From: a virus
Taxonomy: Duplodnaviria; Caudoviricetes
Virus record (IMG/VR): IMGVR_UViG_3300028048_000089
Location: 51,329 to 115,328 of that record
Reading direction: 5' to 3' (one strand)
DNA length: 64,000 nt
How positions within the stretch are numbered: position 1 is the stretch's first letter; each line of letters begins with the position of its first letter. The position numbers and the translations under genes were made by a program. A model generated the notes under the pieces. That model worked only from the letters and a program-made list of their open reading frames with translations. It searched no databases and was not told where the DNA came from. This document shows positions 1-64,000 of this stretch, in pieces.

Positions 1-3000
1 TCATAGAATGCATATGGAGACATTAAGTTTTCAGATTCAATTGCTTTAGCATTATCAATCTTGCAATTATAATAGAACTTATCGTTCTCAAGTGCTTCCA
101 TTAAATCTTCTGTAAGAGATTGCTCAGTAACAGATGAATTATTAACAGCATCAGCAAATTCTTTAAGTGCTAATTCTTTATTTAAACCAGAGATGAAATC
201 AAGAGTTCCAATTGTAAGTGTACCAGAAACACCATTATTCTCAATAGTCATTCTCGCTTGACCACTTGTACTTGTTCTATGTAATTCAATAATATTAATA
301 CCTTCATTTAGGGCAACTGGTGAACCATAAGTTTCATCCGTATTATAATGTTTACCATTATATGGACCAGTAGCAAATTTTACTTGTGCAGTAGAACCAC
401 CAGTCTTGAATAAATAAATCATAATAAGACCAAATTCATCACTACCATCTCTAGAAATTAATGGTAAATCAAATGTATAAGTAGTACCAGAAGTATCTTG
501 ACTATCTAATTTATATGTTGCATAACCTTCAAGATTTCTTAAAGGTGTTTGTGGCTCGTTATCCCCATCTAATGCAACTTCATAGCAATACATAGTTACT
601 GGATATGTAGGTACATTACCACTATCAGTTTTAACAGTAACAGAAGTATCAATTAAACCACCATCATTATGCATTTCTGTATTAAGATTAAAGTTTTGTC
701 CATTTGTATTTAAAATAACAGGATTACTAACTCCATCAAGAGTAAATGAAACTGATTGTCTTGTAGAAGTTGGTGTTTCAAGACCATCATTAATAATTTG
801 AGACTCATCTCTTGTTACATTAACATGTAGTCTTGTTCTTGCTTTCCATCCACCTTCCGAAATGGATAAATTATCAAGTGTTTCTGAAGGGTCACCATCA
901 AAACCATAATGAATAATTACATCATCAGGAACAGGAGTTAGTTCATTACTATTAATAACAAAGGAAGAGATTGAACTACCTTCTTTAACAGTAATACTAA
1001 GTGTATCATCTTCAGTTAATGTTAATATATTATTTTCAACGATTGTAAATGGAGTAGTAGAAGAGAAACTAAGTGTTTTCCACTTATCTTTTAATGCTAA
1101 CATACCCATTTCTAAAACATCAGATAAATCAACAACATCAGCAGTAATTGTTTCTAAATTTGTTAACTTTGAACTTATCTTTGTACCGCTACCTAAAGTA
1201 ACAAGTTGTGTTTCAGCTGCATCTGTATAGAAGAAGTATTCACCTTCTTTTAAGATTGCTTCACCGCCAGTTGTACTTGACCACTCATCACTTGTGAATA
1301 ATCTATTTGTAGAGTTATTTCTTAACCAATAACATTTAGTCTTTTTATTTAAAATTACTTTATTGACTTTAGAAATTTCAATAGATTCTTGAGCAGTTAA
1401 AGCCCAGAAAAATTCTGTTTGGTTATTATTTTTAGTATTAACCTGTTTAAAAGCACTTCTGTTGTAAATAGAGTAATCACTTGATTGATATGTATTTGGA
1501 GTTGCAAACAAATCAAAACCAACAGGTTTAATGATTTGGCCCTCTACATACATTTCACATTTCCATGTATCATTTTCAGTGAATCCCATATAAAGAATTT
1601 CACCTGCTTGTAATTGATAAATAGTATTTGCCTTAATAGGATTATTTACATCATGAATAGCACTAATAAATCTAAAATAACAATATGCAGGATAAGTTAA
1701 TTCAGTAATAACATTTGGAGCAATAAATTGAACTGCTTCATTCTTATATAACGGAGTAGTAACATTTGGTGTTAATGTTAAATTAAGGTCAGTTTTAATG
1801 CTCTTAACATGTTCATTAATCATGTTCTTGCCTGAAATTTCTTTTTGACCTAATTCAAATTCAAATCTATCATCATAATCAAATAGAGAAACATTGCCAT
1901 TTAAAATATTCTTTGCTAAAATATCAACATAGAAATCAGAACCATCAACAGAAACTAAAGGAACTTCTAAACCATTTCTCTTTAAAATATATGTAGTTAA
2001 TTCAGGTTCCATTAAACTCACATAATTAATTCTCTTATCTGCTTTTTGAATGCTTTCAACTAAAGAATCATAAGGAATTTCATAACCATAATCAACTCTT
2101 CTAGCATTAAAGTCTTCAATTAATTGATGAATGACATTTGTATCAATTTCAACAACTTCATAAGCATTAACTTTATAATTAGTTGTTAATCTACCATCTA
2201 AAGATAATTTATTCTTGATAGCATAAATATCATTTGCTTCTAAAGTTTTATAGTCATGAGAAATTGTTTTATTTTCTTCAATTGCTCTCTCAATTTCAGA
2301 TGTAACTGTTTTACCTGCAGGAGTTAATGGCAAGAATGAGTTGTCATACACTTCTATATCAGAGTATGAGAAAATTGGTGCTAATGGATAGCAACATAAT
2401 TGATAAGCATTTAATTTAGTTGCATCAGTAACATTAATTGTTGTTTCACCTAATTCATCATAAGAAACAACTCTCTTTGTATAGTTAATATCATTTCTTC
2501 TATCACTAACTTGAACATTAGAGACTAGCGGAAATACATCATCTGAATCATAAGCATTGTAAATAGCATTTGAATAATCCCTACAAGTTGTTAAAGTATT
2601 GAAAGTACCGATTGTCTTCTTGAAGTTATTATATGCTTCATTGATTGATTCAGGACTTGCACCATTAATTGTTGCACTGTAATTTCTAACATAAAGATTA
2701 TCTTCTGCATTTTCATCAGCACCTTTTAATGAATTCCAGCTATCAGAGGTGGTACTATCTAAAGCATTAATTGTGTTAGCAGAAACATTACCATTATAAC
2801 CATCAGTTAAGATATATCTCACATAGAGACCATTACCAATTAAAGATGCAATATCTTTTGGAAATTCAATGTAAGGAAGTTCTCTATTTGAATCATAACC
2901 AAATTTAAAACATCTAGTCATTGGTTCTACATCATTTAAAGTTTTTTCAACTCTCCAAAATTCACCTGTATATGGATATTCTAAAATAAAGACACCATTT

Positions 3001-3602
3001 TGAGCAACATTTGTTTCTGGGAAATAGATTCTATTATTATCATCTAAATTACTTAATTGAATAAGTGGTTTATTTTCATTTGTTGTAACATCACCACTTG
3101 TATTAACTTGTAATTCTCTTAAATAACCTTGCATGACAGGACATGTTTGAACATCATTTTGTTTACTTAAAGTACAATTTCTAGTTGCAATAAAAGAAAT
3201 AGCAGTATCTTCATCTTTGCTTGTAAATACTGTTTCTAAAGCAGGAAAAGTAATTGGGGTATCTAACTCACCAACATAAGTTAAAGTAAGATTTGTGGTA
3301 GCAGCTACAAAATATTTCATTGAGTACCCAAGCATACCACAAAGTTTTCTCATTGAAGAATCTTGAGTACAAGAAGTAATAAAATCTTCTAAGATATTTT
3401 TATCAATGTTATAATTTAATTTATCTCCAATAAAAGCAACAAGTTTAGTTAAAACAACACCTGGGTCTGATTCATTAGAAGTTTCAGGGTCCCATCTATT
3501 GGTAAGATTTTGAATTTCTCTTACTAATTCTGGATAAATAGTTGCAAAATCTTTATCTATGTAACTTTTATTTGAAATTCTTAATTCTTCATTTGTAATC
3601 AT
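1..3602 (-). CDS. Baseplate wedge protein (T4 gp6-like), runs off the left edge of the window
   Basis: Absent from the ORF track because no stop falls in the window. ATG at 3602 gives MITNEELRISNKSYIDKDFATIYPELV...SNESDPGVVLTKLVAFIGDKLNYNID, the typical gp6/baseplate-J N-terminus. It directly follows a gp25-like gene. Confidence 0.85.
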   Translation of the reverse strand, partial: MITNEELRISNKSYIDKDFATIYPELVREIQNLTNRWDPETSNESDPGVVLTKLVAFIGDKLNYNIDKNILEDFITSCTQDSSMRKLCGMLGYSMKYFVAATTNLTLTYVGELDTPITFPALETVFTSKDEDTAISFIATRNCTLSKQNDVQTCPVMQGYLRELQVNTSGDVTTNENKPLIQLSNLDDNNRIYFPETNVAQNGVFILEYPYTGEFWRVEKTLNDVEPMTRCFKFGYDSNRELPYIEFPKDIASLIGNGLYVRYILTDGYNGNVSANTINALDSTTSDSWNSLKGADENAEDNLYVRNYSATINGASPESINEAYNNFKKTIGTFNTLTTCRDYSNAIYNAYDSDDVFPLVSNVQVSDRRNDINYTKRVVSYDELGETTINVTDATKLNAYQLCCYPLAPIFSYSDIEVYDNSFLPLTPAGKTVTSEIERAIEENKTISHDYKTLEANDIYAIKNKLSLDGRLTTNYKVNAYEVVEIDTNVIHQLIEDFNARRVDYGYEIPYDSLVESIQKADKRINYVSLMEPELTTYILKRNGLEVPLVSVDGSDFYVDILAKNILNGNVSLFDYDDRFEFELGQKEISGKNMINEHVKSIKTDLNLTLTPNVTTPLYKNEAVQFIAPNVITELTYPAYCYFRFISAIHDVNNPIKANTIYQLQAGEILYMGFTENDTWKCEMYVEGQIIKPVGFDLFATPNTYQSSDYSIYNRSAFKQVNTKNNNQTEFFWALTAQESIEISKVNKVILNKKTKCYWLRNNSTNRLFTSDEWSSTTGGEAILKEGEYFFYTDAAETQLVTLGSGTKISSKLTNLETITADVVDLSDVLEMGMLALKDKWKTLSFSSTTPFTIVENNILTLTEDDTLSITVKEGSSISSFVINSNELTPVPDDVIIHYGFDGDPSETLDNLSISEGGWKARTRLHVNVTRDESQIINDGLETPTSTRQSVSFTLDGVSNPVILNTNGQNFNLNTEMHNDGGLIDTSVTVKTDSGNVPTYPVTMYCYEVALDGDNEPQTPLRNLEGYATYKLDSQDTSGTTYTFDLPLISRDGSDEFGLIMIYLFKTGGSTAQVKFATGPYNGKHYNTDETYGSPVALNEGINIIELHRTSTSGQARMTIENNGVSGTLTIGTLDFISGLNKELALKEFADAVNNSSVTEQSLTEDLMEALENDKFYYNCKIDNAKAIESENLMSPYAFY

Positions 3603-3608
3603 ATTCTA

Positions 3609-3983
3609 CTACCTTTCTTCATCTTTAAACAAAACAAGGTCATACATATTTGTTGTAAAGTCTAAATTATTAATTGCTTTAAATTTAATAATAACATCTT
3701 TTCCTTGTTGCTCAATTTTAATATCTTTTCTTTGAACAGTAATTTGAGGTGCAAATGCTAATAATTGAGTATATATTTCATCAATCAAAATATCTCTCAA
3801 CACATAATTATTTTGGTCAAATATAAATCTTTTCAACCTAATACCATAAAAAGGGTCTCCAAAAAGTTCACCCTTTTCGCATTGTAAAAGTAATCCAATA
3901 TCTTGAAGAGATGCTTTATTAGAATCTCTTTCAATATTAGTACTACATTGATTAAACATGTGTGGAAACTTAATTGAATTCAT
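3609..3983 (-). CDS. Baseplate wedge / sheath initiator (T4 gp25-like)
   Basis: KGELFGDPFYGIRLKRFIFD motif of the GPW/gp25 family; 124 aa; directly upstream of the gp6-like gene. Confidence 0.9.
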   Translation of the reverse strand: MNSIKFPHMFNQCSTNIERDSNKASLQDIGLLLQCEKGELFGDPFYGIRLKRFIFDQNNYVLRDILIDEIYTQLLAFAPQITVQRKDIKIEQQGKDVIIKFKAINNLDFTTNMYDLVLFKDEER

Positions 3984-4034
3984 ATAATTTTCATTTTAAA
4001 TTTTTAAAAATCTATCACTTAATTTAGCATCTTT

Positions 4035-4457
4035 TTATTTTAATCTATAGACATCCATTACAGATGAGGATGCTGTAATTGTTAATGGTACATTGCTTGT
4101 GTTACCTACTTTATCTATTGTAGTCGGAGATACAGAAATTCTTTGATTGTCTATAAGAACTTTGGTATATAACCCTACAGGACCAGTTATACCTATTGAA
4201 GCTGTTGATATGCCAATAAACTGAGAATAATTAGTTATATGAAATGCTCCATAATACTTTGTACCATTAATGGTCACATAAGATGAAAAGCTTTTTAAAT
4301 TAATAAAGTAAGTAACTCCATATTCTAAATCATATGTATCTGTATTTGTAGCTACTTTTGTGTAAGTAGAATCAGCTACTATAGTTTGATTATCTATGTA
4401 TTCTTTAATTGCTTCTAAAGAATGACCATCTAATAATTTATTTTCTATACTACCCAT
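4035..4457 (-). CDS. Hypothetical tail/baseplate-associated protein
   Basis: 140-aa ORF with an AGGAGG RBS inside the baseplate module; no recognised motif. Confidence 0.5.
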   Translation of the reverse strand: MGSIENKLLDGHSLEAIKEYIDNQTIVADSTYTKVATNTDTYDLEYGVTYFINLKSFSSYVTINGTKYYGAFHITNYSQFIGISTASIGITGPVGLYTKVLIDNQRISVSPTTIDKVGNTSNVPLTITASSSVMDVYRLK

Positions 4458-4471
4458 AATTACCTCCTATA

Positions 4472-6877
4472 TTATGAAACACTGCTAGTGCCATTTAATA
4501 TAGCTAATGCTTCTGCTTTTGTATATACACCGCTTAAAGTTCTATTACTTATTATTATAGTTGATGCATATAAACTACTTGCATGAAAAGAAGCAAAACT
4601 ATTTGTACTTACCCAATTTTGAGTTGCTATTTCCTCACCATCATAATAAGCACCACCACCACTAGTATCAATATAAAGAGGTCCACCACCAGTAAGTAAA
4701 TTTACATCACCATCATAGAAATTAAACCCTTGGAAATTTGTACCAGCTAATAAAAGCCCAATATTATTTCCATATATATCTTCTGCATAAAAACTATTTG
4801 TTCCAAGATTAACATCTTTTGAAGCACCAGAATATGGAACATAATTCTCTGCTATACTAGAAGAAGTAGCATATTCAGATAAATTCATATTAATGACAGA
4901 ACTATTACTAGCATTAGCTGTAAATGTACCGATAGTAGAACTATTTAATTGAATTGTTAATGTAGCATCATTAATTTGATTAACAGTTGCCACTTCATTA
5001 CCATTATAAGTAAATTGGCCTACTGTTGTTAGAGCAATACCTGACCTACCATATTTACTAGTATTATTTATTTCAAAATACCCTGCAGTACCAATACCAA
5101 ATGTTGTATATTCACCATCCCAATATAAATTAGCACCATCATTAGTATCTCCAATATAAACATTAGAAGTATTTACTTCATCAGCATAAATAGCAAAGAA
5201 TGGATTACTTCTATTACCAAGCATAGCATTATTTACACTTGGAATAATATTACCATAAAGACTTGTTGTGCCTGAAAGTAGAATATAATTATATAAGTCC
5301 GATTGTAATGCTAATACACCAGATTGACTTGGTAAAATAACCGATGCATTACTTGAGGTTGTAGAATTTGGTCCAAGAGTTGTGTAATGTTGGTTACTTC
5401 CATCACCTGTATAAAATAATATATGAGTAGATGAAGAAGATAAGCCTAAGTTAATAGCTTTATCAAAATCAACAAAACCAGTTGCATGAAGCATTCCAGT
5501 TGTTAATTTTTTATTACCTAAATCAACAGCTTTTGTTGCACCACTATAAGGTACATAATTTGAATATAAATCTTTAATTACACCATAAGTGCTAGAAGTA
5601 GCATATGGAACATGAATTTCACTTACATTAGAACTAGATGCAATACTTAAACCACTATTAAATCTTGGTTCATGGTAATAGTTTGACATAGCTATTTTAG
5701 AGTAATAATAATTATTACTACCTAAGTTATATACTTTTGCATATAATTCTTTATTAAATTCAACAAAATCTGGTGTGTATTCTGTTGCTGAAGATAAAAC
5801 TGAATAAGTTCTATTTATAAGGTCTTTTGCTAAGTTATAATAATCGCTATCAAATTTATAATTAGAATCAGGTCCAAATATCGGAGTATTGTTTAAATAT
5901 TTACCATAAATAGAGGTATTATAACCAACATCGGTATCTCCTAATTCTAATTGGTTTTCATCAGCATAATATTGAGGTGAAACAGCAATAGGAATTAAAT
6001 CCCTTGTACTTATAGTTAAAACCCCATTTTCATCTTTAAATCTAAAAGCATAGAAATAAGTATAAACTGTAGCTAAATAAAGATAATAATCAAACCCATC
6101 CATATGGACTATTTCTACTGGATAGCATTCTAAATCAAGTTCACTAAAGAATGGACCTCTAGGAATATCAATTTTAGTATCCATGGCGATAACAATGTCT
6201 CTAAAATCAGATGTTAATGTATATACTTCACCCTCAACACCTGCAACATCCTCATTTGAGAATGTATGAATTGACATCTTTTTATTTAAAATATTTTGTA
6301 AATCAGTTTGATTACTTAAAGTACCTTGAATATCTCCCCAATTAACTGAAGCAGGACTATAAACAATAGGATTACCAGTATTTGGAGTTAATGTTAAATT
6401 ATTGCCAGAGACAGAAGCACTAACAAGATAATTGTCAGGTTCACCACCACCTCCACCAGACGCACTGATGACATTATTTTCAATTGTGATATTATTACCA
6501 GGAATTAATGTATCTTGCTTAGAATCAAATTTTCTAAATGCACTTAAAATTTCGGAGTAATCAACATCTCCAATAGTTGTATTCTTAGGTAATCTAGCAC
6601 TATTTTGTACATCAAGAGATTCTAAATTAGCATGACCTCTTGGTTCATTTTCATTTAAAGATAATTTACCTAAAATAACAACTTTCTCTGCTTGATGCTC
6701 TTCAAAGCCAACATAAACAACATCTCCTACTCTATATTCTTCAGAGATTGCTGGATTATCTGAAAGAGTTGCTATAATTTTACCTGTCCTAATACCTGCA
6801 GACTCTAAATAAGGCACTCTAACAGCATAAGTATTTGAATTGATTATTCTTTCTAAAATAATTGCTTTTGTAATCAT
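4472..6877 (-). CDS. Baseplate central spike (gp5/gpV-like N-terminus) with a long fibre-like C-terminal extension
   Basis: N-terminal YAVRVP...YRVGDVVYVGFE...VVILGKL resembles the gp5/gpV OB-fold. The rest has fibre-type segments (KQDTLIPGNNITIENNVISA, WGDIQGTLSNQTDL, two YVPYSGA repeats). It follows the hub gene. Confidence 0.7.
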   Translation of the reverse strand: MITKAIILERIINSNTYAVRVPYLESAGIRTGKIIATLSDNPAISEEYRVGDVVYVGFEEHQAEKVVILGKLSLNENEPRGHANLESLDVQNSARLPKNTTIGDVDYSEILSAFRKFDSKQDTLIPGNNITIENNVISASGGGGGEPDNYLVSASVSGNNLTLTPNTGNPIVYSPASVNWGDIQGTLSNQTDLQNILNKKMSIHTFSNEDVAGVEGEVYTLTSDFRDIVIAMDTKIDIPRGPFFSELDLECYPVEIVHMDGFDYYLYLATVYTYFYAFRFKDENGVLTISTRDLIPIAVSPQYYADENQLELGDTDVGYNTSIYGKYLNNTPIFGPDSNYKFDSDYYNLAKDLINRTYSVLSSATEYTPDFVEFNKELYAKVYNLGSNNYYYSKIAMSNYYHEPRFNSGLSIASSSNVSEIHVPYATSSTYGVIKDLYSNYVPYSGATKAVDLGNKKLTTGMLHATGFVDFDKAINLGLSSSSTHILFYTGDGSNQHYTTLGPNSTTSSNASVILPSQSGVLALQSDLYNYILLSGTTSLYGNIIPSVNNAMLGNRSNPFFAIYADEVNTSNVYIGDTNDGANLYWDGEYTTFGIGTAGYFEINNTSKYGRSGIALTTVGQFTYNGNEVATVNQINDATLTIQLNSSTIGTFTANASNSSVINMNLSEYATSSSIAENYVPYSGASKDVNLGTNSFYAEDIYGNNIGLLLAGTNFQGFNFYDGDVNLLTGGGPLYIDTSGGGAYYDGEEIATQNWVSTNSFASFHASSLYASTIIISNRTLSGVYTKAEALAILNGTSSVS

Positions 6878-6886
6878 TCAACTCTC

Positions 6887-8167
6887 CTAGATAAGTTCAT
6901 CTAAGTCTTCTGCTTTATCAACTCTTAAAAGACTTAAAGTGGTTCTAAAACCATCATAGCCAACATTATCAACTTGCTTTGTAACAACATATAGACCAGA
7001 ACTAATATGTCTTCTTCCATAGAAATATACATTAAGTCTAATATGTGTCATAAGAATTGCAGGTCTTAATAAACCTTTAATAGTAATTTTTGCTTTAATT
7101 GGAAATTCTGTTACTTTTGTCCACCAACTCTTTTCTGCCTCAGTAGCAACTCTATAAGCATTTGAACTTCCTAAAATTGGTGCATATACTTCTTCTAATT
7201 CACCTCTATCATTAATTCTTTGTACATATTGGTCTGTATTTAATTTTTCATAGAAATTATAGAAAATTGTATAACCTTCATCATCTTCAACATCAAAACT
7301 TGTAACAATGTTTTGAGAAGGATAACCAATATCTAATTCATATGCTAAAGGCATATTTTTTGCATGTGTAACATAAACAATCTTAAAGAATGGTCCTTTA
7401 AATTTTCCACTAACATCATCTTCACATACTAATGAATACATACCATCTTTTGTCAAACTAGAAGATTTTGATGCCTTCATGATATTAACTAAGTATAATA
7501 AGTACTCAATTGGTGAAATATTTGTTCTTGCTTCAACATCAACTTCAACATCAGTTTCAGGAATAAGACCTTCTTGTTCAACTAAACTTTTATCACTCAT
7601 TCCATAAAAAACTTCTTGAAGTCCATAAGAACTATCATATAATAATTTTTTAATTAATGCACTTGCTTTATGTCTACCAACCCAGTCAGTACTTGTGAAA
7701 CTAAAAGCACCAACACTTAATAATTTACCTGTACTTACAGCACTAACAACATAATCAATTTTAGAAGATGATGCTGTCATTCTTTGTCTAACTTTAAGAA
7801 TAATTGCTTCTTCATCTCTATAACAGAAAGTAGGTGCAGATAAATCACCATAACTAAATTTAATTTTTCTTGTTTTACTAACACTACTAAAAACTTTATA
7901 GAAGAAGTTAGGGTCATCTGCTTCTGTCACAGGATAAGATAAATTTAAAGTATATTTATTGACTACACCATTAATCTTTTCAATTGTTAATGATTGAACA
8001 TAGTTTGGATATTTAATTTTATTGATTGTAAAAACACCACTAGCATCAAAACCATTAGTACTTACTTTATCATACACACCAAAAGTATATTTACCAATTG
8101 TGATTTTGATAAATGGAGTTTCAACTCTACTTGTATTTGATAATAAGTTAATTGGTTTTGTTGCCAT
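6887..8167 (-). CDS. Baseplate hub protein (T4 gp27 / late control D-like)
   Basis: 426 aa; C-terminal SGLYVVTKQVDNVGYDGFRTTLSLLR is typical of hub proteins; lies between LysM-like and spike genes. Confidence 0.7.
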   Translation of the reverse strand: MATKPINLLSNTSRVETPFIKITIGKYTFGVYDKVSTNGFDASGVFTINKIKYPNYVQSLTIEKINGVVNKYTLNLSYPVTEADDPNFFYKVFSSVSKTRKIKFSYGDLSAPTFCYRDEEAIILKVRQRMTASSSKIDYVVSAVSTGKLLSVGAFSFTSTDWVGRHKASALIKKLLYDSSYGLQEVFYGMSDKSLVEQEGLIPETDVEVDVEARTNISPIEYLLYLVNIMKASKSSSLTKDGMYSLVCEDDVSGKFKGPFFKIVYVTHAKNMPLAYELDIGYPSQNIVTSFDVEDDEGYTIFYNFYEKLNTDQYVQRINDRGELEEVYAPILGSSNAYRVATEAEKSWWTKVTEFPIKAKITIKGLLRPAILMTHIRLNVYFYGRRHISSGLYVVTKQVDNVGYDGFRTTLSLLRVDKAEDLDELI

Positions 8168-8178
8168 TTAGTTTTCCT

Positions 8179-8502
8179 TTACACTTGTTTGAATGTGATA
8201 TTACTTAAAGACGGAACTTTAAGTGTTTTATATTTACCAAATAATTTGATAAATGGGTCTTGAATCTTATTATAGTCAGCAATAATCCAGAATAAGTCTG
8301 GTCTACCATAATAATGTTCTGCTAATGAATCTAAAGTGTCTGATTCTTTAATTTTATGAAGAACAAATGTTACATTGTCATCTAATTGAGAAGTAATACC
8401 ATAGATATATTTTTTATCTTTAGAATGATAATAGAATGGAAAGGCTGCATATCTAGAAATATAAGGATATGATTTTTTTGATTTATCTTTTAATACATCC
8501 AT
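8179..8502 (-). CDS. LysM-like baseplate protein (T4 gp53 / P2 gpX-like)
   Basis: HKIKESDTLDSLAEHYYGRPDLFWIIADYNKIQDP motif. Confidence 0.85.
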   Translation of the reverse strand: MDVLKDKSKKSYPYISRYAAFPFYYHSKDKKYIYGITSQLDDNVTFVLHKIKESDTLDSLAEHYYGRPDLFWIIADYNKIQDPFIKLFGKYKTLKVPSLSNITFKQV

Positions 8503-8511
8503 AATAGTCTC

Positions 8512-9084
8512 CTATTCAAACTTCTCTCTAAATGCTCTTGTAACACCTCTAAATGAACCTTCTTTTGCAACACTAACTGCATCATATGGTTCAACTTCAT
8601 AGACACTAAAGTTAAGAACTACTTGAGCATATCTATCATCATCTAAAATTGGTTTTTGATATTCAATAGAGACACCGCTATTGACAACACCTTTAATGAA
8701 GATGTCTTTACCAAATTTAATAGCAATCATTGGAGGAACAACACTCTTATTTGTTGCTTGATATTTAGGTAAAGCAATTGCCTGTAACTTTCTAATTAAA
8801 GACTCAACGAAATCTTCACCATCTTCAAGTCCCCATTTAGCAAAGTCAATGTTCATATCTTGCACCATATCTCTATGAAGATGTAATTGAACTTGAACTT
8901 CTCTAGGACCACTGTGACTATAAGTGAAGACAGGTGCAGTTCTACTTAATGCATTTTGAGAAGCAAAATTTGAACCCATCTTGTCCATTACTGAATCAGG
9001 CCATTCAGGTAATAATAACCACTCATCTGTGTGATATAAGTATAAAACATTTGTAATTGTTGGAGTTGTTGCATTACTAGGCAT
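8512..9084 (-). CDS. Tail tube initiator / baseplate-tube junction protein (gp48/gp54-like)
   Basis: SRTAPVFTYSHSGPREV and PPMIAIKFG motifs; position between tape measure and LysM genes. Start moved to ATG 9084, which has a GGAGG RBS. Confidence 0.6.
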   Translation of the reverse strand: MPSNATTPTITNVLYLYHTDEWLLLPEWPDSVMDKMGSNFASQNALSRTAPVFTYSHSGPREVQVQLHLHRDMVQDMNIDFAKWGLEDGEDFVESLIRKLQAIALPKYQATNKSVVPPMIAIKFGKDIFIKGVVNSGVSIEYQKPILDDDRYAQVVLNFSVYEVEPYDAVSVAKEGSFRGVTRAFREKFE

Positions 9085-10510
9085 AAATACCTCCCAAAGC
9101 ATCTAATACTCTTAATGCTTTTACTTCTCTAGAAGACTTATCTACTTTGTTATCAAGTTCATTTTTAAGTGATTGTAAGATACTTTCAACATCTTTATCC
9201 ACATAACATAATAAGTCTTTGTAAATATCTCTATACATGAAATCACCATCATGACCATGTGTTGAAATATATTTATAAATCCACTTGTTAATATCTTCTG
9301 ACCATTTACCATAGATATCAAATGTGAAGTCTTTATCATAACCAGCAATTAAGATTTGAACTCTCTTAATATTGCTAATAATTTCATCAATATGTGTAAT
9401 TACATTATCAGATAAATATTCTCTTAATCTATCAGATAATAAATATTTTTCATGTGTTTGATATGCAAGTAATTTAAGTCTTGTTAAATAATCATAGTTG
9501 CCAACGGCATTTACAACTGGAGATACCCAATTATCACCATCGCTAAACAAGACAGTAAATTGATGGTTTACTTCACTATAGTCACAACTATCAACTAAAA
9601 CGGAATCTGCTTTCTCCGTGTCAATATCATTGAAAAACCAAGTATGTGTATCACCATTCACATAAACACCACCAGGTATGTGTTCAAAGAATGCATTTCC
9701 TAAATACTCACCATCTTCAGTTACAATAACATCAGAGTTCTTTCTATAATCACCTTCTAACAATACAATGTTATCAGTATATGATGTAGGAAGAATTATA
9801 AATAATTTTAAGTTATCTTCTTGTTTAATTTGTTCTTCTTCAGTTAATTCAGGTGAATGTAACAACACAGGTTTACTAAATGTTAATCCTGCATCATAAG
9901 TAACAAATGTTTTTGCTTCAATACTATCTGAAGAAGTTGAAGGTTTATCTGTCATTTGAATATATTTATTGTGAGAATAAAACCCATAAAACATTGAAAT
10001 ACTATTTTGATATTCAAGAGACAATGTGTAATCAGTATTTGCTCTCACAGGAATCATAAAGATATGATAATCAGCATTTGTTGTAACTACATAATTACTA
10101 GTAGCATCTGCATAAATCTCAATATCAATGTTAGAAGCAGATTGATTACTAAAGCAATTATACATAGGCATTAAATTTAAACCTAAATAATCTTTAATAA
10201 ATCTTAAATATTTACCAAGATATTCATGAGTATATGAATCATAGTAATTATTTCTAATTTCAAGATGTTTAGTAAGATTTAAAACTTCATCATCATATTT
10301 ATAATCACAAACTTTTTTATAGCCAGTAACTTTATTAGTACCATCAACAGAAGTAGCAATACGAATCTCTTCAAAATCTCTATCTATATAATATTCACCA
10401 ACATAAAATTTACTATCATCTTTCTTAACTTTACATGTAGGTAAATTGAAAGAATGAAGCAATTCTTTTATATGACCAACATATATATTATTATCATTAA
10501 ATTTAATCAT
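9077..10510 (-). CDS. Hypothetical virion (baseplate-region) protein
   Basis: 477-aa ORF coupled to the tape measure and tube-initiator genes. Confidence 0.5.
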   Translation of the reverse strand: MIKFNDNNIYVGHIKELLHSFNLPTCKVKKDDSKFYVGEYYIDRDFEEIRIATSVDGTNKVTGYKKVCDYKYDDEVLNLTKHLEIRNNYYDSYTHEYLGKYLRFIKDYLGLNLMPMYNCFSNQSASNIDIEIYADATSNYVVTTNADYHIFMIPVRANTDYTLSLEYQNSISMFYGFYSHNKYIQMTDKPSTSSDSIEAKTFVTYDAGLTFSKPVLLHSPELTEEEQIKQEDNLKLFIILPTSYTDNIVLLEGDYRKNSDVIVTEDGEYLGNAFFEHIPGGVYVNGDTHTWFFNDIDTEKADSVLVDSCDYSEVNHQFTVLFSDGDNWVSPVVNAVGNYDYLTRLKLLAYQTHEKYLLSDRLREYLSDNVITHIDEIISNIKRVQILIAGYDKDFTFDIYGKWSEDINKWIYKYISTHGHDGDFMYRDIYKDLLCYVDKDVESILQSLKNELDNKVDKSSREVKALRVLDALGGIYA

Positions 10511-10519
10511 ATCAATCTC

Positions 10520-12655
10520 CTAGATAGTATAACCATAGTTATTATGGTTCAAGTCACTCACTTCAAATTCACCATCTAATCTTTCTCTAATGTCATTCAA
10601 AACTTGTAAAATTGAACTAACATTTTTATCAATGTTTGGAAGTAATTCTGCTTGAGATTCATCTGTTTGTGGTTGTAATGTCTCATTATTTTGGGCACTC
10701 TCCATGTTTCCTTGTAATGTTTGTTGATAGATATCTCCACCAGCTGCACCGCCAACAAATCCTGATGCAGAAGTTGCTAAACCACTAACAAGAGAAGTTA
10801 AACCACTACCTCTTGAAATAGCAGTATTACCTTGATTAATACCTAATTTTGTAAGCATTGAAGTAGGTGCTAATGAAGAACCAAGGCCACTAATGACATC
10901 ACCAATCATGCCCAAAGAGCCAATACCAACAATACCTAATTTCATTAATTGTTCAACAGTGGCATTCATATCAAGCATACCACCTGTACCAACAGTTAAT
11001 GCTTCAATGGCAGGAATATTGATACCCCCTGTAGTTGATTCAATTAAATCTGCAACTCTCCAAATAGCTGCTAATGCAGGATTAGATGCAATGCTAGATG
11101 CTAAAGAGAAGAATGAATTATCAAATAAATTTTGTACCATTTCTGCAGTAGAAATTCTTCCAGGTAAAGCAGCCATTTGTTGACCTAAAGCACCATACAT
11201 ACCACCAAATGATAGCATGTTATTGTTAATGCCTTTGAAACTACTTGAAAGTTGTTGAGCAGCTCTAATATCAGAAATGTTAAGACCAAATGTTTGTGCT
11301 AAACTAGACCTTACAACATTGTTTTTATTTGAACCAATTTCAACCATGTAATTAGCAATTGCATTTAATAATGTATTTGTATTAGAAGCATTAAGACCAT
11401 TGTTTAATAAATTACCAATATCTAAACCACTTCTACTAGCAGCTATTGTTAAAAGACCTTGCATAGATGAATTACCAAATCCTTCAACATTACCACTTCC
11501 TAAATAACCTAATGCTTGTGCTAATTGAGTTGCAGTATTTTCTGATAAACCAGTACCAACTAAAGCACCTAACCATTTTTGAACAACATATTCAAATTCA
11601 GTAGAAGCCTGCATTGTCATTTGAGAAGATGCTTCAACTAATGCCTCTTCAACACTATCAAAAGTTGTACTTAAATATTCTGTATTTTCAACCATTTGAT
11701 TCAAGAATCTAGTTAAGTATGCTTCCATACCTAATCTAGCAGCTGTTGAATCACTTTGTTGTAATCTAATAATTCTTAATAAAGCAGAATTAGAAGCATC
11801 AAATGTATCAGCAATATCTTCTTTAACTGATTGTAAGAATGCTCTTTGTTCAACATTAGCTGCAATACCAGCCTTAACTAAAGCATCTAAGTTATTTAAC
11901 ATTGTTTCAGTTCTTACATAAGGTTGTATGCCGACAGAAGAAGTTAATCTATTCTCTAAAACACCAAATAAGTTACCTGATGCAAACTTAGCTGCATTAT
12001 CCCCCGCTCTTAAACCACCAAGACTAGAACCTTGCAATCTAGCATTAATTCCACCTTGATATTTAGCATATGTACTAATACCATTATTAACTGCATTCAA
12101 AGTAGCACTCATAGTGGCTTGCATTGCTTTATTTAATGCAGTTTGTTTTTTCTGTTCTTTTAAAGTTTGTTCAGCAAGAGCTAACTCTGCCTCTCTTCTC
12201 TTTTTATCTTCTTTTTGGTCAGCAGTAATATTTCCTTCTGCTTCAAGTTTTTCATAAAGTTTTATCCATGCTTGATTGTCTTCTTTATTTTTAACTGCTT
12301 GGTCTTTCTTTGCTTGTTGAACAGATTTCTTAGAGTCTTCTACTTGTTGCTTGTAGATTTTATTTTGCATCTCTAATCTTTGCTTATAATCTGCTTCATT
12401 TCTTTCTTCAATGAGATGCTTTTGATACTCTTCAATATTTTTAATGCCAGCCTTTCTAAGTTCTTGCTCTTCTCTAATCCAATTATTAATTGCTCGCTTC
12501 ATTTCTCTTTCTTGTTCAGCGGCAACTTTCTTGGCACCTTCAAGTCTTAGTCTATTTGCAGTTTCAATATTCTTTTTCTCTGCCTTGAAAAAATCATCCA
12601 ATGTCTTGAACTCATCTTTACTCATTAAACTAACATCTTGTTTTGTGTCTGGCAT
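10520..12655 (-). CDS. Tail tape measure protein
   Basis: 711 aa; charged coiled-coil N-terminus followed by Ala/Gly/Leu-rich helical sequence; downstream of tube and chaperone genes. Confidence 0.75.
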   Translation of the reverse strand: MPDTKQDVSLMSKDEFKTLDDFFKAEKKNIETANRLRLEGAKKVAAEQEREMKRAINNWIREEQELRKAGIKNIEEYQKHLIEERNEADYKQRLEMQNKIYKQQVEDSKKSVQQAKKDQAVKNKEDNQAWIKLYEKLEAEGNITADQKEDKKRREAELALAEQTLKEQKKQTALNKAMQATMSATLNAVNNGISTYAKYQGGINARLQGSSLGGLRAGDNAAKFASGNLFGVLENRLTSSVGIQPYVRTETMLNNLDALVKAGIAANVEQRAFLQSVKEDIADTFDASNSALLRIIRLQQSDSTAARLGMEAYLTRFLNQMVENTEYLSTTFDSVEEALVEASSQMTMQASTEFEYVVQKWLGALVGTGLSENTATQLAQALGYLGSGNVEGFGNSSMQGLLTIAASRSGLDIGNLLNNGLNASNTNTLLNAIANYMVEIGSNKNNVVRSSLAQTFGLNISDIRAAQQLSSSFKGINNNMLSFGGMYGALGQQMAALPGRISTAEMVQNLFDNSFFSLASSIASNPALAAIWRVADLIESTTGGINIPAIEALTVGTGGMLDMNATVEQLMKLGIVGIGSLGMIGDVISGLGSSLAPTSMLTKLGINQGNTAISRGSGLTSLVSGLATSASGFVGGAAGGDIYQQTLQGNMESAQNNETLQPQTDESQAELLPNIDKNVSSILQVLNDIRERLDGEFEVSDLNHNNYGYTI

Positions 12656-12668
12656 ATTTCTACCTCAA

Positions 12669-12971
12669 CTACTTCTTGCTATTTCTCTTTTCTTGAAGTG
12701 TTTGTAGTTCTTTTTCTACTGCTTTTTGTTTCTCATTATATTCATCTAATAAGAATTTAATCAGTAATTCTCTTTCTTTTGGAGTTATCTTCAATACATC
12801 AGCATAAGATGTATTCATATTTTTACTAATAAGATAACACTCTTGAACTACTCTCTTATATCTTTCAGGACCATATGGTTTACCACTTTCAGTTAATTTC
12901 GGGTCCAAAAAATTCTGGTTGGAGGCGAAAGTTAGTGACAACTTCATATCCACAATTTGGACATTTTGCAA
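12669..12971 (-). CDS. Tail/baseplate assembly chaperone, second part (T4 gp51-like); start uncertain, possibly reached by frameshift
   Basis: Overlaps the 3' end of 12889..13638 and has no convincing RBS. YLISKNMNTSYADVLKITPKERELLIKFL resembles gp51/GT-type chaperone tails. Confidence 0.6.
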   Translation of the reverse strand: MQNVQIVDMKLSLTFASNQNFLDPKLTESGKPYGPERYKRVVQECYLISKNMNTSYADVLKITPKERELLIKFLLDEYNEKQKAVEKELQTLQEKRNSKK

Positions 12972-13638
12972 CTACTGAAGTGTCTAACCCTACCTTTCCA
13001 TTAAGTTCATTACCTTTATTTAAGATATACAATGTATCTTTCATAGGTAACTCTCTTACAAATTTTTCTTTAGCAACATCATTAAGTTGTTTATTATCAA
13101 CTTTACCAATTAATGACATTACTGTAAACATAAACTCATAATTTGTATTAAGTTTAGTTTTCTTTTTCATATCCTTTGCTTTTGATTTAACAGCATCAAT
13201 CATTCTAGGTGTTTGTAAACTTAACTTAATAACTTTCTTTGTTTCAGGAAGAGTAATTTCTAAGTCAAGACCTTTTTCTTCATCAAATTCTTGAACTGTT
13301 TCTGTATCAAGATTGACAGAAGAACTAACAACTTCACCACAGTTAGGACATTGAATGACCATTTTGTATTCTGGTCCATAAGTAACAACTCTTAACTTGT
13401 GTAATAAGAATTGATAATCACCTAAACACATATCATAAGAAGAAATTGGTAAATCTTCTATAATACATGCATCAATGATTTCAGCCATTGTTTCATGCTC
13501 TAATTCATTATATGCCAACCTTTTCATTTCTTCTTCAGTTGTCATACTTCTTAGAGTAACTACAGGGTTAAATTTTTCTGCATAGAGTAACCCTTTTGAT
13601 GGGAGTGTAAACTTTTCTTGAATTGTGATTGAACCCAT
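12889..13638 (-). CDS. Baseplate hub / tail assembly chaperone (T4 gp26-like)
   Basis: LPSKGLLY...LRSMTTEEE start, two CPNCG knuckles and a terminal EFF, all features of gp26-like proteins. Confidence 0.75.
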   Translation of the reverse strand: MGSITIQEKFTLPSKGLLYAEKFNPVVTLRSMTTEEEMKRLAYNELEHETMAEIIDACIIEDLPISSYDMCLGDYQFLLHKLRVVTYGPEYKMVIQCPNCGEVVSSSVNLDTETVQEFDEEKGLDLEITLPETKKVIKLSLQTPRMIDAVKSKAKDMKKKTKLNTNYEFMFTVMSLIGKVDNKQLNDVAKEKFVRELPMKDTLYILNKGNELNGKVGLDTSVVAKCPNCGYEVVTNFRLQPEFFGPEIN

Positions 13639-13640
13639 AA

Positions 13641-14132
13641 TTAGTCTTCCTCCACATCATTTAATTTAGCAGCATCTCTATATCTCTGTGCTAGTATTAA
13701 TCTCACCATAGCAGATATAGAAATTGATAAATATTCTGCTTCTGCCTCTAGTTGTTTTCTTAAATTGTCAGGGAGTTGAAATCCAATAATTTTTAAATCT
13801 TTTTGTTGTTTATATTCATCTGGTAATGATTGTCTATCCCCCTCACCACCTTGCTTCACATTATATCCAATTGAACTATCCCTGGCATGTAATGTTTCAA
13901 TCCAATACTTTTCTCTTGCCTTTAAAATATCATTAGTTGAACACCACTCTAAGATTTCACGCCTAAAATTAGATGTTCCAAATTCTCTTAAAGCGACCTT
14001 AATTTTTGAACCGCTTCCCCAATAATTCTCATCAACAAAAGAACCTTTTTTCTTTCCTACATAAATCTTTCCATTAACTAGATTTGTGATTTTGTAAATA
14101 TAACCAAATTTTGTATTAACAATATCATCCAT
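13641..14132 (-). CDS. Free-standing GIY-YIG endonuclease with a C-terminal ribbon-helix-helix-like domain
   Basis: GYIYKITNLVNGKIYVGK...YWGSG...REKYWI...GYN is a Seg-like GIY-YIG domain. The tail IIGFQLPDNLRKQLEAEAEYLSISISAMVRLIL has an RHH pattern. Confidence 0.85.
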   Translation of the reverse strand: MDDIVNTKFGYIYKITNLVNGKIYVGKKKGSFVDENYWGSGSKIKVALREFGTSNFRREILEWCSTNDILKAREKYWIETLHARDSSIGYNVKQGGEGDRQSLPDEYKQQKDLKIIGFQLPDNLRKQLEAEAEYLSISISAMVRLILAQRYRDAAKLNDVEED

Positions 14133-14237
14133 ATTATATATTTCCTTTCATTAAATTTAGCATTACAAAAATTTAAAAATAAGCACATAAAAAATTATAT
14201 TTTTAAAAATATATTTTACATCTTTTTAATACAAAAA

Positions 14238-14268
14238 CAAAAAAGAAGTCAGCTAAGACTTCTTTTTT
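14238..14268 (-). terminator. Intrinsic terminator after the tail tube gene
   Basis: aaaagaagtc-agctaa-gacttctttt inverted repeat flanked by A/T tracts. Confidence 0.8.
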
Positions 14269-14295
14269 CTTTAAGAGTAATAATTACTTAATCAA

Positions 14296-14886
14296 TTATT
14301 CTGCTTCATCAGGAAGCATAGGAATTGCTTTATCATAAATGATAGTAGCAGTAACTGTTTTCTTATCATTGGTTTCATTGCTGAATGGGTCTTCACTAAG
14401 GCCACTAATCCAACAACCAATTAATCTCCACTTTCTAATAACGTCATCATAGTCAGGAGAGTATTCATATAAATAACAATCATGTTTATAGTTATTCATT
14501 CTATGAACTTTTTCAGTTCTAACATCATAAGCTTGTGCTTGCCAAGCCAATAAAACTGATTTTGTTCTAGCACCCATAAAGTCATTTAAGACTAATTGAT
14601 GATTATCAAAGGTTGGAACACCAGCAACATGCATAGTGTTGTTGCCTCTCTTAACATCAATGACACCAAGAGTGAAATGTGGAACTGAAGAACTAACAAC
14701 AGAAACTCTTAATGTTTCTTGACCATTTGTGATGTAATTGCTTTCTTCTGTTAAGCCACTTTCTTTAACGCCCGCTCTTAAAATTCTATCAATATCTGTA
14801 ACAACAAATTCAAAGTTATTACTTCTTGCAGGTTCATAAAGTTGTGGATTATCAGCAAGATGATATGTACCCATATTTTCTGGCAT
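14296..14886 (-). CDS. Tail tube protein (T4 gp19-like)
   Basis: 196 aa directly after the sheath; YEPARSNNFEF, RKWRLIGCWISGL and TATIIYDKA patterns. Confidence 0.88.
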   Translation of the reverse strand: MPENMGTYHLADNPQLYEPARSNNFEFVVTDIDRILRAGVKESGLTEESNYITNGQETLRVSVVSSSVPHFTLGVIDVKRGNNTMHVAGVPTFDNHQLVLNDFMGARTKSVLLAWQAQAYDVRTEKVHRMNNYKHDCYLYEYSPDYDDVIRKWRLIGCWISGLSEDPFSNETNDKKTVTATIIYDKAIPMLPDEAE

Positions 14887-14905
14887 ATTGTATCTCTCCT
14901 TTTAA

Positions 14906-16111
14906 CTATTCAGTAACTGAAATTTCATCAGTTAATTCAATTGTGATATCAAAGTCTTCAACAGCTTCAATTGGAATCAAAGAAATTTTAGCACAAAGTC
15001 TTGCTTTCTTATTAGTAGGAATTCTGCTAATCTTATAATCTAAAATACCATTACCTGTTGACATTCTATCTAATGTTGGAAGAATGTAAGAGGTGAAGTT
15101 TGTCCAAAGAATTTCACTATTTTGTTCAAATGTATATTTATTTGCAGCATTGAAGGCCACTTTAGCAACTTCAGTAGAAAGAATTCTGCAATTTAAGAAG
15201 GAAGTCGCTTTTGTAACACCAGCACCAGATGTATCAGCTTCATTATCTCTCAATGTTCTATTACCCCAAATGAGATGACCAAATGGTCTTCTATAAGCAA
15301 TTGGATTGATAGCCACACCAACATTATCGCCTGCATCATCTAAGGCAACTTCGGCATTTTTACTTCTTGCTTGGAGCATTTCAATATCAGAACTATTATA
15401 TTCTTTAGCAACGGCAACTAATTCAGGAATAATACCTCTGAAAGAACCAGCAACAGCATACCACATTGGATTTTCTTTAACACTTCTTGCAAAGGCACAT
15501 AAGTAACCAAATGATGCAGGAAGATTTTCAATTTTTTCAATAGCAGCATCGCTCATGCTATTAAGGTTACCTGTCCATGTTGGAGCAAAGGCAGCTGCAA
15601 ATGTAGATGGTTCTTTTGTTGAGGTAAGGTTTAATGCTTTAGCACTTGTATTAATAGTTTCAATAGCAGTTCTATATTCACTAACAGCATTATTTTCAGT
15701 GGCAATATCAATTAAAGCAACAGCATCACATCTTGTAGCAGCGCATTTAATCATTTTAACACCGTCTTGAATACCTTGGAAAAATTGACCTGTAGTTAAG
15801 AATCTGACATTATATAAGTTTTTATCAGTTAAAATATCCCAATTAATAACTGCATCACTTGTTTCACTATCAGCAACCACACCTTCATATAAAACATGCA
15901 TACCAAGAGTTAATAAATGATAAGCCATTTTAGCACTTAATCCTTCTGCATAAGTACCATCATCTACTGCTTTCTTAAAAAGTGAAGCATTTGTAAATAA
16001 AACAGGGGCAACTGCTTTATCAGCAGGACCTGGAATATAAACAACATTTGGAGTTTCAGTTGAACTCACTCTGCCAGTATTATCAATTTCTGTAATTCTA
16101 ATTTTTGGCAT
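14906..16111 (-). CDS. Tail sheath protein (T4 gp18-like, compact)
   Basis: WYAVAGSFRG, AINPI, IWGNRTL, LNCRIL, FEQN and PIEAVEDFDI are conserved sheath motifs. Confidence 0.92.
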   Translation of the reverse strand: MPKIRITEIDNTGRVSSTETPNVVYIPGPADKAVAPVLFTNASLFKKAVDDGTYAEGLSAKMAYHLLTLGMHVLYEGVVADSETSDAVINWDILTDKNLYNVRFLTTGQFFQGIQDGVKMIKCAATRCDAVALIDIATENNAVSEYRTAIETINTSAKALNLTSTKEPSTFAAAFAPTWTGNLNSMSDAAIEKIENLPASFGYLCAFARSVKENPMWYAVAGSFRGIIPELVAVAKEYNSSDIEMLQARSKNAEVALDDAGDNVGVAINPIAYRRPFGHLIWGNRTLRDNEADTSGAGVTKATSFLNCRILSTEVAKVAFNAANKYTFEQNSEILWTNFTSYILPTLDRMSTGNGILDYKISRIPTNKKARLCAKISLIPIEAVEDFDITIELTDEISVTE

Positions 16112-16187
16112 TTTTCTTTCTCCTTAATTAAACTTGTATATATCTAATTGTTTAAATATAATTTATCATTAAATTTAGCAATTAAAT

Positions 16188-16847
16188 TTATTTCTCTAAT
16201 ATATCATATGTCTCTAGCACTTCTGTAGGATTATTCTTCACTTCTACTTGAACACTAGAGATGACAAGATTATCTTTTACTGGTGCACTGAACAGATAAG
16301 CATTGTCAATTGTGAGATGCATTGTATATCTTGTAAATTGTCCAGGAACTAATCTCTCTGGAATATCACTATTGTCTTCAACATCTTCTTCAAGATACAC
16401 TGTAGATTCATGTAGAATCTTACAATCATTGTATGGAATTTCAATAGTGACATTTGGATAGTTAACGAAGTTGAACACAAAATTTCTCATGTATTCATCT
16501 GCTTCAGCCATGTGAGCAGTATAGATATCAAGTTGATAATCTAACTTCATTGGAATGGCATTTAATTTAATCATTGACTTCATTGGTACAAAGTTACCAT
16601 CTTTATCATATGCTTTAATTTTCATGCCATCATAACTTAATGGTTGTTTATTCCTATTCAACACATTAATTCTTGTTTTTCTAGATAATGCTATAAGAGG
16701 TAATTGGATTGGCCTATCATTTGCCTCATCAGCTTTCATCTTGAATAGTCTTGTTGTTTCTTCTGGTTTTAACACATGAATTTTATTGTCTTTAATCCAG
16801 TTTTGAAGTTTGTTAGCAAGTGCTTCATCATAGAATCTTACAGCCAT
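16188..16847 (-). CDS. Tail completion / terminator protein (T4 gp15-like)
   Basis: LPLIALSR...IPMKLDYQLDIYT pattern; immediately upstream of the sheath. Confidence 0.65.
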   Translation of the reverse strand: MAVRFYDEALANKLQNWIKDNKIHVLKPEETTRLFKMKADEANDRPIQLPLIALSRKTRINVLNRNKQPLSYDGMKIKAYDKDGNFVPMKSMIKLNAIPMKLDYQLDIYTAHMAEADEYMRNFVFNFVNYPNVTIEIPYNDCKILHESTVYLEEDVEDNSDIPERLVPGQFTRYTMHLTIDNAYLFSAPVKDNLVISSVQVEVKNNPTEVLETYDILEK

Positions 16848-17237
16848 CTATCTACCTCCTTTCATAATGTATAATTTGTATAATTCATTTATATGAGATT
16901 TAATATACTTAAATGCTCTATCTATAATATGTAAACCTTTAACTCTAAGATTACCATATTCAATTAATTTAAGAAGTGATATAATTTTCTCTTGACTTTT
17001 TTCATCATAAGTGTTATTATTAATACTTACTGTCCAGGTGTTATTATATTTATTGATTGAAAATGACATCTCTTTTAATATTGTCATAACATCAATCTTA
17101 TACTTATCTTTAAGAAATTCATTTATTCTTGTTAGATTACTTTCACTTGCAAATGAATGTATTTTAACTATCAATGCTTTAATAACATAATCTTGAATAA
17201 ACTTTTCACTAAATTGACCTTCTAGATATAATGTCAT
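16848..17237 (-). CDS. Hypothetical neck-region protein
   Basis: 129-aa ORF coupled to its neighbours. Confidence 0.5.
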   Translation of the reverse strand: MTLYLEGQFSEKFIQDYVIKALIVKIHSFASESNLTRINEFLKDKYKIDVMTILKEMSFSINKYNNTWTVSINNNTYDEKSQEKIISLLKLIEYGNLRVKGLHIIDRAFKYIKSHINELYKLYIMKGGR

Positions 17238-18142
17238 AGAACACCTAATTCTTTAATAACATCTGAAACAATTTCAGAGATATCATCAGCACTTAAATCT
17301 TTATACTTTGAATTAATAGTATTCTTTAATGCTTTTTTAAAGTCAGTATAGGAATCACCAGATTGAGTTTCCTTTTTAGCAGATTTTTTACTATTTAAAT
17401 CGGAATTAATTGAACCTGCAGCTAATAATTTTTGAAGAGTTGCTTCTGAATTAATTTTTCCATCTTGACCATTTACATAGAAGATATTATTAAGAAAACT
17501 TGCCCAATCTTCATCAGATAATTGATTACCACCAATTTGACTCAACACTTTATCAGCAACTTGATTAATAGCATTTGTCAAATCAAGATTTCTAATTTCT
17601 TGCCAATTCATTCTCTTTAAATTGTTAGGTTCTCTTAACCAATTCCAATATTCAACCATTTTGTCAACATTTTGAAATGTATATAATTCAGGGTTAAAAA
17701 GTATATTATTTAATTCATTTCTACCTTTACCCATTAAATCTTCTTTAGTAATTTCATCATTGGCATAAAGATTATTTAAATCAATCATGTTATTTCTTGT
17801 AAGAGAAGCATTAGGATTTTTATTATAAAACGCAGGTAAGAAGTTTAAGAATGGATTAATAATTTCTTTAAGACCTAACTCGGTACATAATTTAATTAAT
17901 ACATCTTTATATGGTTCAATGTTTTCCATACTAACATTTCCCCATTTATTATCTGTTGCCATTGATTGTCTTAAAAATATTTCAACTAAAGAATTTTCTT
18001 CTTCTGGTGTTGTTGCATATTTTTGTGCTTCAGATAACTTTGAAAAATTAATTTCACTATTGCCATCAGGATTCTTTACAAGAAGAATCTCTTTCATTTT
18101 TTCATTTAACTTATTAAATAGTTCTTGAATTTCATTATCCAT
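17234..18142 (-). CDS. Hypothetical neck-region protein
   Basis: Open frame; start moved to ATG 18142 (MDNEIQ), which has an AGGAG RBS. Confidence 0.5.
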   Translation of the reverse strand: MDNEIQELFNKLNEKMKEILLVKNPDGNSEINFSKLSEAQKYATTPEEENSLVEIFLRQSMATDNKWGNVSMENIEPYKDVLIKLCTELGLKEIINPFLNFLPAFYNKNPNASLTRNNMIDLNNLYANDEITKEDLMGKGRNELNNILFNPELYTFQNVDKMVEYWNWLREPNNLKRMNWQEIRNLDLTNAINQVADKVLSQIGGNQLSDEDWASFLNNIFYVNGQDGKINSEATLQKLLAAGSINSDLNSKKSAKKETQSGDSYTDFKKALKNTINSKYKDLSADDISEIVSDVIKELGVL

Positions 18143-18143
18143 A

Positions 18144-18644
18144 TTACTTCTCCTCATCATTTAATAAATTAAAGTCATTTTGTACATGTGAGAATTGACT
18201 ATCTTCAAAAGTACTTTCATACACAGGGGCAATTTTACAAGTAACATATGCAGGAGTTACTGCAATAGTACTCATATCTTCAACCATAAATAATCTTCCT
18301 TTTGCATCATCAAGACCACTAGGAACAATAAATAAAGCACCTCTTTGTAATCCTTTTAACTCATATGGTACTTGAATCAATGAAGCACTTTCATCAAGTT
18401 CAGCATTCCACCCCATTTTCTTCATAGTATATTGATTTGGATGTTCAACAAAAATACAACCAACTTGTTCAGGTGGATTGTAGAATGAATCCAATTCTCC
18501 ATATCCATTATAGCGTTTACTACCTTGTTTTGGAGACCTATAGATAACATTAATACCTATAAGTTTGACCATTTGTTCAAAATAGAATCTTTGAAGTTTT
18601 AGATTATTCTGATTTAGTAAAATGCCTGTATCTTTTTGTTCCAT
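18144..18644 (-). CDS. Head closure / neck protein (T4 gp14-like)
   Basis: 166 aa; YFEQMVKLIGINVIY start and TMKKMGW; lies between gp13-like and gp15-like genes. Confidence 0.55.
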   Translation of the reverse strand: MEQKDTGILLNQNNLKLQRFYFEQMVKLIGINVIYRSPKQGSKRYNGYGELDSFYNPPEQVGCIFVEHPNQYTMKKMGWNAELDESASLIQVPYELKGLQRGALFIVPSGLDDAKGRLFMVEDMSTIAVTPAYVTCKIAPVYESTFEDSQFSHVQNDFNLLNDEEK

Positions 18645-20374
18645 TATTTAATTTTAACTTTACCTTTAACTTCTTTATCTTTTGCTTTGTAACCATATGA
18701 TAAACTTTCACAAACTAAATTGCCATTATCATTTGTACAAACTAAATTAAATGTTCTTTTAGATTTACTGAATGTTTCATTCATACCAACAAATCTACAT
18801 CTGTTATTTTTAACACCTTTGTTATCTAAGACAAATGTAGTGTCTTTTGTGTTACCACTCTTGAATGTAATAACACCTTCAACAATAAGTTTATTGTCTT
18901 CTAAATTACAAGATGTCATTGTATATTTATCAACATTATTATAAGTTGCTTCAAGATATTTATTAACTAATGTATTAAATGTATCTTCAGATAAACCATT
19001 GAGTTCTAAAGATTCTTTAGCCATGATTGAAGGTCTTTTGTTTTCTTCTTCATCAGTAACTTCATCTTCAACTTTGTCTTCACCAACTTCATTGTTTGTG
19101 AGTTCATCTTCAACAGTAGCAGAAGAATTTTCAATTTCATCTTTACCAGTTGTTGGAGAAGGTTCTTCTTGAGGAATATCAAGAGTTGCAATTTGACCAA
19201 CTAATTCAAAACCATCTTTAGAGCCACAATGCGGACAAGTTTCACCAACATTGTAAACATCTGAATCTTCATCTTTTTCTAAGAGTTCAGGTTTCTTAAA
19301 GATAGGCGTTTTACAAACTGGACATCTTAACAATACATTACCGACATAAGAATCTTTTAATTCTTCAACTGTATCTGCATCAACATCAACAACTTGTTCA
19401 ATATGTTCATCATTGCCTTCTTCAATAAATTTCTTGCCTTCTTCAACTTCATCTTTATCTAATAAATCAACAACAAGGCCTTCATTTAAATCTTCATTGA
19501 ATTGTTCAATTGGATAATTCTTTCTTAAATCATTAATGCTACCTGCTTCAAGACCATTTTGTTTTAAGAATTCTTTAACATGTCTTAAAGTTGTTTGAGA
19601 AGAAGCCCAGCCTAAGTAACCTTTTCTTAATAGAGTTGCTTTACCATCTTTTGTAATTTTACAAACAGGAGTACCATAAGAATAAAGAATCTTTGTACCA
19701 TCTGGTCTTTCATCAACTTTTGCTTTACCATAGAATGATTTTCTTGAATCATATTCAGGAGCCATATCATGCACAGGTTCTTCTTTAAGATTACAAGATT
19801 CTTCAACTCTACCATTTTCACTATCCCAAATCTTTGTAGGATTACCATTCACATAATGTAATAATTCCCAATGTTTATCAGCCTTCTTTGATTCTAATGT
19901 TGCAATAAAATCATCAACATTATCAAGAGAAGAAAAGACTTGAGAATTTTTTGGATTAGCACCATCACTTAAAACATAATAATCTTCTTGAGATTCAGTA
20001 ACAACCACATCTTCTTTTAATAAAGTCGCACCATTGATAAAATCTTTCTTGGAGACTTCAATTGTGTTACCATCTTCACCTTTAAGAAGAATTGTATCAC
20101 TATAACCAATCTTATGACCACCATCTTTATCAGTGACAATTTCAAATTTATTGCCATTATAATCAACATGGTCACCAGTTCTAGCATAATAATATGCTTG
20201 ACCTTTGTCATACATATCTTTACCAGAAATATTAATTGTTTGAACAGATTCTTTAATTGTCTTCTTTTGAGAAGTCTTTCTTACTTTTTTAACTTCTTCT
20301 TTAACAACATCATCACTGATGTCATCTAATGCCTTAAAAGCATCAACAATAGTAATACCTTTTACTTCTTGCAT
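18644..20374 (-). CDS. Acidic multidomain putative internal head protein with a Zn ribbon
   Basis: Segments separated by IKES, LKED, LKEE, LNEG and KESLE motifs; CPVC/CPHC pair; SRKSFYGKAKV...YSYGT...SQTTLRHVKEF module. Confidence 0.6.
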   Translation of the reverse strand: MQEVKGITIVDAFKALDDISDDVVKEEVKKVRKTSQKKTIKESVQTINISGKDMYDKGQAYYYARTGDHVDYNGNKFEIVTDKDGGHKIGYSDTILLKGEDGNTIEVSKKDFINGATLLKEDVVVTESQEDYYVLSDGANPKNSQVFSSLDNVDDFIATLESKKADKHWELLHYVNGNPTKIWDSENGRVEESCNLKEEPVHDMAPEYDSRKSFYGKAKVDERPDGTKILYSYGTPVCKITKDGKATLLRKGYLGWASSQTTLRHVKEFLKQNGLEAGSINDLRKNYPIEQFNEDLNEGLVVDLLDKDEVEEGKKFIEEGNDEHIEQVVDVDADTVEELKDSYVGNVLLRCPVCKTPIFKKPELLEKDEDSDVYNVGETCPHCGSKDGFELVGQIATLDIPQEEPSPTTGKDEIENSSATVEDELTNNEVGEDKVEDEVTDEEENKRPSIMAKESLELNGLSEDTFNTLVNKYLEATYNNVDKYTMTSCNLEDNKLIVEGVITFKSGNTKDTTFVLDNKGVKNNRCRFVGMNETFSKSKRTFNLVCTNDNGNLVCESLSYGYKAKDKEVKGKVKIK

Positions 20375-20383
20375 ATTACTCTC

Positions 20384-22567
20384 CTATTTAACTTTACTTA
20401 CAGTATAAACATTTCTGTTATGATAAGAATCTTCTGGACTTGTTTCTTCTAATTGTTTCTTTTTATCCATACATTCTTTTCTAGAACCAACCATTATTCT
20501 ATCAATTTTAATTGGTCTACCAGAATGAGTATCTAAAACTTTAACATGCAAAGAATAAACATCATCTGCACCTTCTTTTAAAGATTCATTTTTCTTTGTC
20601 TTATATGCAACTAAAGGATAATGACTCTTTTCATGTTCCTGTTTTTTATCTTTATATTCAATAAAAAGTAATCCATTAGGAACCTCATAGTTATCTTCAA
20701 CTATATCATAGTATTTAATGTTATTCTCTTTAGCATAGTCTTCTAGATATTTATATGCTTCTTCATATGTATCAAATAAATCAATCTCATCACCATCTTC
20801 AGTTTCAATTGTTTTTGATTCTTCTAATGATTCTTCTACATCATCAAAGTCATCAATAATTCCTTTAACAACAGGAAGACCAAATTTAGATTCACCAACA
20901 TTTAAACCATTTTTATTTGTGATAACATATCTATCACCAGCATCAATAATGTTGTACCCTTTATATTTACACACAAAACCTTTGCCTCTTGATTCATCTA
21001 AAGATTCAGCTTTATCTTTTTTACCTAAACCCCAAGTATCAATGCCATCATAACCCCAAATAAGTTTATCATCTTCACTTTCAATTTCACCACTTGGAGA
21101 TACATAAACTTCAACTGAAGCAAAACCATCTCTATCAACTAATTTTCTAGCAGTTTCAATTGCTTCTTCTCTTGTAGCAAAATTGTCTGTGTAAATTTCA
21201 GAGATACCTTGGTCTCTTAAATCTTCATCTTCCCAATATTTAATATAAATTTCTTCAAAAGATTCTTTAATAGTATCTTCTTTACAACAATGCTTTTTAT
21301 AATGATTTCTTGCTTCAGGTTTTAAATTTTGTTTAGAAGAATCTTCACCTAAACTAACACTAGAAGTTTCAGAAGCATCATCACTTCCCATTGTGTGATT
21401 GAAGAATTCAGCTTCTCTTGCAGGGTCACCACAAAATCTAACTTTTACTTTTTTATCTTTCTTTTCATCTAAATCATCATTAAGAATCTTATAACCAGTT
21501 TCACCATTAGAAGCAGGACCCCAAGCAACACCAAGAGGAGTTAAACCAAATTCTTCTTTTAATTCTTGGAAAAACTTAGTAAATCTTTCAATTTGTTGTT
21601 CTCTAAAGTCATCTTCTAAATCATCAAGGTAATCTTCATGTTCAATATTAATATAGGCTGCTTCATAATATCCTGGTTCAATATCTAACATAACATCTTC
21701 AAGATTGAGGTTATATCCATATTGTTGTTCACCATCAACAACATCTGCATCCCAGGCCATTCTCTTTGTTTCTTCATTAAAGTCATAGAGTTTGTCTTTT
21801 AATCTTTCTTGTTCATCTTCATCTAAGATACACACCTTTTCTTCATCCCGATACTTTTGTTCAAAGGCATCTTTAGCATCTTCAAAAGCATCCCAATCTA
21901 TTTCACCATCTTCATTTTCAAATTGTTCTTCTTGAGGATAATCTGGATTATGATGCATATTCCAATAAAATTCATCAATTGTATAGAAAACTAATAATGG
22001 GAAATGTTCTGGACCTCTACCGAAATTAGAAGTACCTTCATCAAGTTTCTTTTCTTCTTTTTCGCACTTGATATTAGTTTCAAAATATCTCCAATCACCA
22101 TTTAAATCTCTCATATACCAATAAGTGATATCATCTCTTGGGTCAATAGCACCATTTTCAAAATCTTCTTTTGAGAAATCCCAAAGGTCACCATTATCAT
22201 AAGCATCACCAAACTTACTCATGTATTCTTTAATATTATGATTGAATTCAACACAAGCACCATTCACTACATCATTTGCAGATTCAATGAGATAATCTTT
22301 ACCAACATGATTACAAATTTCATCTATGATTGCTTTATCATCAATGCCACTCATCATAGCATCAAAAATATCCCAATAACCTGTAACTTGCCACCAAGCA
22401 GAATCTGGCCACACTCTTTCAATTGCATCTTGATAGGCAATCTCAAAAGGTTTTATCTTCATCAATTCATTGTAATCATTAATGTTACCATCAAAATGTA
22501 AACATTTGGCATTTAATTTCTCTCTAGCAGCATTTAATTCATTTCTTAAATTATCTAGTTTACTCAT
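20384..22567 (-). CDS. Acidic multidomain putative internal head protein
   Basis: Repeated linkers ESFEE, ESLDES, ESLEES and ESLKEG. Start moved to ATG 22567, which has an AAGGAG RBS. Confidence 0.6.
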   Translation of the reverse strand: MSKLDNLRNELNAAREKLNAKCLHFDGNINDYNELMKIKPFEIAYQDAIERVWPDSAWWQVTGYWDIFDAMMSGIDDKAIIDEICNHVGKDYLIESANDVVNGACVEFNHNIKEYMSKFGDAYDNGDLWDFSKEDFENGAIDPRDDITYWYMRDLNGDWRYFETNIKCEKEEKKLDEGTSNFGRGPEHFPLLVFYTIDEFYWNMHHNPDYPQEEQFENEDGEIDWDAFEDAKDAFEQKYRDEEKVCILDEDEQERLKDKLYDFNEETKRMAWDADVVDGEQQYGYNLNLEDVMLDIEPGYYEAAYINIEHEDYLDDLEDDFREQQIERFTKFFQELKEEFGLTPLGVAWGPASNGETGYKILNDDLDEKKDKKVKVRFCGDPAREAEFFNHTMGSDDASETSSVSLGEDSSKQNLKPEARNHYKKHCCKEDTIKESFEEIYIKYWEDEDLRDQGISEIYTDNFATREEAIETARKLVDRDGFASVEVYVSPSGEIESEDDKLIWGYDGIDTWGLGKKDKAESLDESRGKGFVCKYKGYNIIDAGDRYVITNKNGLNVGESKFGLPVVKGIIDDFDDVEESLEESKTIETEDGDEIDLFDTYEEAYKYLEDYAKENNIKYYDIVEDNYEVPNGLLFIEYKDKKQEHEKSHYPLVAYKTKKNESLKEGADDVYSLHVKVLDTHSGRPIKIDRIMVGSRKECMDKKKQLEETSPEDSYHNRNVYTVSKVK

Positions 22568-22577
22568 TTTAATCTCC

Positions 22578-23294
22578 TTAATCAACTGGATAGAATAAAT
22601 TACTATTATTTCTTAATATTTCTCTTAAATTTTCTAATTCTCTATTACCTTCTTCAAGTAATGTATCACCATCAATTGTGTATAAAGCATTACTTTGTTT
22701 TGCATAGGTTCTAATTCTACCTAATGCTCTCTTTGTTAATGCTAATGCATGTCTTTGAAGAATATCAATCCAATAATCATTCTTAATGTCATCAACATCT
22801 TCAAACAAAGGCACATATTCAATTACAATAGTAGAAGGAACTCCACTAGAAATATTTATATACAATTTGTTCTCATGCTTGTCTTCTCTAAAAGCCAAGT
22901 CTGTAGATTGTGTATTTCTAAGTTGTAATAATGTATTATAAGTCATGTAGTTGGTTAAGTAGTTATTTAAGTTATACATTGAACCACCATTACTATATGC
23001 TAACCACACTTGAGCATACATAGGGTCAACACTACTAATACCACCATTACCAGGACCTTGGTCACCAATGGCTGCATCTCTATAGACATTAACAATTGCA
23101 CTATGTTTAAAATCAGTTAAATCAATACAAGATGCAAAAGGAACTTGAACAAGTTTAGTTTCATCTATGTATCTTTGAATCTCTCTAAGAGATTGCATAA
23201 CTAACTTACCAATCATCTCATCAGTAATTTCTAATTCAAGAAGACCACCAGTTAACTCAAGTTTAATTGCTTCAATATAATCAGTTAATTGCAT
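22578..23294 (-). CDS. Neck / head-tail adaptor protein (T4 gp13-like)
   Basis: IKLELTGGLLELEI N-terminus and WIDILQRHALALTKRALGRIR...IDGDTLLEEGNRELENL C-terminus match gp13-like proteins. Confidence 0.8.
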   Translation of the reverse strand: MQLTDYIEAIKLELTGGLLELEITDEMIGKLVMQSLREIQRYIDETKLVQVPFASCIDLTDFKHSAIVNVYRDAAIGDQGPGNGGISSVDPMYAQVWLAYSNGGSMYNLNNYLTNYMTYNTLLQLRNTQSTDLAFREDKHENKLYINISSGVPSTIVIEYVPLFEDVDDIKNDYWIDILQRHALALTKRALGRIRTYAKQSNALYTIDGDTLLEEGNRELENLREILRNNSNLFYPVD

Positions 23295-23378
23295 TTATAT
23301 CATCTCCAAAAAGAATAGTATATCTATCATTAAATTTAGCAACTATATAAAATTGTATAATTTTAAGCACTATTTACA

Positions 23379-23410
23379 ATAAAAAGCAACCAAATAAATT
23401 TAGTTGCTTT
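23379..23410 (-). terminator. Intrinsic terminator after the tRNA
   Basis: Minus strand AAAGCAACTAAAT-TT-ATTTGGTTGCTTT followed by TTAT, immediately 3' of the tRNA CCA. Confidence 0.75.
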
Positions 23411-23414
23411 AAGT

Positions 23415-23490
23415 TGGTTACAGGGGGAGGACTTGAACCTCCGACCTCCAGGTTATGAGCCTGGTAAGCTACCTCTGCTATCACCCTGCG
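23415..23490 (-). tRNA. tRNA-Met(CAT), initiator type
   Basis: CGCAGGG...CCAGG-CTCATAA-CCTGG...GGAGG-TTCAAGT-CCTCC-CCCTGTA-A-CCA; 76 nt; C1xA72 mismatch; encoded CCA. Confidence 0.95.
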
Positions 23491-23672
23491 ATATCATCTT
23501 TAATAATTAGATTAGAATTGCCACTATCTAATCTCATTTGGGTTACATAAACACATAACGAATATAGTAGCAATTCTTTTTAATGCTCTTAATAACATAG
23601 TTTCTCCAATCTAGGTTTTAACGAGTTTTTTCTTCTCAATTAGAGCAAGATTGGCTATGACATTTGTATTTC

Positions 23673-23793
23673 GGCGGGGATGGAGAGGTATTGCACCTCA
23701 CAAACATTAAGATTCTTACACAGGACTTTTAATCATTTACCATGGACATGAAACCTTGTCGCTTAAATCATTTTCTACTTAAGTTACAACCCC
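23673..23793 (-). ncRNA. tRNA-like element (~120 nt, non-canonical)
   Basis: 5' GGGGTTG pairs with 3' CATCCCC-G-CC (one mismatch); T-arm-like GAGG-TGCAATA-CCTC; long D-like stem CTTAAGT/ATTTAAG; no clean anticodon arm. Confidence 0.45.
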
Positions 23794-23815
23794 AGAAAGA
23801 CTCCGAAGAGTCTTT
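23794..23815 (-). terminator. UUCG-capped hairpin, probable terminator or 3' boundary of the large RNA
   Basis: Minus strand AAAGACTC-TTCG-GAGTCTTT-CT. Confidence 0.65.
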
Positions 23816-24892
23816 ATTCATAGATGTTACTACTGTGTATCGTTCGTTTGCACAGGGTTAGATTTCTCTAACAAGGCAGGTAACTAGTCACGCTTTACAT
23901 AGGGTTTATGATTCTCACTACCTAATACGTTTGACATTCGCTCATTCTCATCAGTGACTCGTGCAGGATTTTATAACTATTGATAATAGTTCCCTGGACC
24001 CATGTCAGCTGGAACCTGCTTTTCTAAAAGTATTTTTCACCTAATTAGATGGTTTCTGTTTCTTATGTTTCTGTTGTTACCGTCTCCTACTGCTTTGGTA
24101 GATTGCTTCAGGTCAGTAGTCAACCTTTTGTTTAGAGGTCCGCTAACTCTAAACATAGAAAGGAGGTAAGGTTTATATTAACTCTATTGCTAGAGTAATA
24201 TACAAAGTTATTGACAATTTTTACTCTCCTCAGCAGTGTCTTAACAGTTATCTGGTAAGAGTAGGATTGCTCATGAGCCTCCGGCCTAATCGCGGTAGAT
24301 ATTTAATCATGAGTGTACTTGTTCCGATACATCATCACTGAATGTAGATTGTGAACCTCTCGGCAAACATTTTATTTATGTTTAATTTGAAGGCTCAACC
24401 CTTCTTGCAGGAGTAAATTCCTGGAGTTCCCTGGCTTTAATTTCTCTATACCATTCTACGCCATCTCTGGTAGGCACCAGCACATCTCCCTCATCTAAGG
24501 AAGATACAGGAAACGAACCCGTTATTTTTTCATAGATGGTTAATTACCTATTGCTAATGGTTATAAGCCAAACATTAGTGTAGTGACTGAAACTATACTA
24601 CTTTGTTCTAGATTTTACTCTAGTTACGGAGTTTAACCGCTTTTCTAATGCCAATAGGCTGAGGTAGTCCACTGACTTGCTTAATGCAAACAACATTCAG
24701 TACTGGGTGGTGGAACTATTTTTTTTAGTTAAGAATATTCACTTGTGTACTCTCCGCAACTTACGGGCTCTGTCTATTCTGCAGAAGACATTCCACGATT
24801 AGGAGTTTATGACGGTGTAGTAGATTGCGACTCTGTATCTTATATACCTCATATTTCAAAGGACTCAAAGACCCCGTCCATTCTTTCTTAAC
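23816..24892 (-). ncRNA. Large (~1.1 kb) structured non-coding RNA candidate (GOLLD-like or new class)
   Basis: No ORF in the track; visibly GC-richer than its flanks; own TATAAT promoter at 24899-24928; minus-strand GNRA hairpins (CTCTA-GCAA-TAGAG, GTTAGA-GAAA-TCTAAC); ends at a UUCG hairpin; next to a tRNA. Confidence 0.6.
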
Positions 24893-24898
24893 TATTAT

Positions 24899-24928
24899 AT
24901 TATACAAGATTTCTCTTGATAATACCAA
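24899..24928 (-). promoter_or_regulatory. Sigma70/SigA-type promoter for the ~1.1-kb RNA
   Basis: TTGGTA-N18-TATAAT on the minus strand. Confidence 0.55.
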
Positions 24929-24944
24929 CTTTTTTTATACATCT

Positions 24945-25510
24945 TATCATTCAATGAGTTCATGACTCTCACTGTTTTACTTACCATTTGATGTAAAGGA
25001 ATTTAACCTAAGCCTTAAAATAAGTTTGCTCATACTGATAGGATATCGGTGTCCTATTGTCATCAATTTTATAATCACACAAGTTTCCCACCATCTAAGA
25101 CAGTGACAAAGGATATTGTGTAATTAACATCATAAGGCACATCAATTAAGACATGCCCTTGAAAGTCCCAACATTAGTTGGCAATAGGTCCTTTATTATC
25201 CTATGTTTTAATCCATCGCATTAGTTTATCACTAGTCACAAGCAATAGATGAGGTATCCAAGATTTTTTCGTAATGTGCTTTACTTTCTCCACTTGGTTG
25301 GAAGATGTGAGAGACACCTTTTCAGTTCTTTGTCTTGAACAGATATTGCAGTAACATTATCTCACATTATGTAACCACTCAAGATTCCTATCCCTTTAAC
25401 GAATCTTCCTGGGGCATGTCTTCTCAATTAAGTTAGGTCTTCATGCTTGTCTAACAGCAGTTTTTTCTATAAACGAGATGTCGCCCGTTTTGCAAGAATG
25501 TTAACTTGCA
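24945..25510 (-). ncRNA. ROOL-like large structured RNA (~560 nt)
   Basis: ORF-free. Perfect 11-bp long-range helix between 25148-25158 and 25412-25422. Size and tRNA-adjacent phage context fit ROOL. The minus-strand TTAATTGAGAAGACATG...AAGATTCG...GGAATCTTGAGT...TGTGAGATAA resembles ROOL as I recall it (not verified by search). Confidence 0.6.
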
Positions 25511-25516
25511 CATATT

Positions 25517-25544
25517 ATTATACAATCTTTTTTCAAAATTGCAA
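25517..25544 (-). promoter_or_regulatory. Sigma70/SigA-type promoter for the ROOL-like RNA
   Basis: TTGCAA-N16-TATAAT on the minus strand. Confidence 0.55.
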
Positions 25545-25620
25545 TAATATTTTTAAAGAAAAGTATATAAAAACAATACCTCTCTTTTCATTTAATTTAG
25601 CACTTTGATTTTTAGGTATT

Positions 25621-25650
25621 AAAAAAGATGCATTATTTCAATGCATCTTT
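25621..25650 (-). terminator. Intrinsic terminator
   Basis: Minus strand AAAGATGCATT-GAAAT-AATGCATCTTT followed by TTT, just after the stop at 25664. Confidence 0.8.
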
Positions 25651-25663
25651 ATCTTCTTGTAAA

Positions 25664-26788
25664 CTACTTTTCAACTCTTGCTTTAAGTTCAATTGGTTTT
25701 CTTGCTTTAATATGACCTGTATTATGATTGTCTTCTTTCATATCTTTGACTGCACCAACAAGTTTTCTTTCTGGTGTATCTTTACCAAAATGTTTATCAA
25801 GAATGTCATCATCTGTATTCTTAATTACTTTTTTAAATAAAACATCCTCGTCATCATCTAGGTCATTCCAATCAACAGTGCCTAATTTAACATCATCTTC
25901 TGATTCATCTATAATATGATTGAAACCAAAGTCATCATCAAAATCAGTACTTTCAGAAATAGATTCACCAAAATCATCATCAATATCATCTAAAGCAATA
26001 TCATCAATGAATTCAGTATTTGAGACTTCAATCTTATCATCATCATTTTCTTTTGGTTCTTCTTTATCTTCATGCTTATAGATAGCATTTGGGTCTTTCT
26101 TAAGAACTTCTAAGAAATCTTTATGAGCAACTTCCTCTTCTTTAATATGATTTAATTGTTCAATAGCATTAGCATCTGCTTCTTTATCTAACATAGCAAT
26201 AATCTTGTCATAACCAGCAATTGCTTCATCTTCATCTTTAACTAAGAAATCAATTTTTTCTTCAAATGTTTCTAATTTTGGTTCTTTAGCATCTTCTTTA
26301 GGTTCTTCAACTTCTACTTCTGCTTCAACATCAATATCTTCAGCATCTTCTTTTAATGATTCATCAACAACTTCAAAATACTTATCAAAATCCTTTAGTA
26401 AGAAATCAGGGCCAATACTACCCCAAGTACCTAAATTTGTTTCAATCTTCCTATTGCCTCTAGTATCAACTTGTTTAGCATCATAGATACAACCTTTAGA
26501 CCATAATTCACCTTCTTCATCATCTTCCATGTAATCCTTAATGCATTTAACCTTGATTGTTGCTTTATCTTCTTTTAAAGATTCTTTAACTGCAACTAAA
26601 TCTTTGGTAGAGTCAATAATATCTTCTTTATTGAAAGAAATACCAGCATCACCTTTTAACCAAATAGCATCTTCATCATACTTTTTATTTAATTCTCTAA
26701 ATTGAGATAAAAGATGTTTATATTCATCATAATTGTCTTCTTCAATACCTAAGATATCAAAAATTTCCTTATCAGTTAAATTTTTCAT
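25664..26788 (-). CDS. Acidic multidomain putative internal head protein
   Basis: Two ESLKED linkers; DEDEAIAGY...HIKEEEVAH segment has a ferritin-like helix-pair pattern. Confidence 0.6.
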   Translation of the reverse strand: MKNLTDKEIFDILGIEEDNYDEYKHLLSQFRELNKKYDEDAIWLKGDAGISFNKEDIIDSTKDLVAVKESLKEDKATIKVKCIKDYMEDDEEGELWSKGCIYDAKQVDTRGNRKIETNLGTWGSIGPDFLLKDFDKYFEVVDESLKEDAEDIDVEAEVEVEEPKEDAKEPKLETFEEKIDFLVKDEDEAIAGYDKIIAMLDKEADANAIEQLNHIKEEEVAHKDFLEVLKKDPNAIYKHEDKEEPKENDDDKIEVSNTEFIDDIALDDIDDDFGESISESTDFDDDFGFNHIIDESEDDVKLGTVDWNDLDDDEDVLFKKVIKNTDDDILDKHFGKDTPERKLVGAVKDMKEDNHNTGHIKARKPIELKARVEK

Positions 26789-28308
26789 TAGTCTTCATCC
26801 TCCACATCATTGAGCATTTCATCATCTGCATCTTTATGAGCATCAGCTATACTAGCACAGATAGAGAAAATGTCATTACATAAACTTTCAAAAGCAACTT
26901 CCCAATTTGCATCTTGAGGAGTACAATATTCTTCTAAGACTTTCCATTGGTCATATGTATAAATTAATTCATCATCAATTGCTTGATAAATATCTTCATC
27001 ATCAGAGAAGTTATCAACTCTTCCAATAATAGAAGCAACAACATCTAAGAATTCAAAACTAGAACTATAATCAAAATATTCAGCAATAACATCTTTATAA
27101 GGAGATGTACTATATTCTTTATCTTCTTTAATCACTTCTTTTTCTTCTTTTAAAGATTCATCTGCTTCTTTTACTTTCTTTTTTCTTCCAACTTTTACAA
27201 TTAATTTATGATTATCATCTAATTCAAATTCATCAATAACTTCATCATCATTGAGAGGGTCTGTAAATCCTAGTTCATAACCTTTTTTATCATATAAGAC
27301 ATATTGACAATAACCACCATCATCTTCGTCAAATGCATCAAAATAAACATAACAACCATCTTCATAAGTTCCAATTTGTTCTGACATAGTTTCACCAGAT
27401 TCTGCATCATTTATTTCGTTGCATCTTTCAACAAAGTTAGAACCTACTTCATAAGTTAAAGTTAAAGAGGTTGATTCTTTCTTTTCTTCTTTTAATTTCT
27501 TTGGTAATTCAATATTAACTGATAAGAAAATAGGGAGTGATGAATCAACTAAGTCTTGTGCAGAATCAAAATGTTTAAATGCTTTTTTGAAATCATCCTT
27601 TTCTTCTTTTGTATCTTCTAAATAACCCCAAGAAATTTGATTATCAATTATATCATTAATATTTGTTAAATCAACACTACCATCTTTATTAAATTTAAAA
27701 TCATAGTCAACATCAAAAGTTCTAACTTTTAAATTATTTTTTGATGTTTCAACATTATAATCATCTTCAAGAGCATCTTTAATAGCATTGATAATTGCAC
27801 TCATAGAATCAGCATCTTCTTCAACTTCAATGTTATCAATTTCTTCTTGACTCATACCTTCATCAGGCAATTTTTCAGGGTCATAAGGATTACCTTTGTT
27901 TTCAGCATCACCAAAACCAATGACTTCACCATTAGGTTTAATTTCTAAATCTTTAACACTATTGAAATCATCTAATAACCAACCAGCAAGTTTTTCATAG
28001 TCTTCATTTGGAGTAATACCTGTAGTTTCACAAATGATGTCACCTGTTTTACTATCCCATGGCATAAACCAACCATCTGGTGTATCATCTTTATTAATTA
28101 ACATGATACCAGCACATAATGCCCAATCTGGATTATCAGTGGCTTGAATAGCATCATCTCTGATTTCATCTCCCCAACCTTCTTCCCAAAGAACTACGGC
28201 ACCAAGACCATTGCCTAAGTCATACCAACCACCAACATAGTCTTGATTATTTTTAAGGAATTCAACTTCCTCTTTTAACCATTTTGCAAGTTCTTTAATA
28301 TCATTCAT
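26788..28308 (-). CDS. Acidic multidomain putative internal head protein
   Basis: KLKEEKKES and KVKEADESLKEEKEVIKED linkers; late-promoter motif upstream. Confidence 0.6.
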   Translation of the reverse strand: MNDIKELAKWLKEEVEFLKNNQDYVGGWYDLGNGLGAVVLWEEGWGDEIRDDAIQATDNPDWALCAGIMLINKDDTPDGWFMPWDSKTGDIICETTGITPNEDYEKLAGWLLDDFNSVKDLEIKPNGEVIGFGDAENKGNPYDPEKLPDEGMSQEEIDNIEVEEDADSMSAIINAIKDALEDDYNVETSKNNLKVRTFDVDYDFKFNKDGSVDLTNINDIIDNQISWGYLEDTKEEKDDFKKAFKHFDSAQDLVDSSLPIFLSVNIELPKKLKEEKKESTSLTLTYEVGSNFVERCNEINDAESGETMSEQIGTYEDGCYVYFDAFDEDDGGYCQYVLYDKKGYELGFTDPLNDDEVIDEFELDDNHKLIVKVGRKKKVKEADESLKEEKEVIKEDKEYSTSPYKDVIAEYFDYSSSFEFLDVVASIIGRVDNFSDDEDIYQAIDDELIYTYDQWKVLEEYCTPQDANWEVAFESLCNDIFSICASIADAHKDADDEMLNDVEDED

Positions 28309-28366
28309 ATTAAATTTCTCCTATATATAGTAAAATTATATACTTTATCATTTAATTTAGCAAGAA

Positions 28367-31300
28367 TTACTTCTTATTAATAATAAAATCTTTTTTATAA
28401 ATAGTTTCTTTATAGTTACCGTTATCATCAAAAGAACCAATGGCATCTTGGCCATGCTCTAAAGCAAACTTCTCTGCTTCTGGTCTATCTTTAAATAATT
28501 TATTTAATCCACAACTTGCTTGTGCATCTCCATCTGTACTACTCCAAGTACCTATTGAGTCAGCAATTGCTGATTCTTCACTACTTTGTAGTTCATTTAA
28601 TGCCTTTATAAATTCATCTTTATTTATTTCACTAATTCTTTTATTCCAATCTTTACTCTTAAATTCAACACTATAGGCGCTCTTTAATACATCTTTTCCA
28701 GATAAATCTTCACCTGTATTTTTATCAAAAGTTCCACCGTTGTTTGAAAGAGTTGCATTATAAATCTTTTCACACACTTCTTTACTAAAGTCTTCTTCTA
28801 AGTGTTCTAGAGAAAGTTCTTTACTAACACATTGTTTTCTTAAATCTTTTAAGTTATCTAAGTAACCTAAATTTCTAAATTCTTTAAAGACTAAATTACC
28901 AAGACCATATTCACCATCGCTTGCAATAGAGGATTTTCTTAAATCATAAATATCTTCAATAAAGTCTTCAATACTTTCAGCAGTTGGTTCACCATTAATT
29001 AAATTAAAGTATTTATCTTCCCATTCCATGAAGAGTTTATCAAATGCACTCTCATCTAAATCAGGAATATCTTTTTGTTCAGGTTTCTTTAACCAACCAT
29101 TATTTAAGGAATAAATGCCATTACTTTTTGCTTGTGGTTCATCCATTTCAACATAGATTTCACTTGGAATACCTTTGATTTTAATATCATAATTCTTATT
29201 AAACATACTTCTATAAGCACTATATAATAAAGGATATAAATCATCTGGGCATTCTAAACCACTTGAATCTGCAATTAAGTGAATATCTAAATCACTATCT
29301 TTTGTATAGTTATAAGAAACATTACTACCTAATAAAACAATATCTTTAAGAGTAAATCTAATACCATCTTCATTTAGTTCTCTAATAAATTGATAAGCAA
29401 TTTGTTCAATCTTATCTTTAATTTCAGGTTTTAATTCTTCACCATCAAAGAGTTTAGGATTTAATTCATCATGTTTTTCAATATCTTCATCAATAAGAGA
29501 TTTATCTAAATCAACAAAGAAATTATCGCCATCCCAACCATAATTAATTACTTCATAATCTTTGTCATTATAATTAATTATATATGTTAAAATTGGTTTA
29601 CTTTCATCTTTTCTAACATTATAGTTAGCATTTGTAAGGATTTCAAAGACATCTTTACCACTTGGTTTATCAATTAGAATATTGTGTTTTTCAATACCTT
29701 CTTTAATTTCATTTGTTTTAGTATATCTTTCTGGTGAACCAAATTTTTTAATTAAATACTCTTCGGGACATCCAAATATCGCTCTAAGTGGTCCAGTCCA
29801 TTGGGGTGCTAGAGGGTCAGACCTTGGGCACTCTCTACGATAAGGACAATCTTTACAACTAAATGCAACATGTTTTTCAATATCTTCTTCTATAGACTCT
29901 TGTTTTTTATTCTCACCCCAACCTAAAATAGTAATGTTTGTAGCAGGTTTGTTTGTCTTTCTATTAGATACTAAATCATCTTGACCAAGAACAATATCAA
30001 ACCAATATTGAGGTGCTTGAGATAAATCAGGTTCATATAGAGCATCAGTTGTACTATATGGGTCATTTGTATAAACACTATATCTATACTTGTCTCCTAA
30101 ATCATATTCTTGTTTTCTTAATGAAGAAACATCTCTAGGTTTTGCCCAGCCATTATTTTTAAGTATTTCAGTTGCTTGTTTAATTGATAATGGAGTAAAA
30201 ATACAATTTTGATTACCTAAGTCAAAATGTATTTCTTTTGCTCTTAAATCTGAAGGAAGAATCTTCAACAATTCTTTATTTGCAGTTGCATCATTAATAC
30301 CAGACACACCAATAATACCTTCTTCTAAGTCATCACCAGGATTAAAATCAATTTCAACTTTCTTTAATTGACCATCTTCTTGCTCATCCCATTTAACTTT
30401 TTCAACATTAGAAAGATTAATGCCCATTTCATTAGGAATAACATCTAAAGGTAAAGGACATTCTTCTGCATCTTTTTCAATATTCTCATTATCTCTAACT
30501 TGAATCTCTTTAACTTCTTCTTTTAATTCTTTGCCATATTTTTTAACATATGCTCTCGCATCTTCAATAGAATCAAAATCAGAAGTTGAATTAGCCCAAC
30601 CTCTATTCATCCATCTATTTGTTGCAGGATTAAAATCTTGGGTTCTAAAATAAACTTGATAAATAACTTTATCTTTACCTTTTCTAGCAACACCATTTAC
30701 TGTCTTGAAATTATGTTGAATTGTCTTAACAATTTTATATTCATTTGTTTCTTCAACAACTTCATCATTTGTATCTTCTTCTAAAGATTCATTTTTATTT
30801 TGTTTGCCTAATTTAAAATCATATTCAAATAATAAATCTAAAACAACAGGATTAGATGTTAATCTACTTTGTTTTTGATTAAATACTAAACCTTCACTAT
30901 AATCATCAATTGTTTGACCAGTATTCTTGTCATAAGACCACTCTAAGAATTCTTTTGGCATATCTTTAACAATATCTTCTTTTGTAGAAATATCTGCAAT
31001 CCAAGAACTCCAAGATTTATTTGCTTGATAATTAATTTCAACATCTGTACCATCTCTTTTATTTAAAGCATCAACTTTTTCTTGAGTTGACTTCATTAAA
31101 GAATCACCTGCAACAACAGTAATATTTGTAATTGCTCTTCTCAACCAAGCAAGTAATTCTTCAATATCACCTTTATAAGATTTCTCTATAACACCAGAAT
31201 ACTTTCTTAAAGTTTTCATACTTGCATCTTTTAACAATCTTTTGTATTCATCATAGTATGCAAGTTCAAATTCTGTTAAAGCAATACCTTCTTTTATTTG

Positions 31301-32434
31301 CTTCTCTAAATACTTAAAGTAAGTTTTATTCTTTGCAAGTATATCATTTCTTGCTTCTTGCTTTGCTCTATCAACATCACTCATTGATTGTGCTGGCTCA
31401 TCTTCAATTTCAAAAGTTGGTTCATCTTCAACTTTATATTTGTCTAATAAAGCATTAACATCTGCATCATCACTAGAGATAAGACCATTTTCAACACATG
31501 TTTTAACTGAAACACTTTTACCATTAGAAAGAGTTAATAATGTATCTTCATCATCTTCTTCAACTTCTTCAATTGTAACATCATCACCTTTATAAGTAAC
31601 TTTTTTACCAACTAATGAATCACCTGCAGACTCATAGATATCAGACTTATTAGCAATTCTCTTATCAACAAGCTCTTTAGCTGCATCAATATCTTTCATA
31701 CTACCAACTAAAGTACCTTTTGGGTCATAAACTTTCCAGTAGTTTTTCATATTTGTAAAAAGATTATAACCAGGATGATATACAAGTTTATAGTCTTTGT
31801 ACATTTGAACTTCTTTATCTTCTTCTAAAGAACAGTCTTCTTCTTTAACAACTTTCTTTTTGCCTTTTTTAGGACCTTTGAATTGAACAAAGTAAGCAGT
31901 ATGGTCAATTGCAAATCTATCATCATCTGACCAATAATCAACATCATCATAATGTTTACTTAGAATTTCCCAAGCTGCTCTTGCTTCAGATTCAAAAGAA
32001 TATCTAAATATATCTTCCTTTGTGAAATTATTAGTTTCTCTCTTTAATTCATCATATACTTGTTTCTTATTGAAAGGTTTAGCATCATCCATGTAGTCTT
32101 CCTCCATATTAAATGAATCATTAGTTTCTTTACCAAGTTTATTAATATCAACTTTAGTTGTGTCTTCTTTAACAATATCTCCATAAGATAAACTCTCATG
32201 AGCGATAACAACTTTATCAACTAAGTTTTCACCACCTGGTATTCTATATACATTATAACCATTATTTTCTGCTATGTCAATTACTTCTGAAGAGGATAAA
32301 CCATAATTATTAGTAATCTCCTCAATATCAAAATAAGATGGTACTTCTCTTCCATCAGCATAAGTATGTGTTAATTCATCCATAACACTTAATATGACAT
32401 CATATTCTGTTGCTTCTTGTAATCTTTTTCTCAT
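28367..32434 (-). CDS. 1355-aa polyvalent protein containing a Pol-beta-superfamily nucleotidyltransferase domain
   Basis: DIVLLGSNVSYNYTKDSDLDIHLI (GS...DxD) near 29270-29345; about a dozen [LIV]xE[ED] linkers between unrelated segments. Confidence 0.75.
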   Translation of the reverse strand: MRKRLQEATEYDVILSVMDELTHTYADGREVPSYFDIEEITNNYGLSSSEVIDIAENNGYNVYRIPGGENLVDKVVIAHESLSYGDIVKEDTTKVDINKLGKETNDSFNMEEDYMDDAKPFNKKQVYDELKRETNNFTKEDIFRYSFESEARAAWEILSKHYDDVDYWSDDDRFAIDHTAYFVQFKGPKKGKKKVVKEEDCSLEEDKEVQMYKDYKLVYHPGYNLFTNMKNYWKVYDPKGTLVGSMKDIDAAKELVDKRIANKSDIYESAGDSLVGKKVTYKGDDVTIEEVEEDDEDTLLTLSNGKSVSVKTCVENGLISSDDADVNALLDKYKVEDEPTFEIEDEPAQSMSDVDRAKQEARNDILAKNKTYFKYLEKQIKEGIALTEFELAYYDEYKRLLKDASMKTLRKYSGVIEKSYKGDIEELLAWLRRAITNITVVAGDSLMKSTQEKVDALNKRDGTDVEINYQANKSWSSWIADISTKEDIVKDMPKEFLEWSYDKNTGQTIDDYSEGLVFNQKQSRLTSNPVVLDLLFEYDFKLGKQNKNESLEEDTNDEVVEETNEYKIVKTIQHNFKTVNGVARKGKDKVIYQVYFRTQDFNPATNRWMNRGWANSTSDFDSIEDARAYVKKYGKELKEEVKEIQVRDNENIEKDAEECPLPLDVIPNEMGINLSNVEKVKWDEQEDGQLKKVEIDFNPGDDLEEGIIGVSGINDATANKELLKILPSDLRAKEIHFDLGNQNCIFTPLSIKQATEILKNNGWAKPRDVSSLRKQEYDLGDKYRYSVYTNDPYSTTDALYEPDLSQAPQYWFDIVLGQDDLVSNRKTNKPATNITILGWGENKKQESIEEDIEKHVAFSCKDCPYRRECPRSDPLAPQWTGPLRAIFGCPEEYLIKKFGSPERYTKTNEIKEGIEKHNILIDKPSGKDVFEILTNANYNVRKDESKPILTYIINYNDKDYEVINYGWDGDNFFVDLDKSLIDEDIEKHDELNPKLFDGEELKPEIKDKIEQIAYQFIRELNEDGIRFTLKDIVLLGSNVSYNYTKDSDLDIHLIADSSGLECPDDLYPLLYSAYRSMFNKNYDIKIKGIPSEIYVEMDEPQAKSNGIYSLNNGWLKKPEQKDIPDLDESAFDKLFMEWEDKYFNLINGEPTAESIEDFIEDIYDLRKSSIASDGEYGLGNLVFKEFRNLGYLDNLKDLRKQCVSKELSLEHLEEDFSKEVCEKIYNATLSNNGGTFDKNTGEDLSGKDVLKSAYSVEFKSKDWNKRISEINKDEFIKALNELQSSEESAIADSIGTWSSTDGDAQASCGLNKLFKDRPEAEKFALEHGQDAIGSFDDNGNYKETIYKKDFIINKK

Positions 32435-32467
32435 AATTTAGTTCTATCTTAAAATTTAGCATAAATG

Positions 32468-35400
32468 CTATTCTTCATCATACTTTTCAAAATCATCATA
32501 TGCTTTATTTATATCAGGTAACCCTTTAATTGTAGGGAAAGTATCTCTCAAATCACCTTTATGCCAACATTCACCACCCATGGCATCCATACCATTATTA
32601 AATGGTGTACCATAGCCAACATGTGGGAAATCAGTCTCATCAAATAAACACCAATTTTCATCATCTACATATTCTAAAGCATATTTAGAATTCTTATTTT
32701 TCTTATTTAAGAAGAAATATATTGTTGCATCAAAGTCTTTTGTATGATGATTAAAATCAACTCTACCTTGGTCTGAATTGTTTCCAGTTATGCACCATTC
32801 AGTGCCTTTACCGTATTTAACAGATGCTTCATAGGTATTAATTTTTAAAACTAACCAATTATCATCTTCATATATTTTTTCAGAACCTGCTTTGCCTAAT
32901 TTATTTATCTCTCTTCTTGTTGGAGTTTGTTCAACATCATCTAATGCAGTTTTCAAACTATTAATTGCACTATCATGTGCCCATTCTTCATAGTTTGAAA
33001 TATCAGAGTATTCTTGAGCCCTTTTATACCTATCTTTAAGATTTAAAAGTTGCTTCTCATTTCCCATCCAATAATAAATATCTTTTGCTCTATCTGGTAA
33101 TCTATCTTTCAATTTAAAAAATCTATTAGCAAGTTCATCTCCTGCCCATTGTCTAAACTTTTCTATATCTTGCTTAGATTCATTTAGAGATTCACTAAAG
33201 AAACCACCTCTAATATATGCTTGATTAATTGCTCTAATAATATCATCAGCATCACTTACATCTAAATCAAATAACTCATCACCTACAGACGTATAGACTG
33301 CTAAAAGATTTTCTCCTTTACTATCTACTTTCTCTTCTGGGAATATATCATACCAATAAAATTTTCCTTCTGGTTCAAATAAGTCTTTTCTATCTAATAT
33401 CTTTCTAATTGCATTAAGTTGTTCTGGTGTAGGTCTTGCTTTATCTGGCATACTTAAATATGGGTAAGTAACATTCATTTTTATACAATTATCATAAATA
33501 GCATTTAGATTGTACCCTTTTTGATATGCCCAATCTTCAAAATCACTATGTTCATATATTGGGTCTTCTCCTACTTCATCCCAATATTCTTGAGCATTAT
33601 CTGGATTTAAGAAATGACCATTAGGAAGAATATAAGTTGACCACATATAAAGTTCTTCTTGTCCAAATTCTTTATCTAAAGCATCTAGAACATTATCTTT
33701 AACATCTTCATGTAAAGATTCTTTAATATTGTCATATTTGATGTTATATTTATCAGCATTCTGTTTTAATTCAGCATTAATGTTACTGTTAAAAATGTTA
33801 GGGAACTCATTTGTAGAATGAGCACCTTTAATGCTCACTATTTCTAAGACATTACTTAAGTCATATGATGACACACCAATTTCATCTAAGAAAACTATGT
33901 CATCATCATAATGATAATATGCTTTGCTTATTGTTTTAGTTTTATTAAAATTTTTAGCAACTGCATATCTACCCTTTGCAACTGCTACAATATCTTCCTT
34001 ATTAAATTTACATTTCAATGTTATTCTGTTTTTGTATATTCTGAATCTATAATAATCAGTATAGAACAGTATTATTTTTGTATTTCTATCAGTAACATTA
34101 TCAAAATGCACCCAATCATTATCATCAGGAATCCACTGACCCTCAATAACATCACCACTAAATAGTCTATAGAACTCATCATTTGTTATAGTTCTATAGC
34201 AAATAACCTCATCAGATAAATCATCTCTACTTATTGGTGTTGAAATTTCTATATCTTTGTTAAAAGTTTCTTCCTCTAATGATTCACCAAAGAAACCTCT
34301 AGACATAGCAAATTTAACATCACTTATAATCTCATCACTTGTAGGGTTATTAAATTGTAAGTCCCATTTTTGATGAGCATAATTTGTACCTACAAATGCT
34401 TGAATATCATAAATCTTCTTTGAGTATTTATTCTTAAGAATGTAATCAACAAAATCTTGTAATGAGTTTAGTTGACTTGAAGTTATTGAACTATAAGGAA
34501 TAACAAAGTACGCTCTATCTTCAATATCAGCTTTTGAGCCATCGTTAACTCTTATCAATTTAAAGAATCTAGTAAAGAAGTTTGTTAAGTTAGAAGTATC
34601 AAACTCATTTTCTATTTCTTGCTCATTAAGACCTTCAATATCCATTAAACATTGAAAAGCTAAATCACCATGCATTTCAAATCTTTTACCAGATAATAAA
34701 TACTTACCATCTGGCATAATAAATGCAGGACCACAAGATTGATATGTATTACTTACTAAATCAGGATATTTTTTACATATATCTTCCAAAGTAAATGAAA
34801 ACTCATCGCCCTTAATTTCTACTTCTTCATTCATATGTTTAAAATAATGAACTTGTTGAAGTCTCTTTTCAGCTTCTTTCTTAGTATCATAAGTTCCTAA
34901 GTTCTTAGTTCCATCTTCACTTTGAACTTGATATTTACCATTATTTAATTTAACTATTTTTTCATTTAGTTGTTTAAATTCATCTAAACTATATATTTCT
35001 AAATTGTGAGGTTTAGCATTCTTCTTTAACCAAATTTCATTTTCTGGGTACTGTTTATTTGCACTATAATAAACATAAGTATGCTGAGTTAATTTCCAAT
35101 CAACATCTTCTTCATTAATTTCTCCTACTAGAATAGTCTTAAAATTATTTCTATTAATGAAATTCTTATCTATTGTCCAATGTACACCTAAGTTATTTAA
35201 ATCAATTTGGTTTTTATCCTTCCAAAGTAACCCTCTATAAACTTTTAAAGGAAACTTTAGATTATTGCAAAAATCAACAACACTATCAAAATCATCCTCA
35301 TGGTCTTGAGTTGTCTTAGTGGCTAAATCTTTTTGAGAGTCTCCCATATTTTTAAAGTATCTCATTTGCTGATTGAAAAAATTCTTTTTAACTTCCTTTT

Positions 35401-38400
35401 TATTGGTGTTATATTCTTTTAAAGGCTCACTAAAGAACCCACCTCTAATATAGGCTCTATTAATTGCTTTAATAATATCATTTGCATCACTTACATTTTC
35501 TTTACTCATTAGAGAATAGCCAGCATATAATTCATTAAATTTATCTTCATCATGATGTGGATATTCTTTGTTTATCTTCTTAGCATATTTATTTACTCTA
35601 TCTATATGAGCATGAGTTCTTTCATCAAACTTCTTTTGATAATCTTCTTTGTCTATCTTCTCAGTTAAATAGCCTCTACCATATGCTTCTTTACACTTCT
35701 TAAGAATCTCATCTGTTGTATAATCACTATCATAATATGTCTTAGGTGCATAACTTTTAAAACCAACAGTTAATTTATGATGAAATCTAAAATACCAATC
35801 TAACCACATTAAAAGTGAATTCCATTGAGTTTCATTAGGCCTATCATCTGGTAACCAAATATATTCTTCAAAACCACCATTGACTCTAATACAACCTAAT
35901 CTTTCTAATTCTGGTGTTTCAACTTGCCAAAAATCTTCTTTTGCATAACCTTTATCATATAAGAATTGTTGAACATCTCTATGAGTAGCACTACCTGAAG
36001 CACTATATTTACTTACTGGTATCTTACTTCTCCAAATAGTTAGAAATTTTCCATCTGGCATAATATAACTTGGACCATCAATTGGTCTATCACTTGTACC
36101 TATTTCTTTTTCTGCAAATTCAATAGTACTCATATCAGCATCTTCATTCATATGCTTAAACATCTCAACATCTTTAAGTCTCTCCTCTGCTTCTTTCTTA
36201 GTATCATAAGTACCTAAGTTCTTTCCTTTTTCACTTTGAACTTGCCACTTACTTCCCTTTTTAACTATTTTTTCATCTAACTTTTTAGTTTCAATAATAG
36301 GTTTGGTATTGAACACTACAAAGGTAGTTTCTCCACTATGTTCCCAACACATACCATCAAAACCTAATTCAACTAAATGTTCTTTGAAATCTTTACTTAA
36401 AATATCTTTTTCAGTTATTTCTCTATTAAAGAACTTTTTGGCTTCTTCAAATACATCATTTGTTTCCAAATCATATATTTTAGAAGTATCTAAAATGCAA
36501 GTAAAGATGTTTTTACCATGTTCTTTCGCATACTTTTTATCAGTAGTGAACCAAACACCAGGTTCAGTTTTAATATGAGTTAAATCAAACTTGTCTATAT
36601 CACTATTAGTTCCGTGATAAACCATTATCACCTTATTATCTTTATTTTCGTTAGCAACTTTTTTAACTATTTTTTCTTTAAGAGATTCTCCTGCTTTAGC
36701 ATGTATATTACCACCTTTTCTAGGTTCCATAATTTTCTTAAATGTACCAGGTTTTAAATCATAAACAACTGTACCATAACCAAAATTATCAAGACCACTA
36801 AGTCCTTGAGCATCTTTATTAAGATGTGTAACATCAACACCTTCATAACCAAGGCCTTTCATAAGCATTGTAGATATAGAATCTTCACTATTACTTTCAT
36901 ATGCTTTATGAATAATATCTAAAAGAGTTTTTTCATTAACATTAAACATCTTACTTAATGTTTTCAATGCATACTTTAAACCTGAAATATTTCTTGCTTT
37001 ATAATGTATAGCATCTTCAACATGCTTTTCAATTTCACCTGATTTCATTGTGTCAATGTCTTTCCAAACATATTCTTCAAGGCCATATTTAGCAATAAAC
37101 TCTTTAACAAGTTTTCTATAATTATCTAATGACTTGTCTTGTTCTTTTACAGCATCTTCATAATCTTCACTATCATCGGATAAATCATCTAAATCATCAA
37201 AATCTAAATCAATGTCATCATCGTCTAAATCTTCATCAACAAGAGTCCAACCAATATTAAATAATTCATCATCTAATGCTTCTTCATCAAAATTAGAATT
37301 TAACCAAGTATCTAAACTTGGTTCATAACCATCATTAATTTCTTTTAATGTATCATGTAATCTATAAGCACTATCATTATCTTTTGGTTTATAGAGATTA
37401 TAATTATCTAATTCAATTTCATATATTGGTCTACTTGGTTCATAATCATACTTCTTTATCTTGTTATCTTTATCTAAACCATAAGGCCCTTCTTTACCAA
37501 CAAAATAGAAACCAGTACCAAAATGACCAGTACCTCTACCACCCATCATCTTTCTAGTATCTGTTTTCTTGGCATAATCTAAGTCACCCCAAGTGATTGC
37601 TTTCTCTTCATTTAAATCTTCATTTATGTGGTCTGCATATTTATAGTCTTTTATTTCTTTAGGCTCACCTAATGCTTTATAAAGTTGTGTATTTTCTAAA
37701 GAATTTTTATTTACTTGTGACCATTCTTTAGTTACATCTACAATTCTAGTATTTTCATAATCATACTCTCTTCCTGTAGAATAGTCAACAAAAATATTTA
37801 TCTTTTTATCATAAGGAACGACATTTAAGTAAACATTATTGGCTTTATTATAATCTCCACTAATATATCCATATTGTTTAGCATACGCAATCATATCTGC
37901 ATGTGTATTTCCATATGGGCTTCCTATTAACCACAATTCTTCTCCATTTACATGAACACCAACTAATTTAAGTGCTCTCTTACTGTTTAAGATTTTATTC
38001 TTAATTTCATAAGGAGAAGAGGAAATTAAAATTCCTGTTTGCTCTATTTCTTTTAAACTTTCATCTAGAGATTCTTCAATAACTTTAACAACTGAAGTAA
38101 AAGGAATAATGCCATGATATTCTACTGTTGAATCATTATCCAAAACATTCTCATCTATAAACAACTTTTCTTTATCTAATTTATTGGTATCTATTTTCAA
38201 TACAATAATATTGTCTGCATATTTATCATAATCTTCAACGTCATCTAACCATTCTGCAGTTTCAGCATAAGAATAAGCAACATCTTTATCTAAAGCAAGA
38301 TAAACAACACCTCTACCTTTACTATCAGACCACATTTTTCTTCCTGTATTTCCAAGACCTTTCTCTTTAATTGATTTTAAGAATGGCTTATATGTCGCAT

Positions 38401-40255
38401 GATATAGATATTGTGGTAATTCAAAATCCACTTCTTCATCTAATGATTCATTTACTTTACCTAAAACTTTAACTTGGTCAAATAAACCAAATGTTTCAAC
38501 ATTCTTGTCATTTATACTATCATATTCAATTGCTTTAATTCCATTGTAACCTAAACCTTCTAAGATTCTCTTGAAAGCCATTGACCTTACAACTGGTCTT
38601 ATAGCAAGTCTATATGGATTAACACTATACTCATCAGCAACATTGTCAATTACTTTTCTAATTGCATCTTCACTAATGTTTAATCTTCTAATAATTGCAG
38701 TAAATTCTCTAGAGAACTTTAAAGGAGTTGAAGGAATCATATCAAACACTCTAGCATCAGTTTTACCTACATCTAAAAGATTTCCTAGAGTTGCACTACA
38801 TTTATAAACATAACCATTACCTAAGGCAAATGTTTTAGCATAATCATAATCTTTTGTAATCCAATTTATAGGTCTATTTAGATAACCTTCAATATCTTCA
38901 ACAGAACCGTGAAAATAGACATCCTCAGACACTTTTTCGCTTTCATTGAGATTTTCATCATAATTTTTATTAAACCTGCTTAAATAGTCTTTTGAGAGAC
39001 CTAAACCATTTAATACACTACTTGAGATATCTCCACTCTTAATATCAAAAATTAATCTATTTGCTAACATAATAGGAAATACATACAATCTTCCAGGATG
39101 TACATGTTCTAATTCATCTGCATCAAAACTATTGATAAAGAAGTCATCAAGTTCACCATCTGACCAATCACTAATGCCACATCTATTGTTTGCCCACATG
39201 AATAATTCAGTATAGTCTTTTATAGGTGAGATTAACCAACCATCATAATCTTCTTCTAGAACTATATATTCTGCTTCATTTTCTAAAGTATATTTAAGTG
39301 AATTTAATTTTTCTTCTTTTGTATTACCGCTAAGAGAGGCTAATTCATAACCAGCAAGTGCAGGTAAGTCACCATCCCACATAGAATCTTCATCAAATTC
39401 TTCACCTGTTATTCTTTTATACTCTTCTGGTGTTATATCTCCATTAGCACATGCTTCAAATTCAAGATAACCATCTGGAATCATATCATCAACCGCAGTT
39501 AAAAGGTCATTAAGTTCATCTCTACTATAAATTTCACATTCATTGCCTGTATTATCTGTAAAAGTTTCTTGAATAATTTGCTTTAAAACATTACTATCAA
39601 TTCTTTTATTCATAATAGCATTAACTAAAATGTTGCTATTACTTTCATTTTTATAATCTGCTTTAATTTCATCAATAACAGGAGCATTAGGAATATATGG
39701 AATACCTACATCTTCAGCATTAAAAATTTCACAACTATTATCTGGATATACTGCTAATGCATATTTAGTATCTTTGTTAATAAAGAAATAGAATCTTACG
39801 CCATTTTGTGAATAATATTGGTCAAAGTAACCTGCGCCTTCTTCTCCATTAGCCCATCTCTTTGAACCACTAATACACCACTTAGTACCTTTACCATACT
39901 TAGCACTTGCTTCATAGTTTGTAATCTCATATACTTTCCAGTCATTATCAGAATACACTAATCTAGCACCATCTTTTTCTTTATCTTTAAGTGCAGTCTT
40001 TTCTCTATGCTGTTTTAAAAGTTCATCCACATATTTCTTCAAATCATCTGGAGTACTATTTTTCATCCAGTAATAGAAGTCATTGTATGGTGATTTAATT
40101 CTTGGTTTTAAGAAAATAAAGTTCTTAACTAGACTATTAGCAAACATCTCTTTATCATCATCTAGGATAAATTTTTGAGTTGTATTATTAAGAATCCAGT
40201 TTTTAAACTTCTCTTGGTCTTCTTTTGCTTCTATGATAATTTTCTCTTTTGGCAT
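32468..40255 (-). CDS. ~2600-aa polyvalent protein with multiple ADP-ribosyltransferase-like and repeated domains
   Basis: YFHGS, YLYHAT, VYHGT, GTGFYF, VYRGL and CYRTI ART-like starts; three [ML]PDG-type repeats; two KYGKGTxWCI domains. Start moved to ATG 40255 (AAGGA RBS) because the longer start overlaps the late promoter. Confidence 0.75.
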   Translation of the reverse strand: MPKEKIIIEAKEDQEKFKNWILNNTTQKFILDDDKEMFANSLVKNFIFLKPRIKSPYNDFYYWMKNSTPDDLKKYVDELLKQHREKTALKDKEKDGARLVYSDNDWKVYEITNYEASAKYGKGTKWCISGSKRWANGEEGAGYFDQYYSQNGVRFYFFINKDTKYALAVYPDNSCEIFNAEDVGIPYIPNAPVIDEIKADYKNESNSNILVNAIMNKRIDSNVLKQIIQETFTDNTGNECEIYSRDELNDLLTAVDDMIPDGYLEFEACANGDITPEEYKRITGEEFDEDSMWDGDLPALAGYELASLSGNTKEEKLNSLKYTLENEAEYIVLEEDYDGWLISPIKDYTELFMWANNRCGISDWSDGELDDFFINSFDADELEHVHPGRLYVFPIMLANRLIFDIKSGDISSSVLNGLGLSKDYLSRFNKNYDENLNESEKVSEDVYFHGSVEDIEGYLNRPINWITKDYDYAKTFALGNGYVYKCSATLGNLLDVGKTDARVFDMIPSTPLKFSREFTAIIRRLNISEDAIRKVIDNVADEYSVNPYRLAIRPVVRSMAFKRILEGLGYNGIKAIEYDSINDKNVETFGLFDQVKVLGKVNESLDEEVDFELPQYLYHATYKPFLKSIKEKGLGNTGRKMWSDSKGRGVVYLALDKDVAYSYAETAEWLDDVEDYDKYADNIIVLKIDTNKLDKEKLFIDENVLDNDSTVEYHGIIPFTSVVKVIEESLDESLKEIEQTGILISSSPYEIKNKILNSKRALKLVGVHVNGEELWLIGSPYGNTHADMIAYAKQYGYISGDYNKANNVYLNVVPYDKKINIFVDYSTGREYDYENTRIVDVTKEWSQVNKNSLENTQLYKALGEPKEIKDYKYADHINEDLNEEKAITWGDLDYAKKTDTRKMMGGRGTGHFGTGFYFVGKEGPYGLDKDNKIKKYDYEPSRPIYEIELDNYNLYKPKDNDSAYRLHDTLKEINDGYEPSLDTWLNSNFDEEALDDELFNIGWTLVDEDLDDDDIDLDFDDLDDLSDDSEDYEDAVKEQDKSLDNYRKLVKEFIAKYGLEEYVWKDIDTMKSGEIEKHVEDAIHYKARNISGLKYALKTLSKMFNVNEKTLLDIIHKAYESNSEDSISTMLMKGLGYEGVDVTHLNKDAQGLSGLDNFGYGTVVYDLKPGTFKKIMEPRKGGNIHAKAGESLKEKIVKKVANENKDNKVIMVYHGTNSDIDKFDLTHIKTEPGVWFTTDKKYAKEHGKNIFTCILDTSKIYDLETNDVFEEAKKFFNREITEKDILSKDFKEHLVELGFDGMCWEHSGETTFVVFNTKPIIETKKLDEKIVKKGSKWQVQSEKGKNLGTYDTKKEAEERLKDVEMFKHMNEDADMSTIEFAEKEIGTSDRPIDGPSYIMPDGKFLTIWRSKIPVSKYSASGSATHRDVQQFLYDKGYAKEDFWQVETPELERLGCIRVNGGFEEYIWLPDDRPNETQWNSLLMWLDWYFRFHHKLTVGFKSYAPKTYYDSDYTTDEILKKCKEAYGRGYLTEKIDKEDYQKKFDERTHAHIDRVNKYAKKINKEYPHHDEDKFNELYAGYSLMSKENVSDANDIIKAINRAYIRGGFFSEPLKEYNTNKKEVKKNFFNQQMRYFKNMGDSQKDLATKTTQDHEDDFDSVVDFCNNLKFPLKVYRGLLWKDKNQIDLNNLGVHWTIDKNFINRNNFKTILVGEINEEDVDWKLTQHTYVYYSANKQYPENEIWLKKNAKPHNLEIYSLDEFKQLNEKIVKLNNGKYQVQSEDGTKNLGTYDTKKEAEKRLQQVHYFKHMNEEVEIKGDEFSFTLEDICKKYPDLVSNTYQSCGPAFIMPDGKYLLSGKRFEMHGDLAFQCLMDIEGLNEQEIENEFDTSNLTNFFTRFFKLIRVNDGSKADIEDRAYFVIPYSSITSSQLNSLQDFVDYILKNKYSKKIYDIQAFVGTNYAHQKWDLQFNNPTSDEIISDVKFAMSRGFFGESLEEETFNKDIEISTPISRDDLSDEVICYRTITNDEFYRLFSGDVIEGQWIPDDNDWVHFDNVTDRNTKIILFYTDYYRFRIYKNRITLKCKFNKEDIVAVAKGRYAVAKNFNKTKTISKAYYHYDDDIVFLDEIGVSSYDLSNVLEIVSIKGAHSTNEFPNIFNSNINAELKQNADKYNIKYDNIKESLHEDVKDNVLDALDKEFGQEELYMWSTYILPNGHFLNPDNAQEYWDEVGEDPIYEHSDFEDWAYQKGYNLNAIYDNCIKMNVTYPYLSMPDKARPTPEQLNAIRKILDRKDLFEPEGKFYWYDIFPEEKVDSKGENLLAVYTSVGDELFDLDVSDADDIIRAINQAYIRGGFFSESLNESKQDIEKFRQWAGDELANRFFKLKDRLPDRAKDIYYWMGNEKQLLNLKDRYKRAQEYSDISNYEEWAHDSAINSLKTALDDVEQTPTRREINKLGKAGSEKIYEDDNWLVLKINTYEASVKYGKGTEWCITGNNSDQGRVDFNHHTKDFDATIYFFLNKKNKNSKYALEYVDDENWCLFDETDFPHVGYGTPFNNGMDAMGGECWHKGDLRDTFPTIKGLPDINKAYDDFEKYDEE
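33192..35496. repeat. 70-bp near-identical direct repeat (33192-33261 and 35427-35496)
   Basis: Encodes VSDADDIIRAINQAYIRGGFFSE and VSDANDIIKAINRAYIRGGFFSE. Confidence 0.9.
34824..36276. repeat. ~140-bp diverged direct repeat (34824-34965 and 36141-36276)
   Basis: Both copies encode EKIVK...QVQSE...KNLGTYDTKKEAExRL...FKHMNE. Confidence 0.9.
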
Positions 40256-40446
40256 AATAAAATCCTTTATTTTGTTAATCAATAAATTTAGCATGATAAA
40301 TGTATTTTAATTTGAATGTTTTACTCACGCGTGTACATACGCGTATAATAGCTTTATATAGCTTATATATAATATATACATACAGTTATATAACAGTTAC
40401 AAAAGAATTATATCAAAAGAAATACTACAAAGAAAAGTTTAAATAA

Positions 40447-40472
40447 GAAAAAAGCACTATTTCTAGTGCTAT
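40447..40472 (-). terminator. Intrinsic terminator
   Basis: Minus strand AGCACTAG-AAA-TAGTGCT-TTTTTC after the stop at 40497. Confidence 0.7.
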
Positions 40473-40496
40473 TCTTTAACTTTAATATTTAATATC

Positions 40497-41417
40497 TTAA
40501 CCCCTTCTATAAGCATATAGATTATTGCCGAGGTCAATTTCATCACCATCGTAGGTGGCAAGGAAGTGGGCAATGCCATCTTCACTGATGCATTCTTCAA
40601 CTAAACTATCTAAGTCAATAAGATTATTATCTACAACAACTTGTGATAATTCTTCATTACTATAGATATCTTTAACAAAATCTTCAACATCCATATTAGA
40701 ACAGAGATAATCTAAGAATTCATCTTTCTTGTATTCTAAGTCAACACTACTGCTTAAGGTTTTTTCAGCCCATTCATCTTCACCATCAATAATGAAGTCA
40801 TCATCAGTTAAGATACCCGCATCAACCATTTCAGCAAGTAATCTATTATCATATTCAGCATCACCTTCAGATTCAATGTCATCAATATAACCTCTATAAT
40901 AATCATACATATCATCTTCAAATGCACTCCAGTCAATAAAGTTATCTAAGATATATGATTGGAAACTTTCAGAGAATGCTTCTAAACCCATTTCATCATA
41001 GATTTGTTCAATTTCTTCAGTAGCAGCGTCATATGCTTCATCATAGGTGCCAACCCAATATTCACCTTCAGGAGTAATAAAGTTATGACCATCACCCCAA
41101 GAACTTAATTCAATATCTTCTTCATTAACACCTAAATGTTCAGCCAATGCTTTAATGATAAATTGAGTATCATCATCTTGAATATCATCTTCTCTTAATT
41201 TTAAATCTTCGTTCATATTGTTTTCCTCACTAGAATTATTATATGCATCAAAATCTACATTGTCAATATTAAAATCTTGTCTTACTCTTTTATGTTCACT
41301 TGGAATAAAGTCAACAAAAACAGTACAAGTATCTCCATCAATTTCTTCTAAGATACCTTCTTTGTTATCCCAAACACTATTAGTATTTTTAATTTTAACT
41401 TTTTGTCCAATATTCAT
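40497..41417 (-). CDS. Acidic two-domain putative internal head protein (SH3/KOW-like N-terminus)
   Basis: MNIGQKVKIK...EGILEEI...CTVFVDF, then linker MNEDLKLRED, then a domain ending DGIAHFLATYDGDE. Confidence 0.55.
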   Translation of the reverse strand: MNIGQKVKIKNTNSVWDNKEGILEEIDGDTCTVFVDFIPSEHKRVRQDFNIDNVDFDAYNNSSEENNMNEDLKLREDDIQDDDTQFIIKALAEHLGVNEEDIELSSWGDGHNFITPEGEYWVGTYDEAYDAATEEIEQIYDEMGLEAFSESFQSYILDNFIDWSAFEDDMYDYYRGYIDDIESEGDAEYDNRLLAEMVDAGILTDDDFIIDGEDEWAEKTLSSSVDLEYKKDEFLDYLCSNMDVEDFVKDIYSNEELSQVVVDNNLIDLDSLVEECISEDGIAHFLATYDGDEIDLGNNLYAYRRG

Positions 41418-41419
41418 AA

Positions 41420-41773
41420 TTAATCAATGTCATCATATTCAGCATTTTTTCTTGCTTGATATTCTGCTTCTTCTCTATCTAGTTCAATGTCTTCTTCAAC
41501 TTTTTCTTTGAATTCTTCAAATGCATCTTCTTTACATTTATCTTTAAACCATTCTTCCATATCAGATTCAACAGCATCAAAAACACCAAATTCAACAAGA
41601 GTATTCCAGATGTCATTGTCTTTGCCATCAATGTTAATCATTTGTCTATCAAACCATTCTCTAACACCTTCAATGAATGTATCAAATGGAATTTCATAGA
41701 AGTAACTATCTTTATGGCCTTTGTATTCAAATTCTGGATAGTAAACTTCGTATCTTGTTTTGTCATCTTTCAT
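41420..41773 (-). CDS. Acidic hypothetical protein
   Basis: 117-aa ORF coupled to both neighbours. Confidence 0.55.
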   Translation of the reverse strand: MKDDKTRYEVYYPEFEYKGHKDSYFYEIPFDTFIEGVREWFDRQMINIDGKDNDIWNTLVEFGVFDAVESDMEEWFKDKCKEDAFEEFKEKVEEDIELDREEAEYQARKNAEYDDID

Positions 41774-43347
41774 TATTCTTCACCTTCTTCTTCAGATTCT
41801 TCTGCTTCTTCTTCAATTAATTCTTTAATATAATCTATTGCATCATCATAAGAATCAAATTTGTGAGTATCTAAGACATTTTGAACCATATCAACATCTT
41901 GACCTAATTCATTAGCAATGCTTTCTGCCCAATCACTTGAATCTTCTTCATATGGGTCACCATATTCTTCAGTTAAGTCTTCAGCATATTGCTCTAACCA
42001 TCTATATAAGTTACCATCAAGTTCATCATAAGCAGCTTTATTTAAGCCATCAATATACACATAACCATTAACTTCAACACTTGCATTATAACAACCAGCA
42101 TTTTCACACCAAGATTCAACTTCCCATTGAATGTCTCTTTCACTAATATTACCTTTTTCTAAGTGTGCATCTAATTCACTAGGAATATCAGCATCAGTTT
42201 CATATGTAGGAACAAGACCTTCATCATCTAACCATCTTTCAACATCTCTATAATCAATATCTAACATATCAGAGGTTTCTTTTGCTAATAATGTTGGATT
42301 TGCTTTAATAGTATCAACAGCAAACTTCTTCATATCTTCAACCCAACGGTCATAGTAATTACCATCATAATTATTTTCAGCTGAGATAAGAACAGCATCC
42401 CAGAATGGTGTTTCATCATCAATTTCAACATTCATAAGGAACTTCGCAGCTGGACCTGCAGTTTCAATACCATAGTCTTCAAACCATCTATCACCATCAT
42501 TGAACCATCTATATTCAATTTTATTAACTGCTCTGAGGATTTCACCTGCAAGAGTATCACATTTACCACTATCTGGAACTAACACATCAAATAAATGTTC
42601 AAATGACCAATCATCACCAATTGTTTTAACAATTTCATCAGCTTTTGCTTTAAGTTCATTTTCTTTAGCAATTTTGGCATCTCTTTCTGCTCTTTGTTGT
42701 GCAACTTTATCTCTTCTTGCTTTCATTCTTGCTTCAAAGTCAGCTCTTTCTCTTTCTTCTTCAGCATCTAATTCATCATCACTCATGATACCATCATCAT
42801 CAGGTGCTTCAGTTAAAGTTTCTTTGTCTTCATTTAAAGAATCATTTAATAAATGGTCTTGTGCTTGAGTAGAAAGAGATTTACACATTTTTTCTTTATC
42901 TTCTTTAGACATTTTAGCAACTCTTTCTTTTGCTTCTTTTTCATCTGCACATGTACCAAAAGCAACTAATTTATCAACTAAATCTTTATCACTACAAGAT
43001 TCTTTTAAGTCTTCATCTAAAAATAAGAAGTTCTTAACAATCTCACCATTCTTTTTACAAATACAATAACCTACTGAGTTAATATCATAAGTAAAATCTA
43101 CTAAATCTTCTACATCATCAAAATCAGCTTCAAATGGACCTTTAACAATGCCATAAGAGCCTTCAACACCCTTCTTGACATAATCATTTACAAATACTTC
43201 AGCTTCTTCTAAAGATTCAGTAGCAAATTGGTCATCATCATAAAAAGAAAGTTTGCCACCATAGACATTATCATATTTATATGCATCATATTCTTTATCA
43301 TCAGGATTTAATAAAATACCTGTTTCAACTTCATAATACTTTTTCAT
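41773..43347 (-). CDS. Acidic multidomain putative internal head protein
   Basis: LDEDLKES and DSLNEDKETLTEA linkers; LVPDSGKCDTLAGEILRA...RWFNDGD module; late-promoter motif upstream. Confidence 0.6.
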   Translation of the reverse strand: MKKYYEVETGILLNPDDKEYDAYKYDNVYGGKLSFYDDDQFATESLEEAEVFVNDYVKKGVEGSYGIVKGPFEADFDDVEDLVDFTYDINSVGYCICKKNGEIVKNFLFLDEDLKESCSDKDLVDKLVAFGTCADEKEAKERVAKMSKEDKEKMCKSLSTQAQDHLLNDSLNEDKETLTEAPDDDGIMSDDELDAEEERERADFEARMKARRDKVAQQRAERDAKIAKENELKAKADEIVKTIGDDWSFEHLFDVLVPDSGKCDTLAGEILRAVNKIEYRWFNDGDRWFEDYGIETAGPAAKFLMNVEIDDETPFWDAVLISAENNYDGNYYDRWVEDMKKFAVDTIKANPTLLAKETSDMLDIDYRDVERWLDDEGLVPTYETDADIPSELDAHLEKGNISERDIQWEVESWCENAGCYNASVEVNGYVYIDGLNKAAYDELDGNLYRWLEQYAEDLTEEYGDPYEEDSSDWAESIANELGQDVDMVQNVLDTHKFDSYDDAIDYIKELIEEEAEESEEEGEE

Positions 43348-43375
43348 AGTAAAATCTCCTATTAAGTCAATAAAT

Positions 43376-43528
43376 TTAGCAATAAAAATTATCTTTATGC
43401 TTTATTTTTCTGCTATATTTTGTTTTATCTCTAAAGATATTTGCTCTTGTAGTCTTTTGCACATTAAAATGTAACTCATTTCTAAGTTTAGTTTGGTCTA
43501 CCTTAATGTGAATAGTTTCTTTTTTCAT
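43376..43528 (-). CDS. Small basic protein with an ArfA-like C-terminal motif
   Basis: 50 aa from ATG 43528, ending FRDKTKYSRKIKHKDNFYC; directly behind a consensus promoter. Confidence 0.5.
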   Translation of the reverse strand: MKKETIHIKVDQTKLRNELHFNVQKTTRANIFRDKTKYSRKIKHKDNFYC

Positions 43529-43538
43529 AAGCAATATT

Positions 43539-43567
43539 ATTATAAATATAAAATTAATTATTGTCAA
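43539..43567 (-). promoter_or_regulatory. Sigma70/SigA consensus promoter
   Basis: Perfect TTGACA-N17-TATAAT. Confidence 0.85.
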
Positions 43568-43657
43568 CTAACAATTTATTTTTAAGCATTAGTAGTTACT
43601 TTTTGAGATAGGTTCTCATAAATGATATATAAGCACATAAAAAAGAAGCATTAGTCT

Positions 43658-44455
43658 TTATAGACCATACTTCTTCTTAAATTCATCATATTCTTCTCTT
43701 GTACACCAACCATGCCACAATGCTTTCTCATACCAATCATTTTTTCGTAAAACTTCTTTTGTAATTGGTGTAAATATATTTATTGAGTAATTACCTTTTT
43801 TAAATTCTTCTATGTATCTATTACTTCTCTTTAGCATCATATCCCAATTTCTTATTTCATCATTAGCCCAGGTACTTGGAGCTGATTCATTAGGATTATT
43901 AAATTGTATATGCTTAACATTGGTTATATGAAATTCTAATTCTGGATATTTATAGTGTAATAAGCAAGACCATATTAAATCTTCAAACCCCTCATTTTTT
44001 TGAGGGTCAATATCAACCATTGGTTCTTTCTCATAAATATATCTAGAAATCGCACATAAATTTAATTGAGCATTTTCATATTGAATAAAACAAAACCCAT
44101 TTGGATGATTATCCATTTCATCTAGATAATTTGTTGTTGCTTCAACTGTTGATTCAATTATACAATCATCATCACACATGATTAAATAATCGTAATTTGA
44201 TTCTAAAAATTTTTCTCTTAATGTTTTTCTTGCTTTGAGAATACCTAACTTTGAATAGTAAAAAACATTTGCATTTATTGAATCAGGCAATTTATAATCT
44301 TTCCAGTTTTGGGCAATAATTATAATTGGAATACCTTTAAAGTAGATGTCTAATTGCTTAAACAGTCTTTCTAGTCTATCTATTCTTTGAGTTCTTGCTT
44401 CTTCATTATCTGGTAACCAAGAAACTATTCCAATTACTTTATTTAATTTATTCAT
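43658..44455 (-). CDS. GT-A fold glycosyltransferase-like protein
   Basis: IIIIAQNW...LGILKARKTL...YDYLIMCDDD and GFED motifs; paralog of 56165..56803. Confidence 0.7.
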   Translation of the reverse strand: MNKLNKVIGIVSWLPDNEEARTQRIDRLERLFKQLDIYFKGIPIIIIAQNWKDYKLPDSINANVFYYSKLGILKARKTLREKFLESNYDYLIMCDDDCIIESTVEATTNYLDEMDNHPNGFCFIQYENAQLNLCAISRYIYEKEPMVDIDPQKNEGFEDLIWSCLLHYKYPELEFHITNVKHIQFNNPNESAPSTWANDEIRNWDMMLKRSNRYIEEFKKGNYSINIFTPITKEVLRKNDWYEKALWHGWCTREEYDEFKKKYGL

Positions 44456-45125
44456 TATTTGTTTCCTCTTTAATTTGAAATAATTTACAAATTTCTCTTT
44501 TAAATTTACTTTTATTTTCCTCTATATTATCTTCATCAAGTTTTTCAAGCATTATAGCTTTAAGTTTATACTTATCAATATAGTAATTAAATTCATCTGA
44601 ATATTCATTTAAATAGTGCTTAGTATTATCTTTAGGTTGAATTGTTTGAACAAATATTACTCTATTTAATATTTCATAATTCTTAAATAAATTCAACAAT
44701 TCAGTTACACCTAAGTGATTAACTTCATGAGTTGAGTCATTAATGAACCAGTTATTAAATGTGAAGATGAAAAAATAATCGTCATTTGTTTTGCATTTAT
44801 TTAGAAAATAATTAAATGTATTAATTCGTTTAGTTAATTCTAATTTATACTTAGTTGTAAATGGATTATTGTGTAATATCTCTACAAAATTAAAATCATA
44901 TAATAAAGGATATGAATCTTGTGGTGTAATATATTTATTCCTTGTTGAATACCCTGAAGAATATAATATCTCAAAATATTTATTTAGAAATAAAGCCTCT
45001 ATAGCATCAGTACCTTTTATTAATACATTATCTATAGGGCCTTTGAATTGACGATTTTTACCAAGTAGCACAATACTCGCACAATTGCTTCCTATTGACA
45101 TGAATTTTAAATCTTCAAATTTCAC
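44448..45125 (-). CDS. Putative papain-like peptidase (DUF1796-like)
   Basis: N-terminal FMSIGSNC...GPIDN, then LH...KRINTF, as in that family; GTG start. Confidence 0.45.
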   Translation of the reverse strand: MKFEDLKFMSIGSNCASIVLLGKNRQFKGPIDNVLIKGTDAIEALFLNKYFEILYSSGYSTRNKYITPQDSYPLLYDFNFVEILHNNPFTTKYKLELTKRINTFNYFLNKCKTNDDYFFIFTFNNWFINDSTHEVNHLGVTELLNLFKNYEILNRVIFVQTIQPKDNTKHYLNEYSDEFNYYIDKYKLKAIMLEKLDEDNIEENKSKFKREICKLFQIKEETNNE

Positions 45126-45160
45126 AATAAAAGTCCTTTCATTAGTTCTTTAAATTTAGC

Positions 45161-45186
45161 AAAAAGAGATGCTTATCACATCTCTC
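45161..45186 (-). terminator. Intrinsic terminator ending the early-gene island
   Basis: AGAGATG-TGATAAG-CATCTCT-TTTT, immediately followed by a late-promoter motif. Confidence 0.75.
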
Positions 45187-45199
45187 TTATTTTTTATTG

Positions 45200-45376
45200 T
45201 TAATAAGGATAACAATGACACTTATTTTTTGTATCATAAATACTTAATGCATATTGAGGGCATTCCCATTCTGCCCACCTAACATATTGTCTTGCTTCTT
45301 TTAGTGTATTAAATGGTAGTTCACCAATAGCTGAATGATAAACTATATATCTATTAGGGTATCTAGGTTTAGCCAT
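45200..45376 (-). CDS. Small hypothetical protein (58 aa, below the ORF track cutoff)
   Basis: MAKPRYPNRYIVYHSAIGELPFNTLKEARQYVRW..., with a GGAGGAG RBS. Confidence 0.6.
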   Translation of the reverse strand: MAKPRYPNRYIVYHSAIGELPFNTLKEARQYVRWAEWECPQYALSIYDTKNKCHCYPY

Positions 45377-45397
45377 TATTTAATCTCCTCCACTTCT

Positions 45398-45748
45398 TCA
45401 TAGTTTAAATAATTCCAATTCCCCTGTTTCATGATTTTGATAATAAATCTTATATTCATCTTTAGTAAAATTACTTCTTATATAGATTCTATCTTCATCA
45501 TAGGATATTATACAATTTCCAAATATTGTTACATGATTTTTTGTATCAAATAAAATATTTTCATTAGCATGAATATCTGTTAGAAGAGTATTGTATATTT
45601 TATGAATACTGTTTTTAATTTTGTAGTCAGTCCAAAGTGCATAGGCATTGTTAAGAGAATAATCAGTTTCTTCCTTATCATCAACAGACCATTCATGCCA
45701 ACTTAATGTATTGAATCTATAATCAATATGTAAACAAATATCACTCAT
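45398..45748 (-). CDS. Hypothetical protein
   Basis: ORF in the tightly packed early operon. Confidence 0.55.
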   Translation of the reverse strand: MSDICLHIDYRFNTLSWHEWSVDDKEETDYSLNNAYALWTDYKIKNSIHKIYNTLLTDIHANENILFDTKNHVTIFGNCIISYDEDRIYIRSNFTKDEYKIYYQNHETGELELFKL

Positions 45749-45749
45749 A

Positions 45750-46160
45750 TTATTCTAACTCTTCCATTGTCAATGCCCAAGTTTTGCCATAGTCTTTGAA
45801 ATGTCTTGGTTTGAGTTGTGTATCACTAAAAGTTAATAATATCTCTCTACTATGTAATCTTGTTATTCTAAATTGATTTATAAATAAAAGTTCTTTTAAA
45901 TCATCATTATCAAGTTTTAAGTATATCCCATTCGTCAATGCTCTAACTAAAGTCAATAAATCAATACCAAGTTCTTCTTCATTATCTTCTAATTGACCAA
46001 GTTTGTTTAAACAATCATCATAAGAAATATCTCTCTTTGGACAAAAATAATCAGTAGTAATATAGTCTTTATTTGGTTTTGCCAATTCAACTTCCCAATC
46101 TTGATAATGTCTTGTTAATCTTGTATTATTGTTAATATCTTTTCCATATACATTTTTCAT
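45750..46160 (-). CDS. Hypothetical phage protein
   Basis: KLGQLEDNEEELG and terminal DYGKTWALTMEEL, patterns familiar from Bacillota phage proteins. Confidence 0.6.
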   Translation of the reverse strand: MKNVYGKDINNNTRLTRHYQDWEVELAKPNKDYITTDYFCPKRDISYDDCLNKLGQLEDNEEELGIDLLTLVRALTNGIYLKLDNDDLKELLFINQFRITRLHSREILLTFSDTQLKPRHFKDYGKTWALTMEELE

Positions 46161-46354
46161 AGCAATTCCTCTTCTTCATCATCTTCTTTCTCATTTATTG
46201 AATAGAAGATTCTATATTGACCACAATTAGTATAAACTATTTGTTCAACTTTATACCCATCTTTTTCTATTGCTTCACACTCATCACAAACATCTCTTAA
46301 ACTTCCAAGTTCGTATTCATCAATATTTATATTTGCACAATACCAATGTTTCAT
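46157..46354 (-). CDS. Hypothetical protein
   Basis: 65 aa with ATGA overlaps on both sides. Confidence 0.55.
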   Translation of the reverse strand: MKHWYCANINIDEYELGSLRDVCDECEAIEKDGYKVEQIVYTNCGQYRIFYSINEKEDDEEEELL

Positions 46355-46773
46355 AATAATACCTCTTTCAATTCTTCCTTGTGTTCAAAACCATAATCAG
46401 TTAGCAATATTGCACCACTACTTTTAGCAACATAGAAACATTTTTTAATAGTCTCTAATTCTTTGAGTTGCTTATAGCAAGAATTACCTAAATCTTGGTA
46501 ATCTTTCATTACTTGTTCTAGGTCTTGCCTTACTTCTTCACATTCTTTAAGTTCTTCTTTAATGATTGATAAGCATTCTTTAAAATAGTCATACATTTGT
46601 TCAGACCATTTATCTTTATATTCTTCAATAAGTATTTCAAAGTCTTTTATGGGGTTTTCTTTTGCCATATCTTTTGTGCATAAACCCATTTCAACATTAA
46701 CCTCTAAACCATTTAAGGTATTAGAAACACCAGTTTTATAGTCACTAGGTTCTAAATTATTCTTGTCTTTCAT
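46351..46773 (-). CDS. Hypothetical coiled-coil protein
   Basis: AGAGGT RBS; loosely similar to 46950..47297 and 47294..47758. Confidence 0.55.
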   Translation of the reverse strand: MKDKNNLEPSDYKTGVSNTLNGLEVNVEMGLCTKDMAKENPIKDFEILIEEYKDKWSEQMYDYFKECLSIIKEELKECEEVRQDLEQVMKDYQDLGNSCYKQLKELETIKKCFYVAKSSGAILLTDYGFEHKEELKEVLL

Positions 46774-46789
46774 AATAATACCTCTTTTA

Positions 46790-46957
46790 TTAACTTACTA
46801 AATCATAGATACCTAGTTTTTCTTTAATTTCAAAGAGAGTGTTAGCAGATTCAACATCATATCTATCTCTTCTTCTAACTTCAACAAATGCTTCTGCAGC
46901 TTTAAAAATTGCTTGTAATAAACTTAATTCTTCTTCTGTAAAATCTTCTTTAGTCAT
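46790..46957 (-). CDS. Small hypothetical protein (55 aa, below the ORF track cutoff)
   Basis: MTKEDFTEEELSLLQAIFKAAEAFVEVRRRDRY..., with an AGAGGT RBS; fills the gap between neighbours. Confidence 0.6.
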   Translation of the reverse strand: MTKEDFTEEELSLLQAIFKAAEAFVEVRRRDRYDVESANTLFEIKEKLGIYDLVS

Positions 46958-47297
46958 AATCTAATACCTCTTTTAATGAATTAATAATTTCTTGGTTTTG
47001 CTTTAAAATTAAATTATATACGATACATGTTTCACCTCTTCGTGCAATTAAGTAACCACCAACTATTTTTATATCAAATAAAGATATAAGAATCTCTAAT
47101 GCTTTTTTATTTCTTAAATAAGATGTTTCAAGATTATTAATTCTATCTTCAAGCATTTTGATATAATCATCTTGTGTTTCTTTTTCTTCAAGTTCTTGTT
47201 TAATGATGTCAAAGTCTTTATTGATTCTTTCATCTTCTCCACATTCCATATCATGAATGTGTCTAATTGTTTTTAATTTATCTAAACCTTCGCTCAT
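46950..47297 (-). CDS. Hypothetical coiled-coil protein
   Basis: Start moved to ATG 47297 (MSEGLD), with RBS and ATGA overlap. Confidence 0.55.
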   Translation of the reverse strand: MSEGLDKLKTIRHIHDMECGEDERINKDFDIIKQELEEKETQDDYIKMLEDRINNLETSYLRNKKALEILISLFDIKIVGGYLIARRGETCIVYNLILKQNQEIINSLKEVLDYD

Positions 47298-47758
47298 GAT
47301 AACACCTCTTTCAATAAGTAATATTCTTCTCTTGTTAACAATGGTTGTTTTTCTCCTTGATAACCAAATGAACGCTGACCACAAATAAACCAACTACTAG
47401 TGCTATTATATTCTTCTAAATAATCTTCATAAGACCAATCATCAACAACACAAGTATAAATAAAGTAATCAGCATCAACTCTTTTCTCTTTAATAACAAC
47501 TAATGCTCTTGAAATGTCTGCAGTATCTATTTTGAACTTTTGACAAATAACCCAATTGTTATGGAGAATGCGCCTCAATTCTTCAATATCTTCAATTCCG
47601 TATTGTTGCATATAAGTTTTAATTTCTTGATAATCTTTAAGTGCTTTTTCAATAATGTTAAACTCTTGACTAAAAAAGTTACCCATTGTAGTTTCACAAC
47701 CAAGAGACAATACTTTTGGCAGTTCTTTTAATAGTTCTAATACATCTAGCTCATTCAT
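47294..47758 (-). CDS. Hypothetical protein
   Basis: Start moved to ATG 47758 (MNELDV), with an AGGAG RBS; ends LTREEYYLLKEVL. Confidence 0.55.
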   Translation of the reverse strand: MNELDVLELLKELPKVLSLGCETTMGNFFSQEFNIIEKALKDYQEIKTYMQQYGIEDIEELRRILHNNWVICQKFKIDTADISRALVVIKEKRVDADYFIYTCVVDDWSYEDYLEEYNSTSSWFICGQRSFGYQGEKQPLLTREEYYLLKEVLS

Positions 47759-47787
47759 AACAATTCTAATTCTCCTTTTGCTAACTA

Positions 47788-48105
47788 CTAATACCACTTA
47801 ATCTCACCTTTGTATGCTTTATTCATAAAATCAATAATTTGTTCTTTATTCGTAAAGTATTCTATTTGAGATATATCTATTTCACTTCTTTTAACAATAG
47901 ATGCAGTTAACCAATTAATAATTTCAGCCTTTTCAAAATCAAATATTTGTGGAAAACCAAAAACTGGTTCATAGTCTTTATTAATTTTTTCACCTAAATC
48001 TTCTTGCAATTCATCTACCCGTTTTATTTCAAAACCTTGGGTTACAATATAACCATATAAAATTGCACCAATAGAACCATCTTTGAAATGAATAATACCT
48101 ATCAT
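47788..48105 (-). CDS. Hypothetical protein
   Basis: 105-aa coupled ORF. Confidence 0.5.
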   Translation of the reverse strand: MIGIIHFKDGSIGAILYGYIVTQGFEIKRVDELQEDLGEKINKDYEPVFGFPQIFDFEKAEIINWLTASIVKRSEIDISQIEYFTNKEQIIDFMNKAYKGEIKWY

Positions 48106-48494
48106 AACAATTTAAACCTCAAATCATCATTCAGTTTTGTTACAAAAATTAAACCTTTACTAGTCCAAATAGCACCATAAAATATATCAAACTTTTCTAT
48201 TGCTTCTTCACGGGTTAATTCTTCAAAATCATCATAGAAAACATCTCTTTCTTTATCATAGTGGTATTCTTCGTGAGCATCTTCTTGCTCACTTTCTTTT
48301 TCTCTTTCCCAATAATTTATCCAGATGCCTCTAAACTCATCACACAACTCTTCAATTGTGTCTGCAAATTTACATTTATTGTTCTGTCTATAACAAAATC
48401 TAATTCCTTTTTTTGTGGGATATATAAATTCAGTGCTTCTACTATTAGACTTCACTACTTCATAAATGCCACTTTCAGTTCTGATGTATTTCAT
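48102..48494 (-). CDS. Hypothetical protein
   Basis: 130 aa; first gene behind the promoter at 48515-48543. Confidence 0.55.
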   Translation of the reverse strand: MKYIRTESGIYEVVKSNSRSTEFIYPTKKGIRFCYRQNNKCKFADTIEELCDEFRGIWINYWEREKESEQEDAHEEYHYDKERDVFYDDFEELTREEAIEKFDIFYGAIWTSKGLIFVTKLNDDLRFKLL

Positions 48495-48514
48495 AGCAAT
48501 ACCTTCCTATTAAC

Positions 48515-48543
48515 ATTATAATGAGGAAAATGAATTTAGTCAA
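48515..48543 (-). promoter_or_regulatory. Sigma70/SigA-type promoter
   Basis: TTGACT-N17-TATAAT. Confidence 0.8.
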
Positions 48544-48676
48544 TAATTATTATTGTAAATTTATTCCTGTTATAAACAGAGGGATACTTCCTAATACTGG
48601 AATAAAGCCTGTATAACCCCAATAGTTAGGTCTCCACCACATTTTGTGTTCATTACTATAAATCATTACTTTCATA

Positions 48677-49276
48677 CTATTTCTCCTCAATATAACACCA
48701 ACCACTTCGTGGAGCACGAGTTAGTCTTGTGGCATAAAATAAATTCTTTACTCCATCAATGACCACATTCTTCTTTAAAAATATAAACTCACTAATCTCT
48801 TTTGGTTTATTAAAGATTTCCAATTTGGTAATGTGAATGGCATAACCATTATTTATATCGCCTAAATAGTCGCTTAATTGGTCGTAAGTAAGGCAACATT
48901 CTTTTAGTAATTCTTCTTGCTTTAATGTATCACTAGCAATTTCATATTCACTACCATAGCCGTCAACTTGGTATTCGTAAAGTCTTTCCACCTTATCGCA
49001 CCAAAATCTAGCGACTACTTTGCCATTGAGTTCACAACCAGGCCAAACTTTATCAATAGGTATTTCTTCAAACTCAACAAAATCTTCATCCCACCCATAG
49101 TCATTATAAGCACATTTTATGTGATGAACTAAACCTTTCTTTGAGTTCTTTGCCACATAAGTATATACCCAACCAACATAGTCTTTAGGAAACTTTTTTC
49201 TAATTAAAACAGATAAATCACCATTTAGTAAGTTACAGCTTTCTTTAGATGATAAAACTAAAATCATTACTTTCAT
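48677..49276 (-). CDS. ASCH/PUA-like domain protein
   Basis: GKVVARF, GYAIHITKLEIFNKPKEISEF and RAPRSGWCYI match the phage ASCH-like pattern; the N-terminal motif is degenerate. Confidence 0.6.
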   Translation of the reverse strand: MKVMILVLSSKESCNLLNGDLSVLIRKKFPKDYVGWVYTYVAKNSKKGLVHHIKCAYNDYGWDEDFVEFEEIPIDKVWPGCELNGKVVARFWCDKVERLYEYQVDGYGSEYEIASDTLKQEELLKECCLTYDQLSDYLGDINNGYAIHITKLEIFNKPKEISEFIFLKKNVVIDGVKNLFYATRLTRAPRSGWCYIEEK

Positions 49277-49289
49277 ATTTAATTCCAAA

Positions 49290-49799
49290 TTACTTACCAG
49301 TTGTATAAGTTAAGCTTTCTAATGTCTCATCTGAAACACTAAAACATGCAGGGCTAATAAACCAGTTAACCCAAGGGTTCTTATAATTGAATTGCCAAGT
49401 TTTAATTTCAACTTTAAACTTATAGACTCTATCATTATAATTTTCAACTTTTTTATAATAATCTTTAGTTTCTAACTTTTCAAAAGTAATATCAGAAGTA
49501 AAAGTTGTTTTACCATTATCTTCTGTAAGTAAATGATAACTTTCTAAGACATCTTTCTCATTTTTTAATTTGTTAACTTTTTCTTGATAAGCATAACCTA
49601 CGCTTTGAGCATAATATGGATTACTATGAATAATACAAACAATACCACAAATAAGTGCAATAAAACCTGAAATTGGTCCGATAATCCAACAAGCCATTGG
49701 ACCTGCATCATCACAATAGTAGTCCCACACTTTAACTAATAAAATACCTAAAGTGATGAGAATGACAAAAATACCAATAAAAATAAGTTCAAGAATCAT
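49290..49799 (-). CDS. Membrane protein with two N-terminal transmembrane helices
   Basis: Two hydrophobic stretches followed by a soluble domain. Confidence 0.65.
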   Translation of the reverse strand: MILELIFIGIFVILITLGILLVKVWDYYCDDAGPMACWIIGPISGFIALICGIVCIIHSNPYYAQSVGYAYQEKVNKLKNEKDVLESYHLLTEDNGKTTFTSDITFEKLETKDYYKKVENYNDRVYKFKVEIKTWQFNYKNPWVNWFISPACFSVSDETLESLTYTTGK

Positions 49800-49802
49800 A
49801 GA

Positions 49803-50471
49803 TTAATTTACCCCCTTAACTAACCCTGCTTTAACCATATCTCTATATTTACATTTACATTTAATAAGTTTATGTTTGTTATCATAGAGTTGAATATCTC
49901 TTGGAACTAAAACTAAGCCTTCCATTTCATGTTTACCACCATTAAGGGTTGACATGTGATGCTCAGCAACATAAGCTTTTGCTTCATCAAGAGTACCTTC
50001 AAAACAAACGGGTACAGACGGTAAACCAAGTTTATTAGCAACATCATCTACATTTGCTCTATTTAAGTCAAAGCCTGCAATATTAACATCAAAGACGATG
50101 AAACTAACATCAGTTCCATTTTCTACATAATCACCACCAGACTTTTGAATTCCAGCACCAAAACCTTCACCAAAGATATAAACTTCCGATTCTCCAAAGA
50201 TTTGTTCAAAGACATATTCCATTTCTGGAGTCATAAATAAATCTTTTAAATATTTATCAAGTTTTGGAGGTATTTGTGCTTTGTCAGTATGCCCAGCAAT
50301 TTCAATATCATGTCCATCCCAGTGAACTCTAATATTAGTACCATCTATTTTTTCAGTACCTTGCCAGATAATATTCTTCAATGTTTCATAAGGTTCATTT
50401 AAGCCGACAACAGTTCTAAACTTTTCATCAAACTTAAATATATTACCAATCTTTTGATATTCTTTTTCCAT
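49803..50471 (-). CDS. ATP-dependent RNA ligase (Rnl2-like)
   Basis: Motif I EKIDGTN, III FGEGFG, IIIa FDV, IV EGLVL, V KCK. Confidence 0.88.
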   Translation of the reverse strand: MEKEYQKIGNIFKFDEKFRTVVGLNEPYETLKNIIWQGTEKIDGTNIRVHWDGHDIEIAGHTDKAQIPPKLDKYLKDLFMTPEMEYVFEQIFGESEVYIFGEGFGAGIQKSGGDYVENGTDVSFIVFDVNIAGFDLNRANVDDVANKLGLPSVPVCFEGTLDEAKAYVAEHHMSTLNGGKHEMEGLVLVPRDIQLYDNKHKLIKCKCKYRDMVKAGLVKGVN

Positions 50472-50473
50472 AA

Positions 50474-50878
50474 TTATCTCCTCACAATATTAAGTAATTC
50501 TTTAGCACTAATCTTACATTCAAGAGTAACATCAATTCCTGCATCAACACAATCAATCGCTTGTTGTGAAATTGGAATTAACTTAAGCATTTCTAAGATG
50601 CCTTGTCTTCTACCATCTTCTTCTCGCCAAGATAATAATTTTTCATATTTATCACATTCGGCATTCCAAGCTTTTTGTGCTTCTCTTTCTGCTTTTTCAT
50701 TACTATCAATATAAACTGTACAACGACTGGCTGAAAGCACTTTACACTTAGGACATTCATAAATATAATCAGTGCAACCATAATAGTGTTGATAGTTGCT
50801 ACCACTCATATCTTCAACTCTTCTATTTGGCATAGAGCCACAGATTGGACATCTCTTTAAGGTAATTTCTTTTTTCAT
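50474..50878 (-). CDS. Lar-like (restriction alleviation) Zn-ribbon protein
   Basis: LKRCPICG...CPKC...EAQKAWN signature. Confidence 0.65.
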   Translation of the reverse strand: MKKEITLKRCPICGSMPNRRVEDMSGSNYQHYYGCTDYIYECPKCKVLSASRCTVYIDSNEKAEREAQKAWNAECDKYEKLLSWREEDGRRQGILEMLKLIPISQQAIDCVDAGIDVTLECKISAKELLNIVRR

Positions 50879-50905
50879 GGTATTAATACCCCATTTCTTA
50901 GTTAT

Positions 50906-50934
50906 ATTATAATGTAGTTGTATTAGGATTTCAA
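50906..50934 (-). promoter_or_regulatory. Sigma70/SigA-type promoter
   Basis: TTGAAA-N17-TATAAT. Confidence 0.75.
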
Positions 50935-50941
50935 GTATTAC

Positions 50942-51208
50942 TTAATTATCTTCACCTACATATTTATAAGGTTCATATTCATCATTGTTAGTTTTACGAA
51001 CATACCTATCATAATGATTTTGTCTATCATATTCTATAGAATCATGTAAATCATTTGCACATTCAGGACAACCATGTTCTCCACAATACATGAGCATATC
51101 ACCATATTTTACTTCTCTTCCACAATGAGGACAAATACATATATAGTTCATAATATCAATAATATCATCAGCTTCTTTAAGTACTTTAATTCTTCCAATG
51201 TGGTTCAT
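50942..51208 (-). CDS. Small Zn-finger protein
   Basis: CPHC...CPEC. Confidence 0.6.
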   Translation of the reverse strand: MNHIGRIKVLKEADDIIDIMNYICICPHCGREVKYGDMLMYCGEHGCPECANDLHDSIEYDRQNHYDRYVRKTNNDEYEPYKYVGEDN

Positions 51209-51462
51209 TTTATTAGTCCTTTCAATAGATTTTTATTATATAAATCATTACAATCATAAACTTTGTTATTTTCTAACCAACCAGAAGATTTAAGTTTTTC
51301 TACCTCACTATCTCCAAGCCAATGTCTAACAATTAGATTATTATCAGCTGTAACATAACTAACATAGTTATCATTACTTGATTTACCGATAGCAACTAAT
51401 TTTAATTTATTATGTCTTCTAAAATTTGCCCAATCAGGACCTTGCAATCTTTTAATTATCAT
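51205..51462 (-). CDS. Hypothetical protein
   Basis: 85-aa coupled ORF. Confidence 0.5.
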   Translation of the reverse strand: MIIKRLQGPDWANFRRHNKLKLVAIGKSSNDNYVSYVTADNNLIVRHWLGDSEVEKLKSSGWLENNKVYDCNDLYNKNLLKGLIK

Positions 51463-52009
51463 TTAAAATACCTACAGCTTTCTTTGCTAATTTCATATTT
51501 AACGCATCTTTATAAAAGTCAGTTCTAATCTGTTCTTTGATGTAATATGGTTTAATGTCAGCAATATCATCATCAAGAATAACAAAACTTTCTACATCAT
51601 GAGTACTAATCCATTCAGCAATTTCAGCACCTCTATCACAAGTGTATTTAATTCCTTTTTGATTAATACTTACATTATAACAATCTTCTTCTTTAAAACC
51701 TAATTGATTCAATCTCTTTATAGATACACCACTACAAGTTTTATCATAGATTTTAAACCCATAAGGCTCAAAGTGTTGATTTAACTTATCAATTCTTTCA
51801 GGACTAAATCTCCATGTAGAAGATAATACAATCTTAGCATCAGTATTTTTAACAATATATGATAAAGCATTTAAAGTATCTTCATATGGCATATCCCAAT
51901 CAAACCACTCTTGTTCAGTAATTAAACCATTTTTGTGTAGGTTATTTAATTGAACTGCTCTATTCTCGGAGTTCATCACACCATCAATATCTAAAAATAT
52001 CACTTTCAT
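51452..52009 (-). CDS. HAD-family phosphatase (Swiss-army-knife RNA repair-like)
   Basis: IFLDIDGV, IVLSSTWR, RGAEI and FVILDD motifs. Confidence 0.85.
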   Translation of the reverse strand: MKVIFLDIDGVMNSENRAVQLNNLHKNGLITEQEWFDWDMPYEDTLNALSYIVKNTDAKIVLSSTWRFSPERIDKLNQHFEPYGFKIYDKTCSGVSIKRLNQLGFKEEDCYNVSINQKGIKYTCDRGAEIAEWISTHDVESFVILDDDIADIKPYYIKEQIRTDFYKDALNMKLAKKAVGILNDN

Positions 52010-52012
52010 AAT

Positions 52013-52651
52013 CTAATTTGGGTCAAATGCAGAGCAACAATGAGTTTCACCTAATTTAAGATTCCAATAATTGCATAAATCATCTTCACAATTACTATGT
52101 TTACAATGACTACAAATATGTTCTTTATATAATTTACAAATCTTTTCATTTAATTCATCTTTTAAAGGCTTAACCACTTCTTCATATTTATCAAAATATT
52201 TTTGTCTATTTAATCTTCTTTGTTCAGCCAAAGCCTTTAATTTTTTATTATTTTCATTTGCTTGTATAGAAGTAATAGCTTTTTGTTCAAAAGTACCATC
52301 ATCTTTAAATAAATATGTAATACCACAAAAACTTGCTTTATCTTCTACAATACCATCTCTATATTTATATTTCTTGTCATTAAAATAAGTGATGATATCT
52401 TTAACTCTATTAATTCTAAAATAGTGATGGTACATAGTATCACCAAAATTAGTTTCATAAGATTGTCTAAATTTATAACCTTCTTCAACTACAACAGAAC
52501 CATCTTCATTAACTTGTTTAATAGTAGTAAAAGTAAATTTGTCAGTATCAGGATATTTTGAAGTACCAAATGTACCAAAAGTTTCTCCACAAATAACAAC
52601 TCTTTCACCAACTTCAAACTTTAATTGTGCTTCAATATTTTTCTTAGCCAT
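52013..52651 (-). CDS. Hypothetical protein with a Cys-rich C-terminus
   Basis: 212 aa; GAGGT RBS; promoter directly upstream. Confidence 0.55.
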   Translation of the reverse strand: MAKKNIEAQLKFEVGERVVICGETFGTFGTSKYPDTDKFTFTTIKQVNEDGSVVVEEGYKFRQSYETNFGDTMYHHYFRINRVKDIITYFNDKKYKYRDGIVEDKASFCGITYLFKDDGTFEQKAITSIQANENNKKLKALAEQRRLNRQKYFDKYEEVVKPLKDELNEKICKLYKEHICSHCKHSNCEDDLCNYWNLKLGETHCCSAFDPN

Positions 52652-52671
52652 ATTACTTACCTCACAGTTAT

Positions 52672-52700
52672 ATTATAAATTTATAGAGTAATTGTGTCAA
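52672..52700 (-). promoter_or_regulatory. Sigma70/SigA consensus promoter
   Basis: Perfect TTGACA-N17-TATAAT. Confidence 0.85.
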
Positions 52701-52923
52701 TAAATTTCTTATCTAACATAATATTTCTAGAGTTAGGACAACCAAATAATTGTTTAGTTGTAAGTTTTTCTTTTCTAGTCATATAAGAAGTTGCAACAAC
52801 TCTATTTGCATGTTTAGAGACACCTTTTTTCATGTCAAGCATTAAATCATCAAGAGACTCATAAGCTCTACTGACAGATGCTTCTCCGTTATCAAAATAG
52901 ACAACACCATAATAATAAGTCAT
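52681..52923 (-). CDS. Hypothetical protein
   Basis: Start moved to ATG 52923 (MTYYYG), with a GGAGG RBS. Confidence 0.55.
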   Translation of the reverse strand: MTYYYGVVYFDNGEASVSRAYESLDDLMLDMKKGVSKHANRVVATSYMTRKEKLTTKQLFGCPNSRNIMLDKKFIDTITL

Positions 52924-52955
52924 AATTAAAACCTCCACTTAGTATTACTACAACT

Positions 52956-52984
52956 ATTATACATCTACATCAAACTATTGTCAA
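52956..52984 (-). promoter_or_regulatory. Sigma70/SigA consensus promoter
   Basis: Perfect TTGACA-N17-TATAAT. Confidence 0.85.
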
Positions 52985-53129
52985 TAAAAAAGATGTTTTT
53001 CAACATCCATTTCCTTCAGTATATACAGTTTTTGACTTTTAAATAACAGTTAATATATAGTTATTCTATATTATTATACAATATATTTTATTTACATTAA
53101 TGCAAAATTACTAAAATTGTAAAGTAAAT

Positions 53130-53160
53130 AAAAAAAGAGGACCCTTTATAGGACCCTCTT
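53130..53160 (-). terminator. Intrinsic terminator after the major capsid gene
   Basis: AAGAGGGTCCT-ATAA-AGGGTCCTCTT-TTTTT. Confidence 0.85.
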
Positions 53161-53187
53161 AAGTATTAGTTAATAAGTGGTAGTCAA

Positions 53188-54546
53188 TTAGTTGCCACTG
53201 ACAACATTGACATCAACAGGTTGTGCTTCATCAACAACTTCACCAGCAACTAATAAAGCAGTGTTTAAAAGTTTGAGGTCATATAATGTTGAGAAACCTT
53301 GACTATTGCCACCATCAGCAAATTGTAATAAGGCTGTTGGAACGATTGCCATATATGGAGCATAAACAGCAGCAGATGTAGCTAAATCATCACCATTGAA
53401 ACCTAAGACAAATTTACCTTTTTCAATAGCTGGGGAGACAAAGACTTTTAAGCCATTGAGTGTACCAGCAAAGTATGGGCCAGCAATTTTACCACGGGAA
53501 GCTTCTTTCCAACCTCTCATTAATGGGAGCATGACTTTGACATCAGATGCACAAATCATGTAGTTGGCAGCATGTTTACCGGTGCGGTCATAGATGATTC
53601 TAGAACCATTTTCTAAGACTTCAGAGAATGATTCATAGTGTTCAGCAAGACTAATACCGTTTGGACGTCTCTTATTGAACTTTAAGGTTTCATCCACTGG
53701 AGCAGATTCGGCTAAGAGTTTAACAACTTCAGTGTCAATTTCATAGGATAATTCACCAACGGCTTGAGTTTGGAGTAATTTACCTAAGTCAATGTTATTT
53801 TCTTGTTGAGCTTGGAAAGCAGCCATTTGAGAGTAGTAAATAGCAATACGTCTTGGTTTGGCTTCTAAGGCGATTCTTTCAACTCTAACATTGTAAATTG
53901 GGAGGTCATGTTGTGGGATTAAGGTTTGGTCATATAAGTATTTAACTTTGACTTTACCAGAAGCACCTTCAACTTTGATTTCACCAAGTTCCCAGTTAAT
54001 AACAGTGATTGTAGCACCAGAATCAGCACCAACTAATTGTGGGGCAAATCTCTTATCAACAGGTGTCCAGGCTAAGACGGCTTTACCTTCGGCATCAAGT
54101 GTAACTTCTTCAGCAACAGCAGTGGAAGTGTAGTTCATTCTATCTTCGGTCATTGGACCTAAAGCAAATGGACTATTGAATTCGTCACCTTGTTTGATAC
54201 CACCTTTATTACTACCAGCAACAAACTTGTAGTATTGGATGGAACCTGTGAAGGATGGCATTGGTTGAACGATAACTAAATCGTTAGCAATGAGGTTTGG
54301 AAGAACGACTGTAGTAACATCTAAACAGAACTTTTTGAAGTTACCCATGTCAGCTCTTTGTGTACCAACAGAGTTGGCAAATGCTTCGTTCATTTTGAAT
54401 TTGATGAATTCAGAACTATTATTTAAAACTTTAGCGATTGTTTCTTTTTGGGCTAAGTTTAAGGAAGCATTTTCATGATTTTTAGCATAAACGCTTTCAG
54501 AGACAGCTAATCTTCTCTTATAAGCTTCAGTTAATGAAGTATTCAT
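53188..54546 (-). CDS. Major capsid protein (T4 gp23-like)
   Basis: LIANDLVIVQPMPSFTGSI, EAKPRRI, ELSYEIDTEV and AAVYAPYMAI are gp23-family motifs. Start moved to ATG 54546 (MNTSLTEA), with an AGGAG RBS. Codon usage differs from neighbours, as expected for a highly expressed gene. Confidence 0.95.
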   Translation of the reverse strand: MNTSLTEAYKRRLAVSESVYAKNHENASLNLAQKETIAKVLNNSSEFIKFKMNEAFANSVGTQRADMGNFKKFCLDVTTVVLPNLIANDLVIVQPMPSFTGSIQYYKFVAGSNKGGIKQGDEFNSPFALGPMTEDRMNYTSTAVAEEVTLDAEGKAVLAWTPVDKRFAPQLVGADSGATITVINWELGEIKVEGASGKVKVKYLYDQTLIPQHDLPIYNVRVERIALEAKPRRIAIYYSQMAAFQAQQENNIDLGKLLQTQAVGELSYEIDTEVVKLLAESAPVDETLKFNKRRPNGISLAEHYESFSEVLENGSRIIYDRTGKHAANYMICASDVKVMLPLMRGWKEASRGKIAGPYFAGTLNGLKVFVSPAIEKGKFVLGFNGDDLATSAAVYAPYMAIVPTALLQFADGGNSQGFSTLYDLKLLNTALLVAGEVVDEAQPVDVNVVSGN

Positions 54547-54592
54547 TATTTTCTCCTTAATTAAATTATTGTAATATGATTTTATTTTATTA

Positions 54593-56083
54593 TTAGACAG
54601 TTTCAGCAACACCCATAAGTGTATCATCTACAAAGTCATCTGTATCTTGACTTATTGGTGCTTTTTCTTTACTACTAATCTTCATTTGGACTTTTCTGTC
54701 CACATTGAATGGTAATTTACTTATGTTAAGTTCATAACTTTGAATGCTTTCACAAACTCTATCAATATCATCAAGTGTATAAGAATTACTTAATTTACCT
54801 TTGATTTCATCAGCGGCAATACCCATATTCTTTGCTCTTAACTCAATATATTTATTGACAGCAGAATTGGCTAATTTCTTATAACCTTCTTTGATTTTGT
54901 CTGATTTTGCAACCTTTGTTTGTAACTCTTCAATAAGTTTATTTGAATTGTTTAACTTCTCATCATAAGATTCTTTAAGAGCATTAACTTCTTTTTCATG
55001 GTCAGTCTTTAAACTGTTCATGCTTTCAGTAAGTTTTGTTGTAGATTCATTCTCTGCAACTTTCTTTGCTTCTTCATTCTCTTTTGTGAGAGTGTCAATA
55101 ACTTGACTCTTTTGTTTAAGTTCTTCTTCTAAAGTTGAAACCTTTTTAGAAAGTTCTCTAGAATTTTTAGCAATAGTTGTAAGTCTAATAACTGTAGATT
55201 TACTTCTTTCTAAGTCTTCTTCTAACTTGCTAACTTTAACATCATTAACTGCGGCTTGCTCTAAGAGTTCTTTGATTTTGCCTTCTAATTCAGAATTCTT
55301 ACTAAGTGCTTCTTGTAAGTTCTTGATTAATTCTGCGGACCCATCATCAATGGCATCAGTAGTTTTTTCAACAACATTTGTAACTGTAGAATCACTAACT
55401 TCTATATTCTCTTCCACTTCTGGATTTGAAACTTCTTTTGGTTCCTCAACATCAATATTGAGGTTATGTAATGCTTCTTCCATTACTTTTCTATCTTCAT
55501 CACTTGCTTTTTCAAGTGATTCACATAATGCTTGTTTCATTGTCTTTTGTTTACTAAGACCTTCAGTGAATTGTAATCTAGCACTTTCAACTGCAGGGAC
55601 TAACACAATGTCAAAGCATTCACAATCGTATGTTTCAGGGTCAACTGCTTCTTCACCATCCTCATCAGTGTATAAATCACCAGTGCCTCTAGATGAAATA
55701 CCTAAAGTTGAACCATAATCACATAAAGTCTTTAAGATTCTTCCATTTGGAGTATCTAAGATATCTAAGTAGGCAATAAGTCTACCATCTTTATCTTTCT
55801 TTGGTGGTTCAGGCATACTAACAGCAATCTTTTCCATATCAATTTCTGTTCTATCTTCTGGGTGGCCTAATTCACCATACATGACTTTATTATTGAATTT
55901 TTCTTTCATGATTGGGTTATTGAAAACATTTTCCCACAATTCTTCAGAATACTTTCTTCCGTTTCTTGTAGGATTAACAACATCAGCAACAGGACCATAA
56001 AGTCTACCTAAAATGTGTCTCTTTTGCTTTTCTTCTGTTGTTAAATCTTCAAATGCCAACATCTCTCTAATTTTATCACTCAT
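54593..56083 (-). CDS. Prohead protease (T4 gp21-like) fused to a coiled-coil scaffold domain
   Basis: TRNGRKY, GELGHP, LDTPNGRIL, GISSRGTG and FDIVLVPA, followed by ~300 aa of charged coiled coil. Confidence 0.92.
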   Translation of the reverse strand: MSDKIREMLAFEDLTTEEKQKRHILGRLYGPVADVVNPTRNGRKYSEELWENVFNNPIMKEKFNNKVMYGELGHPEDRTEIDMEKIAVSMPEPPKKDKDGRLIAYLDILDTPNGRILKTLCDYGSTLGISSRGTGDLYTDEDGEEAVDPETYDCECFDIVLVPAVESARLQFTEGLSKQKTMKQALCESLEKASDEDRKVMEEALHNLNIDVEEPKEVSNPEVEENIEVSDSTVTNVVEKTTDAIDDGSAELIKNLQEALSKNSELEGKIKELLEQAAVNDVKVSKLEEDLERSKSTVIRLTTIAKNSRELSKKVSTLEEELKQKSQVIDTLTKENEEAKKVAENESTTKLTESMNSLKTDHEKEVNALKESYDEKLNNSNKLIEELQTKVAKSDKIKEGYKKLANSAVNKYIELRAKNMGIAADEIKGKLSNSYTLDDIDRVCESIQSYELNISKLPFNVDRKVQMKISSKEKAPISQDTDDFVDDTLMGVAETV

Positions 56084-56164
56084 TTATTTTATTTCCCTCC
56101 TAATTTGGAAGTTTAATTAATATATAAATGTATGAGAAAACTCTCATCTAATTAATTTAGCAAA

Positions 56165-56803
56165 TTAATTTAAATTTTTTATTAATTCTTCGGTTTTCTC
56201 TAACATTTTCTTGTTATCTTGATTTGTATGCCATGTAGATAAACTATCATCTGTAGATATACTTTCTTCACTCAATGAATATTTATTAAATATATATCTC
56301 TTGTCAGGAAATCTTTTTCTCAAAGCATTTACAAATACTCTATCTTCAAACCCTTCTTCTAGTTCAGGATTCACATCTATAAAATCTTGTTTCTCAAATA
56401 CTTCTCTAGATATAGCAAACAATTTTAGTAATGTACCTTGAAATTCATAAAACAATCCAGGATTATACTCTATTTGTTCTAAATATTTTTTACCATCTTC
56501 ATCATTACCACATATTATACTATCATCATCTAGCATAATAAGATTATCATAATCACTTTCTAAAAAGATTCTTCTTAATTCTTTTCTAGCATTTACAATG
56601 CCAAGTTTATCATCATATCTATAAATAGTTGCCCAAGGAACTCTAACTAGTTCTGATTTCCAATTTTGTGCAATAATGATGACAGGTAGTTGAAACAAGT
56701 TATAACACTTACTTAATAGATTAAATAATAAACACAATCTTTTATTCTTTTTCTCAACATTATCAGGAAGATAACTAATTATACCTATTACTGTTTTCTG
56801 CAT
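56165..56803 (-). CDS. GT-A fold glycosyltransferase-like protein
   Basis: VIIIAQNW...LGIVNARKEL...YDNLIMLDDD...GFED; paralog of 43658..44455; start moved to ATG 56803. Confidence 0.7.
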   Translation of the reverse strand: MQKTVIGIISYLPDNVEKKNKRLCLLFNLLSKCYNLFQLPVIIIAQNWKSELVRVPWATIYRYDDKLGIVNARKELRRIFLESDYDNLIMLDDDSIICGNDEDGKKYLEQIEYNPGLFYEFQGTLLKLFAISREVFEKQDFIDVNPELEEGFEDRVFVNALRKRFPDKRYIFNKYSLSEESISTDDSLSTWHTNQDNKKMLEKTEELIKNLN

Positions 56804-56813
56804 AGTGAGAATA

Positions 56814-57275
56814 TTATCTTCTCCCTTGTACAGTCTCAAATGCAATAATGTCTGCTTTAATTAATCTAATAAGTTTAAGTGCAGAAGTAATATCATAATC
56901 AGTATAATATTTATTTAATACTCTAGTAACTTCTTCTGCTCTAGCATGTTTAAAGAATAATTGTTTATTATCTAATTTCTTTGCAAATAAATTAACTTGA
57001 AGAGCATATGCATGAAGAGTGGTTATAATTGTTTCAACATCATCAACATCTTTTACAATGTTTTTATATAAAGGACTCTTCTTGCTATTATAGTTCTTTC
57101 TCATTCTTTCATAGAATTGGACAATCTCTAATGGTCTATTATCATTAATAAACTTAATTGTAGAGAGTTCAATCCCAGGAGTTGTAAGAGTATTCTTAAT
57201 TTGTTGTGATGCTCCTGCAACTCCTCTCTTTTCTAATTCGGTTAACAATAAAACTAAATCGTTCTTTTGTATCAT
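56814..57275 (-). CDS. Hypothetical head-module protein
   Basis: 153-aa helical ORF with an AAGGA RBS, between portal and protease. Confidence 0.55.
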   Translation of the reverse strand: MIQKNDLVLLLTELEKRGVAGASQQIKNTLTTPGIELSTIKFINDNRPLEIVQFYERMRKNYNSKKSPLYKNIVKDVDDVETIITTLHAYALQVNLFAKKLDNKQLFFKHARAEEVTRVLNKYYTDYDITSALKLIRLIKADIIAFETVQGRR

Positions 57276-57320
57276 ATATAATAAATCCTTTCAATTGATT
57301 GTAATACTATGCATTACCAG

Positions 57321-58460
57321 TTAAATGTTTGTTTTCTTTAATTTATTGGAAATCTTTCTTTTTGTTTCTTCAGTAATATGCTTACCCCTCATACCATCAC
57401 CAAATCTCTTTCTTGTTTCCTCAGTAATTAATCTACCTAGAACATACCCTTCTGGACATTCATAGGCTCTGGTATTTTTAATTCCGTTATTGTACCAATT
57501 TAATTTTCCTAAAGGTAACTTTCCATTCTTCCACCCTTCTTTTAAATAATCATTTAACTCTTCCTTTTTGATGTGTTTATTTACTTTACCATCATTTATC
57601 ACAATAGTTCCACCAGTTGTGTTGTAATCTTCAGGTTTTCTACCTGCATGAACTTTAGTTATCCACTCATCTTTAGTTATATTAGTAAGAATCATACCTG
57701 GTTGGTATCCTTCTGGAGGGACTTTGTCTTTCGGAATAAATTTATTTTCAACTCCATTGTTGTACCACTTACAATTAGAACTTCTTTTTCTAATTTTTTC
57801 CACTCTTTCTTTAGATAGTTTTTTACCTTTAAGAGAAATTTTATTTGCCTCACCAATCTTTTTTCTAGTTTCTTCAGAAACTTCATGATGTGTTCCTCTT
57901 AATTTAGAAGCAATTTTTTCTTTAGTCTCCTCGTTCATCTGATAGATTCTACCTAGTTGCCAACCTGCTTCTAGATATATATCTAATTTATCCTTATCTA
58001 TAATAGTGGTTACTACACCATTATTTATATGTATTCTACCTGTATATAATTTGCTTCTTAATTTAAGTGCTTCCTCTACTAACTCATTATAAGTTTCTAT
58101 TCCAGGCAATGCAGTATAATCTTTCCAATAATTCGTTGAATCTTGATTAGTGAAATCTCTATGCATTTTTATAAGTGAATTTAAACATAAACTTTTAAAC
58201 CAATCCACAGATGCACATTTATTTAAATAATAGTGTGCTAATAAATGGTCACTATGTGTAAGATTGACAATATTTTCTTTGCTATTATCAATAGGTAGTG
58301 AGCAGTGTTTATAATAACTTCTGGGAATGATGTGATGAGACTGAGTTTTAAATTTCTCCTTTTTTGTTTCTCTATTGTTTTCAATTATTTCACAATACTT
58401 GTCCAAATATTCATTATCTTCAACAATACCTAGTATTAATAGTTTTTCCTTGAGGGTCAT
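57321..58460 (-). CDS. Free-standing HNH homing endonuclease with NUMOD-type DNA-binding repeats
   Basis: HHIIPRS...NSKENIVNLTHSDHLLAH; repeated EETK/RxKI and WYNNG motifs; own late promoter. Confidence 0.88.
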   Translation of the reverse strand: MTLKEKLLILGIVEDNEYLDKYCEIIENNRETKKEKFKTQSHHIIPRSYYKHCSLPIDNSKENIVNLTHSDHLLAHYYLNKCASVDWFKSLCLNSLIKMHRDFTNQDSTNYWKDYTALPGIETYNELVEEALKLRSKLYTGRIHINNGVVTTIIDKDKLDIYLEAGWQLGRIYQMNEETKEKIASKLRGTHHEVSEETRKKIGEANKISLKGKKLSKERVEKIRKRSSNCKWYNNGVENKFIPKDKVPPEGYQPGMILTNITKDEWITKVHAGRKPEDYNTTGGTIVINDGKVNKHIKKEELNDYLKEGWKNGKLPLGKLNWYNNGIKNTRAYECPEGYVLGRLITEETRKRFGDGMRGKHITEETKRKISNKLKKTNI

Positions 58461-58512
58461 AGGATGCCTCCTTTAATGTATTCATTAAATTTAGCACCCT
58501 ATTTACCGACTC

Positions 58513-60387
58513 TTAATCATTATCAACCAGTGAGATTCCCATTTCATCAGGACTTGGTAAATAACTTGCTTCACCTTCAGTTGGTGCTTCTTCTGTAGGT
58601 TCTTCTACAGGTTCTTCTTCTGGCATTTCAAGAGTTGGTTCATTACTTGGAATTTCATTTGTAATGTTTATGTCAGGAGAAGATTCTTTTGGTGTGTCTT
58701 TTTTATTATCTTTATTGTCATCACCATTCTCTTCTTTTGCTTTCTCTTTAGCATCAATGTCTTCTTGTAGCAATGAAATAACTTCAGGGTCACTAACTGT
58801 TGATGCTAATAATGATTTTAAAATCTTAAGTTTAAGAATGTTATCATCAACAACAGCATTGACTTGAGACATAACATCTTGAACAACACCCATTTGATTT
58901 CTTGTATGTTCTCTTCTATCTAATTCTTCTTGAGTAACAGGAGTTTGCATTCTTAATCTAAATCTATTAATGTATGTTGAGTAACCTCTATCAATAAGAA
59001 TTAAATTAACATAGTCAGTTAACATTTGAATAAAGATATTTTGAATTGCTTTAATTTCTTTACCATATCTACTTGAGATAATTGTTAATGAACTACCACC
59101 ATTAAATCCTGTGCTATCATCAGTTAAGTTAAAGAATTGTTTAGGAACTCTCATATCTCCATAGAATTTATTTTGGAAATAATCTAAGTCATTTAAATTC
59201 TTTGGGTCATAATCTCCACCAAGAATTTGAGAAGTAACATTTCCTTGACCATTATGTACTGGTAAATAAAGTGTATTTTCAACAGGTCCTGGATTTGTGT
59301 ACTCTTGAATAGATTTACCAACTTGCATAGCAGATTTTTGTTCAATAAGTTGTTTTAATCTATCAACATAAAGCTTTGCTTGGTCTTTTGACATATCACC
59401 AATATCAATATTAAGAATTCTAATAATAGCAGATTTTGTTAATCTACTTAACAATACGGAGTTCTCTAATAAAGATAATTGTCTCCATGTTCTAAATTGA
59501 TTGTATAACAATGATTGACCTTTTCTAACTTTAAAGGTATTAATAGTAGTTGTTTTATCTTCATCATATTCTTTATCATCAGTAAAGATTGCAACTTCTT
59601 CAGGACATCTACTAGCATTATTATTATTTAAACAAGCATGAACGAAGTCTGTAGCATTATAGATATCAATATCATTTTGTTTAACTTTATAAAACATAGA
59701 ACTATACATGTCTTGATTTGTAATATTACTTTGAATATTAGTTGGTGCTTTAATGTAAGCCATTGTTTTACCATGTTTTGTTAATTCAAACATCTCACCA
59801 GGATTAGCAACCATTTCGGTGTAAAGTCTATAGTGGTCAGAATCCTTGTGTAAGTAAACATTAATATCTTCTTCTAATTTATCTTTAACATCTTCATTTA
59901 AAGCCTTAGAAGATTTGTTAAACATTTTATCATCATCTACATAGTCACTATCTCTAAATAATTGTAAATATAAATCACCATATTTAATTAAAGAATAGAC
60001 CCATTCATAAGCATGTTTATCAACATTTAAACTATCTATAATATAATTGACAAATTTACTTACATCATCATCACTACTTTCACACCATACAATTTGACCT
60101 TTTTCATTTGTTTCAATAACATCTTCAGTGTATGTTTCAAGTATAGCAGAAACTCTATCATCTTCCGCCATAGTGTCAATAAGAGAATAAACAGATTCTC
60201 TAGTTTGAGCAACATTACTAAAATTGTCAATAGCTGCCAAATCTATTGCACTTGATTGTATGGCGTCTAAAACTTGTAATGTAAATGAATCATCTACATC
60301 AACACCTATTTCTTGAGGCTCTTTTGGAACTGCTTTAACTTTCTTTCCAACAAGATTTGTATTGTCTTTAGTTTTATTATTTGGCAT
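58513..60387 (-). CDS. Portal protein (T4 gp20-like)
   Basis: LIKYGDLY, WRQLSLLENSVLLSRL, NIDIGDM and DLDYFQNKFYGDMRVPKQF; lies between terminase and protease. Confidence 0.93.
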   Translation of the reverse strand: MPNNKTKDNTNLVGKKVKAVPKEPQEIGVDVDDSFTLQVLDAIQSSAIDLAAIDNFSNVAQTRESVYSLIDTMAEDDRVSAILETYTEDVIETNEKGQIVWCESSDDDVSKFVNYIIDSLNVDKHAYEWVYSLIKYGDLYLQLFRDSDYVDDDKMFNKSSKALNEDVKDKLEEDINVYLHKDSDHYRLYTEMVANPGEMFELTKHGKTMAYIKAPTNIQSNITNQDMYSSMFYKVKQNDIDIYNATDFVHACLNNNNASRCPEEVAIFTDDKEYDEDKTTTINTFKVRKGQSLLYNQFRTWRQLSLLENSVLLSRLTKSAIIRILNIDIGDMSKDQAKLYVDRLKQLIEQKSAMQVGKSIQEYTNPGPVENTLYLPVHNGQGNVTSQILGGDYDPKNLNDLDYFQNKFYGDMRVPKQFFNLTDDSTGFNGGSSLTIISSRYGKEIKAIQNIFIQMLTDYVNLILIDRGYSTYINRFRLRMQTPVTQEELDRREHTRNQMGVVQDVMSQVNAVVDDNILKLKILKSLLASTVSDPEVISLLQEDIDAKEKAKEENGDDNKDNKKDTPKESSPDINITNEIPSNEPTLEMPEEEPVEEPTEEAPTEGEASYLPSPDEMGISLVDND

Positions 60388-60434
60388 ATAATCTCCTTTG
60401 TGAGTAATATATCATTAAATTTAGCATCATTTGA

Positions 60435-62226
60435 CTACATTGGATATAGAATATCATCATATGAACTGCTTACATTTTCATCTAAGTCTTTTGAACTAAA
60501 CCAGTCTCCCATTTTCTTTAATTCATTTTCAAGGTCAACGGTTATTTGTTTATGTATTGAGGTTTGTTTTTCATTAGAGTACAAAGTGAGTTCAGCATCT
60601 TCTCCATAATCATGAGCATACTCTTCTGCATGGCCACTTGCATTATAGATAGCACCACAAACGGCGTCGGCTTGGTCCTTACTACCTCTTTTACCACCAT
60701 CCGGGTGGTCAATCTTTCCGTTATTATTGTTAATCTCTAATTGTACTAATTCAGTATATAATAATTCTGTTTTATATAAAGAAAGTCTACCTTCATAAAT
60801 AACATTTTTAAGATATTGGTAAGGTCTACAAATTCCACCTTGTTCACCGGGAATTGATTCAACTCTATCAACTGATAAGATTTTACAATCAAACCCCTCA
60901 CCTGTTAAAATTTGTTGTAAGTCTGCAGATTGATAAGTATCGGTTGTAATACCCTTAACATTAAACCCTACTTTTCTTAACCATCTAACAAAGTTTCTAT
61001 TCTTTTCAAATGATATTTGCCTACCTGTTGGTGCTTGTATAGAAGTACTAAATGCAAGTTTAAACATTAAGTCTTTACCAGGGTTACCATCGCTTGTAGG
61101 TTTCTTACCAACAATCCATACACCAGCAATACCGGTTTTGTCTTTACTTTTAGACATATCTAGGTGTACATATAAAGGTTTATTCATGTATTCTTTATCT
61201 AGAACATCACCATTAAACCAATCATAGTATTGAGCAGTATCATCGGGGGCATCACCACAACTAATAATATCAGGAAGTGGGTTTTGTCTTTTAGCATCTA
61301 CAATATCAGATACTCTACTTGCGGATAAGAATTTATTAGAAGAAAAACTAGAGATACCTGCATAGTCACAAAGTACTCTTTCAAGACCAGTCTTAGCATC
61401 TGCTTCAAAATCTATAGGTATTTCTATTAATGTATAACCTTTTTCTCTATAGAATTCTAAGTTATCATAATCTTTTCTAGGAATAACCAGGTTATCTAGG
61501 AACTTATTACCTAAACCTACCCAGAATTTTTCTTTACTATATGTACCTTCAGGTTTAACTTTCCAAACAGGTTCATCAATAATTTTAACATTATCCCCTT
61601 CAGTTTCGGATAACTCTTTAATATAAGATTCCATAAATGATTGTTCACTTCTCTTAGAAGAAGCAACAACTAATAATGTTGGATTCTTACCCTTATAGAT
61701 AAATCTTGTCTTCATACCACCTTTAGCGGTATCAATCATATCTTTTGCTTTTTTCTTTTGAATCTCAACATCTTGATTCTTTAAAAAACTACTTATATAT
61801 TTCTATATTTAGACTATCTCTTAATCTTATATTGTTTTGTCCTTTATAAGACCCTTTGCACTTCAACTAAATCATTTCATATTTAGTTTACTCTACTCAC
61901 TTGTTCTAATAAGTATTTCTCTTATTATATGTTTTCGTTAGTCGTTACACCTTACATTTAAGTCTTGGCACGGTATTGAAGTTAATCGTTCACCGTTAGC
62001 ACGAATAGTATTCATACACCCTATATTTATAGGTTCACAAAGTTTTTCATATACATTTCTGCATAAGGAGACCAGTTTAGTTAATCTCATCAAAGAAGCA
62101 ATTATGAGAACACACACAATTACTCTTAGTTTTTATTAAAAAATTATTGTAGGGATAAGCATCAATAACATCATAGTACTGTTTAGGTATATCTAGTGTA
62201 TGATGTGTAATACTTTTTATCTTCAT
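60435..62226 (-). CDS. terL: Terminase large subunit, C-terminal gene (IntC + Walker B + nuclease); spliced join(62084..62226, 60435..61791)
   Basis: ATG 62226 gives MKIKSI...YYDV...NNF...CSHN/CFFDE. Removing the intron gives ...DEISFLKNQDVEIQKKKAKDMIDTAKGG, in frame with ORF 60435..61739 (nuclease motifs VHLDMS, KDQADA). Spliced length is 1500 nt. Confidence 0.9.
61792..62083 (-). mobile_element. Group I self-splicing intron (292 nt, no ORF) in terL
   Basis: P TGCTAACGGTGAA, Q AATACCGTGCC, R GTAACGACTA, S AAGAGATAGTCT; P1 GAGAT/GTCTC with U-G at the 5' splice site; P10 AAACTG/TAGTTT; terminal G at 61792; excision restores the reading frame. Confidence 0.92.
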
Positions 62227-63284
62227 ACCATAAGTTTCCTCCCCTTAACAAAACCTTCTGGGCATTTTTCACAATAAATTGCTATTTTACCATTATTGTA
62301 CCAATGATAGTTCTTAGGTAAATTTGATTTCATCTTAGATTTAATTCTACCCTTAATAAAGCCTTCAGGAACCATTTCATTAGGATGTAATCTTATTTCT
62401 CTTATTCCATTATTATAAATTATTCTACCCCTATTCTTTTCTTCAACAATTTTATGAGATTTTTTTAAATGTTGAAGATGAATATCAGACTTCTTTTTAC
62501 CTTTTAATGCTTTTGATACTTTTTCACCGAAGTTAGCTGGTTTCTTTTTACCAGTTAATATGCTTGAAATTTTTCTTTTAAATTCATCATTTCTAATTTT
62601 ACCTTTATTGCCTATTGATATCTGTTTTCGCGTTTCTTCTGATACTTCTTTATGGTATCTACCATTTTTTTCACCTTTATGTAATTCAGACCACTTTTCT
62701 GTATCATTTAATGAATTACCGCCTTGACCACCTTTATGTATATTATAACCAAATGCTTTATCTTGTGCTTTGTAAAGTTTTATATACAACTTCTCAAGTT
62801 CATTGAGTTCTTCTCTTGAATAGCCAAAACAAATTATTTCTCTTGTAATTACACCTTTTCCATATTTTTTTAGGTCTTCTTTCCATAATTTACCACTACC
62901 ATAGTAATGTATATCAAACTCAGACTTCTCTCGCTTCCCTATATAAACTCTATTTGTCTTAGTATTTACAAATTTATATATGTAACCAAATGGTTTTATA
63001 TTTTCATCAAATAGTTCATCATCTTCAGTTAAATCTTTAGCCATTTTATATGTACCATTCTTAAGCATGAATCTATGTGTTGGGGTACATTTAATAATAG
63101 AGCCGTCTTCAAGTTCAATTTGATATTCTTCATTTGTTTTTAAAGTTGGCTTTACTGTACAATGCTCACTAATGACCTCTTCACCTTGTTCATCAATGGA
63201 TATAACTTGAATATCTTTATCTACTAATGTATCCAATCTCTTAAGACCTTCTGTTGTTTTAATCATTGTCTCACCATCAAGACA
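62101..63284 (-). mobile_element. Split intein in terL: IntN fused to a GIY-YIG endonuclease (63284-62223) plus a separate 42-aa IntC (62226-62101)
   Basis: Block A CLDGETMI, block B IKCTPTHRF, GIY-YIG GYIYKF...VYIGK, then a stop. An overlapping ATGA restart encodes blocks F/G (YYDV...NF...SHN-C). Confidence 0.88.
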
Positions 63285-63911
63285 AAAGAAAATTGGACGA
63301 CCAATAACATCATCACTTTGAGAACCTATAATCAATTCTAAAGGGTCAGGAGGGTTCCAATATGGATTATTATTTCGTTGAGTCATTTTGCCCTTATTCA
63401 TAAACCAAGGGCTTTTTTGAATTGTCTTTTGAAACTTATCTGTTGCAATTGCTTCTGCTAAGTCTAACTTAATATTCATAAATGCAAAAGCAATCTTTTC
63501 TGTATTCTTAATATGATAATGTTCTAGAGGGTCTTTAAGACACATAACTCTATACATTAAATATGGACAAATAACACCACAAGCAATTTCAGATTTACCA
63601 ATGCCTCTAGCACCAGATTCTAATAATGTGTCATAGTCAGTAGCAATATTTGAAGGAAAAATATCTTTTAATTCTTTAAGCCAAAATGGATAAAGTTTAA
63701 GTTTACCTGAACCATCTTTCCAAGCATTTCCTAAATATTTATCATCATTTAAAAAGGTTTCAATGTCAACAGGTATTTCTTTATAATCTGCATAAAGCAA
63801 CTCCGCATATGTTCTAGAGGAGCCATCTTTAGCAAATTCTTTTAATATCTTTAGAACAGTATCTTTTTGCTGTTCATTTAAATTCTTTAGTAACTCTTTT
63901 GAATCGTCCAT
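62223..63911 (-). CDS. terL: Terminase large subunit, N-terminal gene (ATPase N-part + IntN + GIY-YIG)
   Basis: LYPFW, Walker A ESGARGIGKS, then VIGRPIFF/CLDG intein junction after residue 209. Confidence 0.92.
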   Translation of the reverse strand: MDDSKELLKNLNEQQKDTVLKILKEFAKDGSSRTYAELLYADYKEIPVDIETFLNDDKYLGNAWKDGSGKLKLYPFWLKELKDIFPSNIATDYDTLLESGARGIGKSEIACGVICPYLMYRVMCLKDPLEHYHIKNTEKIAFAFMNIKLDLAEAIATDKFQKTIQKSPWFMNKGKMTQRNNNPYWNPPDPLELIIGSQSDDVIGRPIFFCLDGETMIKTTEGLKRLDTLVDKDIQVISIDEQGEEVISEHCTVKPTLKTNEEYQIELEDGSIIKCTPTHRFMLKNGTYKMAKDLTEDDELFDENIKPFGYIYKFVNTKTNRVYIGKREKSEFDIHYYGSGKLWKEDLKKYGKGVITREIICFGYSREELNELEKLYIKLYKAQDKAFGYNIHKGGQGGNSLNDTEKWSELHKGEKNGRYHKEVSEETRKQISIGNKGKIRNDEFKRKISSILTGKKKPANFGEKVSKALKGKKKSDIHLQHLKKSHKIVEEKNRGRIIYNNGIREIRLHPNEMVPEGFIKGRIKSKMKSNLPKNYHWYNNGKIAIYCEKCPEGFVKGRKLMV

Positions 63912-63954
63912 GAAATCTTCACCAACTTATATACTACATTTAATTTAGCAAAAG

Positions 63955-63974
63955 AAAAAGGTGAATAATCACCT
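63955..63974 (-). terminator. Intrinsic terminator upstream of the terminase late promoter
   Basis: AAGGTGA-TTAT-TCACCTT-TTTC. Confidence 0.7.
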
Positions 63975-64000
63975 TATTTCTTAATATTTTTGAAATATGC

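Follow-up and report, generated by a model that had tools for sequence, protein, structure and literature searches.

A split intein and a predicted group I intron within the Walker B motif of a phage large terminase gene

How can an intact large terminase (TerL) be obtained from a gene that is broken twice within a single catalytic motif? This question is raised by a terL gene in the window analysed here, i.e., a stretch of 64,000 nucleotides of caudoviral DNA (IMG/VR record IMGVR_UViG_3300028048_000089, positions 51,329 to 115,328). The window comes from a metagenome assembly, and the host of the gene is a phage of the cattle (bovine) gut. The gene is interrupted twice within the Walker B motif (hhhhDE), with a spacing of 17 nt.

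Layout of the locus and the rebuilt terminase

The initial annotation had proposed that a split intein and a group I intron lie in the Walker B motif, and that removal of both yields a TerL of about 666 aa. Its coordinates for the two interruptions proved correct to the base, and alignment with an uninterrupted homologue, L007, fixes the junctions it had proposed. The features of the locus, in window positions, are as follows.

63285..63911, minus strand: terL N-extein, residues 1-209; contains Walker A (GARGIGKS) and closes with IGRPIFF, which forms the first half of the Walker B strand
62997..63284, minus strand: IntN, about 96 aa, with Cys1 (CLDGET) and block B TPTH
62223..62996, minus strand: putative GIY-YIG plus NUMOD3 homing-endonuclease domain, in frame with IntN; TGA stop at 62225-62223
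62238..62242, minus strand: GGAGG, a candidate Shine-Dalgarno-like site 11 nt before the IntC ATG, read from the sequence alone
62101..62226, minus strand: IntC, 42 aa, ending ...VCSHN; starts at its own ATG, which shares bases with the ORF1 stop (ATGA)
62084..62100, minus strand: 17-nt C-extein piece, TGC TTC TTT GAT GAG AT (C F F D E I-)
61792..62083, minus strand: predicted ORF-less group I intron, 292 nt, IA-like, with P7.1/P7.2
60435..61791, minus strand: terL exon 2, consisting of the third base of an Ile codon, 451 codons (SFLKNQDVE...PM) and the stop

ORF1 (63911..62223, minus strand) encodes 562 aa, comprising TerL-N, IntN and the endonuclease domain (GYIY...VYIG). A 49-codon ORF starting at ATG 62226 reads MKIKSITHH...VCSHN, then CFFDEI, then N and a stop, its frame ending at TAA 62079-62077, two codons inside the intron. 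The 17-nt piece of C-extein (62084..62100), which forms the 3' end of the upstream exon, holds the +1 Cys and the Asp-Glu pair of Walker B, and the 292-nt insert (62083..61792) sits between GAGAT and TAGTTT, splitting the Ile codon right after Asp-Glu. Past the intron the frame resumes as SFLKNQDVE... and runs to the stop at 60435, so that the rebuilt TerL would have 209 + 6 + 451 = 666 aa. Exon 2 encodes what is left of the ATPase domain together with the nuclease domain, and is followed by the portal gene (60387-58513). Gene callers miss the 49-codon ORF and give terL as fragments.

The closest extein relative, L007, has an uninterrupted TerL of 672 aa, whose N part is 80% identical to the N-extein, and to which exon 2 is 67% identical. 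Reading ...IGRPIYF/AFFDEI/SFLKNQDVE..., it fixes both junctions. Because this homologue (...IGRPIYFAFFDEISFLKNQDVE...) has no gap at either the intein or the intron site, neither interruption is a chance reading. Searches with the whole TerL against PDB sequences and against Pfam gave no match. A tblastn search with the exon 2 product yielded annotated large terminases, aligned from query residue 2, with E values down to 6e-66. The predicted fold of the L007 homologue resembles the large terminases of HK97 (E = 2e-14), T4 (gp17; 1.6e-11) and Sf6. D214 and E215 are invariant in 30 uninterrupted homologues, and a beta strand of the predicted model ends with them. The locus thus has what defines a large terminase, i.e., the TerL fold, Walker A and Walker B, and an adjacent portal gene.

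The split intein and its endonuclease

The set of class-1 intein residues is complete, with Cys1 (CLDGET), block B TPTH (TxxH), the terminal HN and the +1 Cys (SHN/C). IntN matched Pfam Intein_splicing at 38.6 bits (cut-off 35.8) and, among PDB sequences, the NrdJ-1, Npu/Ssp DnaE and gp41-1 inteins, with E values from 2e-4 to 4e-3; IntC gave no match among PDB sequences. A predicted complex of IntN with IntC scored 0.61 (best control, 0.01), a level that 51 of 78 solved complexes attained, as did 2 of 108 mismatched pairs, with the runs agreeing in at least 94% of contacts and a partner pLDDT of at least 71. The model supports association of the two halves, although its score may partly reflect the split-intein complexes already solved.

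Several observations argue against an ordinary cis-intein divided by a one-base indel at 62223-62226, an outcome that the initial annotation had allowed for. DNA contigs from two other samples show no indel where they cross these positions. TerL-N, IntN and GIY-YIG occur together in more than 100 protein clusters of about 560 aa, down to 35% identity, and in these the IntN-endonuclease ORF ends at the same place; a longer fused form covering the endonuclease was looked for among the homologues and none was found. In the cultured phages HSE3, SP-15 and LIS04, as well as in contigs L065-L068 and L070, homologous IntC ORFs have their start, MK(V/I), at the corresponding residue. The intein halves are on separate ORFs with their own starts, and are not a sequencing artefact.

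The endonuclease part follows IntN in frame with no stop between, an arrangement kept in the more than 100 clusters. It matched phrog_314 ("homing endonuclease", E = 1.9e-34) and phrog_5123 ("GIY-YIG motif", E = 2.7e-4), and contains NUMOD3 at 20.9 bits (cut-off 20.4). The Pfam scores for GIY-YIG (14.5 bits) and SegE_GIY-YIG (16.3 bits) were both under the cut-offs, and GYIY...VYIG was read from the sequence; homologues carry PF19835 or PF01541. No match to the endonuclease part was found among PDB sequences. Trans-splicing might be slowed by the bulk of an endonuclease attached to the C-terminus of IntN. The fusion is a common and stable form of split intein, and bears on the origin of split inteins; IntN/IntC pairs from these phages are also candidate protein-ligation tools.

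The intron and its removal from RNA

We interpret the 292-nt insert as a group I intron, predicted to be self-splicing and to have an IA-type architecture. P1 (GAGAU/GUCUC) has a U·G at the splice site, P10 is UAGUUU/AAACUG and the omega-G is G292; the internal guide sequence maps to 62078-62068, P7 to 61943-61939 with 61816-61812, and the omega-G to 61792. Both P1 and P10 are 100% paired across the six introns found at this site. P7 (GACUA/UAGUC) is invariant, and compensatory change is seen in 8 of the 9 pairs of P8. P3 (CUUUGUG/UGCAAAG), which covaries with L068 and L012, forms the P3/P7 pseudoknot. Between 5' P7 and 3' P3 lie P7.1 (compensatory change in 7 of 7 pairs) and P7.2 (in 6 of 8 pairs), placed according to the Rfam alignment of L055. 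There are two additional hairpins between P3 and P4; P4 (ACGGU/ACCGU) and P6 were identified by eye only, and P5 is weak. We dropped a different P3, UUCGU/ACGAA adjoining P7, since it is unconserved in relatives and the Rfam alignment of L055 places P3' after P7.2. Also disregarded was the single-sequence MFE fold, in which the 5' part of the intron is paired with the 3' exon.

An Rfam scan of 4 kb at E<=1 gave no match, and only a scan of 451 nt returned a partial match to RF00028 (Intron_gpI), covering J8/7-P7-P9 at 18.8 bits, with the gathering score of 50 not reached. A model (R1) built from homologues, with the present sequence left out, scored this intron at 99.1 bits (E about 1e-20). 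The intron core is common to 55 viral contigs, and members of this family score up to 96-100 bits with Rfam. RNAalifold found compensatory change in 19 of 25 pairs. Across the six same-site introns, 88% of cells were paired, compared with about 41% when slid, and both sides had changed in 29 of 53 pairs. A nucleotide search of the phage collection gave an 81-nt intron match in Prevotella phage Lak-A2 only.

The initial annotation had predicted a spliced RNA lacking 292 nt, and this was found in one metatranscriptome contig. A 184-nt contig from the bovine-gut run X10, with no mismatches, joins 61698-61789 to 62082-62173; it skips 292 nt which, with two ambiguous letters, corresponds to removal of 61792-62083. 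It is identical to this strain in both flanks, one of which is IntC itself. Precise excision of the intron at the RNA level is thus directly seen, in a single contig (depth 4.45) from one run. RNA libraries may include some DNA, so a DNA variant that bears the intein but no intron and has identical flanks could in principle give the same contig. DNA contigs of runs X2 and X3 continue through the intron. In the RNA runs there was no contig for the intron interior of this strain, and little cover in X20; missing cover is no evidence.

These results suggest a pathway in which the intron would first excise itself from the mRNA, the step seen at the RNA level, after which the ribosome would translate IntC-CFFDEI-SFLK...TerL-C from the spliced mRNA. 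The N half of this naturally split class-1 intein would be translated as TerL(1-209)-IntN-GIY-YIG/NUMOD3 endonuclease. We infer that IntN and IntC would then associate and trans-splice, freeing the intein halves and the endonuclease, and ligating ...IGRPIFF to CFFDEISFLK... to yield a 666-aa (~77-kDa) TerL with the junction peptide ...IGRPIFFCFFDEISFLK.... Unspliced mRNA would yield just the 49-aa peptide IntC-CFFDEIN. IntC together with the +1 Cys is encoded entirely before the intron begins, so it is the C-extein alone that requires RNA splicing, and the original statement that IntC function depends on this step was imprecise. We are confident that terL is rebuilt in this way at two levels, by RNA splicing and protein splicing, and that both inserts are best read as stacked selfish elements. 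The locus would then be a clean natural case of one catalytic motif rebuilt at the RNA and protein levels, with RNA-level evidence from the field.

Distribution, origin and known relatives

The stacking of the two elements had been described as unusual. Their tight pairing is real, but it recurs in at least five other phage contigs, and relatives such as Bacillus phage SP-15 also have an intron and a split intein in terL. All six loci with an intron at the same site (this window, L065, L066/L069, L067, L068 and L070) combine it with the split intein and endonuclease. When viral and metagenome contigs were scanned for the exon-intron junction pattern, each set gave one more locus and no intron-only allele. 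Most of the more than 2,000 TerLs in the family are uninterrupted, and on the N-extein tree L007, with neither element, groups as sister to this phage (98/98) among lineages that bear the elements. The pair is thus a recurring one in several phages, made of elements of kinds already known.

The locus is best read as selfish elements stacked on a conserved homing target rather than as a means of regulation, because the sporadic distribution and the empty-site sister allele L007 fit selfish elements better. The ORF-less intron is possibly hitchhiking on the endonuclease of the intein. Since the pair recurs in diverged gut phages and the nearest relative has neither element, it offers a testable system for asking whether an intein endonuclease can mobilise a neighbouring intron.

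A refinement of the selfish-element explanation, which does not contradict it, is that intein, endonuclease, IntC and intron move together as a block, the ORF-less intron being either co-converted with the GIY-YIG gene 18 nt away (a form of collaborative homing) or a shield for the genome against that enzyme. We regard this as a tentative possibility. It is favoured by the constant association of the intron with split intein and endonuclease in the six loci, by the failure of the scans to find an intron-only allele, by the absence of both elements from the sister allele, and by the record of collaborative homing between ORF-less introns and free-standing endonucleases (PMC3984707, PMC2790892). 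In addition, the IntN, endonuclease, IntC and intron of this phage are nearest those of L068 (63, 68, 69 and 81% identity), whereas its N-extein is nearer L067 and L007 (70 and 80%). However, because the tree of IntN, endonuclease and IntC is unresolved, the incongruence with the N-extein is not significant and does not demonstrate co-transfer. The sample is also six loci, and one contig (P0005) apparently has the intein without the intron, with a 504-aa IntC-TerL-C gene directly after its ORF1 homologue. The same-site introns, moreover, are of two structural kinds, one with P9 and the P3-P4 hairpins and one lacking them, a hint that introns may have been replaced independently of the intein. 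Slightly less likely is a version in which the intein endonuclease would drive the homing of the protein-splicing and the RNA-splicing element as one composite unit, i.e., collaborative homing between different kinds of element, and in which, as a side effect, an IntC decoy from unspliced mRNA would tie TerL maturation to the efficiency of RNA splicing.

The initial annotation had suggested that the arrangement could gate the timing of DNA packaging. The double requirement would, on this view, delay or tune TerL production, e.g., through an IntC decoy, made from unspliced mRNA, that consumes TerL-N-IntN. Retention in several diverged phages is consistent with such a role, as are the in-frame stop two codons into the intron, which would give a defined 49-aa product from unspliced RNA, and the dependence of phage group I intron splicing on translation and growth state (PMC3984707). 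However, most relatives, including the nearest, have neither element, early in-frame stops are a general feature tied to intron folding (PMC3984707), and the sequence contains no regulatory pointer. The gating proposal gained no support, and we consider it improbable. Although the window comes from a metagenome assembly and the RNA evidence is one contig, from the kind of library in which DNA may be present, it is very unlikely that we are dealing with an assembly frameshift in an ordinary cis-intein, a dead terL or, in the joined contig, an intron-less DNA variant, given the lack of an indel in contigs of two other samples, an ORF end conserved in more than 100 clusters with no fused form found, TerL and intein catalytic motifs that are all intact, and a joined contig that matches this strain in both flanks, IntC being one.

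The selfish elements proposed here have several known counterparts. Dassa et al. (2009; PMC2677866) described "fractured genes" in which a homing-endonuclease gene lies between the halves of a split intein, among them a phage terminase locus. As in those genes, the intein halves are at one locus with an endonuclease, here putatively of the GIY-YIG/NUMOD kind, between them, in a phage DNA-handling enzyme, and the sizes of IntN (about 96 aa) and IntC (42 aa) are within the ranges reported there (88-105 and 33-54 aa). Unlike theirs, which is free-standing, the endonuclease here is fused in frame to IntN. Their terminase intein has an unusual split point, with a C part of 122 residues, whereas the split point here is canonical, and no adjacent intron was described.

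Bacillus phages SP-15 (KT624200) and vB_BceM-HSE3 (MF418016) and Listeria phage LIS04 (OQ999172) have a split intein at the same Walker B site, reading ...VF/C..., with an IntC of the form MKV...VVHN/C...LDE and a homologous TerL-C (34-38% identity). Their IntN ORFs stop right after IntN and are followed by an unrelated small ORF or by no endonuclease domain, and none has an intron adjoining IntC. Rfam found nothing at the SP-15, HSE3, LIS04 and L007 loci. The terL of Bacillus phage SP-15 also bears a group I intron, which belongs to the RNA family of the present one but, unlike it, is located in the N-extein, some 60 codons farther upstream, and has an ORF inside. The records of the three phages annotate the split terL genes as hypothetical or intein-region proteins.

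Among gut phages, group I introns occur in terL and other core genes of Jug phages (PMC12880540) and of the crAss-like Zeta and Delta groups (PMC7886860), and as here they are short, ORF-less introns that split terL. Inteins and endonucleases are crowded in those genomes, and splicing was confirmed by metatranscriptome reads spanning exon junctions (PMC12880540, PMC7886860). Neither paper describes a split intein and an intron in one motif, nor an exon encoding only an IntC plus six residues. Finally, in collaborative homing, as with T4 mobE and I-TevIII, an ORF-less intron is paired with a separate endonuclease (PMC2790892; reviewed in PMC3984707). The present locus is similar in placing an ORF-less intron next to the gene of an endonuclease that would target the same conserved stretch, but here the putative endonuclease belongs to the intein rather than being a free-standing gene.

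The split intein at the Walker B strand

In the window, the gene for the terminase large subunit (TerL) begins with two overlapping reading frames.

Reading frames at the start of the terL locus
63911-62223, minus strand: ORF1, 562 aa; N-terminal part of TerL (TerL-N), N half of a split intein (IntN) and endonuclease
ATG at 62226, minus strand: 49-codon ORF, MKIKSITHH...VCSHN/CFFDEIN*; C half of the intein (IntC) plus CFFDEI

The window sequence starts ORF1 as a terminase large subunit with a Walker A motif (GARGIGKS), continues beyond ...IGRPIFF as an intein N half (CLDGET...TPTH...), and from about residue 306 encodes a GYIY...VYIG domain with NUMOD3 repeats. Its TGA stop overlaps the ATG of the IntC ORF. 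The terL frame picks up 292 nt later (SFLKNQDVE...) and runs for 451 codons, ending just ahead of the portal gene. The coordinates and counts of the initial annotation, re-checked on the window sequence, were all correct.

Both junctions could be fixed because a viral contig, L007, carries an empty allele uninterrupted at both sites (672 aa, ...IGRPIYF AFFDEI SFLKNQDVE...), with 80% identity to the window's TerL in the N part and 67% in the C part. A model of this protein (pLDDT 79.5) resembled solved large terminases (HK97, E = 2e-14; T4 gp17, 1.6e-11). Residues G101, G106, K107 and S108, and D214 and E215, were invariant in 30 uninterrupted homologues. In the model the D-E pair ends a beta strand, a Walker B signature, so that the intein interrupts this strand itself. 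Located 17 nt beyond the intein site, the intron breaks the Ile codon that directly follows D-E.

The break between the frames had been read as a true split rather than an indel, and this reading stood, positions 62223-62226 being gap-free in DNA contigs of two further bovine-gut samples, which belong to another study than the probable source of the window. The TerL-N, IntN and GIY-YIG/NUMOD3 architecture occurs in >100 protein clusters (~560 aa, down to 35% identity) with the same end point; no fused cis form was found among longer proteins, since none spans the endonuclease part. In three cultured phages (Bacillus phages HSE3 and SP-15, and Listeria phage LIS04) the break in terL falls at this very position, with an IntC ORF that opens MKV... 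at the homologous residue. These contigs, clusters and cultured phages establish that the split is real.

The intein motifs are complete (Cys1, TxxH, HN, +1 Cys), and IntN is similar to the NrdJ-1, DnaE and gp41-1 inteins. The modeled IntN-IntC complex scored 0.61 (best control, 0.01), a mark attained by 51 of 78 solved complexes versus 2 of 108 mismatches, with contact agreement between runs of at least 94% and partner pLDDT of at least 71. Because split-intein complexes have already been solved, the model indicates likeness and is not proof of binding. We infer that IntN and IntC splice in trans.

The 292-nt group I intron

The assignment of 62083-61792 to the group I introns was upheld by its exon pairings and terminal G, a covariance-model match and covariation. 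P1 is formed by GAGAU of the 5' exon and GUCUC, with a U·G pair at the splice site; P10 is formed by AAACUG, which adjoins GUCUC, and UAGUUU of the 3' exon; the last intron base is G. The Rfam match was partial (18.8 bits), aligning P8-J8/7-P7-P9. The core AACGACUA.CGAAAACAUA ... AAGUGAGUAGAGUA was found again in 55 viral contigs, members of which scored 96-100 bits with the Rfam model. RNAalifold on 34 sequences gave P7, P7.1, P7.2 and P8; of their 25 pairs, 19 showed compensatory changes. A covariance model of the family (R1), built without the window's intron, matched it at 99.1 bits (E roughly 1e-20), with no second match anywhere in the window or the full 115-kb record. When a structure comprising P1, P2, P3, P7, P7.1, P7.2, P8 and P10 was tested on six same-site introns, 88% of cells were paired, versus ~41% when slid, and both sides had changed in 29 of 53 pairs, a result matched by none of 500 shuffles. 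The placement of P7.1 and P7.2, after P7 and before P3', is that seen in phage introns of the IA type. The insert is a group I intron.

Two extra hairpins (CCUAU.../...AUAGG and GUAUGAAU-ACU-AUUCGUGC) occupy 62034-61999 (intron positions 50-85), between P3 and J3/4-P4, an unusual spot for peripheral insertion. They are common to the same-site intron of contig L068 and to the L012/L023 group, with compensatory changes, and are missing in the other same-site introns. The window and L068 introns also have a P9 hairpin, which is missing in the other four (L065, L066, L067 and L070); these stop a few bases past P7 (AGUCUACAG and similar), so that two structural subtypes occur at one insertion site. 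A megaphage intron (Prevotella phage Lak-A2, MK250019; L009:2416-2671) has 78% identity over 81 nt to the window's core, and a weak, full-length Rfam match (18.5 bits). Only one element of the window passed the Rfam gathering score, a tRNA in an ORF-free stretch (23422-23487, minus strand; 39.4 bits).

RNA splicing and probable mobility of the elements

The predicted loss of 292 nt was found in RNA: a 184-nt contig from a bovine-gut metatranscriptome links 61789 to 62082 without mismatch ("skips 292", 2 ambiguous letters), as expected of intron excision. The joined form had no instance in the two DNA runs examined. Resting on one contig in one run, the evidence for splicing is good, not final.

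In the most probable scheme, one transcript would cover ORF1, IntC, intron and exon 2; the intron would self-splice, two proteins would be translated, and IntN and IntC would associate and trans-splice, restoring Walker B. An in-frame stop lies two codons into the intron; such early stops are common and are thought to aid intron folding (PMC3984707). As first proposed, IntC function would require RNA splicing; this is inexact, because the coding sequence for IntC and the +1 Cys precedes the intron. Translation of unspliced RNA would therefore yield a competent IntC with only CFFDEIN, which could give a dead-end TerL(1-209)-CFFDEIN.

The set recurs in L065, L066 (= L069), L067, L068 and L070, in the order TerL-N-IntN-endonuclease, IntC ORF ending SHN/CFFDEI, same-phase intron and SF(L/I)..., with exteins only 45-70% identical to the window's. 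Most of >2,000 TerLs in the family are uninterrupted, a single contig apparently carries the intein but no intron, and pattern scans of viral and metagenome contigs found no intron-only allele. The N-extein tree places the empty allele of L007 as the sister of this phage (98/98), with L067 next (90/93). This patchy presence among close relatives indicates that the elements come and go, as mobile selfish elements do.

The ORF-less intron may be carried along by co-conversion with the endonuclease of the intein. All four insert parts of this phage (IntN, endonuclease, IntC and intron) are nearest those of L068 (63, 68, 69 and 81%), unlike the N-extein, which is nearer L067 and L007; however, the tree of the insert has no resolved branching, and the sample is six loci. 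Co-conversion is a more interesting reading than an adaptive gate in which double splicing times packaging, as originally suggested, for which we found nothing in support.

Some of these loci carry more. The wolf-gut contig L065 (5640-7400) has a mini-intein in the TerL-C nuclease domain (GRYG/CFTGDT...VFVHN/SKDAADA), giving two inteins and one intron in its terL. In L070 (836-3589), the 917-aa ORF1 homologue has a further 340-aa intein in Walker A (GLGK/AQPLSS...THN/SEIA), upstream of the IntN-endonuclease part. The ORF1 homologue of L068 (3001-4815) can be translated only if TGA codes for Trp, pointing to a recoded phage; precomputed matches to Intein_splicing and HNH_3 exist for the portal gene of this contig.

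Comparison with known systems

Both kinds of element were, as the initial annotation held, known before: split inteins whose halves flank an endonuclease gene, one of them in a terminase (PMC2677866), and terL group I introns of gut jumbo phages, confirmed by metatranscriptomes (PMC12880540). Introns and inteins are also dense in crAss-like phages (PMC7886860). In the published split-intein cases the endonuclease is free-standing, whereas here it is part of ORF1, after IntN.

In LIS04 (L005:2011-4134) the IntN coding region is itself broken: TerL-N ends ...SHGLGERKAG*, followed by a 314-aa "endonuclease" ORF and a 56-aa ORF with the rest of IntN, and neither the RNA model nor Rfam gave a match to explain rejoining. 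The SP-15 terL (KT624200; L006:1-3866), its pieces annotated as hypothetical proteins, appears to carry three elements: a ~373-aa in-frame insert near Walker A, within SP15_022; a group I intron after ...FFNITLD, containing SP15_023 ("holliday junction resolvase"), whose core (2491-2621) scored 51.8 bits with model R1 and had no Rfam match; and a split intein at Walker B. Its intron belongs to the same RNA family as the window's, goes unmentioned in the annotation and precedes this split intein by ~60 codons.

No publication that we found describes a split intein together with an intron inside a single motif, or an exon encoding only IntC and six residues. The feature is real; the kinds of element are known, and this arrangement is a new form of them.
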